A stretch of 15,604 bases of DNA from a virus (taxonomy: Duplodnaviria > Heunggongvirae > Uroviricota > Caudoviricetes), in the IMG/VR virus record IMGVR_UViG_2657245483_000005; one strand, written 5' to 3'. Positions 1 to 15,604 of this stretch are shown here, piece by piece. The position numbers and the translations under genes are program-made. The notes under the pieces were generated by a model. That model searched no databases. It saw only the letters and a program-made list of their open reading frames with translations, and had not been told where the DNA came from. Numbering within the stretch: position 1 is the stretch's first letter; each line of letters opens with the position of its first letter.

Positions 1-191
1 ATGAAATTAAGATTTATTTCGTCTGCGCTGGCTGCCGCACTATTCGCCGCTACGGGTAGTTATGCTGCCGTTGTAGATGGCGGTACAATTCACTTTGAAG
101 GCGAACTGGTGAATGCTGCCTGTTCAGTGAATACTGACTCGGCAGACCAGGTTGTCACACTCGGTCAATATCGTACCGATATTTTCAATGC
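1..191 (+). pseudogene. Fimbrial major subunit (type 1 / FimA-like), 5' fragment truncated by an IS1 end
   Basis: ORF starts at base 1 with signal peptide [22 protein letters not shown], then [15 protein letters not shown], a pattern typical of chaperone-usher fimbrial major subunits. The frame runs into the IS1 terminal repeat at 192 and stops at 211-213, so only about 60 native codons remain. Confidence 0.7.
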
Positions 192-245
192 GGTAATGAC
201 TCCAACTTATTGATAGTGTTTTATGTTCAGATAATGCCCGATGAC
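192..245 (-). mobile_element. insB: IS1 terminal fragment (right inverted repeat plus insB 3' end), cut off by the scaffold gap
   Basis: ggtaatgactccaacttattgatagtgttttatgttcagataatgcccgatgac matches the IS1 right end as I remember it. The minus-strand translation ends [12 protein letters not shown]-stop, the InsB C-terminus. Confidence 0.85.
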
Positions 246-255
246 NNNNNNNNNN
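246..255. other. Assembly gap (run of 10 N)
   Basis: Ten consecutive n characters directly after the IS1 fragment, consistent with a scaffold join at a collapsed repeat. Confidence 0.95.
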
Positions 256-600
256 GGGACCGTGCTGCGCTTTGCCGATGGTTCGCAGGTAGAACTTACC
301 CCTGGCGTGCACAGCTTCGATAAGCGCGTTACCGAGCACTGGGCTTTTGGTGCGCATGCGCAGGCCATCAGTGAAGAAGATCTGAAGCAGAGCCAGGGAG
401 GCGAAGACCTCTCGCTTAAGATCTCGGCGCTGGAATCCACCATCGCCGGCCTGCAGCAGCAGGTGACGGATAAGGATGTCACTATCGCAGAGCAGTCAGA
501 CACCATCGCCGGCCTGCAGCAGCAGCTGGATGATCTGACTGAGAAGCTTGCATCACAGGAGGCTGGCAATGCCAAAAAACAGCCTTCTGCCAACAAGTGA
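256..600 (+). CDS. Phage structural protein, C-terminal fragment (5' end lost in gap), coiled-coil-like tail with repeated TIAGLQQQ
   Basis: Open frame from the gap to TGA at 598-600, immediately upstream of and overlapping the next phage gene. A 25-bp perfect direct repeat (438-462 and 501-525) encodes the repeated peptide. Confidence 0.6.
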   Translation, partial: GTVLRFADGSQVELTPGVHSFDKRVTEHWAFGAHAQAISEEDLKQSQGGEDLSLKISALESTIAGLQQQVTDKDVTIAEQSDTIAGLQQQLDDLTEKLASQEAGNAKKQPSANK

Positions 601-976
601 TCAATTCCGCACCGACTTTCCTGAGTTTGCCAACACCACCCGCTATCCAGACGCCGCGGTAAATTTTTACCTCTGCCAGGCTGACGCCATCCTCAATCAG
701 GATGTGCACGGCGACCAGTTCGTTTACCTGGCGGAGCTGTTCACTGCGCATTACGTTGAGCTGCGTGGTCGCGCGCTGGCGGGCGCCTCTGGCGGCTTTG
801 TCAGTAGCGGTGGCAGCGGCGTAGCGTCGTCGAAGTCTGTCGATAAGGTCAGCGTCAGCTATGACAACTCGGGCACCATCAACCCTGACGCCGGATTCTG
901 GAATAAAACCGGATACGGCCAGGAGTTCTTCTGGTGGTGGTTGATGTTCGGTGCTGGCGGGCGGCAACTGTTATGA
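569..976 (+). CDS. Phage head-tail joining protein (DUF4054-like, tentative)
   Basis: ATG at 569 is preceded by AGGAGG at 556-561. The track's TTG start at 548 is less likely. Position upstream of the sheath and a size of about 135 aa fit; the family name is from memory only. Confidence 0.6.
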   Translation: MPKNSLLPTSDQFRTDFPEFANTTRYPDAAVNFYLCQADAILNQDVHGDQFVYLAELFTAHYVELRGRALAGASGGFVSSGGSGVASSKSVDKVSVSYDNSGTINPDAGFWNKTGYGQEFFWWWLMFGAGGRQLL

Positions 977-1479
977 GCGGCGTGAAGGTCAGGGCAGACA
1001 ATGCCGCATCCGTGCTGGCCGGGCTGGACAGAGTGTCCCGCATGGATGTGCTGGTGGGCATCCCTGAATCCAACGCTGTGCGTGAGGATGGGGAAGATCT
1101 CAACAACGCTGAGATCGCCTATCTGCAATCCACCGGGGCGACGGTCCGGCTCGGTGGGCAGGAGGTGACCTTGCCGCCGCGCCCGTTCCTGGACATCGGT
1201 ATTGAGGATTCGGCAAAGGTAACTGCTGAGCACCTCAAGGCGGCCGCAGGTCATGCGCTCGATGGCAATTTCTCTGGTGCTGAGCGCGAGCTTACCAGCG
1301 CAGGTCAGCTGGCATCGGATGCCGCGAAGCGCGTTATTACGGATGGTGATCGGCTGGCACCAATATCCGATTTCACTATCCAGAAACGCAGAGAGCGCGG
1401 GTACGCAGGCATTAAGCCGCTGTATGACCATGGCTATCTGCTTCGCTCGATCACCTTCGTTGTGAGAGGTAAAAAATAA
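973..1479 (+). CDS. Hypothetical phage virion morphogenesis protein
   Basis: ATGA start/stop overlap with the upstream gene at 973-976 (translational coupling); 168 codons in the late operon. Confidence 0.7.
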   Translation: MSGVKVRADNAASVLAGLDRVSRMDVLVGIPESNAVREDGEDLNNAEIAYLQSTGATVRLGGQEVTLPPRPFLDIGIEDSAKVTAEHLKAAAGHALDGNFSGAERELTSAGQLASDAAKRVITDGDRLAPISDFTIQKRRERGYAGIKPLYDHGYLLRSITFVVRGKK

Positions 1480-1865
1480 TGCCTTTTCTCGATGTCACCG
1501 ATGTGTTGTCGGATCCTGATTTTTGCGATTACACGCTGGTCTGCATCCGCAACCACCAGGCGAAGGATGCTGACGGCTTCGTGACCAATACGCCGGAGGA
1601 TATTCCGTTTAACGGCGTGGTCACCGTCGACCGCTCGCTGGAAGCCCGGCGCATGGCGGCAGGGCAGGTTATTGGCGGCGCAATCCTGGTGGTTACCACC
1701 TTCCGCTTAACGCAGGGCCTGCCCGGTCAGGATGCTGACGTGGTGCTCTACAACGGGCGGCATTACCGCGTAACGTTTGTGGATCCGTACACCTCATATG
1801 GTGCCGGGTTCGTTCAGGCCCACTGTGAGCTGGTGGAGTTTAACGGAGGTACGCCAGTTGAATGA
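1479..1865 (+). CDS. Hypothetical phage protein (head-tail joining / tail completion region)
   Basis: TAATG overlap with the upstream stop at 1477-1481 and GAGAGG upstream; 128 codons. Confidence 0.7.
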   Translation: MPFLDVTDVLSDPDFCDYTLVCIRNHQAKDADGFVTNTPEDIPFNGVVTVDRSLEARRMAAGQVIGGAILVVTTFRLTQGLPGQDADVVLYNGRHYRVTFVDPYTSYGAGFVQAHCELVEFNGGTPVE

Positions 1866-2400
1866 CACCACACATCCCGGATACCTGACGCCTACCAGCC
1901 AGCCGCCGCAGTACGACCAGGCGCTTGAGCGCGAGCTCAGCCGGTGGATTCGCGGTGTTTCTGGCCTGCCGGATGGCATGGCCATACCACGCTTTACTGA
2001 CCCTCAGCCAGCGATCCCGGTGCTGGGCACCAACTGGTGCGGGTTTGGTATCACAGACTTCCAGGACACAGCCAACCCGGCATCGGTCACCAGGGACGAC
2101 GACACCGACTACCAGTGGCAATTCGAATCGCTGGTGGTGCTCTGCTGTTTCTACGGCCCTGCAGGCCAGGCTTACGCCAAAACGTTTCGTAACGGTCTGT
2201 TCGTGTCCCAGAACAACGCTGAGCTAAATCGCGTCGGCCTCACGCTCGGCGAGGTGGGCCGAATCATCCCGGCGCCCGAGCTCGTTAACAACCAGTGGCA
2301 GCGTCGCTACGACCTGTCTGTGACGCTACGCCGCAAAACGGTACGCGAGTACGGCATCAAATCCATCCTCTCTGCTCCAGTACAATTTTTCGGAGATTAA
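1858..2400 (+). CDS. Hypothetical phage protein (start codon uncertain)
   Basis: Frame is open from 1777, but ATG 1777 lies 89 bp inside the preceding gene. TTG at 1858 follows GGAGG at 1845-1849 with 8-nt spacing and overlaps the upstream stop; the stop is at 2398-2400. Confidence 0.55.
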   Translation: MNDTTHPGYLTPTSQPPQYDQALERELSRWIRGVSGLPDGMAIPRFTDPQPAIPVLGTNWCGFGITDFQDTANPASVTRDDDTDYQWQFESLVVLCCFYGPAGQAYAKTFRNGLFVSQNNAELNRVGLTLGEVGRIIPAPELVNNQWQRRYDLSVTLRRKTVREYGIKSILSAPVQFFGD

Positions 2401-2403
2401 ATC

Positions 2404-3894
2404 ATGCCTAACGGCTTATCTGTATCACGCGTCGTTCGCGTGCAGGTCGCGCTCGCCGTTCGCGCGGCGGCCGGGCGTAACTTCGGCGCGCTGCTGGTTC
2501 TCGGCACCGCCGACGTAATCACTGCCCCGGAAGTGATGCGCCTTTACCAGGATATCGAAAGTGTCGCCACCGACTTTGGCACTACCGCTGAAGAGTACAA
2601 GGCGGCAAACCTTTACTTCCAGCAGTCGCCGCAGCCCCGCGATCTTTATATCGGAAAACTGGAACGCGCCTCCAGCCCGGCAACGGCCGGCAAGCTCACT
2701 GGTGCTGTACTGACCTCTGCAGAGCAGGCAATCGCAAACTTCACCGCGGTTGACGATGGCGCGATTAAGATCTCGGTGGACGGCACTGTTAAAACCGTAA
2801 CGGGTATCGACCTGTCAGCGGTGACCGATCTGGCCGGAGTAGCGACGGCCATCACTGCGAAACTTACCGGCACCGCCGTTTCCTACGTGGCCGGCTCGAA
2901 TCAGTTTGTGGTGACGTCTTCCACTACCGGGGCCACCTCAGCAATTGGTATTCCTGTTGCTGCCGGCACTGGCACTGACCTGGCGCCGCTGCTGGGCATT
3001 GACTCAGCGCATAACCCAACCGTGTCAAACGGCCAGGATGCTTCATCTTCAGTGCTGCCGTCGGTGAACACAGCGCTGAACTACTCAGCCGACTGGTACG
3101 GCCTGGTTATCGCCGATACTGCAATGACGGACCAGGACCATATCGATGTTTCTGCCCTGATCGGCTCTGCGAGCGATTCCCGGGTGTACGGTGTGACGAC
3201 TGCGGCGGCCGAGGTCCTGGACTCAACCAGCACCACGGATATTGCCTACAGGCTGAAAGCCGCCGGTTATGGCCGCACGTTCTGCCAGTACAGCCAGGTG
3301 CCTTATGCCGCAGCCTCTGCCTTTGGTCGCGCGTTCACAGTAAATTTCCTGGGTAACAACACCACCATTACCCTGAAATTCAAGCAGGAACCGGGCATTA
3401 CTGCCGAGACGATCACCGCGCAGCAGGCCGATACGCTCAAGGCAAAAAACTGCAACGTATTTGTGCGCTACGCCAACGATACCGCCATCATCCAGGAAGG
3501 CGTGATGTCCAACGGCGATTTCTTCGACGAGCGCCACGGCCTCGACTGGCTGCAGAATTACGTCCAGAACAACCTCTGGAACCTGCTTTACACCTCAACC
3601 ACCAAAATCCCGCAGACCGAAGCGGGCGTGACGCGCCTGGTGACCAATGTCGAACAGTCGATGGACCAGTCTGTAAACAACGGTCTGGTGGCACCGGGAA
3701 TCTGGAACGGCGGTGACGTCGGACAGCTGACATCAGGCGATATGCTGACCAAAGGCTATTACGTTTACGCGAACCCGCTCAACGCCCAGGCGCAGGCAGA
3801 TCGTGAAGCGCGTAAGGCGCCGGTGATTCAGGTAGCAACCAAACTGGCGGGGGCTATCCACTTCGCTGATGTATTAATCGACGTGGTGCGCTAA
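2404..3894 (+). CDS. Tail sheath protein (DUF3383-like)
   Basis: 496-aa ORF directly upstream of the tube, frameshifted chaperone and tape measure; size and position are typical of a myovirus sheath. GGAG precedes the ATG. Confidence 0.8.
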
Positions 3895-3905
3895 GGGGGC
3901 ACTGA

Positions 3906-4346
3906 ATGAGCACTTATTCTTTTCTGGATATCACGGGGTCAATGACTGGCCCCACCGGGGTGATTGACCTCGGCGCCGGTTCTGCCAACTCCGAAGAGGG
4001 CATTACCATCGCCATGGTCGAAAACAAAAACACCATGACGATCGGCGCTGACGGCGAGGGCATGCACTCCCTGCACGCCGGCAAGGCTGGAACGGTAACC
4101 GTTAACCTTCTGAAAACCTCGCCGGTGAACAAAAAGCTGTCTCTGGCCTACAACGCGCAAAGCCAGTCCTCAGCGCTGTGGGGTAATAACGTCTTTGTGT
4201 TCCGCAACACTGCATCTGGCGACATCATGACCGCGCGCGGCGGCGCCTTCCAGAAGCACCCCGACTGGCAGAACGCCAAAGAGGGCGGGACGGTGGCCTG
4301 GGTGTTCGACTGCATCAAAATTGACCCGTTCCTGGGGGAGTATTAA
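3906..4346 (+). CDS. Tail tube protein (DUF3277-like)
   Basis: 146-aa ORF between the sheath and the tail assembly chaperone; AAGGGGG RBS upstream. Confidence 0.75.
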   Translation: MSTYSFLDITGSMTGPTGVIDLGAGSANSEEGITIAMVENKNTMTIGADGEGMHSLHAGKAGTVTVNLLKTSPVNKKLSLAYNAQSQSSALWGNNVFVFRNTASGDIMTARGGAFQKHPDWQNAKEGGTVAWVFDCIKIDPFLGEY

Positions 4347-4349
4347 TTC

Positions 4350-4775
4350 ATGGAAATTACTATCAAGTATCAGCAGTACCGTATCGCTAAGTTAAGCGTT
4401 TTCGAACAGCTGAAGGTATCCCGCAAGCTGCTGCCGGTTCTGGCGGGTCTGGTTTCTGACTTCCGTAACATCCAGACGAAGCTGAATGCCAAAGACACCG
4501 AAGGCGCGATGGAAAGTATTCTTCCGAAGATCGCTGGCGCCGTTTCCGGCCTCAGTGATGATGATGTGAATGCGATCCTTTTTCCCTGCCTGCAGGTGGT
4601 GGCGCGCAAACACTTGAGCGCCTGGGTGCCGGTGTGCCAGCAGGGCACCATGGCCTTTGACGATATCGACCTGTTCGTGATGCTGCAGCTTGTGGCGCGG
4701 GTGGTCGCCGATTCGCTGGGAAATTTTTTGCAAGGACTTCCTACCAGCGAGACGAACACCCAGCCTGCGGAATAA
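4350..4775 (+). CDS. Tail assembly chaperone, short product (lambda G / P2 E analogue)
   Basis: 141-aa ORF immediately upstream of the tape measure; it contains a slippery heptamer near its 3' end and a -1 frame that is open to the tape measure start. Confidence 0.75.
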   Translation: MEITIKYQQYRIAKLSVFEQLKVSRKLLPVLAGLVSDFRNIQTKLNAKDTEGAMESILPKIAGAVSGLSDDDVNAILFPCLQVVARKHLSAWVPVCQQGTMAFDDIDLFVMLQLVARVVADSLGNFLQGLPTSETNTQPAE

Positions 4776-4963
4776 CCTTTAACACCCTGCCGGGCGGTGA
4801 GGATTACATCCTTCGCCCGGCGCTCGCCTTCAACCTCGATCAGAAAGACCTCGACAGCGGTGCAGTGGACCTGTGCCGCATCGCGCTGCTTAACGATTAC
4901 CTCGATATGCGTGACGATAACGACGCGCGCGTAGCCAAATGGAGAGCCCAGAACAATGGCTGA
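4350..4963 (+). CDS. Tail assembly chaperone, -1 frameshift-extended product (GT / E+E' analogue, about 204 aa)
   Basis: The -1 frame entered at A_AAT_TTT (4721-4727) has no stop until TGA 4961-4963; I translated it codon by codon. The extension fills the otherwise ORF-free 180 bp before the tape measure ATG at 4956. Confidence 0.65.
4721..4727 (+). promoter_or_regulatory. Programmed -1 ribosomal frameshift slippery site (A_AAU_UUU)
   Basis: The heptamer fits X_XXY_YYZ in the zero frame (gga AAT TTT ttg). It is followed by more Ts and sits 16 codons before the zero-frame stop. Confidence 0.6.
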
Positions 4964-6935
4964 TACTATCCGTGATTACCTGGTCTCTCTGGGGTTCGAT
5001 ATCGACGGCGCGGGCCAGGCGAAGTTTGAAGCCACGCTCAAAGGTGTGGCCGCGAACGTCGTAAAACTGGGGGCCATAGTTGAGTCGACGGGGCTGGCCA
5101 TTGTGGGCTTCACCGCCTCGATCGCCAGCGGCCTTGATAAACTCTACTGGGCCGCGGAACGCACCGGGGCATCGGTCAACGGCATCAAGGCGCTTGGCTA
5201 TGCTGCCTCACAAACCGGCTCCAGCGCCGAGGCTGCCCAGAACTCACTGGAGAGCCTGGCGCGCTTCATGCGCAGCAATCCCGGCGCCGAAGGCTTCCTG
5301 AACCGCCTGGGGGTGCAGACCCGGGACGCTTCCGGACAGATGCGCGACATGTCGGCTATCTTCACCGGCGTCGGCCAGCGCCTCAGCAGCATGCCCTATT
5401 ATCGAGCCAATCAGTTCGCGCAGATGCTGGGCATTGACGAAAACACGCTGATGGCAATGCGGCGAGGAATGTCCGGCTTCACGGCTGAATACCAGTCGAT
5501 GATGCAGAAGACAGGCTTCGATGCTGACAGGGCCGCGCAGCAGTCCAACAAGTTCATGACCTCAATGCGCAACTTCGTTTCGCTACTGGGGATCTTGCGC
5601 GATAAGGTTGGCTCGAATCTGGCCGGCGGCCTGAGCGGCACGCTGAACAATCTCAGCAAGCAGATGCTGGAGAACTGGCCGAAGATAGAGGGCGTGGTCA
5701 CGAAGATAGTGAAGGGGGTGCTCTTTGCTGCTGATGTCATTACCCAGATGGCGTGGCGCGTCTCGCAGGCGGTAGGCGGCCTGATTGAGTGGTTTAAAAA
5801 GCTGCCGCCGGATATACAGCAGCTAATCATGCTGGTGTCCGGGCTGGTTTCGGCGTGGCAGCTGCTTAACGCTGAGTTCCTCAAATCGCCGATAGGTATC
5901 GTAATCGCGCTAGGCTCGGCGCTGTTCGCGCTTTACGACGACTACAAAACCTGGAAAGAAGGCGGTCAAAGCCTGCTGCCCTGGGATAAATGGGAGCCAG
6001 AAATAGAGGCTGCCCTGAAATCGCTTGGCGAGCTGCGGGATTCTGTGAAGGCGATAGGGGTTGAAATCGCAAAGCTGCTCAATATCAACCTCAAAAACTG
6101 GACCCTTAAAGGCGACATCGACAACCTCACTAAGCAGTTCGGTGAGTTTGGCAAGATGATTAAGATGATTGGCGACCTGATAAACGCCATCAACGAGGGG
6201 CGTTGGAAAGATGCTTATGCGATCGGCAAGAACCTGCTGGCACAAGGGCAAGGCCAGGATGCTCTACCTGCAGTATCTGACAGCGCTAACAATACTGCTG
6301 ACTGGATAGAGGGCAAGACGGGGTTCGACCCGCGAAGCATCGGGAAAACAATAAACGGGTGGATTTTCGGCAAAGAAGAGGGCGGCTCAGACCAGCAGGA
6401 GAGCGGCCCGGGCAAGACGCTGGCCGACCGTAACAACAATCCTGGCAACCTGCGCCCCGTCGGCGGCACCGGTTTTACCTCTCATCAGACGCCGCTTGAT
6501 GGTTGGATGGCAATGGCCAGGCAGATCCGTCTTTATTTCACCGGAAAAAGCGCGGCCGCCGGGTATGAAAAACTCCAGTCAATATGGGACATCATCCACA
6601 AATACGCACCTGCCAGCGACAACAACGACCCCGAGGCCTATTCGAACTTCGTAGCCAATATGATGGGCGTGGGCGCTAAGGACACGCTGAACCTGAGCGA
6701 CCCGCAGCAGTTCAGCAACCTTCTGCAGGCCATGTCCAGGAAGGAAGGTTACGGTCAGTGGAATTCCCCATTGGCCAGCGTTGCCGCTACGCAGGCAGCC
6801 GCGCAGATCAGCCAGGAAACGAACATCAATATTTACGGCGCGAGCGACCCGGCATCCACTGGCCGGGAGGTTGCCGATCGTCAATCCGGCGTTAATTCCC
6901 GTCTTACTCAGCAGCTACAACCGAGGGTCTACTGA
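4956..6935 (+). CDS. Tail tape measure protein
   Basis: 659-aa ORF immediately after the frameshifted chaperone, with a GGAGAG RBS. Ala/Gly/Gln-rich with a helical-looking composition, and the longest gene in the module. Confidence 0.85.
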   Translation: MADTIRDYLVSLGFDIDGAGQAKFEATLKGVAANVVKLGAIVESTGLAIVGFTASIASGLDKLYWAAERTGASVNGIKALGYAASQTGSSAEAAQNSLESLARFMRSNPGAEGFLNRLGVQTRDASGQMRDMSAIFTGVGQRLSSMPYYRANQFAQMLGIDENTLMAMRRGMSGFTAEYQSMMQKTGFDADRAAQQSNKFMTSMRNFVSLLGILRDKVGSNLAGGLSGTLNNLSKQMLENWPKIEGVVTKIVKGVLFAADVITQMAWRVSQAVGGLIEWFKKLPPDIQQLIMLVSGLVSAWQLLNAEFLKSPIGIVIALGSALFALYDDYKTWKEGGQSLLPWDKWEPEIEAALKSLGELRDSVKAIGVEIAKLLNINLKNWTLKGDIDNLTKQFGEFGKMIKMIGDLINAINEGRWKDAYAIGKNLLAQGQGQDALPAVSDSANNTADWIEGKTGFDPRSIGKTINGWIFGKEEGGSDQQESGPGKTLADRNNNPGNLRPVGGTGFTSHQTPLDGWMAMARQIRLYFTGKSAAAGYEKLQSIWDIIHKYAPASDNNDPEAYSNFVANMMGVGAKDTLNLSDPQQFSNLLQAMSRKEGYGQWNSPLASVAATQAAAQISQETNINIYGASDPASTGREVADRQSGVNSRLTQQLQPRVY

Positions 6936-7510
6936 TGGATATTTTATCGGTCATCTTCCGGCTGCAGTCTCGGAAAATAGGTATTTTTGTACCTGACGTG
7001 GTGGTGTCGGAGAAGCATGTTGATGCCCTGGAAATCACTGAACATCCGGTGGAGTTTGGCGCCGCCATAAACGACCACGCCTATAAGCGCGCCAGCGAGG
7101 TCACTATGGAGTGCGGGTTTGCCGGCGGCGGGTCGGTACTCGACCTGGTAAATCTGTCCAGCATAGGCTTGCGGGTTGGCGAGAGCCCAAGGGAGATTTA
7201 TCAGCAGTTGCTGGATCTGCAGAAATCCCGGGTGCCGTTTGATGTTGTTACCGGCAAGCGCACCTACAGCAATATGCTGATACGCGCTATCGAGGCCACG
7301 ACGGACCGAACCAGCGAAAATGTGCTGTCATGCGTTCTGACGCTGCGGGAAGTGATCATGTCGGATACGCAGAGCATCACTGTTACGGATAAGGCCAACA
7401 TGCAGGAGGGAGTCAGCACCGCGCCAGTACAGAATACAGGGATGAAATCTCTGGTGCCGACCAGCAGCTCATCTGTAATTCAAAAGATAGCCGATTTTGC
7501 GAGGGGATAA
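6935..7510 (+). CDS. Hypothetical baseplate / tail-tip associated protein
   Basis: TGATG overlap with the tape measure stop; 191 aa, located between tape measure and baseplate hub. Confidence 0.65.
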   Translation: MDILSVIFRLQSRKIGIFVPDVVVSEKHVDALEITEHPVEFGAAINDHAYKRASEVTMECGFAGGGSVLDLVNLSSIGLRVGESPREIYQQLLDLQKSRVPFDVVTGKRTYSNMLIRAIEATTDRTSENVLSCVLTLREVIMSDTQSITVTDKANMQEGVSTAPVQNTGMKSLVPTSSSSVIQKIADFARG

Positions 7511-7815
7511 TGAGCGTTAATGAGATTCCGATGATCCCTGATAACCAGGAGTTTCGCATCACCCTGGGCGACATAAGCTACACGCTCCGCGTGCTATGGC
7601 GCGACGATGCTGGCTGGATAATGGACGTTATGGATAGCGGCGCGCAGCCTCTGTTAATGGGCGTCCCCCTGGTGCCGGGGGTTAACCTTTTGGCTCAGTA
7701 TCCGGATCTGGGGATATCTGGCGCACTGGTGGTCATGACAGACAACGGAGCCCCTGAATACCCGACGAAAACAAACCTTGGTGCCTCGAGCCATCTTTAT
7801 TTTGTTCAGGAATAG
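7510..7815 (+). CDS. Hypothetical small baseplate-region protein
   Basis: TAATG overlap with the upstream gene; 101 aa. Confidence 0.6.
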   Translation: MSVNEIPMIPDNQEFRITLGDISYTLRVLWRDDAGWIMDVMDSGAQPLLMGVPLVPGVNLLAQYPDLGISGALVVMTDNGAPEYPTKTNLGASSHLYFVQE

Positions 7816-7818
7816 CCC

Positions 7819-8889
7819 ATGACTATTAACTGGAATCGCCATTTTGAACTGCGGCTTCTGAACGACAAGGGGAATGGCATATCCCTGTCGGACTTTAAAG
7901 TTACCTTCGCAATCGACTGGTTTAACTCGATGTGGCCACGTGTGGCGACGCTTAAAATTTACAACCTCAAGCGTGACACAATCACCCGGATTACGGGGGA
8001 TGAGTTTTCTCGCATTACCATCATAGCCGGTTATAACGGCCTGGCGCCGACGGTTACTGAAAGCGAGGTTGGGCAGGTTACCGAGATTTCATCTGAGCAA
8101 ACCGGCCAGACGCGCGGGCAAAATTACGGAGTCATTTTTGATGGGGAGATTCGTTTTACGATAACCGGGCGCGATAATCCTACCGATATTTTTACGCTAA
8201 TTCAGTCGGTAGATGGTCATAAGGCGTTCAACGAAGCCGTATCGTCCGGCAGCCTGGCGGCAGGATATAAGCTTGCCGACGTGCATACACTTCTGATGAA
8301 GGACTTTTCGCCTTACGGCATCACCCAGGGCATCACCGGGCAGTTCCCTGACAGGGTGATGCCACGCGGTCGCGTCTTCTTCGGCGCAACGCGCGACTAC
8401 ATGAGCAACCTAGCGGCGCAGTGCGAGGCTAACTGGCAATTTGTCGACGGCCAGCTGCAAATGGTGCCTGAGAATAAATATCTCCATGAAGCGATCGTGC
8501 TTAACACCAAAACTGGCCTGGTCGGTATGCCTCAGCAAACCATGGGGGCAGGCGTTAATGTGCGCTGTCTCATTAATCCAAACATTCGGGTTAACGGGCT
8601 TATTCAGTTGAACCAGGACTCGGTGTATCGCTCGCAATTACCGAACGATGAGATCCAAAGATCACAGGCAAGGATTACTGAGGCAAATGATAATGGTAAT
8701 CTTAGTACAGGCAGCGCGACGCTTGCGCAGCCCGCCAGTGTGGCAACTGATGGCGTTTACATAGTTCAGTCAATCAGCTACACCGGCGATACGAGAGGGA
8801 ATCCGTGGTATATGGATCTCATGTGTATGGCCAGAGGGGCGCGTGATTTACAATCGAATACGGCCCTACAGCGAACGGCTCCACAATGA
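7819..8889 (+). CDS. Baseplate hub protein (Mu gp44 / P2 gpD-like, tentative)
   Basis: 356-aa ORF located where the hub sits in Mu/P2-like baseplate modules, upstream of the spike, gpW-like, gpJ-like and gpI-like genes. Confidence 0.5.
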   Translation: MTINWNRHFELRLLNDKGNGISLSDFKVTFAIDWFNSMWPRVATLKIYNLKRDTITRITGDEFSRITIIAGYNGLAPTVTESEVGQVTEISSEQTGQTRGQNYGVIFDGEIRFTITGRDNPTDIFTLIQSVDGHKAFNEAVSSGSLAAGYKLADVHTLLMKDFSPYGITQGITGQFPDRVMPRGRVFFGATRDYMSNLAAQCEANWQFVDGQLQMVPENKYLHEAIVLNTKTGLVGMPQQTMGAGVNVRCLINPNIRVNGLIQLNQDSVYRSQLPNDEIQRSQARITEANDNGNLSTGSATLAQPASVATDGVYIVQSISYTGDTRGNPWYMDLMCMARGARDLQSNTALQRTAPQ

Positions 8890-9242
8890 AAAAAATACTT
8901 TTTTTGGTTTCTTTAGCATTCGTCAGTTTTTCTTCTACAGCGGCAAACACCGCTTATATGAAGTGTGGTCCCTTTACTTTCTCAACCTCATCAAGCAACG
9001 ACGGATATCCGAGGATAAACGGAGCAAAGCCTGATAGTCAGAAGGTGACATTCCTCAAAAAAGAGGGAGATTATGACAATATTAAAATGCAATGGATTGT
9101 CATGAATGAGAATTCTGGGCAGCGCTATGGTCTTGATTATATAAAACGCAATGGGAGAGGGATACTCAATGCCGAGGCCATCAGAATGAACATGAATGAA
9201 CCTCGAGTGTTTGGAACTTACGACTGCGTGAAGGCTAAGTAA
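8886..9242 (+). CDS. Small secreted protein of unknown function, cargo gene, AT-rich
   Basis: N-terminal signal peptide MKKILFLVSLAFVSFSSTAA with no lipobox, two Cys in the mature part, and composition sharply AT-richer than the flanking genes. The start overlaps the hub stop (ATGA at 8886-8889). Confidence 0.7.
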   Translation: MKKILFLVSLAFVSFSSTAANTAYMKCGPFTFSTSSSNDGYPRINGAKPDSQKVTFLKKEGDYDNIKMQWIVMNENSGQRYGLDYIKRNGRGILNAEAIRMNMNEPRVFGTYDCVKAK

Positions 9243-9251
9243 TTTAATAAA

Positions 9252-9272
9252 GGCGCCGGAACTACCGGCGCT
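9252..9272. terminator. GC-rich hairpin between convergent genes (candidate bidirectional terminator, better for the minus-strand gene)
   Basis: ggcgccgg / aacta / ccggcgct forms a 7-bp GC stem plus one G-U pair. On the minus strand it is followed by the U/A-rich tract ttattaaatt; on the plus strand the T-run is interrupted. Confidence 0.5.
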
Positions 9273-9275
9273 CAG

Positions 9276-9626
9276 TTACTCGTCTTTAAAACTTATAATT
9301 TTGTACTGCTCCAGTACTTCTGAAAGCTCCTTTGATGTCAGATTTTGTATTTCGATCGTACCTTTTTCAGTGGTTACCGTTATTTTTTTTGATGATCTGG
9401 TCTGTAACCATTTTCTCGCTATCGATGCAATGGCGATACAAGCTGGTGATGATGTGATAACGGTAATAGATATTTCGAGAATTGTGCCAATAGCGCCAGG
9501 AGAATCACCCGTTCTGACTCTTTTACTTACTACATAGTCATTAGCGGGTATGTTATCCTGGATTACAGGAAGTAACTCTTTCCAAATAGCTGGAGTAAAT
9601 TTTATGGTTGTTTCTGATTTTGGCAT
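9276..9626 (-). CDS. Hypothetical cytoplasmic protein, cargo gene, AT-rich
   Basis: 116-aa minus-strand ORF inside the AT-rich insertion, hydrophilic and balanced in composition. The plus-strand ORFs over the same DNA look like antisense junk. No strong RBS was seen, so the exact start is uncertain. Confidence 0.55.
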   Translation of the reverse strand: MPKSETTIKFTPAIWKELLPVIQDNIPANDYVVSKRVRTGDSPGAIGTILEISITVITSSPACIAIASIARKWLQTRSSKKITVTTEKGTIEIQNLTSKELSEVLEQYKIISFKDE

Positions 9627-9805
9627 AAAGGTTTCAGGCCCCTATCGAGAGAAGCTAAAAATTGCCTACCGGCTTTTCCTTAGCAGCCTGTATCTTGCTA
9701 CAAATCACGACGTTACCGTGGTTCTAAGCAAAACCTATATTAAGAGCTGCAATGAAGATAAATAGCACGCATTAACTCACCCTCAAATCCTGACATTTGA
9801 TCAGT

Positions 9806-9827
9806 AACCCGCCTCGGCGGGTTTTTT
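9806..9827 (+). terminator. Rho-independent terminator (plus strand)
   Basis: aacccgcc / tcg / ggcgggtt is a perfect 8-bp stem with a 3-nt loop, followed by tttttt; it ends 18 bp before the spike gene ATG. Confidence 0.75.
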
Positions 9828-9844
9828 ATTACCTGGAGAAAGCT

Positions 9845-10498
9845 ATGCCAGTATCAGCCCGCGCGCAGGACGGCAACGAATCGCAGACTCTTGAGGCGCA
9901 CCGCCACGCCATTTTCGGCAGCCTGCGCGTGGCTTTGCCGGGGATCATCCAGTCCTTTGACCCTGAAACAGTGACATGCACCGTGCAGCCAGCCATCTAC
10001 GGTCAGCGGCTCAGCGACGATGGCGCTCTGGTTTCTGAGGAGATACCGATTTTGCCAGACGTTCCAGTGGTGTTCCCCCGCGGCGGTGGCTGCACGTTAA
10101 CCTTCCCGGTAAAGGCCGGTGACGAGTGCCTCCTGGTCTTCTCCGATCGCTGCATCGACTTCTGGTGGCAGAGCGGCGGGGTGCAGGAACCGGTTGACCC
10201 GCGCCAGCATGACCTGAGTGATGCGTTTGCCATTGTGGGTCCGCAGTCGCAGGCGCAGAAAATCAGCAGCATCAGTACCAGTGCGGTTGAACTGCGCAGT
10301 GACGACGGTGGAACAAAACTGAGCCTTAACCCTTCATCCGGAGCGATAACGGGAACCGCGCCGGGAGGCTTCAACCTTAACGGTCTGAAAATTCTGCCTG
10401 ACGGCCGCCTGCAGCTGGTGGATGGCTCCATGGTTGATAAGCATACGCATGGCGGCGTGGAAGTCGGCGGCAGCAATACGAAACCACTGGGAGGGTAA
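9845..10498 (+). CDS. Baseplate central spike protein (gpV / Mu gp45-like)
   Basis: ATG at 9845 with GGAGA 7 nt upstream; the track's ATG at 9797 lies within the terminator. 217 aa, positioned after the hub, with an HxH motif (HTH, 10442-10450) near the C-terminus as in iron-binding spike apices. Confidence 0.55.
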   Translation: MPVSARAQDGNESQTLEAHRHAIFGSLRVALPGIIQSFDPETVTCTVQPAIYGQRLSDDGALVSEEIPILPDVPVVFPRGGGCTLTFPVKAGDECLLVFSDRCIDFWWQSGGVQEPVDPRQHDLSDAFAIVGPQSQAQKISSISTSAVELRSDDGGTKLSLNPSSGAITGTAPGGFNLNGLKILPDGRLQLVDGSMVDKHTHGGVEVGGSNTKPLGG

Positions 10499-10500
10499 TT

Positions 10501-10854
10501 ATGCGATACCGACGCGAAGACGACGACGGGGACTACACCTTCGGCCAGGGCGATGACACCTTTCTGGTCAACTCACCCGAGTGCGTGGCCCAGGCCGTTA
10601 AAACGCGCTTTGAACTGTGGAAGGGGCAATGGTTTCTGGACACAACCGAGGGCACACCCTATATCCAGTCGGTTCTGGGAAAGCAAAGGCCTGAGGTTTA
10701 TAACCTTGCGATCAGGGATCGCATCAGCACCACACCTGGCGTTCTGTCCATACTGGCCTTTGATACCGTGAATGAAAGCACGACACGCCGGGTAACGTTC
10801 ACAGCCACCATAAACACTATCTACGGACAAACCACCCTTACCAGCGAGGCATAA
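10501..10854 (+). CDS. Baseplate protein (P2 gpW / Mu gp46-like, tentative)
   Basis: 117-aa ORF between the spike and the baseplate J-like gene; assignment is by position and size. Confidence 0.5.
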   Translation: MRYRREDDDGDYTFGQGDDTFLVNSPECVAQAVKTRFELWKGQWFLDTTEGTPYIQSVLGKQRPEVYNLAIRDRISTTPGVLSILAFDTVNESTTRRVTFTATINTIYGQTTLTSEA

Positions 10855-12054
10855 ATGGCCCTCAATTTGGACACGCTCGGCTTATCGGCAACGGTAACCG
10901 CTGAGGGGATCAGCGCGCCTGATTACCAGACAATACTGGACACCCTGACCAACTACTTTAAGCAGATATATGGCAGCGATGCTTATCTGGATCCTGACAG
11001 CAAAGACGGGCAGATGGTGGCGCTGGTGGCCCTGGCTATTCACGATGCTAACAACACGGCCATTGCTGTTTACAACAGCTTTTCGCCTGCCACCGCTTAT
11101 GGCGCAGGGCTGAGCAAGAACGTGAAAATAAACGGTATTAAAAGGAGAACGGCTACCAACTCAACGGTTGATTTGCTGCTTACCGGCGCGGCCGGTACGA
11201 CCATTTCGAATGGCTCCGTCAGGGATAAGAATGGCCTGGTCTGGAGCATGCCGGCTTCCGTGGTAATTGGTTTAGACGGGACGGCGACGGTCACTGCCAC
11301 CTGCTCAAATAGCGGCGCAGTGGCCGCGCTGTCCGGAACGGTCACGACCATTAACACACCGACCCGCGGCTGGACTTCGGTAACTAACCCCGCGGCGGCC
11401 ACCGTCGGATCCCCGGCGGAAACCGACGCAGAGCTGCGCATCCGGCAGGGGCAGAGTGTCGCGCTACCCTCCATCACGCCGTTTGAAGGGGTGGACGGCG
11501 CGATAGTGAACGTTGCAGGGGTTACACGTCACAAGCTCTACGAGAATGATACCGGCACGACCGACAGTAATGGGCTGCCGCCACACTCTATCTCTGCCAT
11601 CGTGGATGGCGGCGATCTGACTGAAATCGCCCAGGCCATCCGGGGCAATAAGGGGCAGGGGGTGTCAACGTATGGTGCGACAGCCGTCACGGTGCCGGAT
11701 AAATACGGTAATCCCCATGTGATTCGCTTCTCCCGGTCAACGGATGTTCCTATTTATGGACATATAACGCTGAAAGCTTTCGCGGGTTACACATCACAAA
11801 TAGGTAAGGAGATTCAGCAGGCCGTTGCGGATTACATCAACGACCTGACGATCGGTGATTCGGTGCTGCTGAGCCGCATTTATTCACCTGCCAACCTCGG
11901 GGTGGTCAGCGGCGGTAGCGCGCGTTATTACGACATCCAGGAATTACTCATCGGTAAATCAGCAGGATCCGTAGCATCGGCAAACATAACCATAGCCTAC
12001 GACGAATCAGCTTCATGTAAACCGGCAAACATCGTTATCACGGTGACGTCATGA
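10855..12054 (+). CDS. Baseplate J-like protein (gpJ / Mu gp47 family)
   Basis: 399-aa ORF; size, position and the ETDAELRIRQ segment fit the baseplate J family. Confidence 0.7.
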   Translation: MALNLDTLGLSATVTAEGISAPDYQTILDTLTNYFKQIYGSDAYLDPDSKDGQMVALVALAIHDANNTAIAVYNSFSPATAYGAGLSKNVKINGIKRRTATNSTVDLLLTGAAGTTISNGSVRDKNGLVWSMPASVVIGLDGTATVTATCSNSGAVAALSGTVTTINTPTRGWTSVTNPAAATVGSPAETDAELRIRQGQSVALPSITPFEGVDGAIVNVAGVTRHKLYENDTGTTDSNGLPPHSISAIVDGGDLTEIAQAIRGNKGQGVSTYGATAVTVPDKYGNPHVIRFSRSTDVPIYGHITLKAFAGYTSQIGKEIQQAVADYINDLTIGDSVLLSRIYSPANLGVVSGGSARYYDIQELLIGKSAGSVASANITIAYDESASCKPANIVITVTS

Positions 12055-12731
12055 GTAGGTACACGGATCTAATCACTAACTACCACGCCACTAAGCCGAA
12101 ATACCTCGATCACATCGATCTTAGTACCCGTCCCCTGATTGATATCACGTCAGCCACAAGGGGCCTGGTGAGTGCGTTTGACATTGATACGGCTGTTGGC
12201 GTGCAACTCGATATTCTCGGACTCTGGATTGGACGTAGCCGTATAGTCAGCCAGCCCATTAGTGGCGTTTATTTCAGTTGGGACACGGAGGGGCTCGGAT
12301 ATGACCAGGGCGTATGGCAGGGGCCATATGATCCTGACTCCGGCTATACGACGCTTAGCGATGATACCTATCGCACTATTCTGAAAGCAAAAATCGCTAT
12401 TAACAACTGGGACGGGCGTAACGACTCGCTTCCGGACATTCTTGACACTGCCACAGTGGGTTCGGGCCTGAAGATGCAGATCGTCGACAATCAGGACATG
12501 ACGATATCGGTCTGGGTATTTCCCGAGACTGATATTTCTGATGTGTCTCTCGAACTGATCGCCGCTATCAAACAGGGCTATCTCACCGTTAAAGCCGCTG
12601 GCGTCTGGGCCGGTGATGTTGAAATGCCTTCGGTTGAAACACCGTCCGAAGGAACAAAATTCTTTGGATTTGACATGGATAACGAATACATCGCCGGTTT
12701 TGATGACGGCGCATGGGGGAGATTACTTTAA
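12051..12731 (+). CDS. Baseplate wedge / tail-fibre attachment protein (gpI-like, DUF2612-like)
   Basis: ATGA overlap with the gpJ-like stop; 226 aa, immediately upstream of the tail fibre gene. Confidence 0.6.
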   Translation: MSRYTDLITNYHATKPKYLDHIDLSTRPLIDITSATRGLVSAFDIDTAVGVQLDILGLWIGRSRIVSQPISGVYFSWDTEGLGYDQGVWQGPYDPDSGYTTLSDDTYRTILKAKIAINNWDGRNDSLPDILDTATVGSGLKMQIVDNQDMTISVWVFPETDISDVSLELIAAIKQGYLTVKAAGVWAGDVEMPSVETPSEGTKFFGFDMDNEYIAGFDDGAWGRLL

Positions 12732-13510
12732 TGGCTGGAACTAATGATTTTAAAGCGTTTGCGACAGATGCTAATGCAAATGTTACCTCGCAGGAGGAAT
12801 GGGAGACGCTAACCGCACTGAAGAAAGGATTCTCCTCGGGTAAAGCATCCAGCGCACAGGTCAGTAAAGCGCTGCGCCAACCGTCGACGATGGCGGCTGT
12901 ACTGGGGCAGTTTATCGCGAACGCCGAACTGGACGCGCTCGATGATGGTGACGTTGATGGACTGGTGGCAAAGCTGGCGACAGCGATTACCACAAACCTT
13001 GGTTTGGGAGAAGGCTCAGCATTACCCGTTGGCGTACCTGTTCCGTGGCCTTCAGCCACACCGCCGACAGGCTGGCTGAAATGCAACGGTGCCGCTTTTT
13101 CTGCTGAAGAATACCCGGAACTGGCAAAGGCTTACCCGACAAATAAATTGCCTGATTTACGTGGTGAGTTTATTCGTGGCTGGGATGACGGGCGTGGAGT
13201 GGATAGCGGTCGTACTTTATTAACGAATCAAGAGCATGCAGTAATTTCTCATAATCATGGAATACCTACAAAAGTGGGGTCAGTTACTAATATCCCGTAT
13301 GGAATAGAACAGGTTATATCTGATGAAACCATTTTTTCATCAGCAAAAACAGTTGGTGTGGATTACTGGTCTAACAGTGAAAGAGTTTTTACTTATACCT
13401 CTGGTGGAAGAAATGGTGCTGAATCAGTGAGTTCACCTGATGCCTCCTCTTTAATTAAAGAAACCAGACCACGGAACCTAGCATTTGCGTATATCGTGAG
13501 GGCTGCATAA
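12731..13510 (+). CDS. Tail fibre protein: constant N-terminal part (codons 1-90) plus currently joined variable C-terminal part
   Basis: TAATG overlap start at 12731 (an alternative in-frame ATG lies at 12713). The C-terminal part contains LPDLRGEFIRGWDDGRGVDSGRTL, a collar-type motif I recall from tail fibre proteins. A crossover site sits at codons 86-94. Confidence 0.8.
   Translation: MAGTNDFKAFATDANANVTSQEEWETLTALKKGFSSGKASSAQVSKALRQPSTMAAVLGQFIANAELDALDDGDVDGLVAKLATAITTNLGLGEGSALPVGVPVPWPSATPPTGWLKCNGAAFSAEEYPELAKAYPTNKLPDLRGEFIRGWDDGRGVDSGRTLLTNQEHAVISHNHGIPTKVGSVTNIPYGIEQVISDETIFSSAKTVGVDYWSNSERVFTYTSGGRNGAESVSSPDASSLIKETRPRNLAFAYIVRAA
12987..13012. repeat. Left crossover site of the invertible segment (hix/gix-like 26-bp imperfect palindrome)
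   Basis: ttaccacaaaccttggtttgggagaa, central dinucleotide TT at 12999-13000. It is 21/26 identical to the reverse complement of the site at 14971-14996. Confidence 0.7.
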
Positions 13511-14112
13511 TGGTGAAAGCAAAATTAAACAGTGCGTTTATTGCCACCGTGGCAGGTGAAATCACTGTGTACAACTACCGGGGCGACACCCGCGAATACA
13601 TATCCTCATCGGTTGAGTATCTGCCTGTGGGGGTGGGTATTCCTGCCAATTCCTGTACCGATGCGCCCGGCACACATAAAGCTGGTTATGCAATCTGCCG
13701 TTCTGCAGATTTTAACTCATGGGAATATGTGCCAGACCATCGCGGTGAAACGGTATATAGCACTGAAACAGGAGAATCAAAAGAAATCACAGCTCCGGGT
13801 GATTACTCTGAAAATACAACTACTATCGCCCCGTTAACGCCATTCGATAAATGGGATGGTGAGAAATGGGTGACCGATACTGAGGCACAGCATAGCGCCG
13901 CAGTAGACGTGGCAGAAGCACAGCGCCAGTCGCTGATTGATGCTGCTATGGCTTCCATCAGTCTGATTCAGCTGAAATTGCAGGCCGGGCGGCAACTGAC
14001 GCAAGCAGAAATCACTCGCCTTAACGCTGTGCTGGATTACATTGACACGGTGACGGCAACAGATACCAGCACCGCGCCGGATGTCATCTGGCCTGAACTG
14101 CCGGAGGCGTAG
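13510..14112 (+). CDS. Tail fibre assembly protein (Mu U / lambda Tfa-like), currently expressed orientation
   Basis: TAATG overlap with the fibre stop; 200 aa; C-terminal LDYIDTV..DTSTAPDVIWPELP matches the conserved Tfa C-terminal pattern. Confidence 0.75.
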   Translation: MVKAKLNSAFIATVAGEITVYNYRGDTREYISSSVEYLPVGVGIPANSCTDAPGTHKAGYAICRSADFNSWEYVPDHRGETVYSTETGESKEITAPGDYSENTTTIAPLTPFDKWDGEKWVTDTEAQHSAAVDVAEAQRQSLIDAAMASISLIQLKLQAGRQLTQAEITRLNAVLDYIDTVTATDTSTAPDVIWPELPEA

Positions 14113-14527
14113 GCCATTCAATATCTGGAGCACTGGAGGTATCAACCAGTTCCAGTGCGTCCAGATAATCCAGCCACAAATTATATTGCGCCAGTTCCTC
14201 ACTTTTCAGACGACCAATCGCCGCTTTGCCAGGCCACTGATGAGTATTGATGTAGGTATTGACTTCAGAAACCAAAGATATTTTTTTCATTTCAGCCGTC
14301 AACACCTCATCCTCTTTTGAAGGGGGTGGGGAATTAATCCATACTGGCCGTCCTGAACTGTCAGCGCCAATTTCTTTCCCTTCTGGATGCAGCCCAAGAA
14401 ATTGCTCATATGTTTCTCTGGTAATTTCAATAACATCATCAGGAAGCGTTCCCGCATCCTCATATTCTGGAAACAATTCTTGCAGATAAAAACTTTTACT
14501 TCCGGGTGAAAAGAATACTGAGTTCAT
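14084..14527 (-). CDS. Alternative tail fibre assembly protein (U'-like)
   Basis: Minus-strand 147-aa ORF with C-terminal LDYLDALELVDTSSAPDIEWPTPP, matching the Tfa pattern; located directly downstream of the minus-strand fibre tip. Confidence 0.7.
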   Translation of the reverse strand: MNSVFFSPGSKSFYLQELFPEYEDAGTLPDDVIEITRETYEQFLGLHPEGKEIGADSSGRPVWINSPPPSKEDEVLTAEMKKISLVSEVNTYINTHQWPGKAAIGRLKSEELAQYNLWLDYLDALELVDTSSAPDIEWPTPPAVQAR

Positions 14528-14529
14528 TC

Positions 14530-14982
14530 TTACCGTCCAATGATTAATGCTGAGACGCTGGTATCTGAAGGAAAGGCTGCATTCAGTGGTTTGTCGACTT
14601 TGAACACAATCGTATTATTCCCCCTGACAGCGGCAAAAGAACAAACCGCAGTCGCGTATGAACCTGTAATATTACTGGATACACCACCATAAGCTGTTGT
14701 TGATACCAGAGGGATAACGCCCAGCACCTTATTAGGAAATACAAAGGGCAATGTGGCTGTGGCAATATAAGACTTATTAGAACCTGTAATGGCATAAGCA
14801 TTATCAGTCATTCCATTCATCGCCACCGGGCCGCTTATACTTACAGTAACCATCTGAATGATTAGCCCGTCAGGTTGACGAATCACAAAATTTCCATTGC
14901 CACCAGTAACCGTCCAGAAAGACATATCAGGGATTTGGTTTTCCCCGTTGCCCACATTCCGTTTTGCCGCTTCTCCCAAACC
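14530..14982 (-). CDS. Alternative tail fibre C-terminal cassette (Sv'-like), startless, fused to the fibre gene only after inversion
   Basis: Minus-strand frame open from the right crossover site to the stop at 14530. The sequence after the core encodes GLGE, the same residues that follow the core in the plus-strand fibre, and the frame matches. Confidence 0.7.
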   Translation of the reverse strand, partial: GLGEAAKRNVGNGENQIPDMSFWTVTGGNGNFVIRQPDGLIIQMVTVSISGPVAMNGMTDNAYAITGSNKSYIATATLPFVFPNKVLGVIPLVSTTAYGGVSSNITGSYATAVCSFAAVRGNNTIVFKVDKPLNAAFPSDTSVSALIIGR

Positions 14983-14996
14983 AACCTTTTTTATAA
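14971..14996. repeat. Right crossover site of the invertible segment (hix/gix-like)
   Basis: ttctcccaaaccaaccttttttataa, central AA at 14983-14984; the inner 14 bp are identical to the inner half of the left site in inverted orientation. It lies 60 bp upstream of the invertase ATG. Confidence 0.7.
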
Positions 14997-15026
14997 CCAT
15001 CAAAAATCTGGTGATGCTTCGCCGTT

Positions 15027-15049
15027 TCTCCTGTTTTCATAACAGGAGA
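15027..15049 (+). promoter_or_regulatory. Perfect 9-bp stem hairpin that includes the invertase Shine-Dalgarno
   Basis: tctcctgtt / ttcat / aacaggaga; the right arm contains AGGAG, 7 nt before the ATG at 15056. Confidence 0.5.
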
Positions 15050-15055
15050 AATCCC

Positions 15056-15604
15056 ATGATTTACGGTTATGCCCGAGTATCAACAAACCACCAGGACACT
15101 GAATTGCAACTAACGGCGCTCAAGTCAGCGGGTTGTGAGAAAATTTTTGAAGAGCATGCCAGCGGGAGGAAATCGAATCGGCCGGTTCTAAAACGGCTGA
15201 TCGCCACTATGCAGCCGGGGGATGAACTGGTGGTCTGGAAGCTGGACAGGATAGGCCGCAACGTTCTGCATGCGCTGTTGATGTTCCAGCAGTTACAGGA
15301 AAAGGGTATCAACTTCCGCAGTATTACCGATGGCGTGGATCTCAAAACAGCCAGCGGCCGCTATAACTTTCGTAACATCCTTTCCGCAGCACAATATGAA
15401 TCTGATCTTAATAGCGAACGTACCTTAGCAGGGCTGGCCGTAGCCAGGGCAAAAGGGCGAGTTGGTGGTCGCAGGCCTAAGTTCACGGATGAGCAATGGC
15501 GGGAAATGGGGGAGCGGATGGCAACCGGTGAATCACGACAAAGCGTATCAAAAACGTATGGAGTAGGGCTCTCAACTCTGTATAAAAAGTTTCCAGCTAG
15601 CTGA
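15056..15604 (+). CDS. Serine DNA invertase (Hin/Gin/Cin/Pin family)
   Basis: Starts MIYGYARVSTNHQDTELQ, with the catalytic Ser in the RVST motif, and has a C-terminal helix-turn-helix (GESRQSVSKTYGVGLSTLYKKFPA). The track ORF begins at 14897, but the family-conserved N-terminus and RBS place the start at 15056. The stop is at the window end. Confidence 0.93.
   Translation: MIYGYARVSTNHQDTELQLTALKSAGCEKIFEEHASGRKSNRPVLKRLIATMQPGDELVVWKLDRIGRNVLHALLMFQQLQEKGINFRSITDGVDLKTASGRYNFRNILSAAQYESDLNSERTLAGLAVARAKGRVGGRRPKFTDEQWREMGERMATGESRQSVSKTYGVGLSTLYKKFPAS

Follow-up and report, generated by a model that had tools for sequence, protein, structure and literature searches.

In complete Escherichia coli genomes of other strains, sfmA, which encodes the major subunit of the Sfm chaperone-usher fimbriae, lies downstream of folD and is followed in canonical order by the chaperone and usher genes, sfmH, sfmF and fimZ. 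Insertions of IS1 into this gene can be found in several strains. In W21, Eco_70239 and PSS-11 these are simple insertions, with a target duplication of 8–9 bp and the rest of sfmA resuming beyond the element. In MSB1_9I and 1EC213 the element bounds a deletion, reaching sfmH in the former and sfmC in the latter. The sites of insertion are close together, at nt 198 of the gene in MSB1_9I, about nt 200 and 201 in W21 and Eco_70239, and nt 230 in PSS-11 and 1EC213, compared with nt 192 in RU1, the lineage described here. Adjacent deletions are a known effect of IS1.

The second half of the junction studied here is phage DNA, and its closest relatives are likewise known from complete genomes. The prophages at the yciI locus of strains NCTC11023, COL60J, ES7 and Res13-Sevr-PER07-33 are 99.2–100% identical to it over 87–97% of positions 256–15604 of the window, as we call the whole stretch of 15,604 nt that was analysed. 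They end with the same invertase gene adjoining yciI-tonB as the window's phage DNA does, and they differ from it in the tail-fibre segment. Directly upstream of the equivalent of window position 256, they carry lambdoid early, lysis, terminase, portal and capsid genes. Among deposited phages, the baseplate and tail modules of Salmonella phage SEN34, Yersinia phage YP3 and Citrobacter phage Omnitron show 76–82% identity over 16–20% of the query, and none covers more than 20%. The element thus lacks a close relative among deposited phages and has been met solely in the prophage state.

The window comes from the E. coli assembly GCA_001412995.1, record JRSD01000246.1 (4,393,758 bp), with which it is identical in sequence; it starts at position 10001 of the LB9 source locus (L003) and is identical from there. 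The assembly is listed as E. coli 'RU1 LB9' in a table of PMC9638481, where its sister assemblies are named 'RU1 MA#', 'RU1 LB#' and 'RU1 BHI#'. RU1 is a human-stool isolate, one clone of which gave rise to the LB, BHI and mutation-accumulation lines (PMC4263409). The LB series comprised twelve populations kept for 500 generations, the BHI populations ran for 765 generations, and twelve mutation-accumulation lines went through 200 daily single-colony transfers, and paired-end Illumina reads of 100 bp were obtained from evolved clones as well as from entire populations (PMC4263409). The RU1 set consists of about 35 assemblies in the accession span GCA_0014128xx–0014139xx, and its backbone is only 99.3% identical to the nearest complete E. 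coli genome. That distance, and the lack of the sfmA-IS1 junction in complete E. coli genomes, had suggested Shigella or enteroinvasive E. coli as the origin, an idea rejected because the source proved to be a commensal stool isolate. LB9 itself is a whole-population sample, so that its assembly is a consensus, and a minority rearrangement invisible to such an assembly may exist within that population. With a probability of roughly 94%, we consider the junction between sfmA and the phage in this record to be an assembly artefact, in which two unrelated short-read contigs were stitched together by ten Ns.

The left part of the window and the join itself consist of three features:

1–191, plus strand: 5′ fragment of sfmA, the gene for the major subunit of Sfm chaperone-usher fimbriae, 99.5% identical to the annotated gene
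192–245, minus strand: right (IRR, insB-distal) end of IS1, 54 nt, identical to the annotated IS1A of strain MSB1_9I
246–255, no strand: run of ten Ns, a contig join and not a measured gap; the only N run in the window

The fragment can be assigned to sfmA because folD lies directly upstream of it in the source record, at the end of the series allF-purK-purE-lpxH-ppiB-cysS-ybcI-ybcJ-folD. Thousands of complete E. coli genomes carry a fimA/sfmA gene beside folD to which its 191 nt are 99.5% identical, and this nucleotide identity to annotated genes settles the identity of the gene. The Pfam Fimbrial profile (PF00419) matches the fragment at 23.3 bits, over profile positions 1–36 of 151, and falls short of the cut-off of 25.6 because only the N-terminus of the truncated gene is present. 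What remains of sfmA encodes the signal peptide and the first 40 or so mature residues. An earlier note on this DNA had the fimbrial gene intact for about 60 codons, and the count is in fact 63 2/3, after which the reading frame enters IS1 for six codons and stops at 211–213. The resulting sfmA′-IS1 fusion ORF of 70 aa serves as an exact tag of the junction.

The switch to IS1 occurs at 192, with the sequence beginning GGTAATGACTCCAACTTATTGATAG. The terminal inverted repeat of IS1, of about 23 bp (GGTRATG..CCAACTTAYTGAT), has one exact match, at 192–214, where none was expected from 200 shuffles, and the 54 nt as a whole are identical to an annotated IS1 right end, just as the note had read them. 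The transposase genes of this copy would read on the minus strand. A complete IS1 of about 768 bp with insA and insB′ is absent from the window, which holds the 54 nt and then the N run. The same copy in gap-free sister assemblies measures 766–769 nt and carries minus-strand ORFs for DDE_Tnp_IS1 and InsA. The note had proposed a check for the other IS1 end and a target-site duplication, and the window yields neither: it has no other IS1 end, and the 9 bp that flank the element (TTTCAATGC) occur in it just once and likewise start none of four right-hand flanks in the gap-free sister assemblies. Here the locus differs from the insertions in other strains, where the second IS1 end was assembled.

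The insertion itself is a genuine and ordinary event that inactivates sfmA. In every RU1-derived assembly examined, the gene is interrupted by IS1 after nt 191 (codon 64), and the note's view that the fimbrial operon is disrupted thus stands whatever the status of the join. RU1 is unable to make the Sfm major subunit. None of the lineage assemblies links the sfm genes 3′ of sfmA (chaperone, usher, sfmH, sfmF and fimZ) to the fragment. The nt-191/192 junction of sfmA with IS1 is specific to the RU1 lineage: none of 5,426 complete E. coli genomes has it, and an exact-pattern scan of a species-representative genome collection gave no match.

What follows IS1 varies from one assembly to the next. 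The 70-aa ORF was found, exact, in ten RU1 assemblies, and the partners after IS1 are nine different loci, joined either through a gap-free IS1 or through a run of ten Ns (N10):

LB9 (source of the window): phage tail genes, N10
BHI7: nuo operon, gap-free IS1
LB12: csiD-gab, N10
LB10: ompG, gap-free IS1
LB7: yqeJ / ETT2 region, gap-free IS1
MA4: yqeJ / ETT2 region, gap-free IS1
BHI4: queG-mutL-hfq, N10
LB4: dcuS-fumB, gap-free IS1
MA7: yghJ (sslE) / gsp type II secretion locus, N10
LB3: another locus, N10

Over the 10,245 nt that end with the IS1 end, the ten assemblies are 0–1 SNP apart; locus L010 shows 23 differences, all within a foreign contig that precedes an N run at the left edge of that locus. 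A different rearrangement of the same IS1 copy in every line is impossible among lines that lie a few hundred generations from a single clone. Moreover, sfmA joined to this phage occurs in 0 of the 5,426 complete E. coli genomes, and the two sides of the window map to distant loci, the left to sfm and the right to yciI-trp.

The form of the joins is equally telling. In the five N10 cases, the left contigs retain 54, 60, 60, 62 or 60 nt of IS1, and the right-hand contig opens in unique DNA without IS1 every time (5/5). We infer that these tails of 54–62 nt are the k−1 overlaps of a de Bruijn assembler run with odd k, and the even tail lengths fit such overlaps because k is odd. Other N10 runs in the series also join unrelated ends, as in L010, where yqeF is joined in mid-gene to the middle of an eut gene. 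From the non-reproducible partners and these unrelated joins it follows that the N10 spacer holds no positional information. The gap-free copies fare little better. LB7 and MA4 (L007 and L010) have the same neighbours on both sides of IS1, and the interior of the element differs between them at 32 sites; the IS1 interiors have therefore been filled from mixed copies. The yqeK/ETT2-side flank shared by these two assemblies is the only recurrent partner, and is a candidate for the IRL neighbour of the sfmA IS1. The note was right to find ten Ns after IS1; the run at 246–255 is the sole one of the window.

The join has also given rise to a gene prediction that spans it:

241–600, plus strand: artefactual chimeric ORF of 119 aa, from an ATG in the IS1 end through the N run into a phage gene

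The deposited assembly lists this ORF among its gene calls (10241–10600 in L003), and the artefactual protein has entered databases. A further join of the same kind is seen in RU1 MA10 (L014, 1345–1417), where the phage contig starts in the middle of lysC after an N10 run. The contig before that run lies downstream of ynfGH-like genes and ends in about 63 nt that we take to be an IS186 end. The MA10 run is another uninformative join.

To the right of the Ns the window is occupied by a single phage contig:

256–600, plus strand: 3′ part (345 nt) of a phage gene of 366 nt ('STY1053 family', coiled-coil, SlyX-like), the first 21 nt missing
256–15604, plus strand: late genes of a myovirus-type prophage, one gap-free contig, as in the prophages of four complete genomes
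15056–15604, plus strand: serine invertase gene (Resolvase and HTH_7; Pfam E = 3.6e-39), the right end of the prophage, adjoining yciI

The late genes present are those for the neck, sheath, tube, tape measure, baseplate, tail fibre and invertase. In the source record the contig runs without N past the end of the window into yciI-tonB-yciA-yciB-yciC-ompW-yciEFG-trpABCD, and because of this gap-free continuation it can be said to sit at the prophage's normal locus. The first gene, aligned to its intact form at L001 19980–20345, has weak coiled-coil Pfam matches only and follows the major capsid gene in the intact arrangement. The phage DNA, which from 256 matches a prophage of the four complete genomes at 100% identity, does begin inside a gene, as had been noted, with position 256 falling at the eighth codon and not really in the middle.

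A deletion is a rival account of the junction. The note had offered an IS1 event that removed the head, terminase and early genes and left a tail-only remnant of the prophage. In specific terms, the IS1 in sfmA of LB9 would have undergone intramolecular transposition into the phage gene and deleted all that lay between, leaving sfmA′-IS1-tail genes. The orientation of the two pieces is that of a deletion product, since sfmA and the phage contig share orientation relative to the K-12 map, and the IS1-bounded deletions from sfmA in MSB1_9I and 1EC213 provide a precedent. On the K-12 map, sfmA lies at about 0.56 Mb and tonB-trp at about 1.31 Mb, or some 750 kb apart, and by K-12 gene order an event of this size would have removed many essential genes. 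Such a deletion should also have left the left end of IS1 abutting phage DNA, and there are no IS1 bases on the phage side at 256. The same sfmA junction has a partner in each of nine other lines, and the prophage is contiguous from head to tail in sister lines. Specifically, terminase, portal, capsid, STY1053 and tail genes are contiguous across the equivalent of position 256 in 14 of the 16 RU1 places found (RU1 MA10, L014, together with 13 similar places that are not shown separately), and only LB9 and MA5 have breaks at this phage position.

The capsid gene, which lies inside the interval that would have been deleted, is itself in the record. A 304-aa capsid protein labelled 'partial' (P0039, WP_149006594.1), 100% identical and lacking the last 10 of 314 codons, has as its only contig one of 4,393,758 bp, equal to the source record JRSD01000246.1. 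A head gene is accordingly present in the same record, as the agreement of the two lengths to the base pair shows. The search for missing head genes that the note had suggested thus turned up 304 of the 314 capsid codons in the record that holds the supposed remnant. Taken together with the contiguous sister lines and the nine partners, this refutes the deletion, a very improbable account and the least likely of those considered here. An inversion was considered as well and rejected; it would not bring sfmA′ to the tail side in the observed orientation.

The break on the phage side has a character of its own. Each head contig breaks off within the capsid gene, at codon 304 in LB9 and 296 in MA5, with no IS nucleotides on either side, and the unique DNA missing between head and tail contigs comes to about 90 nt in LB9 and about 126 nt in MA5. 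The MA5 counterpart of the partial capsid is a 296-aa protein (P0055) on a record of 4,666,050 bp, and a nonsense mutation in an unrelated Logan contig yields this 296-aa sequence too. The end of the MA5 protein may therefore be either a contig end or that nonsense mutation, the NCBI label 'partial' being what is relied on here. On the tail side, the MA5 contig (L017) begins at the equivalent of window position 267, 11 nt from the break in LB9.

This proximity raises the question of a mobile element in the phage itself. According to such an account, a multicopy element, either IS1 or another IS, would have inserted, in LB9 and MA5 alike, somewhere from the capsid gene to the eighth codon of the STY1053 gene and so broken the phage contig, and the scaffolder would have paired the wrong IS1 ends. 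Two breaks within 11 nt of each other (256 and 267), both preceded by IS1-ended contigs, are what it would predict. IS nucleotides occur on neither side of the break, however, and 90–126 nt of unique DNA are missing between the contigs. Ahead of the gap, LB9 has the IRR end of IS1 and MA5 the IRL end, and a single insertion common to both cannot account for this. The two lines are moreover independent, and other descendants of the founder are contiguous here, so that two independent hits would be needed. We regard such an insertion as quite unlikely, though a shade less so than the deletion.

On the preferred reading, the assembly artefact, the left contig stops 54 nt into the multicopy IS1, where the assembler was unable to pass the repeat, and a pipeline then appended, after ten Ns, an unrelated contig that carries the tail half of the prophage from the yciI-tonB-trp locus. 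The start of the phage contig is set by a hole of about 90 nt of unique phage DNA, reaching from the 3′ end of the capsid gene into the eighth codon of its neighbour, and no mobile element is involved at this break. A dropout in coverage or assembly seems the best reading of the hole. A strong hairpin does not explain it: the segment contains a GC-rich stem-loop, but its predicted folding is unexceptional (z = −1.6). The note's other suggestion, a misjoin of two unrelated contigs at a collapsed IS1, is therefore upheld as to the unrelated contigs but not as to the element, given that IS1 borders the left contig only and the phage side starts at a hole of about 90 nt.

The phage DNA has several other features of interest. 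The STY1053-family gene contains a 24-nt repeat, ACCATCGCCGGCCTGCAGCAGCAG, which occurs twice, at 433–456 and 502–525, 69 nt from start to start. A Logan contig (L020, 11186–11210) has an in-frame deletion in this gene, 63 nt by alignment, which corresponds to one repeat copy and the spacer, and the same contig carries a nonsense mutation at capsid codon 297. An ORF of 116 aa on the minus strand (9276–9626) lies between baseplate genes and weakly matches Pfam EACC1 (PF19953); the prophage may thus carry an accessory ('moron') gene here. Farther right, 27-nt inverted repeats at 12987–13013 and 14970–14996, about 2 kb apart, resemble hix/gix crossover sites. They enclose oppositely oriented genes for the tail-fibre C-terminus and its assembly (13510–15003), beside the invertase at 15056–15604, in the manner of an invertible tail-fibre segment of the Gin/Pin/Hin type.

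The identical invertase protein adjoins yciI across a very large number of assemblies (8,172 index blocks). The tail modules that precede invertase-yciI vary among them, with lambda-like J tails, Mu-like baseplates and, as here, an E217/PhiTE-like tail. The invertase-yciI end looks like the constant anchor of a mosaic prophage site. Degraded derivatives of the prophage also occur elsewhere, in L018 (GCA_042748925.1) and L028 (AP027634.1), in neither case involving sfmA. Among these true remnants one finds an ORF that fuses sheath to invertase, a junction of DinI with portal, and internal deletions that run from the cement protein as far as the neck terminator gene.

As deposited, the record invites false inferences, namely a tail-only prophage remnant and a 750-kb rearrangement. 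The N10 joins of the RU1 series should be treated as contig boundaries without positional meaning, and gap-free IS1 copies in these records are likewise untrustworthy as a link between their two flanks. The join of fimbria to phage is not a novel arrangement, and the modest real biology of the locus is an sfmA gene inactivated by IS1 in RU1 and in every laboratory line descended from it.

That inactivation can be set beside the insertions known from other strains. Across unrelated E. coli lineages, one 40-bp segment of sfmA (nt ~190–230) has received IS1 at least four times, in what look like independent events, and further IS1 copies occur a few hundred bp downstream of this segment. Those of the other strains are no more than 40 bp from the RU1 site, cut the subunit after about 64–77 codons, and have the same orientation as in RU1, which is an ascertainment effect of a search that joins same-strand pieces only. 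An orientation-specific insertion of IS1 into sfmA had been entertained, and was dropped on account of that same search design. That nt ~190–230 of sfmA may constitute a recurrent IS1 target is a tentative proposition, somewhat on the doubtful side. If true, it would mean repeated inactivation of Sfm fimbriae.

As for the junction, the known class that it most resembles is that of repeat-induced misjoins in short-read assemblies. It is like them in its multicopy IS of 768 bp, beyond the span of 100-bp reads, in its N10 spacer and in the varying partner of its left contig. It is unlike them in one respect, in that it does not amount even to a mistaken choice among IS1 copies: the right contig of the window does not end in the repeat but at an unrelated hole in the assembly.

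Follow-up and report, generated by a model that had tools for sequence, protein, structure and literature searches.

The gpG/gpGT -1 frameshift of phage lambda was reportedly described by Levin and colleagues in 1993 and by Xu, Hendrix and Duda in 2004, 2013, and 2014. The lambda slippery heptamer is G_GGA_AAG. The mechanism of the lambda G/GT system and its conservation have been reviewed (PMC5009743). For phage P2, PMC3091744, citing Christie et al. (2002), describes slippage of E/E+E' on TTTTTTG with no structure 3' of it. Two proteins are found in GenBank under the name "tape measure chaperone frameshift product", one from Klebsiella phage Mulock (MN098327, QFG06717.1) and one from Burkholderia phage Magia (MT701587, QPB08698.1). 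Both annotations are computational; the frameshift is not mentioned in the Mulock paper, and literature searches on the frameshift of Mulock found nothing.

A stretch of 15,604 nucleotides of viral DNA, referred to as the window and numbered from its first letter, was analysed. A sequence-only reading of this window had proposed a conserved G/GT-type frameshift in the tail assembly chaperone gene, and all of its coordinates proved to be correct when they were re-read from the sequence. The interpretation itself is supported by the genomic context, the family of the tail assembly chaperone (TAC), a -1 frame domain devoid of a start codon, a conserved slippery tract, the relatives, and the GenBank annotations mentioned above. 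We consider it highly probable that programmed -1 ribosomal frameshifting takes place at this locus, as in the lambda G/GT and P2 E/E+E' systems.

The coding gap between the chaperone and tape measure genes

The gene order is tail sheath (2404-3894, DUF3383/E217_gp31 type), tail tube protein (3906-4346, KPP10_Orf10), TAC, the -1 extension up to 4963, and the tape measure protein, followed by Dit-like, plug, hub, and baseplate proteins. The chaperone and its extension are thus located between the tube and tape measure genes, which is the position of G/GT-type gene pairs. The short, zero-frame, G-like chaperone of 141 aa (4350-4775, plus strand) matches Pfam Phage_TAC_15 (PF21822) with 109.4 bits against a cut-off of 22, its residues 8-128 being aligned to profile positions 3-121 of 127, and it belongs to PHROG 1688 "tail assembly chaperone" (E = 5e-53). 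The tape measure protein of 659 aa (4956-6935, plus strand) matches PHROG 2276 "tail length tape measure protein" (E = 9e-222), and GGAGAG at 4941-4946 is the likely ribosome binding site of its gene. The region 4300-5100 is 99.9% identical to prophages in Escherichia coli chromosomes. The prophage itself could be defective.

An apparent gap of 180 bp (4776-4955) separates the chaperone from the tape measure gene. The -1 frame relative to the chaperone is open from 4661 to TGA 4961-4963 and has 78 sense codons when counted from 4727 and 79 when counted from 4724, the latter being the figure of the sequence-only reading. The tape measure ATG at 4956 lies inside the end of this ORF, so that both overlap by 8 nt. 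The claim that the gap is coding was borne out by several lines of evidence. The translation of the -1 frame extension (4727-4963, plus strand, 78 codons plus TGA) matches Pfam DUF6889 (PF21829) with 47.5 bits against a cut-off of 23.9 (E = 1.4e-12; profile positions 3-40 of 40). This T-like, C-terminal core domain is located at 4841-4954 (plus strand; extension residues 39-76). A match to PHROG 4364 (E = 1.1e-17) is wider than the DUF6889 core and covers 4799-4957 on the plus strand (extension residues 25-77). In a codon alignment of 86 distinct relatives, the nucleotide diversity of the gap is 0.297, 0.251, and 0.565 at codon positions 1, 2, and 3 of the -1 frame; third positions are about twice as variable as first and second positions, a hallmark of frames that are translated.

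The -1 ORF of the window has no ATG, GTG, or TTG before the conserved LPGG motif, and the same is true for 63 of 94 distinct loci. The -1 ORF overlaps the 3' end of the chaperone gene and has no early start codon, in accordance with G/GT-type pairs, in which the downstream ORF has neither a start codon nor a ribosome binding site of its own. The list of ORFs of the window, which requires a start codon and at least 40 aa, has no entry in the -1 frame over the gap, as had been pointed out in the sequence-only reading; the extension is absent from this list because there is no early start codon.

The length of an open frame was not used as an argument. Two antisense ORFs (113 and 129 aa) overlap the chaperone gene in this G+C-rich window and, therefore, open-frame length alone proves nothing. 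ORF length as a chance statistic was dropped, long open frames being common in the window and the -1 "extensions" of other genes simply representing the next overlapping gene. Significance rests on the Pfam and PHROG matches, the codon-position pattern, and the conservation across relatives.

The -1 arrangement is retained in every intact homologous locus examined, down to below 30% protein identity. All 19 IMG/VR loci carry GGGAAATTTTTT[G/A] together with a -1 extension of 62-64 codons. A set of 12 diverse phages with 28-60% chaperone identity (from Burkholderia, Acinetobacter, Bordetella, Ralstonia, Providencia, Edwardsiella, Salmonella, Yersinia, and other hosts) uniformly has -1 extensions of 55-75 codons, which carry LP(G/D)GE...DIALMND and end at or near the start of the tape measure gene. 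In a scan of one genome per bacterial species, loci were located with peptide patterns remote from the slip site. A -1 extension of 60-65 codons (median 62) is present in each of the 69 intact loci, while the +1 frame extends for a median of only 8 codons; in 66 of them, the -1 ORF ends 4-22 nt after the start of the next long ORF. Four further loci, not included in the 69, are visibly degenerate. In a distant environmental clade, the T-domain is in the -1 frame in 29 of 29 metagenomic loci with full-length matches. Altogether, these data show that the extension is coding, that it is always in the -1 frame relative to the chaperone, and that it has no start of its own.

In an AlphaFold model of the extension, residues 1-16 have a pLDDT below 50, and three helices are formed over residues 24-76 with a mean pLDDT of 71.6. 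The model suggests that residues 1-16, which represent the dual-coding part, may form a disordered linker. A Foldseek search with this model against BFVD and the PDB returned no match with E <1, and no match was obtained when the PDB was searched with the sequence of the fusion protein. A promoter and terminator scan of the gap found none, and an Rfam scan of 4500-5100 returned only a chance match to a miRNA model.

The slippery tract and its registers

The zero-frame codons at 4716-4730 are CTG GGA AAT TTT TTG, preceded by GAT TCG and followed by CAA GGA. They contain the slippery tract G_GGA_AAU_UUU_UUG (4718-4730, plus strand, as read from the sequence), written GGGAAATTTTTTG in DNA letters, in which three heptamers overlap in phase. 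Register 1 is G_GGA_AAT (4718-4724), register 2 is A_AAT_TTT (4721-4727), and register 3 is T_TTT_TTG (4724-4730). The sequence-only reading had named A_AAU_UUU, 16 codons before the chaperone stop, as the slippery heptamer. It is indeed present in the correct X_XXY_YYZ phase, and the stop codon TAA 4773-4775 is reached 16 codons after the TTT codon at 4725; however, it is only the middle one of the three overlapping heptamers.

Synonymous codons at the slip site are nearly invariant among the 86 distinct relatives, with GGA in 78 of 86, AAT in 78 of 78, TTT in 85 of 85, and TTG in 79 of 80. In contrast, Phe103 upstream of the slip site is encoded by TTT in 43 and by TTC in 43 cases, and Asp codons are used at about 50:50. 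Synonymous diversity is also reduced at several zero-frame codons after the slip site, which belong to the dual-coding overlap (4727-4775, plus strand), where the C-terminal 16 codons of the short product coincide with the linker of the long product. As judged from this codon usage, the slippery tract is shown to be under selection at the nucleotide level.

At least one heptamer, in phase, is present in all 69 species-level loci, which are from Enterobacterales. Among these, T_TTT_TTN is found in 68, A_AAT_TTT in 59, and G_GGA_AAT in 55. The 10 species which lack A_AAT_TTT include nine that keep the T-run heptamer (e.g., GGC GGT TTT TTG), and one Salmonella locus retains G_GGA_AAT alone. Outside Enterobacterales, a register-2 heptamer (C_CCT_TTT/C, A_AAT_TTT, or G_GGT_TTT) occurs in 20 of 26 metagenomic loci and is likewise dominant in Acinetobacter and Burkholderia phages. 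There, T_TTT_TTN is often missing and replaced by TTT ATT or TTT ATC; U_UUU_UUG is absent from the Acinetobacter and Burkholderia relatives. Nearly all loci have a U_UUY tetramer with Phe in the A-site register. Edwardsiella phage ZHS and the related locus L145 have no canonical heptamer and only the U_UUU tetramer. Register 2, that of the sequence-only reading, is the most conserved one outside Enterobacterales; within Enterobacterales, it is U_UUU_UUG.

According to assays in E. coli, H_HH.U_UU.Y heptamers, which include A_AAU_UUU, are the most efficient class, and A-site tetramers rank in the order A_AA.G > U_UU.Y > C_CC.Y > A_AA.A, with U_UUG being weak (PMC4066793). A_AAU_UUU is a good candidate but not the sole one, because the conservation of the registers differs between clades and because P2 slips at TTTTTTG. 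The register is ambiguous from comparative sequence data.

A scan of 4728-4780 for a stem-loop or pseudoknot, which the sequence-only reading had suggested as a check, found none. The region 3' of the site (4731-4790) has a minimum free energy of -7.0 kcal/mol and a z-score of -0.03 and thus shows no stimulator; no structure is evident either in the 60 nt 3' of the site in 87 relatives, for which the mean z-score is +0.15. There is no hairpin or pseudoknot 5-9 nt after the heptamer, where dnaX and IS3-type sites have one. The nearest strong hairpin (4788-4822, -24 kcal/mol) does not qualify as a canonical stimulator, since it begins 58 nt away from the site and differs in position between clades. 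Upstream of the tract, the G-rich sequence GGGTGGT (4699-4705), which also encodes the conserved R-V-V, is located 12, 15, and 18 nt before the three registers and has a predicted duplex energy of -7.1 kcal/mol with the anti-Shine-Dalgarno (anti-SD) sequence. In dnaX and IS3-type sites, an SD-like element is expected about 10-14 nt upstream of the heptamer. In relatives, there are tracts of similar or greater strength (e.g., GTGGAGGA), which also encode R-V-V. According to these predictions, GGGTGGT might form a weak duplex with the anti-SD sequence, its spacing being plausible.

As a separate observation, the mRNA of the extension is more structured than synonymous recodings (mean z-scores of -1.65 and -1.09 for two 22-codon blocks), with mean z-scores of -0.29 and -0.09 for control blocks from the chaperone; the sequences in this comparison are not phylogenetically independent.

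The 13-nt tract may be viewed as a tandem slippery cassette with three registers. More than one register would then add to the total frameshift rate, resulting in Phe/Leu isoforms at residue 127, and lineages might tune this rate by losing or keeping registers; frameshifting would be assisted by the G-rich SD-like element upstream, and selection for structure would act on the mRNA of the extension, which would rarely be translated. We propose this only tentatively.

Separate genes, fused genes, and the origin of the predicted long form

The DUF6889 region might instead be a separate small gene with its own start (GTG 4865, 32 aa) which is not joined to the chaperone. It is annotated in this way by PGAP in the 99.9%-identical E. 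coli genomes; NZ_CP062811 carries the chaperone and a separate 32-aa "DUF6889 family protein" (4865-4963, plus strand, GTG start), with no slippage annotation. Many database entries are stand-alone DUF6889 ORFs, and in a few relatives an ATG occurs close to where the conserved region begins (e.g., Edwardsiella phage ZHS, ORF 1665-1874, and BgManors32 gp60). However, the Pfam match, the PHROG match, and the conserved LPGGED motif all start upstream of GTG 4865, and the lack of an ATG, GTG, or TTG ahead of the motif, in the window as well as in the majority of distinct loci, is at odds with an independent start. The DUF6889 ORFs in the databases have 42-75 aa, and their called starts are scattered over about 30 alignment columns. 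The ORF is always -1 relative to the chaperone, and no stop interrupts it between the slip tract and the conserved region. A separate gene would also leave the frozen synonymous sites at the slip tract unexplained. We regard this explanation as very unlikely. With GTG 4865 being positioned inside the Pfam and PHROG matches, the 32-aa CDS is a truncated mis-call of the extension.

A second alternative keeps the fusion but attributes the long form mainly to transcriptional slippage, with RNA polymerase adding one U in the T6 run at 4724-4729, so that an in-frame mRNA results. Such a fusion does exist in a related prophage contig (L034), where a T7 run leads to an in-frame protein of 213 aa, and fused proteins of 212-213 aa occur in several assemblies. 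However, six T are a short run for efficient slippage of RNA polymerase. PMC4066793 deals with long runs of A or T. Furthermore, it is the phased heptamers that are kept in relatives and not a long homopolymer, as illustrated by Acinetobacter (AAATTTTATT), Burkholderia (CCCTTTTATC), Bordetella (GGGAAATACTTTC), and Salmonella (GGGAAATATTTTG). For the related prophage, the closest complete E. coli genomes among the matches listed align over 641 of 642 query bases, which is compatible with T6. Transcriptional slippage as the main source of the long form is thus highly improbable.

In-frame fusions in the databases comprise those with T7 or T4 runs in the SEN34-like lineage and seven distant cluster representatives. 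We consider these fusions to be rare variants or errors, because the closest listed genomes fit T6 and all 29 distant metagenomic loci are frameshifted. We suspect that fused forms are over-represented among cluster representatives, which tend to be the longest members. The use of in-frame fusions as "Rosetta stone" evidence was abandoned; they provide weak support at best, and the one in L034 is caused by the T7 run.

That the gap is a non-coding spacer or the remnant of a decayed gene, with a -1 frame which is open by chance, as can happen over about 100 codons in this G+C-rich window and as might be considered when no promoter, terminator, or Rfam element accounts for the gap either, is effectively refuted by the Pfam and PHROG matches, by a pattern of diversity across codon positions that is typical of a protein under purifying selection, and by the retention of 60-65 codons in 69 species as opposed to a +1 frame that closes after a median of 8.

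Predicted products and comparison with known systems

Slippage, its efficiency, the register used, and the binding partners of both domains are what we infer in the following scheme for a programmed -1 frameshift. Most ribosomes would terminate at TAA 4773 and produce the 141-aa chaperone as the abundant form. A minority would slip back by one base on G_GGA_AAU_UUU_UUG (4718-4730) and continue in the -1 frame up to TGA 4961-4963. The predicted GT-like fusion has 204 aa; chaperone residues 1-126 would be followed by the -1 extension, with a linker of about 16 residues preceding DUF6889 as a small helical domain. If the analogy to lambda holds, the shared N-terminal part would bind or coat the tape measure protein, while the domain specific for the rare long form would recruit the tail tube protein. 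A fixed slippage rate would set the ratio of short to long form, and neither form would be present in the virion, again by analogy to lambda. As in G/GT-type systems (Xu et al. 2004), tail assembly would require both forms. The literature search retrieved neither an experimental detection of the long product nor a publication on this Phage_TAC_15/DUF6889 chaperone family.

The predicted products of the three registers differ solely at residue 127, which is Phe or Leu. The predicted junction reads ..SLGNFFARTSYQ.. for registers 1 and 2 and ..SLGNFLARTSYQ.. for register 3. The junction peptide LGNFF-FARTSYQ given in the sequence-only reading has one F too many and has to be corrected to ..LGNFFARTSYQ.. 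or ..LGNFLARTSYQ... The predicted tryptic junction peptide is VVADSLGNFFAR for slippage on G_GGA_AAU or A_AAU_UUU and VVADSLGNFLAR for slippage on U_UUU_UUG. The short product has the zero-frame C-terminus VVADSLGNFLQGLPTSETNTQPAE.

The phenomenon is textbook knowledge, and the homologous product is already annotated in Mulock and Magia, but not in this prophage or its RefSeq copies. The locus most probably represents a classic lambda G/GT-type frameshift which has been missed by automatic annotation. Recognition of the frameshift provides the correct predicted product of 204 aa, and the main value is in annotation. Pfam lists the T-domain as a DUF, and several of the older DUF6889 entries in the databases are misnamed "lytic transglycosylase" or "NTP pyrophosphohydrolase"; a literature search found no paper mentioning DUF6889. 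With DUF6889 being considered the frameshift-only C-terminal domain of Phage_TAC_15 chaperones, a role is obtained for a domain of unknown function. When 5,426 complete E. coli genomes were searched with two queries (this tail module and the related SEN34-like one), matches at any coverage were found in 266 and 337 genomes. The locus adds one more family to the long list of conserved tail-chaperone frameshifts and opens no new biological question.

The homologous chaperone of Mulock shows about 60% identity along most of the protein. Mulock carries the identical GGGAAATTTTTTG tract, and a 62-codon extension overlaps the start of its tape measure gene. The chaperone of Magia is about 40% identical over the C-terminal part and has C_CCU_UUU only.

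The P2 system shares the setting of an E. coli myovirus tail operon in which the chaperone gene is closely followed by the tape measure gene, which is gene T in P2. U_UUU_UUG is identical and in the same phase (4724-4730 in the window), and there is no downstream hairpin in either case. However, P2 E putatively belongs to another protein family, and the sheath and tube are of another family as well. Furthermore, two additional heptamers overlap upstream in the tract described here, and relatives from outside the enterobacteria mostly have the X_XXU_UUY register and often lack U_UUU_UUG.

Like the lambda G/GT pair, the locus is flanked by the tail tube (major tail) gene on one side and by the tape measure gene on the other. 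In both systems, the short product ends soon after the slip site, while the long one, which is predicted in the case of the window, continues in the -1 frame as far as the tape measure start, and an X_XXY_YYZ heptamer is present for which no downstream structure would be required. Register 1, G_GGA_AAU, is one base off the heptamer generally given for lambda (G_GGA_AAG). In contrast to lambda, which is a siphovirus, the window originates from a contractile-tailed phage with a DUF3383-type sheath. The proteins putatively differ in family as well, those of the window being assigned to Pfam Phage_TAC_15 and DUF6889, and the tract has three overlapping heptamers.

Sequence and RNA structure around the slippery site

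The chaperone gene (Phage_TAC_15 family, 4350-4775, + strand) carries three slippery registers, namely G_GGA_AAT (4718-4724), A_AAT_TTT (4721-4727) and T_TTT_TTG (4724-4730). The G-rich tract GGGTGGT (4699-4705) is positioned 12-18 nt 5' of these registers, and its predicted anti-SD duplex has a free energy of -7.1 kcal/mol. Relatives devoid of A_AAT_TTT often carry the stronger GTGGAGGA approximately 12 nt ahead of T_TTT_TTG. GGGTGGT could be an SD-like stimulator of frameshifting, or it could merely reflect the codons for the conserved residues R-V-V.

A strong hairpin (4788-4822, -24 kcal/mol) begins 13 nt past the stop codon of the chaperone, within the -1 frame extension which carries DUF6889. 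Among 81 relatives, the mRNA of the extension (4776-4955 in the window) is more stable than its synonymous recodings (mean z of -1.65 and -1.09), compared to -0.29 and -0.09 for the chaperone controls in the same recoding comparison. The position of the hairpin within the extension differs between clades. One possibility is that RNA structure is selected for in the extension, as a stretch which is rarely translated.

Fused, atypical and decayed relatives

In-frame fusions of the chaperone with DUF6889, having a length of 213 or 212 aa, are represented by the database proteins P0017, P0121, P0125, P0128, and P0133. These result from versions of the slip site with seven (T7) or four (T4) consecutive T. 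T7 was read directly at 1896-1909 of locus L034, which belongs to a SEN34-like E. coli prophage lineage represented by several assemblies, while T4 in the other SEN34-like fused form is inferred from the 212-aa protein sequence. The T7 and T4 runs of the SEN34-like lineage represent variation in homopolymer length, or else they are errors of sequencing. P0133 is encoded on a Logan contig which has the length of the window (15,604 bases), probably by coincidence, as the chaperone encoded in the window is unfused (141 aa) and differs in sequence from this fused protein. The closest complete genomes among the matches listed (641/642 bases aligned) are consistent with a run of six T (T6), the length also present at 4724-4729 in the window.

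Two related loci, L027 (Edwardsiella phage vB_EpM_ZHS, approximately 1590-1610) and L145, have retained the -1 extension in the absence of a canonical heptamer. Their sequences at the slip position are GGG GAT TTT ATG and GGT GGT TTT ATC, respectively, so that the tetramer U_UUU alone is left at the homologous position. In the annotation of phage ZHS, the extension additionally has an ORF of its own. The module has decayed at four loci (L086, L087, L088, and L106), which come from genomes of Apirhabdus, Arsenophonus, Izhakiella, and Candidatus Phlomobacter. The lesions among these copies are a truncated chaperone, a stop codon separating the slip site from the extension, and a deletion which fuses the extension to a downstream gene.

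Tape measure, baseplate module, and tail-fibre region

Towards its C-terminus (residues ~475-635, encoded by 6378-6860), the tape measure protein matches PHROG 873 (E = 4e-32) and PHROG 7182 (E = 8e-19), whose annotations are endolysin or tail injection transglycosylase. Homologues carry the annotation "transglycosylase SLT domain protein". Together, these PHROG matches and homologue annotations suggest that a cell-wall hydrolase is built into the tape measure.

The baseplate module is encoded on the + strand, and within it a 116-aa ORF is found on the - strand (9276-9626). This matches the Pfam domain EACC1 (Effector Associated Constant Component 1) with 29.1 bits (cut-off 23.6) and may represent a moron or a component of a conflict system.

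The region 12713-15604 begins with a fibre gene having a Collar domain (12713-13510), followed by a tail-fibre assembly gene (13510-14112, + strand). A second assembly gene (14084-14527) and an alternative fibre C-terminus (14530-15003) are inverted (- strand). A serine invertase, in which Resolvase and HTH_7 domains are recognised, is encoded within 14897-15604 (+ strand). This arrangement looks like a putative invertible host-range switch for the tail fibre, of the type known as G in Mu, C in P1, and P in e14.

Follow-up and report, generated by a model that had tools for sequence, protein, structure and literature searches.

An Enc34-type lysin domain near the C-terminus of a prophage tape measure protein, at a position where orthologues carry an SLT domain

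The window (the whole stretch of 15,604 nucleotides analysed) contains a tail module with the gene order sheath, tube, tail assembly chaperone, tail tape measure protein (TMP), Dit-like baseplate protein, plug and hub; all features described here are on the plus strand. Upstream of the TMP gene (4956..6935, 659 amino acids plus stop) are the genes for the sheath (2404..3894; PF11863, E 3e-140), the tube (3906..4346; PF11681, E 9.5e-58) and the tail assembly chaperone (4350..4775; PF21822, E 2e-31). Downstream follow a Dit-like baseplate protein (6935..7510; PF21821, E 1.4e-33), a Pam3 gp18-type plug (7510..7815; PF22479, E 1.1e-25) and a hub-like protein (7819..8889; PF22759, E 4e-6, slightly short of the cut-off). 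A location between the chaperone and the baseplate and hub genes is the one expected for a TMP. The phrog_2276 profile, "tail length tape measure protein", covers aa 1-658 of the ORF with an E value of 9.4e-222, and several further TMP PHROGs match as well; PF10145 gives 25.5 bits, under its curated Pfam cut-off of 33.2, and TIGR01760 19.8, under its NCBIfam cut-off of 28.8. From these matches and the gene order we assign the ORF as the TMP of a contractile-tailed prophage with an E217/Pam3/PB1-like tail module. The protein is labelled "hypothetical protein" in RefSeq (WP_053271607.1), and ~5900 homologues of the TMP were counted. A prophage of E. coli NCTC11023 encodes it with 100% identity, and the element is present in 5 of 5426 complete E. 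coli genomes at an identity of at least 99%. A megablast search with the TMP gene against a phage collection gave zero matches, and the element is known solely as a prophage.

The body of the TMP (aa 1-473, 4956..6374) is defined by its composition and by 78% identity with aa 1-473 of the orthologue P0072. The first-pass annotation described it as rich in Ala, Gln and Leu. Ala (11%) and Leu (10.4%) are indeed, together with Gly (10.8%), its commonest residues, but Gln is not found among the eight commonest. A hydrophobic stretch at aa ~289-327 (5820..5936; LIMLVSGLVSAW...IGIVIALGSALFALY) reaches a Kyte-Doolittle value of 1.5-1.9 around aa 315-318 (19-residue window) and may serve to insert into a membrane or to form a channel. 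The hydropathy peaks of the protein are limited to this site and to aa ~44-47, with none after the lysin domain described below. The body is followed by a linker at aa 474-491 (6375..6428; EEGGSDQQESGPGKTLAD), recognized by its composition and by the homology to SLT-type orthologues, which stops here. It had been called Gly/Ser-rich, which holds approximately: Gly is at 22%, but Glu, at 17%, is above Ser, which like Asp and Gln is at 11%, and Gly/Ser/acidic is a better description.

The last 46 residues (aa 614-659, 6795..6932, ending LTQQLQPRVY) form a tail with 85-95% identity to the C-terminal ends of orthologues of the SLT type although the preceding cassette differs; phage TMPs with an SLT or TMP annotation have it too. 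In phage Pa193 it is the last 19 residues of the TMP, again with a final Tyr, that bind to tail tip and hub (PMC11456595), and by analogy the 46-residue tail is probably an anchor to these structures. The presence of this separately conserved tail means that the lysin domain is not the true C-terminus. The first description, which had the distinct segment at the C-terminus, was correct in putting it near the end of the protein; it is nevertheless internal, and it reaches a little farther than was thought, to about aa 613-619 (nt ~6794-6812).

The domain itself is an Enc34-type (PHA02564-like) peptidoglycan hydrolase domain of six helices at aa ~486-619 (6411..6812), delimited by profile and model. 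A phmmer search with the segment against PDB sequences found 7q47_A (E 8.3e-6) and 9vvp_L (E 1.6e-5). [quoted passage not shown] On these profile matches we place the ~130-residue TMP domain in the Enc34-endolysin family (CDD PHA02564). An exhaustive search with a 160-residue segment, run over cluster representatives among 1.84 billion proteins, found 2437 representatives at E<=1e-3, of which 188 at E<=1e-10; a word-indexed search with a 140-residue segment found just 2 proteins, and the exhaustive search was needed. The homologues thus counted in thousands are found in other protein architectures, among them families named "tail injection transglycosylase" or "virion protein", and many "virion protein" entries in BFVD carry the domain. 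The first-pass annotation linked an N-N-P-G-N-(I/L)-R motif with virion-associated phage proteins; this holds, and the family can now be named. Gp29, PM2 P5 and these BFVD entries are its virion-associated members.

When the C-terminal 201 residues of the TMP were scanned, Pfam and NCBIfam did not recognize the domain and gave nothing meaningful, and since neither has a model for it curated family boundaries are lacking. Matches to Ribophorin_II (E 0.15, the sole hit of these scans) and recoverin (weak profile match, E ~0.04), and Foldseek matches to globins (E ~1), were dismissed as noise. PF01464 (SLT) was absent from aa 459-659 in a Pfam scan at E<=1, and the domain is outside the SLT/GH23 model. 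Part of the Enc34-type homologues are named "lytic transglycosylase domain-containing" and others "hypothetical"; as the SLT model has no match, the former names are not backed by it.

An alignment-based model of the domain is compact, with a pLDDT of 95.3 and a pTM of 0.89. It has the six-helix, all-helical, lysozyme-like fold with only an alpha-lobe that is typical of the Enc34 family, and the domain is related, in a minimal and circularly permuted form, to the lysozyme alpha-lobe that GH73 and GH23 enzymes contain. It could be argued that there is no independent domain here, only extended helical tape measure of another composition in which the motif occurs by chance, and a single-sequence AF2 prediction with a pLDDT of 39 would agree with this; that prediction was uninformative and was replaced by the alignment-based model. 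The confidence of the latter, the thousands of homologues in other architectures and the sharp recombination boundaries described below make this reading hardly credible. The distinct globular domain suspected from the letters alone is there, with an independent fold as well as homologues, and the region is not a continuation of the extended helix.

The motif NNNPGNLRP occupies aa 493-501 (nt 6432-6458); it and the ORF have the positions reported earlier, and both strings quoted at that time were found. The hallmark is R492-N-N-N-P-G-N-L-R500 (6429..6455), seen from conservation and from the alignment with Enc34 and Gp29: aa 492-499 read RNNNPGNL, and the aligned positions in both of these proteins RNNNPGNI. 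When conservation was counted over 203 distinct homologous segments the motif was near-invariant (R492 167/195, N494 182/199, N495 198/200, P496 187/200, G497 189/199, N498 193/199). According to passages of the Enc34 paper the catalytic signature of that enzyme is Trp79/Tyr95/Glu131 (PMC8943055). It is matched in the TMP by an aromatic residue, Y550 (codon 6603..6605, at the C-terminal end of the model helix aa 543-550), by Y562 (6639..6641) and by E597 (6744..6746, at the end of the model helix aa 583-597), all aligned with 7q47. At position 550 Tyr is commoner than Trp (124 and 77, together 201 of 204); Y562 is Tyr in 201/203 and E597 is Glu in 200/201, with Gly at the next position, G598, in 179/198. 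The conservation of E597, both aromatic residues and NNPGN across the segments indicates purifying selection on an active site. In the same passages the catalytic role of Glu131 is inferred by superposition, and mutagenesis is absent from them (PMC8943055). With the domain named as an Enc34-type lysin, E597 becomes a testable catalytic residue. That the segment may be a cell-wall-acting or accessory domain had been proposed from its position; the family profile match to Enc34, a muralytic enzyme which itself starts with RNNNPGNI, argues for it.

The gene order of the tail module is identical in two related loci (L003 and L004). When the window is aligned with L003, positions 557..6370 match 1615..7418 with 79.6% identity and positions 6802..8857 match 8075..10156 with 73%. 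Between these flanks there is no homology, and the L003 counterpart is 656 nt encoding an SLT domain; the breaks define an exchangeable cassette at 6371..6801. At the protein level P0072, encoded in a collinear tail module, is similar to our TMP in the body and over the last 46 residues (85%), and between the two it has a PF01464 SLT domain (E 7e-25). Since orthologous TMPs hold SLT at exactly this position the Enc34-type domain is an exchangeable lysin cassette, and a known wall-cutting enzyme fills the same slot. Swaps between the two types are seen even among prophages of one host group, in Enterobacter hormaechei and in the genus Atlantibacter. The clean swap lends itself, as a natural experiment, to asking if infection is affected by which wall-cutting enzyme a TMP carries.

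Two SLT-type proteins, P0084 and P0086, contain one or two partial copies of the helix 3-5 part of the Enc34-type domain. These copies are clearly non-catalytic, with Tyr changed to Leu and Glu to Thr or Asn. A BLASTP match in P0086 (884 aa) running through query aa 595 was considered as a second intact lysin and turned out to be a degenerate partial repeat. The fragments may be remnants of an older Enc34-type domain. A speculative extension, which we find rather improbable, is that the lysin slot of this TMP lineage is a hot spot of serial enzyme replacement between Enc34-type and SLT-type cassettes. If the exchange is adaptive it could evade periplasmic inhibitors of lysozymes or transglycosylases or meet modifications of the peptidoglycan. 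Should it be so, and should the bonds cleaved by the two types differ, infection efficiency or host range would depend on the TMP lysin in a way not recognised so far.

The reading we prefer, with a probability of roughly 0.8, is that the domain is a peptidoglycan glycosidase which cuts the cell wall locally during infection. It might instead be homologous to the Enc34-type lysins and yet non-catalytic, for example by binding peptidoglycan, by acting as a spacer or by forming a plug that aids docking of the TMP at the tail tip. The dead helix 3-5 copies kept by P0084 and P0086 demonstrate that the scaffold can survive without catalysis. In the protein encoded in the window, however, the Glu is intact, as in 200/201 segments, and so are the aromatic residues and NNPGN; further, in orthologues the slot holds a complete SLT enzyme domain. 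We therefore consider a non-catalytic role unlikely.

For the glycosidase we infer enzymatic activity, the type of bond cut, location in the virion and time of action as follows. In the virion the TMP would be inside the lumen of the tail tube, its C-terminal tail attached to the tail tip or hub. A folded domain of ~15 kDa in three or more copies would be a tight fit in the lumen, and it may be stored unfolded or staggered. Once the sheath has contracted and the spike is lost, the TMP would enter the periplasm C-terminus first, where the domain would fold or become exposed and make local cuts in the glycan strands; E597 would be the general acid, and Y562 and Y550 would hold the substrate in position. 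The opened murein mesh would then allow the tube and the TMP to reach the inner membrane.

The time of action could also be late, i.e. the domain could be mainly an endolysin-like enzyme released from unassembled TMP to lyse the cell at the end of the cycle. Enc34 ORF39 and M4Lys, the members that have been characterised, are endolysins of lysis cassettes, but here the domain is fused inside a structural tail protein within a block of tail genes, and the TMP has neither a signal sequence nor a SAR segment nor an Enc34-like C-terminal transmembrane domain. The slot can moreover be taken by SLT domains of the sort usual in virion-associated lysins, and ejection or virion proteins are numerous in the family. 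A function in lysis is thus very unlikely compared with one in entry.

The main value of the finding is one of annotation, in that a TMP called "hypothetical" in RefSeq gains an Enc34-type lysin domain. A recently characterised endolysin family is extended to virion-associated lysins of contractile-tailed phages. We found no description of an Enc34-type lysin in a TMP in the literature searched, where Enc34/PHA02564 combined with "tape measure" gave incidental co-occurrences only. A wall-cutting domain in a TMP is a known strategy, here with a less familiar enzyme family, and because TMP-embedded lysins are a well-known theme the view of phage entry is unchanged by the finding. Small Gram-negative lysin domains which can fold alone have some interest as enzybiotic modules.

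Compared with Enc34 7Q47 the TMP domain is ~25-28% identical, has Tyr550 for the Trp, and is embedded at aa ~486-619 of 659. The full-length Enc34 endolysin has a C-terminal transmembrane domain which the TMP lacks, and the TMP has tail genes as neighbours; what the two share is the domain and not the type of protein. Passages of the Enc34 paper report that the ORF39deltaC domain has muralytic activity against E. coli, P. aeruginosa and Hafnia with permeabilised outer membranes, that Enc34 ORF39 and BSPM4 M4Lys are lysis-cassette endolysins, that M4Lys gives glucosaminidase plus endopeptidase products, and that Enc34 is argued to be an N-acetylglucosaminidase (PMC8943055). The records of phage homologues call the domain a transglycosylase, and the bond specificities assigned within the family differ. 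No sequence-level match to GH73 N-acetylglucosaminidases or to GH23 lytic transglycosylases/g-type lysozymes was found with Pfam; their beta-lobe is absent here, and the helix order is permuted relative to GH73 and GH23 enzymes, as described in passages of the same paper (PMC8943055). Structural protein P5 of PM2 (Corticovirus) is virion-associated and has the same fold and W/Y/E signature (PMC9502842), and Vibrio autolykivirus records ("peptidoglycan hydrolase") were matched directly by tblastn. Unlike the TMP domain these are small stand-alone proteins of tailless membrane-containing phages.

The Kayfunavirus (K1F-like, T7 relatives) protein Gp29 has the same domain in a protein which is expelled into the cell envelope at infection; there it is N-terminal in a podovirus internal head/ejection protein of ~1295 residues, here near the C-terminus of a myovirus TMP. 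From a tblastn comparison 9VVP appears to be a gp16-type ejectosome protein of Kayfunavirus. T7 gp16 carries a transglycosylase (SLT) domain where Gp29 has the Enc34-type domain. Both lineages accordingly have relatives with SLT in the equivalent slot, T7 gp16 for Gp29 and P0072 for the TMP of the window. A literature search turned up no paper on PDB 9VVP, and one review contains nothing on the K1F gp16 domain (PMC5380687).

T5 Pb2, mycobacteriophage TM4 Tmp, Pa193 gp41 and the SLT-type orthologues P0072-P0100 have the same order as our TMP, a long body followed by a lysin and a tail-tip anchor, and the same presumed role in attacking peptidoglycan after ejection of the TMP. The lysin of T5 Pb2 is a zinc peptidase. 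Lysin mutants of T7 gp16 and TM4 Tmp are impaired on stationary-phase cells and at low temperature. Muralytic domains embedded in TMPs are referenced to Boulanger (2008) and to Piuri and Hatfull (2006). In Pa193 gp41 residues 491-582 form a putative transglycosylase domain, and the protein is anchored C-terminally on the tail tip (PMC11456595). What differs between these proteins is the enzyme family: an Rpf-like or other hydrolase motif in TM4, SLT/GH23 in Pa193 and P0072, and the Enc34-type domain in the TMP described here.

The stretch analyzed belongs to an E. coli prophage, of which it forms the tail-morphogenesis region. Its tape measure protein (TMP) gene (4956..6935, + strand, 659 aa) has a 100% identical counterpart in the chromosome of E. 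coli NCTC11023, where yciI and tonB adjoin the end of the prophage tail module. Upstream of the TMP gene lie the genes for sheath (PF11863/DUF3383), tube (PF11681) and tail assembly chaperone (PF21822); downstream follow those for a Dit-like baseplate protein, a Pam3-gp18-type plug, a hub-like protein, the spike and a baseplate-J protein. The first-pass annotation had taken the product for a TMP, and this is borne out by the PHROG profile phrog_2276 ('tail length tape measure protein'), which matches the whole 659-aa protein (E 9e-222) despite the RefSeq name 'hypothetical protein'. The body had been described as Ala/Gln/Leu-rich; it is in fact Ala/Gly/Leu-rich, a minor correction. It contains a hydrophobic stretch at aa ~289-327. 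RefSeq also has a 32-aa DUF6889 ORF (~4865-4963) between chaperone and TMP, overlapping the TMP start, which may be no gene of its own but the chaperone's frameshift extension.

The annotation further proposed that the region 6420-6780 encodes a distinct globular segment and not a mere extension of the tape measure helix. The NNNPGNLRP motif lies at aa 493-501 (nt 6432-6458) and is preceded by a linker, aa 474-491 (EEGGSDQQESGPGKTLAD), with 22% Gly, 17% Glu and 11% each of Ser, Asp and Gln. What follows is a real, independent domain with clear homologues and solved relatives; the idea of no domain at all is refuted. The segment (aa ~486-619) found no model in Pfam or NCBIfam. It is the only part of the protein matched by non-TMP PHROG profiles, phrog_873 'endolysin' (E 4e-32) and phrog_7182 'tail injection transglycosylase' (E 8e-19). 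[quoted passage not shown] With a profile of 55 diverse members these rose to E 1e-24 and 1.9e-28, with matches that span the whole domain and include an RNNNPGNI that both solved proteins have at their start. When 1.84 billion cluster representatives were scanned exhaustively with HMMER, 2437 relatives reached E<=1e-3, 188 of them E<=1e-10. The segment is almost certainly a member of the Enc34-type domain family.

The annotation tentatively linked the motif to virion-associated phage proteins, and correctly so. According to tblastn of phage genomes and the identification of 9VVP Gp29, Kayfunavirus (K1F-like) ejectosome proteins of the gp16 type carry the domain N-terminally; tblastn also places it in Chivirus endolysins of the Enc34 type and Vibrio autolykivirus 'endolysins'. 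Most of the fold matches in BFVD bear the names 'virion protein' or 'internal virion protein D', and PHROG scans of large carriers hit 'tail injection transglycosylase'. Other TMPs with the domain are those of Klebsiella phage ST405-OXA48phi1.2 (52% identity) and Aeromonas 4_D05. The fold and triad are also those of the PM2 structural protein P5 (PMC9502842), and for the N-terminal domain of a T6SS effector a likeness to Enc34 has been noted (PMC13340143). Of the 158 matched segments counted in the 149 best cluster representatives, 84 are C-terminal, 35 internal and 17 N-terminal, and 22 are in short proteins.

A full-length homologue search showed PF01464 (SLT) in many close relatives of the TMP; these come from Atlantibacter and Enterobacter, measure 735-884 aa and share 67-81% identity with it. 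Identity to one of them, P0072, is 78% in aa 1-473 and 85% in aa 614-659, and no part of the region between could be aligned; the P0072 insert holds a bona fide SLT domain at aa 569-670 (E 7e-25). At the DNA level the P0072 locus, L003, is collinear with 557..6370 (79.6% identity) and 6802..8857 (73%), with identical tail gene order, and the gap, 6371..6801, is almost exactly the region flagged at first. Both cassette types occur in prophages of one host species, for example Enterobacter hormaechei (TMP P0070 versus P0085 and P0087). The domain is thus an exchangeable cassette and not the TMP terminus: the annotation was right about a distinct segment near the end, but a conserved 46-aa tail comes after it. 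Finding a canonical wall-cutting enzyme (SLT) in the same slot of orthologues lends strong support, from context, to the function proposed for the Enc34-type cassette. It should be noted that GC skew is slightly negative across the cassette (-0.03 to -0.06 at 6400-6850) and positive in the flanking TMP and baseplate sequence (+0.05 to +0.18), a weak signal consistent with a separate origin. At NCBI, several TMP homologues with the Enc34-type domain (e.g. P0105-P0121, Yersinia, 650-656 aa) go by the name 'lytic transglycosylase (domain-containing protein)' without a PF01464 match; these names seem inherited, not model-based.

Cernooka et al. (PMC8943055) demonstrated lysis of outer-membrane-permeabilised E. 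coli, P. aeruginosa and Hafnia by the Enc34 domain and identified Glu131, Tyr95 and Trp79 as its conserved signature, which GH73 and GH23 enzymes share. In our HMMER alignments, where the 7Q47 chain index is that numbering +1, these residues align with TMP E597, Y562 and Y550. In a set of 203 distinct homologous segments, Glu occupies the E597 column in 200/201, the Y562 column is Tyr in 201/203, and the Y550 column Tyr in 124/204 or Trp in 77/204; A551, P552, N557, G516 and the RxNNPGN motif are near-invariant. In the predicted model Y550 ends helix 543-550, Y562 lies within helix 559-570 and E597 ends helix 583-597. An active site so intact and strongly conserved makes it unlikely that the domain is non-catalytic, with a structural or binding role in the TMP. 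The NNPGN motif lies in the non-helical stretch after the short first helix and corresponds in place to the long alpha1-alpha2 loop of Enc34, proposed as a lid over the groove. The motif may have a role in substrate binding.

With family, fold, active-site conservation, context and cassette equivalence demonstrated, the best-supported reading, to which we give a probability of about 0.8, views the TMP as delivering a locally acting peptidoglycan glycosidase, its activity being predicted. When the sheath contracts and the spike is lost, the TMP C-terminus would be first out of the tube, the domain would cleave glycan strands around the tube tip, and the rest of the TMP, with its hydrophobic stretch, would proceed to the inner membrane. 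For the domain we infer activity, bond specificity, timing and the state in which it is stored in the lumen. That it acts instead in late lysis is very improbable for a domain fused into a tail protein and carrying no export or transmembrane element. The last 46 aa (...LTQQLQPRVY) are conserved under either cassette type. In Pa193 a putative transglycosylase domain (residues 491-582) lies upstream of a TMP C-terminus that is anchored on the tail tip (PMC11456595), and in phiTE, too, the TMP C-terminus binds baseplate hub complex proteins (PMC11972413); by analogy the 46-aa tail would be a tail-tip anchor with the lysin domain just above.

Two SLT-type variants carry degenerate ~65-aa fragments upstream of SLT, one or two copies each: P0084 (759 aa; aa 482-549) and P0086 (884 aa; aa 519-582 and 603-674). 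Their homology is to the part of the Enc34-type domain made up of helices 3-5 (profile positions ~43-112, ~22 bits, conditional E ~1e-8), with the catalytic Tyr replaced by Leu, Glu by Thr/Asn and YAP by YAR/YAK; no such fragment was found in the 735-aa P0072. These fragments may be what is left of an earlier lysin cassette, or a spacer put to new use. Adaptive serial replacement in the lysin slot, for which the evidence consists of the SLT/Enc34-type swap and these persisting fragments, appears rather doubtful.

Elsewhere, a low-GC island (8800-9800, about 41% against 52-62% either side) between the hub-like and spike genes looks like a moron insertion. It holds two ORFs: 8886..9242 (+, 118 aa), which has no Pfam match and whose N-terminus (MKKILFLVSLAFVSFSSTAANTAYMKCG) resembles that of a secreted protein with signal peptide or of a lipoprotein, and 9276..9626 (-, 116 aa); L003 has different genes at this spot. 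The stretch 12713-15604 has the look of an invertible segment for tail fibres: a fibre gene (12713..13510, +) and fibre-assembly gene (13510..14112, +) are followed by an alternative fibre-assembly gene (14084..14527, -) and an alternative fibre C-terminus (14530..15003, -), then by a serine-recombinase-like ORF up to the window end. Inverted repeats of 27 nt, 81% complementary, lie at 12987-13013 and 14970-14996. This arrangement resembles the G segment of Mu and the C segment of P1. At 246-255, 10 N in a row, masked or unsequenced, break the ORF 241..600 (translated XXXX).

Neither the Enc34-type domain as a TMP module nor its one-for-one exchange with SLT in orthologous TMPs was found in the literature searched. 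The value of the Enc34-type TMP lysin is chiefly one of annotation, plus a handle for experiments. TMP-embedded lysins as such are already established, with earlier papers on T5 Pb2 and TM4 Tmp. The putative lysin domain of the Pa193 TMP is a described example (PMC11456595), and for the Enc34-type enzyme family a crystal structure (7Q47) and demonstrated activity are already known (PMC8943055).

Follow-up and report, generated by a model that had tools for sequence, protein, structure and literature searches.

What occupies the AT-rich block between the baseplate hub gene and the spike gene in the tail operon of this E. coli prophage (Caudoviricetes; IMG/VR record IMGVR_UViG_2657245483_000005), and which of its genes are cargo? 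The window is the whole stretch of 15,604 nucleotides that was analysed. A first-pass annotation, made from its letters alone, had described positions 8886-9830 as an insertion carrying two convergent small genes, neither of them recognised, and had proposed it as the best candidate in the window for an undescribed accessory system. The features of the region are as follows.

7819..8889, plus strand: baseplate hub gene (phrog_196 'baseplate hub', 3.8e-83; Pfam E217_GP41), the left anchor of the exchangeable region.
8886..9242, plus strand: gene A, 118 aa, a secreted 8-stranded beta-barrel.
9253..9271, no strand assigned: GC-rich hairpin separating A from the convergent gene B, terminator-like on both strands.
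9276..9626, minus strand: gene B, 116 aa, EACC1 family, antisense to the late operon.
9604..9765, plus strand: gene C, 53 aa, a small soluble protein and constant partner of B.
9789..9807, no strand assigned: conserved 19-nt motif CCTGACATTTGATCAGTAA, with a GATC site inside; it abuts the terminator.
9806..9831, plus strand: terminator-like hairpin (stem 9806-9823) and T-run, directly before the ribosome-binding site of the spike gene; the right edge of the cargo slot.
9845..10498, plus strand: central spike gene (N-terminal domain PF18352 at 1.4e-43; weak Apex motif), whose product PGAP names 'membrane-puncturing spike protein'.

The AT-rich dip is real and compositionally foreign. The GC content of positions 8886-9830 is 0.404 (40.4%) as against 0.546 in the remaining window, and relative to non-overlapping windows of 945 bp (mean 0.547, sd 0.043) the block has z = -3.3. 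The values first estimated by eye, under 40% inside and well over 55% in the flanks, were slightly overstated; the 1-kb flanks have a GC content of 0.521 upstream and 0.582 downstream. At third codon positions, GC is 0.58-0.72 in the tail genes, 0.44 in gene A and 0.31 in gene B. Further low-GC patches of the window lie in the tail-fibre region, around 13100-13500 and 14250. Neither direct nor inverted repeats were found to flank the cassette, and nothing in Rfam matched at E <= 1 across positions 8600-10000.

In its layout the block is composite: a family-resident gene, A, is followed by a swappable B-C module in a cargo slot. The two convergent ORFs and the hairpin between them lie where the first-pass annotation had placed them; the hairpin folds with -15.9 kcal/mol (z = -4.2) and is conserved in the related loci L002, L006 and L010. 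A third coding gene, C, was overlooked. In all three genes, substitutions are biased to the third codon position. The block had also been read as the only break in a tightly packed operon, but gene A is still packed, its start overlapping the hub stop in an ATGA at 8886-8889, and the break comes only after the stop codon of A. The terminator before the spike gene is present but does not belong to the insertion: it recurs in each of the 30 family loci examined, among them L015 and L033, whose slots are empty, and Klebsiella phage Mulock.

Comparison with related prophages separates the resident gene from the cargo. In 26 of 28 related loci from across the Enterobacterales, the hub gene is followed by a homologue of A, as it is in Klebsiella phage Mulock. 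The stretch lies in a true cargo hotspot of the family, but A is not an insertion specific to this phage; hub and A are conserved neighbours, and what varies is the interval from A to the family-wide terminator before the spike gene. This slot ranges from 65 bp to 1.8 kb in the relatives and is AT-rich in all of them (GC 0.35-0.46). It may be empty, or hold PD-lambda-1/SNIPE (4.8e-83), PDC-S42, Phd/Doc, DUF4236, DUF4282, a ClpP-like gene or others. PD-lambda-1/SNIPE, a validated defence system with a membrane-anchored nuclease (bioRxiv 10.1101/2025.11.03.685801), is found in prophages of Erwinia oleae and Pantoea dispersa (L019, L026) in exactly the slot that B-C occupies here, from A to the spike gene. 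It is unrelated to B, and its relevance is that it shows the slot to hold defence cargo. In the literature searched, we found no description of a cargo hotspot between A and the spike gene.

The signal peptide reported for A (about residues 1-19) is borne out by its homologues. In all 46 homologue clusters it is cleavable; its hydrophobic leader varies, and an AxA motif precedes a pair of invariant cysteines (Cys27 and Cys114). The distribution of substitutions over the three codon positions (38:31:74 in A, 23:10:66 in B) indicates that each of the two genes is under purifying selection. A is disulfide-stapled, and it is a fixture of the phage family and not variable cargo. Its fixed position inside the block of baseplate genes brings it close to being a conserved baseplate component, the finding that would have spoken for ordinary structural genes or non-functional AT-rich filler. 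The signal peptide bars such a role, since A leaves the cytoplasm, where tails assemble. Furthermore, relatives with an empty slot, or with a lipoprotein replacing A, retain the full set of baseplate genes, B lies antisense and has a membrane-type segment, and A, B and C all carry the coding signature of third-position bias. We consider a structural or filler nature of these ORFs scarcely credible.

For A, no sequence or fold match was obtained to the periplasmic lysozyme inhibitors MliC/PliC, Ivy and PliG or to the exclusion protein Sp of T4, and neither PADLOC nor NCBIfam returned a match. In some relatives, divergent paralogues of A form tandem arrays; in L034, copies of the conserved 3' end of the hub gene are interleaved with the stacked paralogues. 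This arrangement had led us to consider the hub C-terminus and A as a polymorphic toxin-immunity pair, which was rejected because the readable L034 copy of the fragment matches the 3' end of the resident hub gene almost exactly and departs from it only in the last 12 or so residues. The fragment looks like a handle for homologous recombination. Being an exported periplasmic protein whose gene is in translational contact with that of the hub, A would act in the envelope as an exclusion protein or an immunity-type binder. Because no independent promoter-like site was found upstream of the gene, A may also be a purely late protein unrelated to defence.

Gene B was described as an unrecognisable cytoplasmic protein, and both parts of this description have to be revised. 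The protein matches PF19953 (EACC1) with 29.1 bits, above the gathering score of 23.6 (E = 1.1e-6), residues 37-106 aligning to positions 26-104 of the 107 in the profile, and PGAP names it EACC1. The same Pfam profile is matched by 16 of 24 members of the extended family of B. Residues 52-70 form a 19-residue hydrophobic segment with a mean Kyte-Doolittle value of 1.83. As an internal control, a profile built from the family of B reaches canonical EACC1 genes, each of them followed by a Peptidase_C14 gene. B had no match in PADLOC or NCBIfam, nor in a BLAST search of 50,697 phage records, and a search against PDB sequences yielded designed proteins only. By its sequence, B is an EACC1-family protein and belongs to a family of latent pore-forming effectors, which a neighbouring caspase normally activates. 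The idea of defence-type cargo stands for one of the two genes first reported, B, which falls into a defence-effector family, and not for A, the family fixture.

EACC1 proteins are characterised by one hydrophobic helix that is strongly conserved, bears a patch of small residues and is flanked by short alpha+beta extensions (Kaur et al. 2020, PMC7159879). In the EACC1-caspase two-gene conflict system, a peptidase of the caspase superfamily, joined to variable domains, is encoded directly 3'. The EACC1 protein of Ktedonobacter is an autoinhibited monomer; a caspase cut behind the linker residue Asp49 allows its C-terminal part to form pores in membranes (Evans et al. 2025, bioRxiv 10.1101/2025.11.14.688446). 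B resembles the EACC1 proteins of this system, of which EACC1-KrAvs12 is an example, in its domain family, its approximate size and its N-terminal alpha+beta domain, as well as in a linker Asp preceding a conserved hydrophobic helix rich in small residues and in its C-terminal beta strands. Its N-terminal domain comprises residues 1-38 and is followed by a linker with the invariant Asp41, the hydrophobic small-residue segment 52-70 and a beta-rich C-terminal part; the segment TSSPACIAIASI is invariant in close homologues. The AF2 model predicts the topology b-a-b, loop, b-a-b-b-a-b at low confidence (pLDDT 62). An Asp occupies the position of D41 in 20 of 20 phage-borne sequences of our alignment A4, within a loop whose pLDDT is below 50. 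This fits a retained cleavage site.

What sets the phage-borne proteins apart is the missing protease. On its 3' side, B faces the convergent gene A, and no adjacent protease was found in the window or in L002, L006-L010, L027, L030, L039-L041, L045, L047-L066, L067 and L069. No phage copy examined has a caspase gene adjacent to B, whereas distant non-phage relatives do: P0076, P0077 and P0079, which served as a control, each have a Peptidase_C14 gene directly downstream. The annotation of the whole 42-kb prophage likewise contains no protease. A hypothetical protein of 467 aa beside the prophage repressor was considered for this role and dismissed, as it contains no Pfam domain. The known EACC1-caspase systems occur mostly in multicellular bacteria (actinobacteria or cyanobacteria), while B resides in prophages of Enterobacterales. 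We found no protease-less B-C configuration in the EACC1 papers compared, and it is for this configuration only that the term 'undescribed accessory system' can be upheld.

In place of a caspase, B has a small antisense-overlapping partner of about 50 aa, a feature of the phage genes that is absent from the EACC1 papers compared. The start of gene C is preceded at 8 nt by a GGAG Shine-Dalgarno sequence, and over its first 23 nt the gene overlaps, head-to-head, with the start of B. Its substitutions by codon position (7:5:22 and 7:4:26) are those of a coding gene; the other frames are closed or not synonymous-biased. A C-homologous ORF with the same overlap is present in every intact B locus checked, including those in which B is only 28-37% identical, and in 20 of 20 IMG/VR loci with B, which were retrieved with the narrower alignment A2 and P0065 as queries. 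The C family comprises 28 clusters, all named hypothetical. C gave no membrane-protein prediction, and a profile-profile comparison of C with B (hhalign) was not significant, at a probability of 16%. In L004 and L070, the 3' part of B was lost independently, and C was kept together with the first 35 or so codons of B; because C persists there without an intact B, it could have an independent function.

B and C together form the functional unit, and not A and B as first supposed: B and C move together without A, and of the 26 loci with A about 23 have no B. B-C is found in 3 of 28 related loci at species level and in about 11 of 5426 complete E. coli genomes, and its GC content is 0.37-0.42 in all relatives. 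E. coli NCTC11023 (LS483297) harbours the region in identical form. B-C has two features of a moron, an odd composition and absence from close relatives; A, with its 26 of 28 loci, does not. A moron would also bring its own promoter and terminator; hairpins are present at 9253-9271 and 9806-9823, but the second is common to the whole family. In the lambdoid phages L045 and L064-L066, B-C lies without A directly behind cI and co-directional with it. The B homologue of this site, 29% identical, stands between cI and N and is accompanied by C. The site is the rexAB position of lambda. RexA/RexB offer a parallel in place, downstream of cI, and in likely logic, a membrane-permeabilising abortive infection expressed by the lysogen; they have no sequence relation to B or C, and in the window B-C is situated in the tail operon and not in the immunity region.

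This distribution bears on a role of B-C as an accessory of lysis timing, comparable to a holin/antiholin pair or a pinholin. A small membrane pore-former with a small partner would suit such a role. Against it stand the orientation of B, antisense to the late operon, the restriction of B-C to the minority of relatives given above, its location in the lysogenic cI operon of other phages, and a separate lysis cassette of the prophage in which a holin, an endolysin and an Rz1-like spanin component are annotated. We regard this role as very improbable.

It also bears on the possibility that A, B and C jointly provide a non-lethal superinfection exclusion of the envelope, by which periplasmic A and inner-membrane B would block the tail tip or the DNA entry of related phages. 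Exclusion genes of this kind have precedents in HK97 gp15 and in those for the periplasmic T4 proteins Sp and Imm. Like them, the genes considered here are AT-rich accessory genes in a late structural operon, bounded by a terminator, and A is a small exported protein beside tail-tip genes, adjoining both hub and spike; its tandem divergent paralogues resemble the stacking of immunity or exclusion genes, and B contributes a membrane-type segment. No homology to these proteins was found, and T4 Sp is helical, in contrast to the beta-barrel of A. Unlike morons of this type, A is conserved family-wide and does not occur sporadically; no promoter belonging to it was detected. A joint system is difficult to reconcile with the separate inheritance of A and B, with B-C standing alone behind cI, and with A being packed into the late operon while B lies antisense to it. 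The published activity of EACC1 is, in addition, pore formation and cell death. We judge a joint exclusion system distinctly unlikely.

As to the expression of B, a consensus scan and a scan for -35/-10 elements upstream of B in eight loci yielded no sigma-70 promoter that was convincing or consistent. An extended -10 element, TGcTATTTA, was set aside as weak; it overlaps the stop codon of C. The Shine-Dalgarno spacing of B is long. The 19-nt motif CCTGACATTTGATCAGTAA is confined to loci that carry cargo on the minus strand or remnants of B, and it may serve antisense cargo as a promoter or leader region. Inside it, no sigma-70 consensus could be recognised convincingly. A hairpin in the region of the motif was rejected as functional, its stem not being maintained in relatives.

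With moderate confidence, we interpret B-C as an abortive-infection or exclusion module that is expressed in the lysogen and sits in a cargo hotspot, next to gene A, a long-time resident of this family of myovirus-tailed prophages. From the orientation of B, which is antisense to the late operon in the window and runs with cI elsewhere, we infer that the gene could be expressed in the lysogen and not late in the lytic cycle. The lysogen would hold B in a latent form, in which the inhibitory N-terminal domain, the linker with D41 and the hydrophobic pore segment are kept. An event linked to infection would then strip off or displace the N-terminal domain, most likely because a protease acting in trans cleaves B at D41, and the freed C-terminal fragment would permeabilise the inner membrane and thereby abort the infection. 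C would restrain B as an antitoxin-like protein, by antisense transcription, or by both. Weighing against this interpretation are the negative promoter scans and long Shine-Dalgarno spacing of B, the negative PADLOC and NCBIfam searches, the low confidence of the AF2 model, the lack of an annotated protease in the prophage and the persistence of C without an intact B. Bacterial gasdermins and other protease-licensed pore-formers offer a parallel, likewise being latent until an inhibitory segment is cut off; the gasdermins have another fold and belong to another family, and in B the inhibitory part would be N-terminal, with no partner protease nearby.

The same pairing could be that of a selfish toxin-antitoxin cassette without an anti-phage role, in which the membrane toxin B and the antitoxin C (as protein and/or antisense RNA) stabilise the cassette itself or the prophage. 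The head-to-head overlap forces the two transcripts to be mutually antisense, B and C are co-inherited in every intact B locus checked, the remnants with C and the N-terminal part of B outlast the toxic part in the manner of orphan antitoxins, and the Phd/Doc pair found in the slot is a toxin-antitoxin pair (Yersinia, L037). In hok/sok, tisB/istR and other type I toxin-antitoxin loci, the toxins are small and membrane-active, and there, too, the 5' end of the toxin gene lies under an opposite transcript; by contrast, the antisense partner C encodes a conserved protein, as its third-position bias indicates, and B is much larger and belongs to a family activated by proteolysis. EACC1 is a defence effector that needs activation, its activity being pore formation and cell death, and not a constitutive toxin (Evans et al. 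2025, bioRxiv 10.1101/2025.11.14.688446). The invariant linker Asp argues for a retained, regulated cleavage, and a defence hotspot and the rexAB position, the two genomic contexts of B-C, are places where defence genes of lysogens typically lie. A purely selfish cassette seems rather unlikely to us; toxin-antitoxin and abortive-infection roles of B-C are not mutually exclusive.

The abortive-infection reading can be extended, tentatively, to an undescribed class of prophage defence. EACC1 would here be uncoupled from its caspase, an Asp-specific protease acting in trans would license B at D41, and C would gate the response; the free-standing B would serve as 'bait' for a protease that is, for example, brought or induced by an invading phage or element. 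Separately, and equally tentatively, A would be a family-wide, rapidly diversifying periplasmic protein of exclusion or immunity that prophages stack in arrays.

Until now, EACC1 was described as part of an obligate pair with a caspase, mostly from multicellular bacteria. The clade of EACC1 genes presented here resides in enterobacterial prophages without a protease, with a small antisense-overlapping gene tied to each, and occupies two classic positions of lysogen defence; it poses the testable question of what triggers a protease-licensed pore-former without a protease of its own. Gene A is brought to attention as a conserved secreted beta-barrel with array-forming paralogues, and the hotspot from hub and A to the spike gene, in a prophage family that extends throughout the Enterobacterales, is a ready source of candidate systems, including several unannotated gene pairs.

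The window is part of a ~42-kb E. coli prophage adjoining yciI/tonB, in which a lambdoid early region (RecET, O/P replication genes and a Q-type antiterminator) is combined with a contractile-tail module. Four complete genomes, including NCTC11023, match the region 7819-10498 at 99.9-100% identity. The local gene order is tape measure, Dit-like protein, plug, hub, AT-rich block, spike, sheath initiator and baseplate J. Tape-measure proteins of some relatives (L002:3689-5704, L067) possess a C-terminal SLT lytic-transglycosylase domain, for which the tape-measure protein of the window (4956-6935) gave no match. The features around the AT-rich block are:

7819-8889, hub, the baseplate gene left of the block
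8886-9242, plus strand, gene A, secreted protein of 118 aa
9253-9271, hairpin between the convergent genes A and B, -15.9 kcal/mol
9276-9626, minus strand, gene B, 116 aa
9604-9765, plus strand, gene C, 53-codon ORF with a GGAG Shine-Dalgarno sequence
9789-9807, 19-nt motif CCTGACATTTGATCAGTAA, containing a Dam GATC site and abutting the terminator
9806-9831, GC-rich terminator-like hairpin with T-run (ACCCGC..GCGGGTTTTTT), directly before the spike ribosome-binding site
9845-10498, spike, the baseplate gene right of the block

The first-pass annotation had described an AT-rich block here, and composition bears this out: GC is 0.404 in 8886-9830 versus 0.546 in the remainder of the window (z = -3.3 against equal-size non-overlapping windows), and 0.52 and 0.58 in the 1-kb flanks. 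The convergent genes A and B, the hairpin between them and the terminator-like hairpin before the spike gene were all found as described. Substitutions against diverged homologues fall on the three codon positions as 23:10:66 in B and 38:31:74 in A; hence both ORFs are under purifying selection. That the block holds structural genes or filler is barely credible, given these coding signatures, the signal peptide of A and the antisense orientation of B. The other low-GC patches of the window (~13100-13500 and 14250) coincide with a segment of ~2 kb between the copies of a 27-nt inverted repeat, TTACCACAAACCTTGGTTTGGGAGAAG, at 12987-13013 and 14970-14996. This segment carries alternative tail-fibre C-termini and tail-fibre assembly genes on opposite strands, and a serine recombinase gene starts beside it near 15005; it belongs to a well-known kind, the invertible host-range segments of the Gin/Cin type.

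Gene A had been regarded as part of a cargo insertion, but it is not peculiar to this phage: counting one genome per species, a homologue directly follows the hub in 26 of the 28 loci carrying one. Its start ATG shares bases with the hub stop codon (ATGA), so that the tight packing of the operon runs on into gene A. The protein has a signal peptide and a mature part of ~95 residues with invariant Cys27 and Cys114; it matches phrog_3443 (3e-43), annotated as of unknown function, and nothing in Pfam, NCBIfam or PADLOC. Hosts of the homologues include Escherichia, Pantoea, Serratia, Erwinia, Rahnella, Kosakonia, Klebsiella and Yersinia; 20 GenBank phage records contain one, which in Klebsiella phage Mulock is gp20. 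In some relatives (L004, L005), a lipoprotein of 230-240 aa stands in place of A. Divergent A paralogues form tandem arrays at two loci. In Serratia aquatilis (L014:1-4366), five or more copies are intact and another is frameshifted, and a transposase gene has inserted there; in Pseudescherichia vulneris (L034:629-2849), one of the four copies is truncated, and hub 3'-end copies alternate with them. These arrays look like stacked immunity or exclusion alleles. We also considered the hub 3'-end copies as variable toxin domains; against this, the one readable copy in P. vulneris hardly differs from the 3' end of the resident hub gene, and the copies therefore look like recombination handles. As read from sequence, gene A encodes a conserved, fast-evolving, exported accessory protein of the phage family, and from its export, position and paralogue arrays we infer a role in envelope-level exclusion or immunity.

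Gene B had been described as unrecognised. The convergent gene is real, but it is recognisable: it scores 29.1 bits against Pfam PF19953 (EACC1), whose gathering score is 23.6, and PGAP likewise names it EACC1. EACC1, mostly from multicellular bacteria, owes its definition to a two-gene system in which it is the constant 5' member and a caspase fused to variable domains is encoded 3' of it (PMC7159879). The Ktedonobacter protein is an autoinhibited monomer, cut after Asp49 by the KrAvs12 caspase, and its C-terminal fragment is toxic and permeabilises liposomes (bioRxiv 10.1101/2025.11.14.688446). B is similar to it in size and layout:

N-terminal part, a beta-alpha-beta unit
loop with Asp41, low-confidence in the model
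residues 52-70, hydrophobic segment TSSPACIAIASI, rich in small residues
C-terminal part, beta strands

An Asp occupies the D41 position in 20/20 aligned phage-borne sequences, and B appears to retain everything that autoinhibition, cleavage and membrane insertion require. We hold the family assignment and the anatomy of the region with high confidence. The clade is tiny: when 1.84 billion representative proteins were searched with a profile, 25 matched at E <= 1e-3. Its most distant matches (P0076, P0077, P0079) are each directly followed by a Peptidase_C14 gene and serve as an internal control for the absence of proteases elsewhere: no protease gene adjoins a phage-borne member at any locus examined, and none is found in the whole prophage annotation. 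By sequence, B is thus a member of the EACC1 domain family, but without the defining feature of the EACC1-caspase system.

The slot between the gene A stop codon and the spike gene ranges across the family from 65 bp (empty: L015, L033) to 1.8 kb; its GC is 0.35-0.46 in all cases versus 0.49-0.57 in the flanks, and its contents vary from relative to relative. Cargo includes PD-lambda-1 (4.8e-83), lately renamed SNIPE, a membrane nuclease that cleaves DNA while it is being injected (bioRxiv 10.1101/2025.11.03.685801). Further occupants are a PDC-S42 candidate, Phd/Doc, DUF4282 and DUF4236 proteins, a 148-aa membrane protein of the Mulock type and several unannotated gene pairs. Pairs of ~250-270 plus 130-165 aa (L012, L024, L031, L035) and of ~149 plus 108-156 aa (L013, L020, L022) recur, and L032 has two genes, both on the minus strand; members had no significant match in Pfam (L012, L013, L020, L022, L024, L032) or PADLOC (L012, L013, L032). 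The smaller partner of the ~250-270/130-165-aa pairs has a 'SRAYYSMFH'-like motif, which we take to resemble HEPN. These recurrent two-gene sets are candidates for undescribed defence systems. In an Enterobacterales MAG prophage, the slot holds, behind the same 19-nt motif, a minus-strand gene for a ClpP-family protease (L013:5223-5780; PF00574, 6.9e-11); a protease as cargo where a putatively protease-activated effector resides elsewhere is intriguing. No description of this hub-A/spike hotspot was found in the literature searched.

The strong terminator assigned to the insertion exists, but not as part of it: a hairpin with T-run precedes the spike gene at every locus of the family (L002-L005, L012-L039, L070), empty slots and phage Mulock included, and is therefore a fixed family feature and the right boundary of the slot. 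A mid-operon intrinsic terminator implies either read-through by antitermination or a role in setting how strongly the tail genes before and after it are expressed relative to each other; the hairpin may also serve as right-hand homology arm for cargo exchange. The motif CCTGACATTTGATCAGTAA accompanies minus-strand cargo (B, DUF4236, the ClpP-like gene and, in degenerate form, L032) as well as B remnants; besides the window it occurs in L002, L004, L006, L013, L027, L029, L030, L032, L039-L041 and L070, and in no locus with plus-strand cargo only. It probably belongs to a promoter or leader for antisense cargo and may itself be the promoter or operator. No sigma-70 consensus was found in it, and a promoter search for gene B returned nothing convincing.

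The cassette was originally drawn as A plus B, which missed gene C. C starts inside the first codons of B on the opposite strand (head-to-head overlap of 23 nt). Outside the overlap, most of its substitutions against homologues are synonymous, with codon-position counts of 7:5:22 and 7:4:26; each of the remaining five frames either is closed or lacks this bias. A ~50-aa C homologue occupies the same overlapping position at every intact B locus checked, even where B is only 28-37% identical, and is present in 20/20 IMG/VR loci with B. In lambdoid phages (L045:3856-4941, L064-L066), an EACC1 homologue that shares 29% identity with B and is overlapped by a C-like ORF lies directly after cI in the same direction and before N, the position of lambda rexAB; a neighbouring gene of 134 aa is not conserved there, whereas C is. 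In the prophage of the window, but outside the window (L011:4831-6234), a 467-aa hypothetical protein without a Pfam domain directly follows an HTH repressor-like gene, another typical place for lysogen-expressed cargo. Because C occurs at every intact B locus checked and the pair also stands behind cI, the mobile unit is B-C, with A outside it. A joint non-lethal exclusion system of A, B and C is weakened by this independent inheritance, and we consider it quite unlikely.

The 3' two-thirds of B were lost in two independent cases: in E. coli L004, where a lipoprotein gene has taken the place of A and most of B, and in L070/L071. What is kept (L004:5916-6060, L070:3421-3500) is C together with roughly 35 codons from the start of B, i.e. 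the inhibitory N-domain; this stretch may hold the C promoter, or C may be functional in its own right. C is too weakly hydrophobic for a membrane helix, and its family is unannotated, all 28 clusters being named hypothetical. B-C occurs in ~11 of 5426 complete E. coli genomes, and B had no match in 50,697 GenBank phage records. A lysis accessory is very improbable, since B is oriented the wrong way, a separate lysis cassette is present and the distribution of B-C is sporadic. That B-C is purely an addiction (toxin-antitoxin) cassette seems rather unlikely.

At the sequence level, B is strictly paired with C, lacks a cis-encoded protease and lies at a site of prophage defence cargo. Its orientation would suit expression in the lysogen in both contexts: in the window B runs antisense to the Q-dependent late operon, and elsewhere it follows cI. 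The EACC1-caspase effector is the closest analogue of the way B might work, although B, inside the domain family, stands outside the two-gene system; RexAB and gasdermin-type licensed pores would be alike in concept. The EACC1 literature consulted, including PMC7159879 and bioRxiv 10.1101/2025.11.14.688446, makes no mention of a phage-borne EACC1 gene that is paired with C and lacks a protease. We propose a functional model for B-C as a whole, which we judge to have an even chance of being correct. The lysogen would make latent B, whose N-domain would be stripped by an infection-linked event, most simply a protease acting in trans at D41; the C-terminal fragment would then form inner-membrane pores, and the infection would be aborted. 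C would hold B back, either as an antitoxin-like protein or through antisense transcription, which is unavoidable across the B 5' end. Where the pair occupies the tail slot, late read-through would be a further means of keeping B silent while the prophage itself grows lytically.

Follow-up and report, generated by a model that had tools for sequence, protein, structure and literature searches.

The window, that is, the whole stretch of 15,604 nucleotides that was analysed, has the same sequence (100% identity) as a lambdoid prophage that sits between kch and yciI-tonB in E. coli Res13-Sevr-PER07-33. Its late region consists of E217/Pam3-type contractile tail genes in the order sheath, tube, chaperone, tape measure, Dit-like protein, plug, hub, spike, sheath initiator, baseplate J and wedge. 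Tail-fibre genes come next, together with an invertible segment and a Gin-type recombinase. In its early region the prophage has a gene for a Q-type antitermination protein; its lysis region encodes a holin, a lysozyme and an Rz1-like lysis protein (LysC). Between the hub and spike genes lies a low-GC island (about 40%, against 55–60% in its flanks), which carries a cassette of two divergent, overlapping genes and their terminators. The features of this cassette are as follows.

9276..9626, minus strand: gene for a 116-aa protein (WP_053271602.1), very probably of the EACC1 family (Pfam PF19953, hhalign, dN/dS, PGAP name)
9504..9626, minus strand: N-terminal beta-alpha-beta unit, aa 1–41, ending at Asp41 of the 'RTxDS' linker; presumed autoinhibitory
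9279..9503, minus strand: C-terminal part, aa 42–116, with the hydrophobic small-residue helix TSSPACIAIASIA (aa 58–70); presumed pore-forming
9383..9390, minus strand: A8 homopolymer (T8 on the plus strand) within the SSKKIT codons; frameshift hot spot
9253..9271, minus strand: terminator-like hairpin for the 116-aa gene, with seven G-C pairs and then CTTTATT, directly 3' of the stop codon
9604..9765, plus strand: small53, a gene for a 53-aa protein (MVVSDFGIKVSGPYREKLKIAYRLFLSSLYLATNHDVTVVLSKTYIKSCNEDK) in the direction of the late operon, with GGAG at 9592–9595, 8 nt before the ATG
9789..9827, plus strand: 24-nt block CCTGACATTTGATCAGTAACCCGC running into a terminator hairpin (9806–9823) and a T-run (terminator scan, fold)

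The minus-strand ORF at 9276–9626, which begins with ATG and encodes 116 aa, is present in the sequence as originally predicted (ORF listing and translation), and in the PGAP table of the E. coli record with 100% identity it is indeed the sole annotated minus-strand gene ahead of the invertible tail-fibre segment. Full-length orthologues are found in E. coli, Citrobacter, Enterobacter, Klebsiella, Kosakonia and the Hafnia phage yong1. Pairwise dN/dS is 0.08–0.17, and the differences cluster at codon position 3. The plus-strand ORF 9301–9537, which had been considered as the one that might be translated instead, is interrupted by stop codons in three homologous loci (L007, L003 and L005) and is thus rejected. 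Since the orthologues lie at the same position, dN/dS is low, the third codon position is favoured and the competing ORF is broken by stops, 9276–9626 is a genuine conserved prophage gene, far beyond a chance ORF. It is intact in all related prophages that were checked except for three homopolymer frameshift variants. A −1 frameshift at A8 in E. coli ES7 and NCTC11023 cuts the protein to 81 aa, and a +1 frameshift at the same tract is found in an IMG/VR locus with the other allele (L032). These A8 frameshifts are in three independent sequences, and they may reflect counter-selection against a dangerous gene or plain slippage. The existence of frameshifted copies means that some hosts can dispense with the gene.

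The region 9627–9800 had been taken as free of ORFs and as the place where a promoter for the 116-aa gene must lie. It is in fact largely occupied by a second gene, since the plus-strand frame at 9604–9765 is conserved; the supposed empty promoter space upstream of the 116-aa gene is this gene, which we call small53. The plus-strand ORF 9550–9765, the other frame that had been set against the minus-strand gene, is real in this shorter form starting from ATG 9604, and it does not displace the minus-strand gene. The 71-aa form starting from 9550 was rejected in favour of the 53-aa form because ATG 9550 is not conserved; ATG 9604 and its GGAG are. The dN/dS of small53 is 0.05–0.15. It is conserved in 17 of the 17 IMG/VR loci scored, it is also found in loci of E. 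coli, Citrobacter, Enterobacter and Klebsiella (by tblastn or look-up), and it forms 14 protein clusters, Klebsiella included. The first 23 nt of small53 and those of the 116-aa gene overlap head-to-head, again in all 17 IMG/VR loci; for the divergent allelic types the overlap spans 20–23 nt, one of them having about 20 nt. Annotation pipelines call either of the two genes, rarely both. The 53-aa protein has no Pfam, PHROG or PADLOC family, and its AlphaFold2 (AF2) model is a single long helix at low confidence (pLDDT 64).

The 116-aa gene is followed only by the hairpin at 9271–9253 and then by oppositely oriented tail genes. This hairpin has a folding energy of −16.2 kcal/mol (z = −2.8), and its stem is retained in homologues, with one double (compensatory) change in the locus L003. 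On the plus strand, the 24-nt block CCTGAYATTTGATCAGTARCCCGC is placed 26 nt past the small53 stop codon, and the terminator into which it runs ends 8 nt short of the GGAG of the spike gene (9835–9838; spike ATG at 9845). The fold of this terminator has z = −3.2. Among its 13 variants the CCCGC/GCGGG stem is invariant and the loop variable, so that no covariation is seen in the stem, because the stem never varies. Of the 34 IMG/VR loci in which the 24-nt block was found, 26 have this cassette and the others have different antisense cargo, including a gene for a 151-aa protein (phrog_26342) in one locus and a ClpP/head-protease-like gene in a Mu-like tail operon in three loci. The block has the look of a moron boundary or a portable terminator. 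The slot itself also varies: L065 has other cargo, and L039 and L040 have an additional KilA-N gene. An insert between late genes that is replaced in relatives and deviates in base composition has the properties of a moron.

It had been proposed that the 116-aa gene has its own promoter and can be expressed from the lysogen independently of late transcription. The low GC content, the terminators of the cassette and the orientation of the gene are in favour of such a unit; as for the promoter, no conserved one was found in 9627–9860. A tool scan and a weight-matrix scan over eight aligned loci gave only weak best scores for a minus-strand sigma-70 promoter in this interval, and these were not conserved in position. 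ATGCCA-16-TAAAAT, whose −10 element ends at 9599, is the sole conserved minus-strand sigma-70 match in the eight aligned loci. It was rejected as the promoter: it lies inside the ORF, where two overlapping frames constrain the sequence. The 24-nt block was also considered as a minus-strand promoter, which is unsupported because the −10-like hexamers that lie downstream differ from one cargo type to another in both position and quality. In the same genome pairs, small53 shows about a third of the synonymous divergence of the 116-aa gene (e.g. 0.34 versus 0.96), and this low rate fits with extra regulatory signals for the other strand being embedded in small53. The lack of a good Shine-Dalgarno sequence, as originally noted, holds for the 116-aa gene, upstream of which the sole G-rich run (AGGGG) stops 12 nt short of the ATG. 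A search of Rfam over 9150–9900 gave no known RNA family (sub-threshold sroD, 17.7 bits versus 50). Nor does the pair resemble a type I toxin–antitoxin system with a non-coding antisense-RNA antidote: small53 is under purifying selection at the protein level, and its Shine-Dalgarno sequence and ATG are conserved.

The function of the 116-aa protein had been left as unknown, a statement that is superseded because the protein belongs, with high probability, to the EACC1 family. The profile searches that had been suggested gave this assignment. PF19953 (EACC1) matches with 29.1 bits (E = 1.1e-6) against a curated gathering score of 23.6 bits, aa 37–106 being aligned with profile positions 26–104, that is, 79 of the 107 profile positions, and the same profile is matched by 14 of 22 members of the family. 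The profile of the close family aligns by hhalign with a probability of 95% to P0035, a caspase-linked EACC1 that served as a positive control; a gene for a 595-aa Peptidase_C14 protein starts 15 nt downstream of P0035. The PGAP/RefSeq name of the protein is already 'effector-associated constant component EACC1'. Structure searches with the 116-aa protein found no solved or viral relative, and PADLOC and NCBIfam gave no match for either this protein or the 53-aa protein.

The AF2 model of the 116-aa protein (mean pLDDT 73) consists of a strand at residues 5–10, a helix at 12–25, a strand at 31–38 and a low-confidence loop at 39–47, after which come a beta strand, a hydrophobic helix at aa 61–76 and a beta-beta-alpha-beta unit. 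This predicted order of secondary structure matches the published description of EACC1, and so do the size (116 aa, against about 110–125 aa) and the single hydrophobic helix with a patch of small residues. The protein had been described as hydrophilic and without a transmembrane segment. This description does not hold: the hydropathy peak (mean Kyte-Doolittle 1.83) at residues 52–70 is the conserved EACC1 helix, and aa 46–71 bear the hydrophobic, small-residue helix of that family. T58–I69 and K72–W73 are invariant in the family, and the TSSPACIAIASI block, also invariant, is the most conserved part. By analogy with characterised EACC1, aa 1–41 are presumed to be an autoinhibitory fragment and aa 42–116 a pore-forming one. 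Between them, Asp41 of the linker is invariant in every prophage-slot sequence examined, lies in the predicted low-pLDDT loop, and is aligned with the Asp residue in 'LHGDF' of P0035, which is caspase-linked. This Asp is missing from the non-phage orphan homologues described below, and its conservation could instead have a structural cause.

EACC1 was described as a small protein with one conserved transmembrane helix carrying a small-residue patch, whose gene is always upstream of a caspase-fused gene in an arrangement named 'System 4'; these systems are chiefly actinobacterial and found in multicellular bacteria, with sporadic cases in proteobacteria (Kaur et al., 2020; PMC7159879). A recent preprint reports that KrEACC1 of Ktedonobacter is an autoinhibited monomer that its caspase cuts at Asp49, that only the C-terminal fragment is toxic and the N-terminal fragment is inhibitory, that full-length EACC1, having its own autoinhibitory domain, is not toxic, and that caspase-cleaved EACC1 permeabilises liposomes (Evans et al., 2025; bioRxiv 10.1101/2025.11.14.688446). 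At the present locus, the adjacent Peptidase_C14 gene of System 4 is absent. No peptidase is annotated in the 45-kb prophage, none adjoins the 116-aa gene, and no protease was found in any homologous prophage-slot locus examined; the sensor and effector domains of System 4 proteases (STAND/Avs, DGR, DnaK-like and others) are likewise absent from these loci. Since the adjacent protease that defines the EACC1-caspase systems was sought and is absent, the cassette is not one of them.

The family is small, rare and nearly all bound to prophages. A word-based search among 5.8 billion proteins gave 9 clusters at 90% identity, and an exhaustive profile search among 1.84 billion proteins gave 25 representatives. 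Of 5426 complete E. coli genomes, 12 carry the cassette, and a peptide-pattern scan for the close family gave one locus among 185,579 species-representative genomes. Every close member lies in the same slot, between a gene for a signal-peptide protein of about 111–118 aa, which follows the hub gene, and the spike gene. At least three strongly diverged allelic types occupy this slot, namely that of the window, a Kosakonia/Hafnia type with 28% identity, and a 122-aa type with 37% identity. The 116-aa gene and small53 always co-occur, and each type has its own diverged small partner, still recognisable as small53 in the Kosakonia/yong1 type and in the third type; therefore the two genes co-evolve. 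The INPHARED phage records gave no megablast or tblastn match to the window allele, and the cultured Hafnia phage yong1 was found solely through the conserved 24-nt block. In yong1, gp68 is the EACC1-like gene; its 52-aa partner lacks an annotation, and gp69, which is annotated, lies in another frame. Distant orphan homologues, which have no protease, small partner or linker Asp, are found in Pseudomonas, Uliginosibacterium, Pseudoxanthomonas and a metagenomic integrative island. Two of the non-phage orphans adjoin defence genes, one those for an AriA/OLD-like ATPase and Abi_C, and the other that for GajB.

The cassette is most likely a prophage-carried defence or cell-killing unit. The model that we favour, a latent pore-forming toxin acting in abortive infection or exclusion, has as a whole a probability of roughly 0.5. 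In the lysogen, the 116-aa gene would be transcribed alone from a promoter inside or just past small53, and transcription would stop at the hairpin 9271–9253; the two flanking terminators would insulate the cassette from the tail genes. Translation is proposed to be weak because the Shine-Dalgarno sequence is poor, and the product would be a soluble, latent protoxin. A trigger linked to superinfection or stress would then release the C-terminal 75 residues. The likeliest trigger would be cleavage after the invariant Asp41 (Asp41–Ser42), in the presumably exposed linker, by a protease encoded elsewhere; displacement of the N-terminal domain is an alternative. The freed fragment would oligomerise through its hydrophobic helix and permeabilise the inner membrane, so that the infection is aborted. 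During the lytic cycle of the prophage itself, late transcription can read through both terminators because a lambdoid prophage of this kind has a Q-type antiterminator. Such Q-antiterminated transcription would run antisense over the toxin gene and would express small53, by which the toxin might be silenced or neutralised, and silencing upon induction would spare the prophage from self-killing.

Family membership, selection on both genes, the fixed overlap, the terminators, the lack of an annotated protease and the conserved slot are the observations from which the defence model starts. The association of relatives with the AriA/OLD-like ATPase and Abi_C or with GajB speaks for it, as does the retention of Asp41 in the prophage slot and its loss in the non-phage orphans. 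Against the model stand the missing protease gene, the possible structural cause of Asp41 conservation, the failure to find a conserved minus-strand promoter, the lack of any PADLOC match, the frameshifted copies and the rarity of the family. That the 53-aa protein inhibits the toxin is a more tentative part than the model as a whole. An origin of small53 by inverted duplication, which would make it a paralogue or mimic of the N-terminal inhibitory domain of EACC1, was rejected: hhalign gave a probability of 0.07, Smith-Waterman scores in five allele pairs were no better than those of shuffled sequences (p ≥ 0.47), and no inverted DNA repeat backing such a duplication was found. In its most specific form, the model would describe a hitherto undescribed two-gene prophage defence system in which a protoxin freed of its dedicated protease is triggered by a foreign or host activity (e.g. 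a protease of a superinfecting phage acting at Asp41), is switched off by a small late-strand partner together with antisense late transcription, and moves between tail operons with a 24-nt terminator module. This full combination is possible but rather doubtful.

The alternative that survives best, itself unlikely, is a prophage-stabilising toxin–antitoxin (addiction) pair, in which an EACC1-like toxin is countered by a labile antidote, either small53 or an antisense transcript, so that loss of the prophage kills the cell and no defence role is needed. A divergent overlapping pair with strict co-occurrence and co-divergence would suit such a system, as would the weak translation signals on the toxin gene. 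A constant supply of antidote in the lysogen is, however, doubtful, because small53 shares the orientation of the late operon and lacks a conserved promoter. Frameshifted toxin genes such as those seen here are typical of decaying toxin–antitoxin systems; on the other hand, neither protein matches a toxin–antitoxin family. The EACC1 family is a proven killer, but its members are autoinhibited and harmless at full length, and the linker Asp, which is kept here, also speaks against a simple toxin–antidote pair.

It is quite improbable that the pore-former serves the phage's own lysis as an accessory holin or a lysis-timing factor, as its membrane-pore family and its location in the phage late region might suggest. 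Late transcription would oppose the gene because it is antisense to the late operon; moreover, the lysis cassette of holin, lysozyme and Rz1-like LysC is already complete, and the gene is a strain-variable low-GC insert. Still less probable is an anti-defence decoy, in which the protein would mimic the substrate of host EACC1-caspase systems and absorb their caspase-like proteases. A decoy would account for a cleavage-equivalent Asp linker kept without a cognate protease, but it would have no need of the pore helix, which is the most conserved part and would be dangerous to it. To judge from its orientation, the gene would be expressed in the lysogen and not at an early stage of infection, and EACC1-caspase systems are mainly actinobacterial or of multicellular bacteria and sporadic in proteobacteria (PMC7159879). 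The weakest reading, that the 116-aa ORF is spurious or decaying and the plus-strand ORFs alone are real, could call on records that lack a PGAP call for it (e.g. NZ_CP109924.1) and on the frameshifted alleles, but it is already largely refuted by the dN/dS with third-position bias, the full length retained down to 28% identity in the same slot, the Pfam match above the cut-off and the stops in homologues of 9301–9537.

The defence model bears on a family that, in the literature drawn on here, was not demonstrated until late 2025 to act as a protease-gated, pore-forming death effector and whose described systems are all caspase-linked. The enterobacterial prophage clade breaks this pattern in that the linker Asp and the pore helix are kept, the protease is lost and an overlapping partner is gained, and this raises the question of what licenses a protoxin without an encoded cognate protease. 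EACC1 membership is already recorded in RefSeq. In the portion of the EACC1 literature consulted, no description was found of such a clade, of a fixed antisense slot in a tail operon or of an overlapping 53-aa partner. If the defence model is true, the cassette would be a second independent case of a phage abortive-infection effector with an overlapping antisense off-switch against autoimmunity. The cultured Hafnia phage yong1, which carries the cassette, provides an experimental handle, and the overlap of the two genes also exposes annotation errors.

Several known systems may be compared with this cassette. It shares with the EACC1-caspase systems (System 4; KrEACC1-KrAvs12) a homologous small protein of about 115–120 aa (PF19953), the hydrophobic small-residue helix and a layout, predicted here, of an N-terminal inhibitory part followed by a C-terminal effector part, and its linker Asp aligns with that of the caspase-linked P0035. 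It differs from them in that the caspase adjoins EACC1 there, whereas no protease is annotated anywhere in this prophage; in that the hosts there are actinobacteria and other multicellular bacteria and the host here is an enterobacterium; and in that the gene lies antisense within a phage tail operon and is paired with an overlapping 53-aa gene. Bacterial gasdermin with its protease, and Pepco, are likewise latent pore-formers held inactive by a removable segment, although the protease always adjoins in those systems and their sequence and fold are unrelated to the 116-aa protein.

In the Tha/Ith pair of S. aureus prophages, a small overlapping antisense gene prevents autoimmunity upon induction (Rostol et al., 2024; PMC11087260). 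That 'noncontiguous operon' resembles the present cassette in combining a prophage killing effector with a small gene that overlaps it from the other strand, and here too the small gene is conserved together with the effector gene that it overlaps. The inhibitory role of Ith is proven, while that of small53 is presumed; and Tha is a HEPN RNase encoded in the cI operon near int (PMC11087260), whereas the effector here is an EACC1 protein, predicted to form pores and unrelated to Tha/Ith, encoded in the tail operon. The Tha and Ith genes are nested, whereas the starts of the 116-aa gene and small53 overlap head-to-head. As an insert, the cassette resembles the morons, being a low-GC segment between tail genes with its own terminators and plausible expression in the prophage. 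Morons of lambdoid late operons include HK97 gp15 and lambda lom and bor. Classic morons are usually single genes co-oriented with the late operon; the present cassette is a divergent, overlapping two-gene unit and, unlike them, carries a member of a death-effector family.

Some Klebsiella prophages have an inserted KilA-N domain gene between the 53-aa gene, the head-to-head partner of the EACC1-like gene, and the spike gene; this makes the hub-spike junction an accessory-gene hot spot. The features of the window and of the loci used for comparison (L-numbers) are as follows.

Features of the window and of homologous loci
Window 8886-9242 (+): gene whose 118-aa product carries an N-terminal signal peptide (phrog_3443)
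Window 9383-9390: A8 homopolymer in the EACC1-like gene, a frameshift hot spot
Window 9789-9827: 24-nt block CCTGAYATTTGATCAGTARCCCGC with terminator hairpin, also in L042-L075
Window 12713-15604: tail-fibre region, Gin-type invertible segment
L039 and L040, 5377-5907: KilA-N domain gene
L002 8091-8441, L001 12905-13063 and L076 3321-3492: overlapping gene pair, inconsistently annotated
L013 1694-6351 and L037 2588-4720: non-phage orphan EACC1-like genes with defence neighbours

The 24-nt block, which includes a GATC site, is joined to an invariant terminator hairpin shortly 5' of the ribosome binding site of the next tail gene. A total of 34 IMG/VR loci carry it, together with antisense cargo genes of several unrelated kinds, among them a ClpP-like gene in a Mu-like tail operon. 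The block and hairpin look like a portable unit that serves as moron boundary or terminator. On the other side of the junction, the start of the 118-aa gene overlaps the stop of the hub gene (ATGA). Its product matches no Pfam family, its GC content is low, as in the cassette formed by the EACC1-like and 53-aa genes, and the gene is found in most related loci, whichever cargo they carry. Perhaps it is another accessory gene, with a periplasmic product.

A -1 frameshift at A8 truncates the EACC1-like protein to 81 aa in E. coli ES7 and NCTC11023, and is a single inherited event, since both share the SNP at 9241; a +1 frameshift at A8 is found in L032, an IMG/VR locus with the other allele. Annotation pipelines also treat the overlapping pair differently: the PGAP annotation of NZ_CP109924.1 lacks the EACC1-like gene, which is intact there, and that of NZ_CP062811.1 lacks the 53-aa gene, gp69 of the cultured Hafnia phage yong1 is a wrong-frame annotation of the partner ORF, and gene callers shorten or omit one of the two genes in other assemblies.

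Outside phages, an orphan EACC1-like gene of Pseudomonas sp. BN102 adjoins genes for an AriA/OLD-like ATPase and an Abi_C protein; a metagenomic integrative island has another, whose neighbours are GajB, a Gp49/HTH pair and an integrase. Both lack the linker Asp (Asp41). In the tail-fibre region, the invertible segment assumed in the original prediction is borne out by tail-fibre-assembly genes paired in opposite orientation together with a Resolvase/HTH_7 recombinase, an arrangement of the Gin type.

Follow-up and report, generated by a model that had tools for sequence, protein, structure and literature searches.

A conserved intrinsic terminator in front of a prophage spike gene, probably closing a small cargo cassette

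Directly in front of the spike gene of a lambdoid prophage, on the strand of the tail genes, the sequence carries what looks like a strong intrinsic terminator. This raises the question of which transcript ends there, and of how the spike gene and the genes behind it are transcribed. We analysed the site within a stretch of 15,604 nucleotides (the window) that corresponds to the tail module of the prophage. The element in question is the following.

9806 to 9830, plus strand: intrinsic terminator with a 7-bp stem, a CUCG loop and T6 followed by ATT

The sequence of 9806-9830 is AACCCGCCTCGGCGGGTTTTTTATT. Folding with ViennaRNA pairs the arms AACCCGC and GCGGGTT, at 9806-9812 and 9817-9823, into seven pairs (five G-C and two A-U) around the 4-nt loop CUCG, with a dG of -12.5 kcal/mol; within its 70-nt context the fold reaches a z of -2.97. 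A preliminary description of this DNA had drawn an 8-bp stem with a 3-nt loop, but an eighth pair would leave a loop of 2 nt. Its count of six Ts was correct, as was its placing of the spike ATG 18 nt past the last of them: the Ts occupy 9822-9827, the first two lying within the stem and ATTA coming next, and the ATG is at 9845. A strict scan of both strands of the whole window, which required a perfect 7-bp stem with at least five G-C pairs, a loop of 3-8 and a T-run, returned the site at 9806-9827 as its sole match, against 0.023 expected from first-order Markov simulations. A looser consensus scan of the window found no enrichment of terminators (12 found vs 15.6 expected).

More than 35 distinct loci in related prophages have kept the terminator. 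In the 37 unique loci that were collected by protein similarity, the two stem arms show a mean pairwise identity of 0.93 and 0.95 and the loop one of 0.56. Both sides of the stem have changed in L031 (AAACCGC/GCGGTTT) and in L078 (CCCGTC/GACGGG), and RNAalifold finds two stem pairs with such both-sided changes. In L089 an entirely different hairpin sequence occupies the same place, after a conserved motif that is described below, and in one relative, L034, the stem is degraded. Judged by sequence and its conservation, the hairpin and T-run at 9806-9827 are a genuine, conserved intrinsic terminator, as had been proposed.

The same description held that this terminator is preceded by about 180 bp with no convincing plus-strand ORF and is not downstream of any plus-strand gene. 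Neither statement survives closer reading of the interval, which holds a 53-codon gene with its own ribosome-binding site.

9592 to 9595, plus strand: GGAG, ribosome-binding site of the small gene, 8 nt before its ATG at 9604

9604 to 9765, plus strand: conserved small gene of 53 aa (MVVSDFGIKVSGPYREKLKIAYRLFLSSLYLATNHDVTVVLSKTYIKSCNEDK), with no known family but with homologues and signs of selection

9766 to 9786, plus strand: proximal 3' UTR of the small gene, variable in sequence (pairwise identity 0.53)

The ORF stops 40 nt before the hairpin, so that the terminator does lie close behind a gene, where an intrinsic terminator is looked for. Among 14 unique nucleotide versions of the ORF, variable columns at codon positions 1, 2 and 3 number 24, 12 and 44 of 50. 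The pN/pS is 0.21 in frame. Of the five other frames, four have values of 1.2-2.5 and one, a minus-strand frame that has its wobble position in common with the small ORF, has 0.35. With third codon positions varying most, 9604-9765 is by this signature clearly a protein-coding gene under purifying selection. Likewise, a second and much more divergent clade, whose small gene begins with GTG or TTG after GAGAGG and encodes MKTDLVITFGGSFRKR..AIWSLSGT..ALVF.., has a pN/pS of 0.37 in frame, and of 0.84 and 1.79 in the two other plus-strand frames. The GGAG is mostly kept among the 37 unique loci, with a per-column identity of about 0.5-0.9, and the length of the ORF together with the 9766-9786 spacer is constant.

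The homologous ORF is known to RefSeq as WP_016243572.1, annotated by PGAP in other, related E. coli prophages. In the window's own genome (NZ_CP062811, 100% identical) the small gene is unannotated and only a minus-strand gene that overlaps it is called. PGAP is inconsistent in this respect, calling either the minus-strand gene or the 53-aa gene and never both, so that a real gene is missed in some annotations, that of the window's own genome included. A search of 5.8 billion proteins returned 15 homologues in E. coli and Klebsiella, almost all of 52-53 aa. When 1.84 billion cluster representatives were searched exhaustively with a profile, there were eight hits, namely seven credible clusters (51-63 aa) and one repetitive 340-aa protein that is apparently spurious. 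The 53-aa protein has no match in Pfam, NCBIfam, PHROGs, PADLOC or PDB sequences. AlphaFold2, given an alignment of 13 sequences, returned a poor model of it, a single long helix with a pLDDT of 65 and a pTM of 0.32.

The overlapping minus-strand gene encodes an EACC1-like protein and has a hairpin of its own.

9276 to 9626, minus strand: EACC1-like gene, 116 aa, scoring 29.1 bits against PF19953 (cut-off 23.6)

9253 to 9271, minus strand: terminator-like hairpin GCGCCGG-TAGTT-CCGGCGC, then CTTTATT, at the 3' end of the EACC1-like gene

The match to PF19953 covers residues 37-106 (E = 1e-6), and PGAP gives the protein the same name. The gene has a pN/pS of 0.27, which indicates purifying selection, and its product has a central hydrophobic segment. 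The hairpin at 9253-9271 has no T-run after it on the plus strand; in relatives, hairpins of other sequence stand at the 3' end of the EACC1-like gene. The small gene and the EACC1-like gene are divergent, and the first 23 nt of each overlap, both start codons included: the EACC1 ATG is the complement of 9624-9626 and lies within the small gene, whose ATG is at 9604. This geometry is identical in every locus of both clades. Because of this start-to-start overlap, any transcript of the small gene would be antisense to the EACC1 start codon.

EACC1 proteins have been described as autoinhibited monomers that an adjacent caspase-like protease cleaves into membrane pore formers, and as death effectors activated in this way (bioRxiv 10.1101/2025.11.14.688446). 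The protein encoded here resembles the members of EACC1-protease defence modules (Kaur et al. 2020, PMC7159879; Evans et al. 2025 preprint) in passing the Pfam EACC1 threshold and in its central hydrophobic segment. Unlike in those modules, no cysteine protease or NTPase sensor gene is adjacent; the neighbours are tail genes and the 53-aa gene, which has no known family, and the pair lies inside a phage tail operon. The EACC1-like gene gave no hit in PADLOC. What is found here is therefore a diverged EACC1 homologue that travels without a protease gene and is locked start-to-start with a tiny conserved gene. The two genes do not always travel together: in L004, L029/L030, L032 and L089 the EACC1 gene is truncated or replaced, yet the small gene, the motif and the terminator are intact.

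Two genes border this pair.

8886 to 9242, plus strand: low-GC gene of 118 aa with a signal-peptide-like N-terminal segment (phrog_3443), the left border of the slot

9835 to 10498, plus strand: spike gene with its GGAG at 9835-9838 and its ATG at 9845 (spike N-terminal domain, Pfam E = 1e-43)

The 118-aa gene is translationally coupled to the hub-like gene upstream of it; PGAP names its homologue in another genome 'STY1065/STY2022 family', and homologues were recognised by eye in phages Mulock and SEN34. The spike gene is the first backbone gene past the slot. The GC content is 0.35-0.45 over about 8825-9800 and 0.55-0.63 downstream, in the spike and baseplate genes. The tail genes share 70-76% nucleotide identity with those of Salmonella phage SEN34 (Brunovirus) and of Klebsiella phages GZ7 and Mulock. 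The prophage to which they belong has a cI/Cro-like switch, O/P-type replication and NinG/RusA-region genes, and encodes a Q-family antiterminator (PF03589, E = 9e-43; phrog_127, E = 5e-100), with the gene order Q, holin, lysozyme, Rz1-like, terminase, head, tail.

All relatives vary in the space before the spike gene, which begins after the hub-like gene or after the small gene of phrog_3443 type that is usually found next to it. SEN34 and Mulock have unrelated plus-strand genes there and GZ7 an unrelated minus-strand gene, and other prophages, L004, L005 and L093 among them, hold a KilA-N gene, a 241-aa gene or a 151-aa minus-strand gene. Some carry Arc/Arc/Bro-N/ANT antirepressor cassettes reminiscent of P22 immI, which is itself a cargo slot just upstream of the tailspike gene in the late operon. 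The likeness to immI extends to the position right before a tail-tip gene and to L032, L089 and L091, which hold Arc/Mnt-like repressors and antirepressors and then the small gene; unlike immI, the window has no Arc, Mnt or Ant genes, and no sar-like antisense RNA was recognised in it. In L032 and L089 the small gene follows the antirepressor-type gene at about 30-70 nt.

At a rough probability of 0.6, we propose that the hairpin terminates the transcript of a small cargo gene, part of a moron-type cassette, and that Q-dependent late transcription by-passes it. Positions 9592-9830 would form a small plus-strand transcription unit made up of a ribosome-binding site, the 53-codon gene, a 62-nt 3' UTR and the strong intrinsic terminator. 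Together with the divergent EACC1-like gene and its own terminator-like hairpin, the small gene would constitute a low-GC cargo ('moron') cassette within the late operon of this SEN34/Brunovirus-like lambdoid prophage, bordered on one side by the 118-aa gene that comes after the baseplate hub and on the other by the spike gene. In the lysogen, or wherever ordinary RNA polymerase is at work, the transcript of the small gene would end at about 9827-9830, and the terminator would shield the spike, baseplate and fibre genes from transcription of the cassette. In the lytic cycle, polymerase that starts at the late promoter ahead of the lysis genes and has been modified by Q would ignore the terminator, and the downstream tail genes would be transcribed by polymerase that passes it.

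The spacing at the right border bears directly on this proposal. Between the T-run and the spike ATG there are only 17 nt, which is too little for the spike gene and the genes behind it to have a promoter downstream of the terminator; with no room for a promoter, they must be read by polymerase that passes the terminator. From the gene content of the prophage and from general knowledge of lambdoid phages, a Q-modified complex is expected to read through it, the function of Q being assigned by family membership. The preliminary description had offered two options, a small RNA from an ORF-free interval or the insertion's own terminator combined with a separate late promoter or antitermination. 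The second, in its antitermination form, is the better supported, by the low-GC cargo unit, the 17-nt gap and the Q gene. The first loses its premise, since the interval is coding, and keeps two of its elements, namely a transcript that would be antisense to the EACC1 start and a conserved stretch of 19 nt. Seen as the terminator of a cargo unit in a Q-antiterminated late operon, the element would be of the expected design and would pose no puzzle.

Morons are defined by their own promoter, their own terminator, a deviant GC content and a position inside the tail operon (PMC3594210). By composition and gene order, the locus described here has a variably filled slot in a late operon, a deviant base composition and a terminator of its own. 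It thus resembles morons of the HK97 gene 15 type (Juhala/Hendrix definition, PMC3594210) as a low-GC extra unit within conserved tail-operon genes, with a factor-independent terminator downstream, a slot content that differs among related phages and a lambdoid host phage whose Q antiterminator would let late transcription pass. It differs from them in being a divergent pair of genes with overlapping start codons and not a single gene, in a 3' UTR motif that is more conserved than the cargo proteins, and in that no promoter was recognised. A consensus tool and a home-made PWM, applied to both strands, found no convincing plus-strand sigma-70 promoter for the small gene and nothing above background or conserved, in agreement with the earlier statement that promoters could not be identified with confidence. 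The best plus-strand match, TTACCG-17-TATATT at 9713-9741, lies within the ORF, varies with codon wobble and is not conserved; the best minus-strand match, at 9626-9599, lies within the EACC1 coding sequence. In L032 and L089, transcription of the small gene may be no more than a continuation of that of the antirepressor-type gene before it, so that a promoter of its own, as the moron definition has it, is at most putative here.

Between the variable proximal 3' UTR and the terminator lies a short element that is conserved in its own right.

9787 to 9805, plus strand: conserved non-coding motif ATCCTGACATTTGATCAGT (CCTGAYATTTGATCAGT), single-copy, with a weak 4-bp CUGA/UCAG hairpin possible

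We compared the segments of the locus by mean pairwise identity in an alignment anchored at the EACC1 start codon. The set comprised 65 loci (37 unique) fetched solely through protein-level matches with the small protein or EACC1, from IMG/VR, from Logan/ENA/NCBI contigs and, for one contig, from a genome collection that holds one genome per species and whose scan gave that one locus. The values were as follows.

Small ORF, all positions: 0.61

Small ORF, codon positions 1, 2 and 3: 0.64, 0.70 and 0.48

Proximal 3' UTR, 9766 to 9786: 0.53

Motif, 9787 to 9805: 0.93

Terminator stem arms: 0.93 and 0.95

Terminator loop: 0.56

T-tail: 0.79

Spacer up to the spike gene: 0.42

Spike gene, first 80 nt: 0.47

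The motif is far better kept than the small ORF or the 5' end of the spike gene on its flanks, and since the flanks on both sides are highly diverged, recent recombination cannot explain such an island. All loci checked have it at a distance of exactly 162 nt from the EACC1 ATG, and the divergent clade, whose EACC1 proteins share only 25-30% identity with that of the window, has it unaltered. L089 retains it upstream of its different hairpin, with EACC1 reduced to 13 codons. L093 retains motif and terminator without EACC1 and without the small ORF or any other upstream plus-strand gene, and no clear promoter was found there. By this pattern of conservation, the motif is under selection at the nucleotide level; the 3' UTR of the small gene thus holds a sequence more strongly constrained than either protein. 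The cassette explanation leaves two features unaccounted for, namely that conservation of the motif far exceeds that of the gene before it, and that L093 has motif and terminator with no plus-strand gene upstream.

As to what the motif might be, its CUGA/UCAG hairpin is invariant and without covariation, and covariation is for that reason uninformative about it. The Rfam gathering search of the whole window gave 0 hits, and an E-value search of 9450-9900 returned only generic terminator-hairpin matches (P9, rsmX and isrK, E = 0.9-2.7). PWM scans found no credible sigma-70 promoter on either strand, and a comparison by eye found no fit to a sigma-E, sigma-32, sigma-54 or sigma-28 promoter. Likewise by eye, the motif does not fit an IHF site, a nut boxA/boxB, an RfaH ops element or a Hin/Gin-type recombination site, nor is it a LexA box, as it reads CTG-N9-CAG while LexA needs N10. 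It occurs once per prophage, which rules out a repeated operator, and the repeats around the locus are only short matches of chance quality. An extended hairpin like lambda sib in the read-through RNA was also considered and rejected, the flanks being without conserved pairing.

The conservation of the motif is the main argument for a different view of the locus, in which the locus works, entirely or in addition, through a regulatory RNA, a 3'-UTR-derived or dual-function sRNA acting on host or phage mRNA. The motif, the terminator hairpin and the U-tail would then be the business end of the RNA. Such a role is compatible with the main terminator explanation, and we consider it possible, if rather unlikely. 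SgrS/SgrT combines a small ORF in the 5' part with a base-pairing seed just before the terminator, and 3'-UTR-derived Hfq sRNAs of the CpxQ and DapZ class and dual-function sRNAs have a conserved stretch before a terminator hairpin with a U-tail, exceeding the conservation of the ORF. A start near the ribosome-binding site would make the present transcript similarly short, at about 240 nt, with a small ORF first and a stretch next to the terminator that is predicted to be mostly unpaired and is conserved beyond the ORF. In loci that were retrieved by protein similarity and not by the motif, the motif stands at 0.93 vs 0.61 for the ORF (0.70 at its best codon position), 0.53 for the UTR and 0.47 for the spike 5' end; it outlasts the decay of EACC1 to 25-30% identity, the exchange of the hairpin in L089 and the loss of the small ORF in L093. 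At least six U follow the hairpin, and a motif present in single copy is no repeated operator. Unlike the known RNAs, the element belongs to no Rfam family, its only hits being the generic ones named above, and it is confined to a rare prophage group, the motif occurring in 19 of 5426 complete E. coli genomes. Furthermore, an internal or upstream promoter is not conserved, the small hairpin is invariant and so lends no covariation, and the duplexes predicted for the motif at 59 translation-initiation regions of this prophage did not surpass those of shuffled motifs, 96% of which scored as well. The conservation could also reflect a site that acts at the DNA level instead. Control of the EACC1-like gene in cis, with the plus-strand transcript acting as an antisense regulator in the style of SymR/SymE or of 5'-overlapping type I toxin-antitoxin pairs, is in our judgement unlikely. 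A transcript starting at or upstream of its own ribosome-binding site would cover at least 30 nt of the EACC1 5' coding sequence and could block translation of, or destabilise, the mRNA of a potential pore-forming toxin, the terminator setting the 3' end of the antisense RNA. In SymR/SymE and Sok/hok a transcript from the opposite strand controls the start region of the toxin, and here too a transcript of the opposite strand would span the start codon of a gene whose product could damage membranes, and would end at an intrinsic terminator of its own. The constancy of the 23-nt overlap in both clades, and of the 162 nt between the EACC1 ATG and the motif, fits such a role. So does the experimental evidence that members of the EACC1 family are pore-forming toxins released by proteolysis (bioRxiv 10.1101/2025.11.14.688446), together with the absence of an adjacent protease gene, which would call for some other control. 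However, the RNA in question is clearly also a coding mRNA, itself conserved, unlike the known antisense regulators, and the loci that keep small gene, motif and terminator beside a truncated or replaced EACC1 (L004, L029/L030, L032 and L089) show that the small gene outlives the loss of the toxin gene. The EACC1-like protein has 116 aa, whereas type I systems pair a small hydrophobic toxin, usually of <60 aa, with a non-coding antitoxin. According to the preprint the full-length protein is autoinhibited and may need no antitoxin, and the scans found promoters for neither transcript.

The comparison with other phages suggests yet another view, in which the terminator belongs to the backbone of this phage group, as a partial terminator or attenuator or as a stabiliser of mRNA 3' ends after processing. 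A hairpin before the spike gene would then set the ratio of the upstream tail proteins to the spike, wedge and fibre proteins. Despite their different cargo, both SEN34, with the same stem (AACCCGCC/GGCGGGTT), and Mulock, with a different one, have a hairpin and T-run right before the spike ribosome-binding site. Of the query sequence, several other phages match nothing but the hairpin, and L093 retains the terminator without a plus-strand cargo gene. Against this, in GZ7, with its minus-strand cargo gene, the hairpin before the spike lacks a T-run, and L005 and L089 have further cargo genes between terminator and spike, so that the terminator travels with the cargo. A 7-bp G-C-rich stem followed by at least six U looks like a full-strength terminator and not a weak one, and a Q-dependent operon needs no internal attenuators. 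We consider a backbone role very unlikely. A bolder proposal would have a dual-function RNA that encodes the 53-aa protein and also controls the protease-less EACC1-type effector, or host mRNA, through the motif, the antisense overlap or both. The cassette would then be an undescribed defence or exclusion module of two genes and an RNA, carried as cargo in the tail operons of SEN34-like prophages; we rate this as quite unlikely. If the motif or the overlap does regulate the effector, the locus would represent a compact new way of controlling a toxin and a new phage-borne regulatory RNA.

The motif is also found in a sequenced phage. With the window's version as query, megablast and tblastn searches of the phage database returned nothing. 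The clade-B motif and hairpin, used as a query of the same database, led to Hafnia phage yong1, in which the motif is flanked by gp69, which is the small ORF called in truncated form, and by gp70, the spike gene.

A conserved 19-nt non-coding motif and an intrinsic terminator precede the spike gene in related prophages. In one related locus, from E. coli ERP001 (L093, 2443-2560), both elements are retained directly 5' of the spike gene, the small plus-strand ORF encoding 53 aa is absent, and the cargo is an unrelated minus-strand gene of 151 aa. Because motif and terminator occur there without the small ORF, the element is separable from its usual upstream gene. Elsewhere, the same slot of some relatives holds Arc/Mnt-like repressors and Bro-N/ANT/KilA-N antirepressor genes followed by the small gene (L089, 2430-2760; L032, 1027-3162; L091, 1-2692), a cassette that resembles P22 immI. 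In L089 only 13 codons of the EACC1 gene are left, directly next to a minus-strand terminator; the EACC1-like gene of L091 is still there.

The genes of the window to which we refer are:
8886-9242, plus strand: low-GC gene of 118 aa (phrog_3443) with a signal-peptide-like N-terminus
9276-9626, minus strand: EACC1-family gene, inside the prophage tail operon
about 15005-15553: serine recombinase gene

In both clades, every locus has the motif starting at a distance of exactly 162 nt from the EACC1 ATG (9626 to 9788 in the window). The small ORF carries zero indels across all related loci, as does the spacer of 21-22 nt 3' of its stop, although the spacer is otherwise unconserved. The EACC1-like and 53-aa genes are divergent, and their starts overlap by 23 nt (9604-9626, both strands). 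Across different genomes PGAP calls either the EACC1-like or the 53-aa gene and never both together; the small gene is without annotation in the window's own genome.

EACC1 is a pore-forming death effector activated by a protease (2025 preprint, bioRxiv 10.1101/2025.11.14.688446). No protease or NTPase gene was found beside the EACC1-like gene of the window, which stands alone. Purifying selection acts on this gene, with a pN/pS of 0.27, and in the second clade its protein falls to 25-30% identity.

The neighboring 118-aa gene is translationally coupled to the hub-like baseplate gene and is kept in Klebsiella phage Mulock and partly in Salmonella phage SEN34; in another genome PGAP names its homologue 'STY1065/STY2022 family'. 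At 13510-15553, a tail-fibre assembly gene faces an inverted second copy, followed by a further minus-strand ORF and then the serine recombinase gene, an arrangement resembling an invertible switch of host range of the Gin/Pin type. Ten consecutive masked bases (N) lie at 246-255.

Follow-up and report, generated by a model that had tools for sequence, protein, structure and literature searches.

A predicted e14 P-segment-type inversion switch for the tip of a short tail fibre in an Escherichia coli prophage

Why does a prophage carry two sets of tail-fibre tip and chaperone genes pointing towards each other, with a serine DNA invertase beside them? This is the question raised by the right-hand end of the window, by which we mean the whole stretch of Caudoviricetes DNA analysed here (15,604 nucleotides; IMG/VR record IMGVR_UViG_2657245483_000005). 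We consider it very probable that the locus is a Hin/Gin/Cin/Pin-type inversion switch, homologous to the P segment of e14, which swaps the receptor-binding tip of a short tail fibre. The switch ends the tail module of an apparently complete, contractile-tailed E. coli prophage of about 40 kb, and its parts are as follows.

12731-13000, plus strand: constant 5' part of the tail-fibre gene (Sc, codons 1-90), from the list of open reading frames and the sequence.
12987-13012, no strand: predicted left crossover site, TTACCACAAACC-TT-GGTTTGGGAGAA, with its core TT (12999-13000) inside codon 90.
13001-13510, plus strand: tip A (Sv), the C-terminal collar-domain portion with which the fibre is made in the present orientation (Pfam Collar PF07484, E 1.7e-15).
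13510-14112, plus strand: assembly chaperone of tip A, TfaE-like (Pfam Caudo_TAP, E 5.5e-32).
14084-14527, minus strand: assembly chaperone of tip B, TfaP-like (Pfam Caudo_TAP, E 2.7e-28).
14530-15000, minus strand: tip B (Sv'), a gp53-like C-terminal tip, now silent as a fibre tip (Pfam Gp53-like_C at 24.4 bits, just below the cut-off of 24.9).
14971-14996, no strand: predicted right crossover site, TTCTCCCAAACC-AA-CCTTTTTTATAA, with its core AA at 14983-14984.
15024-15052, plus strand: palindrome or hairpin with a 12-bp stem, directly upstream of the invertase start, burying an AGGAGA ribosome-binding site.
15056-15604, plus strand: serine DNA invertase of the PinL type, 182 aa (Pfam Resolvase, E 3.6e-39, plus HTH_7; PHROG 125, 'DNA invertase').

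The two 26-bp sites had been proposed in a preliminary description of this DNA, and they were borne out here, including their inverted orientation, which was recounted. The reverse complement of the right site reads TTATAAAAAAGG-TT-GGTTTGGGAGAA, and the inner 14 nt of both sites are identical (TTGGTTTGGGAGAA). In a repeat search, no inverted repeat in the region was longer than the one formed by the pair (27 nt, 81% complementary), and with up to two mismatches allowed, the 14-mer occurred twice in the whole window, once on each strand, against a chance expectation of 0.09 (two matches in none of 200 shuffles). Both sites have 12-bp half-sites around a 2-bp core, and the central dinucleotides TT and AA match, as the preliminary description had held. 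Its likening of the half-sites to the Hin/Gin pattern TT..C..AAACC stands for three of the four and fails for the outer half of the right site (TTATAAAAAAGG); measured against all 26 bp of the Din-type pattern, the left site is free of mismatches and the right site has two. Measured core to core, the segment between the sites is 1986 bp long, in agreement with the earlier estimate of about 2 kb, and it holds the two tip and chaperone cassettes. The invertase lies directly outside, its ATG at 15056 following the end of the right site after 60 bp, a distance that was also given correctly. A third crossover site was not found in the window even with 2-3 mismatches allowed, and a multi-site, shufflon-like system (p15B Min or the three-site P2-like loci) was ruled out on the strength of the two sites in the window. 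An exact scan for the 27-nt left site returned 0 matches, which is uninformative since the collection searched holds one genome per species.

Would inversion at these sites leave a usable fibre gene? The fibre gene begins in an overlap (TAATG) with the stop codon of the DUF2612 wedge gene that precedes it, and codon 90 of the fibre gene (CTT, 12998-13000) spans the left core. As the preliminary description had counted by hand, GLGE follows the codon over the core on both strands. In the present orientation, the fibre has 259 aa, made up of the 90 constant codons and a 169-aa collar-domain tip, and is identical to WP_057688093.1. In-silico inversion gives an in-frame open reading frame of 240 aa, in which the 90 constant residues are joined to 150 tip B residues encoded from 14982 downward, so the proposed in-frame fusion was reproduced. 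The junction peptide NLGLGE is unchanged by the inversion, the crossover sequence lies at this junction about 90-100 codons into the short fibre gene, and PHROG matches divide near residue 84-90, with N-terminal families covering residues 3-88 and tip families covering 84-259. The constant part had been called unusually short, a view we do not share because the related e14 fibre (209 aa) has the same junction at codon 97.

The two cassettes are ordered tip-tfa and then tfa-tip, with convergent tfa genes and with one collar and one gp53-like tip; every gene is intact and has the expected domains, and a search of NCBIfam was uninformative for all five proteins. The chaperone gene of tip A starts over the fibre stop (TAATG) and encodes a protein 88.5% identical to e14 TfaE, and tip A itself resembles the e14 stfE remnant (58% identical as protein; 92.7% as DNA over the first 219 nt). 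The chaperone of tip B is 56% identical to e14 TfaP. The 29-bp 3' overlap of the two chaperone genes (14084-14112) was confirmed and recurs in e14 and in the siblings of this prophage, and the structure in which inversion brings a second tip with its own chaperone into the operon was likewise verified. Relatives of tip B are annotated as gp53-like.

In the present orientation, tip B also forms an open reading frame of its own, 156 aa long and starting with an ATG at 15000 (MVIKKV-GLGE...), and this raises the question of whether the output of the locus might be host defence rather than host range. In K-12, StfE2, a protein made after inversion of the e14 P segment, blocked T2 adsorption (PMC12529663), and the invertase-proximal frame (MVIKKV plus the gp53-like tip, 14530-15000) could be made in the same way as a free receptor-masking protein. 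It is from such a layout, with a gp53-like tip beside the invertase and an in-frame ATG for that tip, that K-12 makes StfE2, and the 156-aa frame is annotated verbatim on 89 contigs. Nevertheless, we regard this explanation as quite improbable, as the prophage around the switch, unlike the defective e14, is apparently complete and requires a tip for its fibre, neither a promoter-like site nor a clear ribosome-binding site was found for the frame (15000-14530), and the gp53-like tip and the K-12 StfP tip are different alleles, with no BLASTP match at 1e-3. A role in host defence would be at best an additional function.

For the tip-swapping switch, we propose the following course of events. Dimers of the serine invertase would bind both 26-bp sites, cut at TT (12999-13000) and AA (14983-14984), rotate one half-site pair by 180 degrees and religate, and religation would invert the 1986-bp segment. 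In the present state, the 90 constant codons and the collar tip would be followed by the TfaE-like chaperone; in the flipped state, the same 90 codons would run in frame through NLGLGE into the 150-aa gp53-like tip, with the TfaP-like chaperone behind it. A population of lysogens would thus release virions with either receptor-binding tip. We infer the recombination chemistry from the enzyme family and the consequence for host range by analogy with Mu, P1 and e14-type systems.

If the segment inverts, both products should occur in nature, and both were found verbatim in E. coli data: the flipped 240-aa fibre (WP_244473369.1) is present on 16 contigs, compared with 32 for the native 259-aa fibre, and the reciprocal, invertase-proximal product of 175 aa corresponds to WP_072145017.1. 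The preliminary description had predicted the in-frame fusion, and siblings in both orientations agree with it. Among prophages at yciI-tonB, three (L002-L004) have the collar tip first and two (L005 and L006) the gp53-like tip first, which is also the order in phage Omnitron, L007 and L010, and of the complete E. coli genomes in which this constant part occurs, about 7 show one orientation and 6 the other; the two orientations were thus seen between isolates. The assembly of sequencing run SRR1631198 agrees with the window at 100% over 8731-15604. The COL60J sibling matches the window at 100% identity in both flanks, on the left as far as 13013 and on the right from 14970 onward, and has the intervening segment reversed. 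This sibling carries integrase, replication, lysis, terminase, head and tail genes, by which a tailocin was ruled out. The 98%-identical cluster representative of the flipped fusion protein led to a diverged relative whose segment is also flipped. When the entire locus, inverted in silico, was compared by megablast with complete E. coli genomes, no match covered at least 80%, so that the exact flipped allele is documented at the protein level only, from drafts. Among complete genomes, the segment alleles of the flipped siblings have diverged (86-97% identity), so that inversion and cassette replacement are inseparable in these siblings; the fusion proteins found verbatim weigh more heavily as evidence.

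Could the two orientations have arisen with no programmed inversion at all, by homologous recombination at short repeats, by cassette replacement or through assembly errors? Tip cassettes do move between unrelated prophages, the segment being 99.4-99.8% identical in other prophage contexts, and the ends of many draft contigs fall a short way inside the segment. However, the repeats have only 14 identical bases in common, which is too short for efficient RecA recombination, they possess the exact 12-2-12 anatomy and sequence of proven pix sites, homology to the window stops at the crossover sites in every relative examined, and a dedicated invertase is adjacent in all relatives; taken together, these points make such an origin extremely improbable. 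The draft contig ends, along with segment-sized contigs of 1.9-2.0 kb, were set aside as evidence of mixed orientation, as multi-copy tip cassettes break assemblies in the same way.

Programmed inversion requires an invertase, and the neighbouring one is the one non-standard feature of the switch: on its sequence, it is a divergent enzyme. It is the final prophage gene before yciI in the siblings and encodes a small serine recombinase with a catalytic N-terminal domain and a C-terminal HTH, whose closest relative among solved structures is Gin (3UJ3, E 1.4e-56, aligned end to end). The enzyme shares 55% identity with PinE, 52% with Gin and 46% with Hin, and when the four are aligned, R7, S9, R65 and R68 do not vary. 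It is not an orthologue of PinE, given this 55% compared with identity to phi80 PinL over 172 aa, and a literature search found no functional study of pinL. In Hin, K47, R48 and K51 of helix B and Q151, R154 and L155 of helix 1 of the DNA-binding domain were reported to be uniquely conserved in Fis/enhancer-dependent invertases (PMC3798978); the present enzyme keeps K47 and R48 and lacks the other four of the six (K51 to A, Q151 to E, R154 to E and L155 to R). It also differs at dimer-lock positions (PMC3798978, PMC4513852), having Asn and Ile at Hin Phe105 and Met109, where about half of the substitutions make Hin Fis-independent. The Hin sequence used in this alignment matched the solved Hin DNA-binding domain (1HCR) over residues 139-190 with 103 bits and E 1.3e-28. 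A simple scan for G-N13-C with an A/T centre yielded no convincing pair of Fis sites for an enhancer: where gin shows Fis-like motifs, at +93 and +139, the window invertase gene has G/C-rich codons at the homologous positions, and an A/T tract (GAGAAAATTTTTGAAG, around 15135-15150) fits only half of the Fis motif. The hairpin before the start codon is strongly folded, with -25.1 kcal/mol for the RNA of 15010-15075 (z -5.4; equally stable shuffles, 0 of 200), and may be a candidate operator or brake on invertase expression. A promoter and terminator scan stayed at chance level and identified no invertase promoter. Because four of the six Fis-tied residues are absent, Asn and Ile replace Phe105 and Met109, and the Fis-like motifs of gin are not kept, we tentatively raise the rather unlikely possibility that PinL-type invertases work without canonical Fis/enhancer activation, or through different contacts, with activity perhaps limited translationally by the hairpin that buries the ribosome-binding site.

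The same features bear on another explanation, in which the e14-type architecture was inherited, the adjacent PinL-type invertase is inactive in inversion, now or always, and the differences between strains reflect rare past events or the Pin-type invertases of other prophages. The missing Fis-tied residues and the dimer-lock substitutions (PMC3798978, PMC4513852) would fit such a fossil, as would a ribosome-binding site inside a strong hairpin and the phi80 copy of the enzyme, which is truncated and lies beside tip remnants. Moreover, PinQ and PinR, in addition to PinE, flip the e14 segment with its identical inner half-site, and in K-12 enzymes encoded by other prophages do so in trans (PMC12529663); the adjacent enzyme therefore need not be the acting one. 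On the other hand, the enzyme is full length and keeps Ser9, Arg7, Arg65 and Arg68, all genes of both cassettes are intact, both exact reciprocal products exist, and the two orientations are about equally frequent among close relatives, all of which have this invertase. We thus judge a fossil or trans-driven switch to be unlikely and retain the tip-swapping switch, probably worked by its own invertase; as the Fis-tied residues differ and convincing Fis sites were not found, we treat this invertase as putative in both activity and regulation.

As a tail-fibre switch, the locus adds little to a principle long known from Mu G, P1 C and e14 P, and RefSeq already lists its proteins, with generic names. 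Its value lies partly in annotation, as the two open reading frames called 'hypothetical' or 'phage tail protein' next to the invertase can be recognised as the alternative tip and its chaperone, and the locus should be expected in either orientation in E. coli assemblies and genome comparisons. The divergent PinL-type invertase could also inform the evolution of Fis/enhancer control in this enzyme family. Separately, we observed that the same tip cassettes travel among prophage families unrelated to one another and that the crossover sites mark their exact boundaries, an observation suggesting that the sites also act as exchange points.

How does this switch compare with known systems? The preliminary description assigned it to the architecture of the Mu G and P1 C segments, which is right in kind and leaves the much closer e14 P segment unnamed. 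The Mu G segment with Gin follows the same logic of Sc-Sv-U versus U'-Sv', with a small serine invertase just beyond the right-hand one of two 26-bp sites, and the P1 C segment with Cin shares this logic. In Mu, however, the constant part has about 170 codons and the segment 3060 bp, compared with 90 codons and 1986 bp here, gix consists of perfect inverted repeats whose core is TC/GA and has only 17-18 of 26 positions in common with the window sites, and the tips and chaperones are different proteins. Salmonella Hin/hix has the same enzyme family and 12-2-12 site anatomy, and hix too has one imperfect half-site beside the core; Hin flips a promoter, whereas the window flips coding tips, and the two enzymes differ at K51, Q151, R154, L155, F105 and M109. 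The invertase itself is shared with phi80, whose pinL product is identical over its shorter coding sequence (172 aa). At the DNA level, its identity is 92.9% to phi80 and 99.8% to HK225, and the mEp237 invertase groups likewise. The palindrome before the start codon is common to phi80, where it is annotated 'IR3', and the window. The phi80 enzyme is truncated, has no C-terminal recognition helix and adjoins only a pseudogene fragment of a collar tip; its locus is a decayed remnant, and the window has the complete switch.

Judged by sequence and gene order, the window switch is a homologue of the P segment of e14, a cryptic K-12 prophage, which is the closest relative that we can name. The e14 segment (stfP-tfaP-tfaE-stfE-pinE) flips in culture, and its reported repeat is TTGGTTTGGGAGAAGG (PMC12529663, PMC4272514). 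Both loci run from the constant part through a tip, its chaperone, a convergent chaperone and a second tip to the invertase, and both pair a collar tip with a gp53-like tip. They have in common an identical inner half-site (TTCTCCCAAACC), TT/AA cores, the NLGLGE junction and the 29-bp tfa overlap, and over whole sites the left one matches pixL at 21 of 26 positions, with the inner half identical, and the right one matches pixR at 22 of 26. They differ in the outer half-sites and the constant part, in segment length (1986 bp compared with 1829 bp core to core in e14, published as 1797 bp), in the invertase (phi80 PinL type compared with PinE) and in the host element, which is a defective prophage at icd in the case of e14 and an apparently complete contractile-tailed prophage at yciI-tonB in the case of the window.

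Window positions 12731-15604 hold five genes, all of them intact, which are arranged as follows:

12731-13510, + strand: tail-fibre gene, 259 aa, with a phage tail-collar domain in its C-terminal part (PF07484, E 1.7e-15)
13510-14112, + strand: first tail-fibre assembly chaperone (Caudo_TAP)
14084-14527, - strand: second chaperone (Caudo_TAP), overlapping the first by 29 bp
14530-15000, - strand: ORF with a gp53-like C-terminal domain (24.4 bits, just below the Pfam cut-off of 24.9)
15056-15604, + strand: serine recombinase, 182 aa (Resolvase and HTH_7)

Relatives of the 14530-15000 ORF carry the gp53-like annotation. Each tip has a chaperone of its own close behind it on the same strand; the stop of the fibre gene and the first chaperone start overlap as TAATG, and two bases separate the stop of the gp53-like tip from the ATG of the second chaperone. 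The preliminary description had placed two inverted crossover sites here, and we read both off at its coordinates: the left site (12987-13012) is TTACCACAAACC-TT-GGTTTGGGAGAA, and the right site (14971-14996) is TTCTCCCAAACC-AA-CCTTTTTTATAA. They are indeed inverted relative to each other, being complementary at 21/26 positions and identical in the inner 14 nt. No third copy of this inner 14-mer was found in the window, even with 2 mismatches, and two copies occurred in 0/200 shuffles. The left site fits the Din-type pattern TTNNNNNAAACCNNGGTTTNNNNNAA with 0 mismatches, and the right site departs from it at 2 positions, the only poor half-site being the outer half of the latter (TTATAAAAAAGG). 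The proposed reading frames were also correct: codon 90 of the fibre gene is CTT (12998-13000) and lies across the core, GLGE comes next on both strands, and an in-silico flip of 12999-14984 gave an in-frame fusion, a 240-aa ORF with 90 constant residues and a 150-aa tip.

Upstream of the switch lie genes for the tail sheath, tube, tape measure, baseplate hub, wedge, baseplate J and a DUF2612 wedge protein. In E. coli COL60J, the sibling prophage is a ~40-kb element between kch and yciI whose flanks are 100% identical to the window, and it carries integrase, RecET, replication, antitermination, lysis, terminase, portal and head genes. Because this sibling has these genes, the switch is part of a contractile-tailed temperate phage that is apparently complete, and not of a tailocin. 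SRR1631198, a public E. coli assembly, is 100% identical to the window over 8731-15604. Inside the baseplate module, a 116-aa ORF on the opposite strand (9276-9626, -) matches Pfam EACC1, "Effector Associated Constant Component 1", above the cut-off (29.1 bits), and its COL60J copy is also annotated EACC1; it looks like a moron and is possibly defence-related.

Three lines of comparative evidence say that the segment, judged from sequence, appears to invert or to have done so very recently. Public E. coli data contain the predicted fusion protein verbatim (WP_244473369.1 and others, 16 contigs), and also the native 259-aa fibre (WP_057688093.1, 32 contigs). Likewise found verbatim are the reciprocal invertase-proximal product, in which MVIKKV precedes the collar tip (175 aa, WP_072145017.1), and the invertase-proximal ORF of the present orientation (89 contigs). 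At one chromosomal site, beside yciI-tonB, both orientations are met between isolates: a collar-type or other tip comes first and the gp53-like tip lies beside the invertase in Res13-Sevr-PER07-33, CH468 and TOK-001, and the reverse holds in COL60J and G3/10. The gp53-like tip also comes first in Citrobacter phage Omnitron, strain ES5 and a metagenomic relative. COL60J is 100% identical to the window up to 13013 and again from 14970, and between the sites the portion that aligns (~860 bp) is reversed, at 86-96% identity. Junction queries found the constant part in ~13 of 5,426 complete E. coli genomes, with the two arrangements split about evenly. Homologous recombination or assembly artefacts do not account for the breakpoints, which coincide with pix-type sites in all of the relatives examined. 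Thus, the observation in the preliminary description is confirmed, and its interpretation as an invertible tail-fibre switch is supported by the sites, frames, verbatim products and siblings.

As generally understood for serine invertases (PMC3798978, PMC4513852), invertase dimers on the two sites would synapse, Ser9 of each subunit would cleave the central dinucleotide to leave 2-nt overhangs, and a tetramer half would rotate 180 degrees, with ligation needing TT/AA overhang pairing; this requirement would allow inversion between the sites in their present relative orientation. The in-silico flip restores the core, which leaves codon 90 as CTT and the junction peptide as it was. Judging from Mu, P1 and related systems, the virions would bear one of two receptor-binding tips. 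An additional defence role for the invertase-proximal ORF, like that of K-12 StfE2 (PMC12529663), is possible in view of its arrangement beside the invertase, but neither a promoter nor a clear ribosome-binding site was found for this ORF, and the tip allele is not that of K-12.

Several other E. coli genomes whose flanks are unlike those of the window also carry the segment 12994-14989, at 99.4-99.8% identity, with homology stopping within a few bases of both crossover sites, and the same gp53-like tip is found joined to several different constant parts in proteins of 245-353 aa. These recurrences suggest that tip cassettes may be exchanged between prophage families at or through the crossover sites. 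Many draft E. coli contigs stop 12-50 codons beyond the junction, and some have roughly the segment's own length (1.9-2.0 kb, exactly 1986 bp in one case), a pattern compatible both with cultures of mixed orientation at the time of sequencing and with multi-copy tip cassettes.

Rather than an orthologue of PinE (55% identity; Gin 52%, Hin 46%), the invertase is a divergent enzyme of the PinL type: over 172 aa it shows no difference from the truncated phi80 PinL, and its gene is 99.8% identical in DNA to the HK225 invertase gene. The invariant residues of the Hin/Gin/PinE alignment are kept, including Arg7, Ser9, Arg65 and Arg68. McLean et al. found certain residues uniquely conserved in Fis/enhancer-dependent invertases (PMC3798978), and at such residues the window invertase departs from Hin. 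In helix B (Fis/enhancer activation), K47 and R48 are kept and K51 is Ala; in helix 1 of the DNA-binding domain, Q151, R154 and L155 are Glu, Glu and Arg; in the dimer lock, F105 and M109 are Asn and Ile; and H107 is Arg. Over residues 139-190, the Hin sequence used in this alignment gave a match to the solved DNA-binding domain of Hin (103 bits, E 1.3e-28). Researchers have found that about half of the substitutions at Hin F105/M109 lift Fis dependence (PMC4513852) and that H107Y renders Hin Fis-independent (PMC3798978). The changes K51A, Q151E, R154E, L155R, F105N, H107R and M109I may therefore point to altered regulation. The gin Fis-like motifs (+93, +139) are not conserved at the homologous codons, and a simple motif scan gave no convincing Fis-site pair. 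Directly 5' of the invertase ATG, a palindrome at 15024-15052 with a 12-bp stem (TTTCTCCTGTTT-TCATA-AACAGGAGAAA) buries the AGGAGA ribosome-binding site in a predicted hairpin (-25.1 kcal/mol for 15010-15075, z -5.4), and its outer bases, TTCTCC/GGAGAA, are those of the inner crossover half-site; the homologous repeat in phi80 is annotated "IR3". Because it sequesters AGGAGA and shares these bases, the hairpin could be an RBS-masking RNA structure or an invertase operator. The divergent residues, the non-conservation of the gin Fis-like motifs and the hairpin are leads only, and they underlie both a reading of non-canonical regulation and the alternative that the switch is a fossil or is driven in trans.

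The invertible switch is of a well-known kind. The preliminary description likened it to Mu and P1, with which it shares its logic, but its closest known counterpart, which that comparison had missed, is the e14 P segment of E. coli K-12. The gene order is the same (stfP, tfaP, convergent tfaE and stfE', then pinE), and the e14 tfa genes also overlap by 29 bp. The e14 sites are pixL, CTCTCGAAAACC-TT-GGTTTGGGAGAA, and pixR, TTCTCCCAAACC-AA-CGTTTATGAAAA; the inner half-site and cores are identical to those of the window, and over its full length pixL agrees with the left site at 21/26 positions and pixR with the right site at 22/26. The e14 repeat has been published as TTGGTTTGGGAGAAGG, and its inversion in culture is documented (PMC12529663, PMC4272514). 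A 90-codon constant part, previously considered unusually short, is normal for this cassette type, because the e14 crossover lies in codon 97 of the 209-aa StfP, within the common peptide ...NLGLGE.... TfaE is 88.5% identical to the first chaperone and TfaP 56% to the second, and the stfE remnant is 58% identical to the collar tip. In contrast, Mu has a constant part of ~170 codons, a 3060-bp segment, a TC/GA core and sites that match at only 17-18/26 positions, so that the logic of its switch is common and the details are not. In phi80 (JX871397.1, 3371-4157), the same invertase is cut to 172 aa, without the recognition helix, and adjoins only a collar-tip pseudogene fragment; this locus is a decayed remnant of a switch of the same type. 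Beside these known relatives, the divergent invertase and the putative exchange of tip cassettes between prophage families are modest sources of further interest.

Follow-up and report, generated by a model that had tools for sequence, protein, structure and literature searches.

DNA invertases set the rate at which tail fibres are flipped in a phage population, and hence its host range. Work on these enzymes has centred on recombination chemistry and the Fis enhancer, and the scarcity of the enzyme, together with its independence from the strong late transcription that enters the gene, is less studied. In the Caudoviricetes sequence analyzed here (the window, 15,604 nucleotides), the Shine-Dalgarno (SD) sequence of an invertase gene is part of a perfect inverted repeat. 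This raised the question of whether the repeat acts as an RNA structure that limits invertase translation, as a DNA site for a protein, or in some other capacity. The window matched an E. coli prophage that stops just behind the invertase gene and whose invertase end abuts yciI-tonB (L002 3706-4120; right end of the window), a junction that is also that of phi80 (PMC5727415). The prophage thus occupies the phi80 attachment region, although its tail and baseplate genes belong to the baseplate J/gp47 type. Near the left end, positions 246-255 are ten consecutive N, which stand for masked or unknown bases.

The inversion module and the leader of the invertase gene

The invertase gene (15056-15604, + strand) encodes a 182 aa protein of the Pin/Gin/Cin/Hin type, in which Pfam identified a Resolvase domain (PF00239, 3.6e-39) and a C-terminal HTH_7 domain (PF02796, 1.5e-09). 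It is identical at the protein level (100%) to the invertase of mEp237, and the gene shares 92.7% DNA identity with pinL of phi80. Within the invertible segment are a tail fibre with a Collar domain, two Caudo_TAP genes that face each other, and a C-terminus of the gp53-like kind. Specifically, a tail-fibre ORF with a Phage Tail Collar domain (12713-13510, Pfam) is followed by a tail-fibre assembly gene (13510-14112), and the minus strand carries the opposed tail-fibre assembly gene (14084-14527) and the opposed gp53-like fibre end (14530-15003). The left crossover site (12987-13013) lies within the tail-fibre ORF, and the right site, TTCTCCCAAACC AA CCTTTTTTATAA (14970-14996), forms the edge of the segment; the two are 27 nt long, inverted in orientation and 81% complementary. 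With a small serine recombinase and two inverted crossover sites around a tail-fibre segment, the locus has the organization of a Gin/Cin/Pin/Hin inversion system. Beside the same invertase type, 32 distinct versions of the right crossover site were gathered. In eight related loci the homologous segment DNA was flipped relative to the invertase gene, which indicates that the system inverts in nature and that some enzyme is made.

The main hairpin occupies 15024-15052 on the + strand, with its 5' arm at 15024-15035, its loop (TTCAT) at 15036-15040 and its 3' arm at 15041-15052. Eleven perfect pairs join TTTCTCCTGTT (15025-15035) to AACAGGAGAAA (15041-15051), and in RNA a twelfth pair, G15024·U15052, is added. 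The 9-bp repeat that an initial annotation had described at 15027-15049, tctcctgtt and aacaggaga around ttcat, was found there and is the core of this longer repeat. The same annotation had placed the AGGAG of the invertase in the 3' arm, 7 nt before the start codon, which agrees with our coordinates: AGGAG spans 15044-15048, wholly within the 3' arm, and the ATG begins at 15056. It had also put the hairpin just inside the right crossover site, which needs correction, as the hairpin lies 28 nt outside that site, in the fixed invertase leader. Hybridisation of CAGGAGA to the 16S 3' end was calculated at -7.4 kcal/mol.

This is the longest perfect hairpin-type inverted repeat in the 15.6-kb window, where chance would yield 0.03 repeats with ≥11 bp and a 3-10 nt loop. 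The second longest, CTGATGAAA ccattt TTTCATCAG (13320-13343, 9 bp), sits within the variable part of the tail-fibre ORF. Folding of the leader RNA, a check that the initial annotation had suggested and which was run on 15000-15075 (76 nt), gave -24.9 kcal/mol with z = -4.45, and none of 200 shuffles was as stable; the main hairpin folded alone gave -15.4 kcal/mol. The hairpin does not have the form of an intrinsic terminator, with G-C in only 4 of its 12 pairs and AAATCCCATG following it. A scan of the element against Rfam 15 returned two chance-level matches (E 7-9, 13 bits) and none at the gathering score.

The accessibility of the SD was calculated from the partition function. Its mean unpaired probability was ~0.001, and the same measure for the 17 other genes of the window ranged from 0.03 to 0.70 (mostly 0.2-0.6). 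Occlusion was the same for transcripts starting at 14940, 15004 or 15024, and the SD was freed only when the 5' end was placed at 15030 or later (unpaired probability 0.39-0.80). Between 25 and 70 °C the value stayed below 0.005 (0.0001-0.004). An RNA thermometer of the ROSE or fourU type, in which an imperfect stem around the SD melts between ~30 and 42 °C, was consequently rejected, as the stem here is perfect and the SD still paired up to 70 °C. Modelled in this way, a perfect stem of 11-12 bp and -15 kcal/mol would be expected to lock the site almost completely.

Directly upstream is a second structure, the small, G+C-rich and terminator-like hairpin 1 (15010-15023, + strand; GGTGA tgct TCGCC), and the T-rich stretch behind it is the 5' arm of the main hairpin. 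Hairpin 1 is weak, with 5-6 pairs, -6.7 kcal/mol and an interrupted U-tract. Hairpin 1 (15009-15024) was nevertheless the sole call in a + strand terminator scan between the tail-fibre genes and the invertase, and read-through into the invertase gene is therefore plausible. In the 14 leader variants described below, its pair at alignment columns 9-18 is sometimes C-G and sometimes U·G, which fits pairing in the + strand RNA only.

A candidate weak promoter for the invertase was recognized at 14990-15018 (+ strand). The right half of the crossover site would supply its -35 element, TTTATA (14990-14995), and the loop of hairpin 1, after a 17-bp spacer, its -10 element, GATGCT (15013-15018; GATNNT). 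A spacing of 16-18 bp and the A2 and T6 of the -10 element were kept in most of the aligned variants, and a consensus promoter scan did not call this candidate. Its start is inferred to lie at ~15024-15025, at the foot of the main hairpin, and TATAAC in the crossover site would give a start at ~15004; either of these predicted starts would leave the full stem in the mRNA. No transcription start site data were found for the invertase. Three other candidates were examined and discarded. A promoter within the hairpin, TGTTTTCAT, loses its last T in most variants (TTCAC, TTTAC); translational coupling through a + strand ORF (15042 being the last position of its TAA in the loop, 14875 its start) would depend on a stop that is absent from the TTCAC and TTTAC variants; and an invertase extended at its N-terminus from the in-frame ATG at 15014 is contradicted by most variants, which have GATACT or GACATT there. 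On the minus strand, the first ten invertase codons read as a promoter-like match (15083-15056, TTGATA-16-AATCAT), from which an antisense RNA would run over the hairpin and the crossover site into the opposed fibre gene. It is possibly a chance match, because this sequence is fixed by conserved codons.

Conservation of the palindrome among relatives

We compared the leader with those at 80 viral-contig loci and in several phage and E. coli records. The viral loci were mostly near-identical enterobacterial prophages and contained 14 distinct leader variants. The palindrome, TTCTCCTGTT N5 AACAGGAGAA, was present in all of these relatives but a small group of the mEpX1 type. Its surroundings varied: among ~35 distinct relatives, identity fell to 70% (nt) in the invertase coding sequence, with third codon positions at 40-60%, and to 57-77% in the 30 nt upstream. 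The loop occurred as TTCAT, TTCAC, TTTAC or TTTAT, and the spacer between SD and ATG was also variable. Sequence extraction set no constraint on the core of the 5' arm (10 bp), which was unchanged in the relatives save in one singleton, L018 (IMG/VR UViG_2541047828_000009). In this natural variant a T-to-C change at the equivalent of window position 15027 introduces a C·A mismatch into the stem, with no difference in the invertase coding sequence; the predicted unpaired probability of the SD is raised about ten-fold and still low. Both arms are selectively conserved, and the pattern is strong evidence, at the sequence level, that both are under selection.

Across the 14 leader variants, 9 of 12 pairs were invariant and a compensatory change was found at 1 of 12, the outermost pair, where the window type has U-A and the phi80 type C-G. 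With so many invariant pairs and a single compensatory change, covariation cannot separate an RNA stem from a DNA palindrome in this lineage. A perfect Watson-Crick palindrome also folds equally on either strand.

The element moves with the invertase gene across phage backgrounds, being found beside a myovirus-type tail module here and in phi80, mEp237 and HK225. Any trans-acting factor would thus be the invertase itself or a host factor, and passage through such different backgrounds argues against a phage-specific regulator. In the phi80 record (GenBank JX871397) the same element is annotated as a repeat_region, 'IR3', with no function given; it has the same 11-bp inverted repeat and 5-nt loop and ends 5 nt before pinL. 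Beside pinL, phi80 (L001 2371-2562) retains a single crossover site and part of a tail-collar gene. The phi80 invertase is therefore an orphan, and its hairpin is still intact.

A metagenome scan anchored on the first codons of the gene returned four copies of the element, no new variant, and mostly unrelated soil resolvases. Many of the soil resolvase genes starting MIYGYARVST (L169-L288) were preceded by paired repeats, TGCA(N)AA(T/A)NT...TGCA, which resemble res-type binding sites overlapping a promoter and are unrelated to the main hairpin. A genome scan with the family alignment found mainly distant recombinases among the matches listed; in the Morganella and Kluyvera relatives among those matches (71-74% protein identity), the main hairpin was absent.

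Shine-Dalgarno occlusion in other invertase lineages

Leaders of 90 distinct Pin/Cin/Gin-type genes were compared, using shuffled sequence upstream of the SD as the control and defining strong occlusion as an unpaired probability of ≤0.03 with a shuffle p of ≤0.02. Strong occlusion was found in four further lineages: P1 cin, the common e14-like type, the mEpX1 type and L343, each with an SD-occluding stem. The stem of P1 cin is GCUUGCUAU N8 AUAGUGAGC and includes two G·U pairs, that of the e14-like type is UUCCUG N7 CAGGGA, and that of the mEpX1 type is UUCACCUG ... CUGGGUGAA (UUCACC.../...GGGUGAA). Each SD is matched by its own partner, GGUGAA by UUCACC and GGAGAA by UUCUCC. The leaders of P1 cin, of e14 pinE and its relatives, and of the mEpX1 type share with the window the gene family and the position of the element, a pyrimidine stretch 15-30 nt upstream pairing with the SD, and the e14 and window types have the core CCTG...CAGG in common. 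Relative to the window type, these leaders have shorter stems (6-9 pairs) that include G·U pairs and enclose larger loops. The G·U pairs of the P1 cin, e14-like and mEpX1 stems mean that these form in the sense RNA only and are not DNA palindromes. As background, the Salmonella hin leader has a similar dyad, TTCTTCCTTA...TAAAGGAGAA, which was left out of the evidence weighed here.

Occlusion was not general in the family. The SD was unpaired with a probability of 0.50 in Mu gin, 0.42 in Fels-2 and ~0.3 in P2-like leaders, and it was likewise not clearly occluded in the Morganella types. Mu gin keeps AACAGGAGA without a complementary 5' arm.

In the mEpX1-type leaders (L056, L061-L064, L093), which form a sister lineage, the SD GGGTGAA pairs with TTCACC. 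In the alignment, the window-type counterpart of this stretch is TTCGCC, which makes up the 3' arm of hairpin 1. Judging from this alignment, the anti-SD partner seems to have switched position between the window and mEpX1 lineages.

The e14, P2-like, Fels-2 and Mu lineages share a further conserved motif, TGGCAT(C/G)AT, which directly precedes the pyrimidine arm and lies ~26-35 nt ahead of the invertase start (for example, L083 4648-4656 for e14 pinE and L084 3550-3558 for Mu gin). It resembles an extended -10 element and is likely a shared invertase promoter.

Possible roles of the hairpin and comparison with known systems

Our preferred explanation, to which we assign a probability of roughly 60%, is that the main hairpin works as an RNA lock on invertase translation together with the terminator-like hairpin upstream. 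In this model, any transcript starting upstream of ~15030 would fold its pyrimidine-rich 5' arm, UUUCUCCUGUU, onto the 3' arm containing the SD, and 30S binding would be limited to rare opening of the -15 kcal/mol stem. The lock would act both on the gene's own transcript and on read-through from the late tail-fibre operon, and the trace of invertase produced would keep tail-fibre switching rare, whatever the strength of transcription through the region. The two hairpins would form a two-part insulating leader in which late-operon transcripts are weakened and then silenced, and the gene's own mRNA would also be kept almost untranslated. We infer that the hairpin is fully transcribed and that it lowers translation; a start at 15030 or later would remove the 5' arm and would count against a lock on the gene's own mRNA. 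The suggestion in the initial annotation that the stem hides the SD agrees with the calculated occlusion, the invariance of both arms and the recurrence of unrelated stems in other lineages, whereas the 'throttle' it spoke of is probably an understatement. The predicted lock is so tight that any synthesis of invertase is hard to explain, and no means of opening it was found. If the hairpin is the main limiter of the enzyme, it would explain why switching is rare, and a single mutation in the stem would tune inversion frequency in natural prophages or in engineered switches.

In a broader reading, leaders that bury the SD, as in the window type, P1 cin and the e14-like and mEpX1 types, are an old and repeatedly re-invented feature of the tail-fibre invertase family. 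The lock of the window type would then be so tight that the invertase is made only when something specifically opens it, for instance a helicase, leader processing, or an RNA or protein acting in trans. Host-range switching would then be an inducible response and not a constant low-rate coin flip. We regard this reading as unlikely.

Alternatively, the hairpin may only insulate the gene from read-through, with the invertase promoter starting transcription within or after the 5' arm so that the stem forms in late-operon transcripts alone and blocks fortuitous activation, as for the transposase of IS10. This has a small chance of being correct. It agrees with the finding that the SD becomes accessible (0.39-0.80) solely with a 5' end at 15030 or later, with the position of TGGCAT(C/G)AT in the e14, P2-like, Fels-2 and Mu lineages, where it would place the start after the arm, and with the plausibility of read-through past hairpin 1, the sole terminator-like site upstream. 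The window lineage, however, has no -10-like element that would give a start at 15030 or later. Its homologous motif, TGGTGATGCT, would give a start at ~15025 and the TATAAC of the crossover site one at ~15004, both of which would include the whole stem, and TGTTTTCAT within the hairpin is disrupted in most variants by the loss of its last T, as described above.

A DNA operator was the alternative offered by the initial annotation. Here, a dimer of the invertase (autoregulation) or a host protein would bind 15025-15051 and repress transcription, which we consider doubtful, and the invertase itself is disfavoured as the ligand. The idea draws on the perfect 11-bp dyad and on the outer 6 bp of each half (TTCTCC), which are identical to those of the consensus crossover half-site TTCTCCCAAACC. 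Tn3-type resolvases, which are relatives of the invertase family, autoregulate at sites upstream of their own gene (res), and res-like repeats were seen upstream of the soil resolvase genes. Yet against a profile built from 36 real crossover half-sites taken beside this invertase type, the palindrome halves scored -3.8 and -7.1 bits versus +10 to +16 for true halves, and 9-20% of random 12-mers from the window scored as well. The information in real sites lies in an inner AAA(CC) that the palindrome lacks (its inner six positions score -11 to -15 bits), and the geometry is 11-5-11 and not the 12-2-12 of gix/cix/pix-type sites. Moreover, with their G·U pairs the equivalent stems of P1 cin and of the e14-like and mEpX1 types are not DNA palindromes, and 15025-15051 lies downstream of every candidate promoter.

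It is also improbable that the main role is non-translational, with the stem stabilising the mRNA at its 5' terminus or the 5' arm serving as the U-tract of a hairpin 1 terminator. With a start at ~15025, as predicted from the best candidate promoter, the mRNA would begin with the stem. Hairpin 1 and the GTTTCTCCTGTTTT after it fit a terminator pattern, and the C-G/U·G alternation of hairpin 1 fits pairing in the + strand RNA. Neither role, however, needs an SD in the 3' arm or perfect complementarity over 11 bp, a U-tract role leaves the invariance of CTCCTG unexplained, and hairpin 1 is weak (-6.7 kcal/mol) with its U-tract interrupted. A functionless chance palindrome conserved merely through recent copying is highly improbable: most of the 80 viral loci are near-identical and yield only 14 distinct leader variants, but just 0.03 such repeats are expected in the window, and the arms are invariant where third codon positions stand at 40% and the neighbouring leader at 57% identity.

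An SD hidden in a stem is a standard textbook form of control, and an RNA lock on the invertase would change no principle. What may be new is a strongly selected stem that is far tighter than its counterparts, and the recurrence of SD-burying leaders with different sequences across invertase genes. In the literature on invertase leader hairpins and autoregulation, of which our coverage was incomplete, no description of these stems was found.

Two transposons offer the closest comparisons. In IS10/Tn10, read-through transcripts hide the start of the transposase, and the element's own transcript begins inside the structure. The window is similar in that an upstream complementary stretch would hide the translation start in transcripts from outside, the invertase lying directly downstream of a strongly transcribed late operon, and it differs in that its candidate promoters would put the whole stem in the gene's own mRNA as well. 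A better match to the IS10 layout may be the e14, P2-like and Mu lineages, with TGGCATNAT directly before the arm; by analogy, the arm in the e14, P2-like, Fels-2 and Mu lineages may be present in read-through RNA only.

The nearest documented parallel is the left end of IS200, which has a terminator hairpin and a 5'-UTR stem-loop that sequesters the transposase SD, as demonstrated by toeprinting and stem mutations (PMC4513863). Its product is an HUH transposase and that of the window a serine invertase; the IS200 stem-loop is long (nt 69-138) and imperfect, whereas the stem in the window is short, perfect and 11-12 bp; and the IS200 effect was demonstrated experimentally, whereas the lock in the window is predicted from its sequence. 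In IS200 an antisense RNA and Hfq reinforce the effect of the stem-loop. The window element has no known antisense RNA, and the place of the IS200 antisense RNA is equivalent to that of the minus-strand promoter-like match in the window. The two systems are alike in that a pair of neighbouring inverted repeats precedes the gene for a recombinase that has to be kept scarce, the first repeat terminator-like and facing incoming transcription, the second pairing an anti-SD with a near-consensus SD, and a candidate start site lying between or beside both. If the hairpin is the main limiter of the invertase, serine invertases would share the self-restraint of transposases such as that of IS200.
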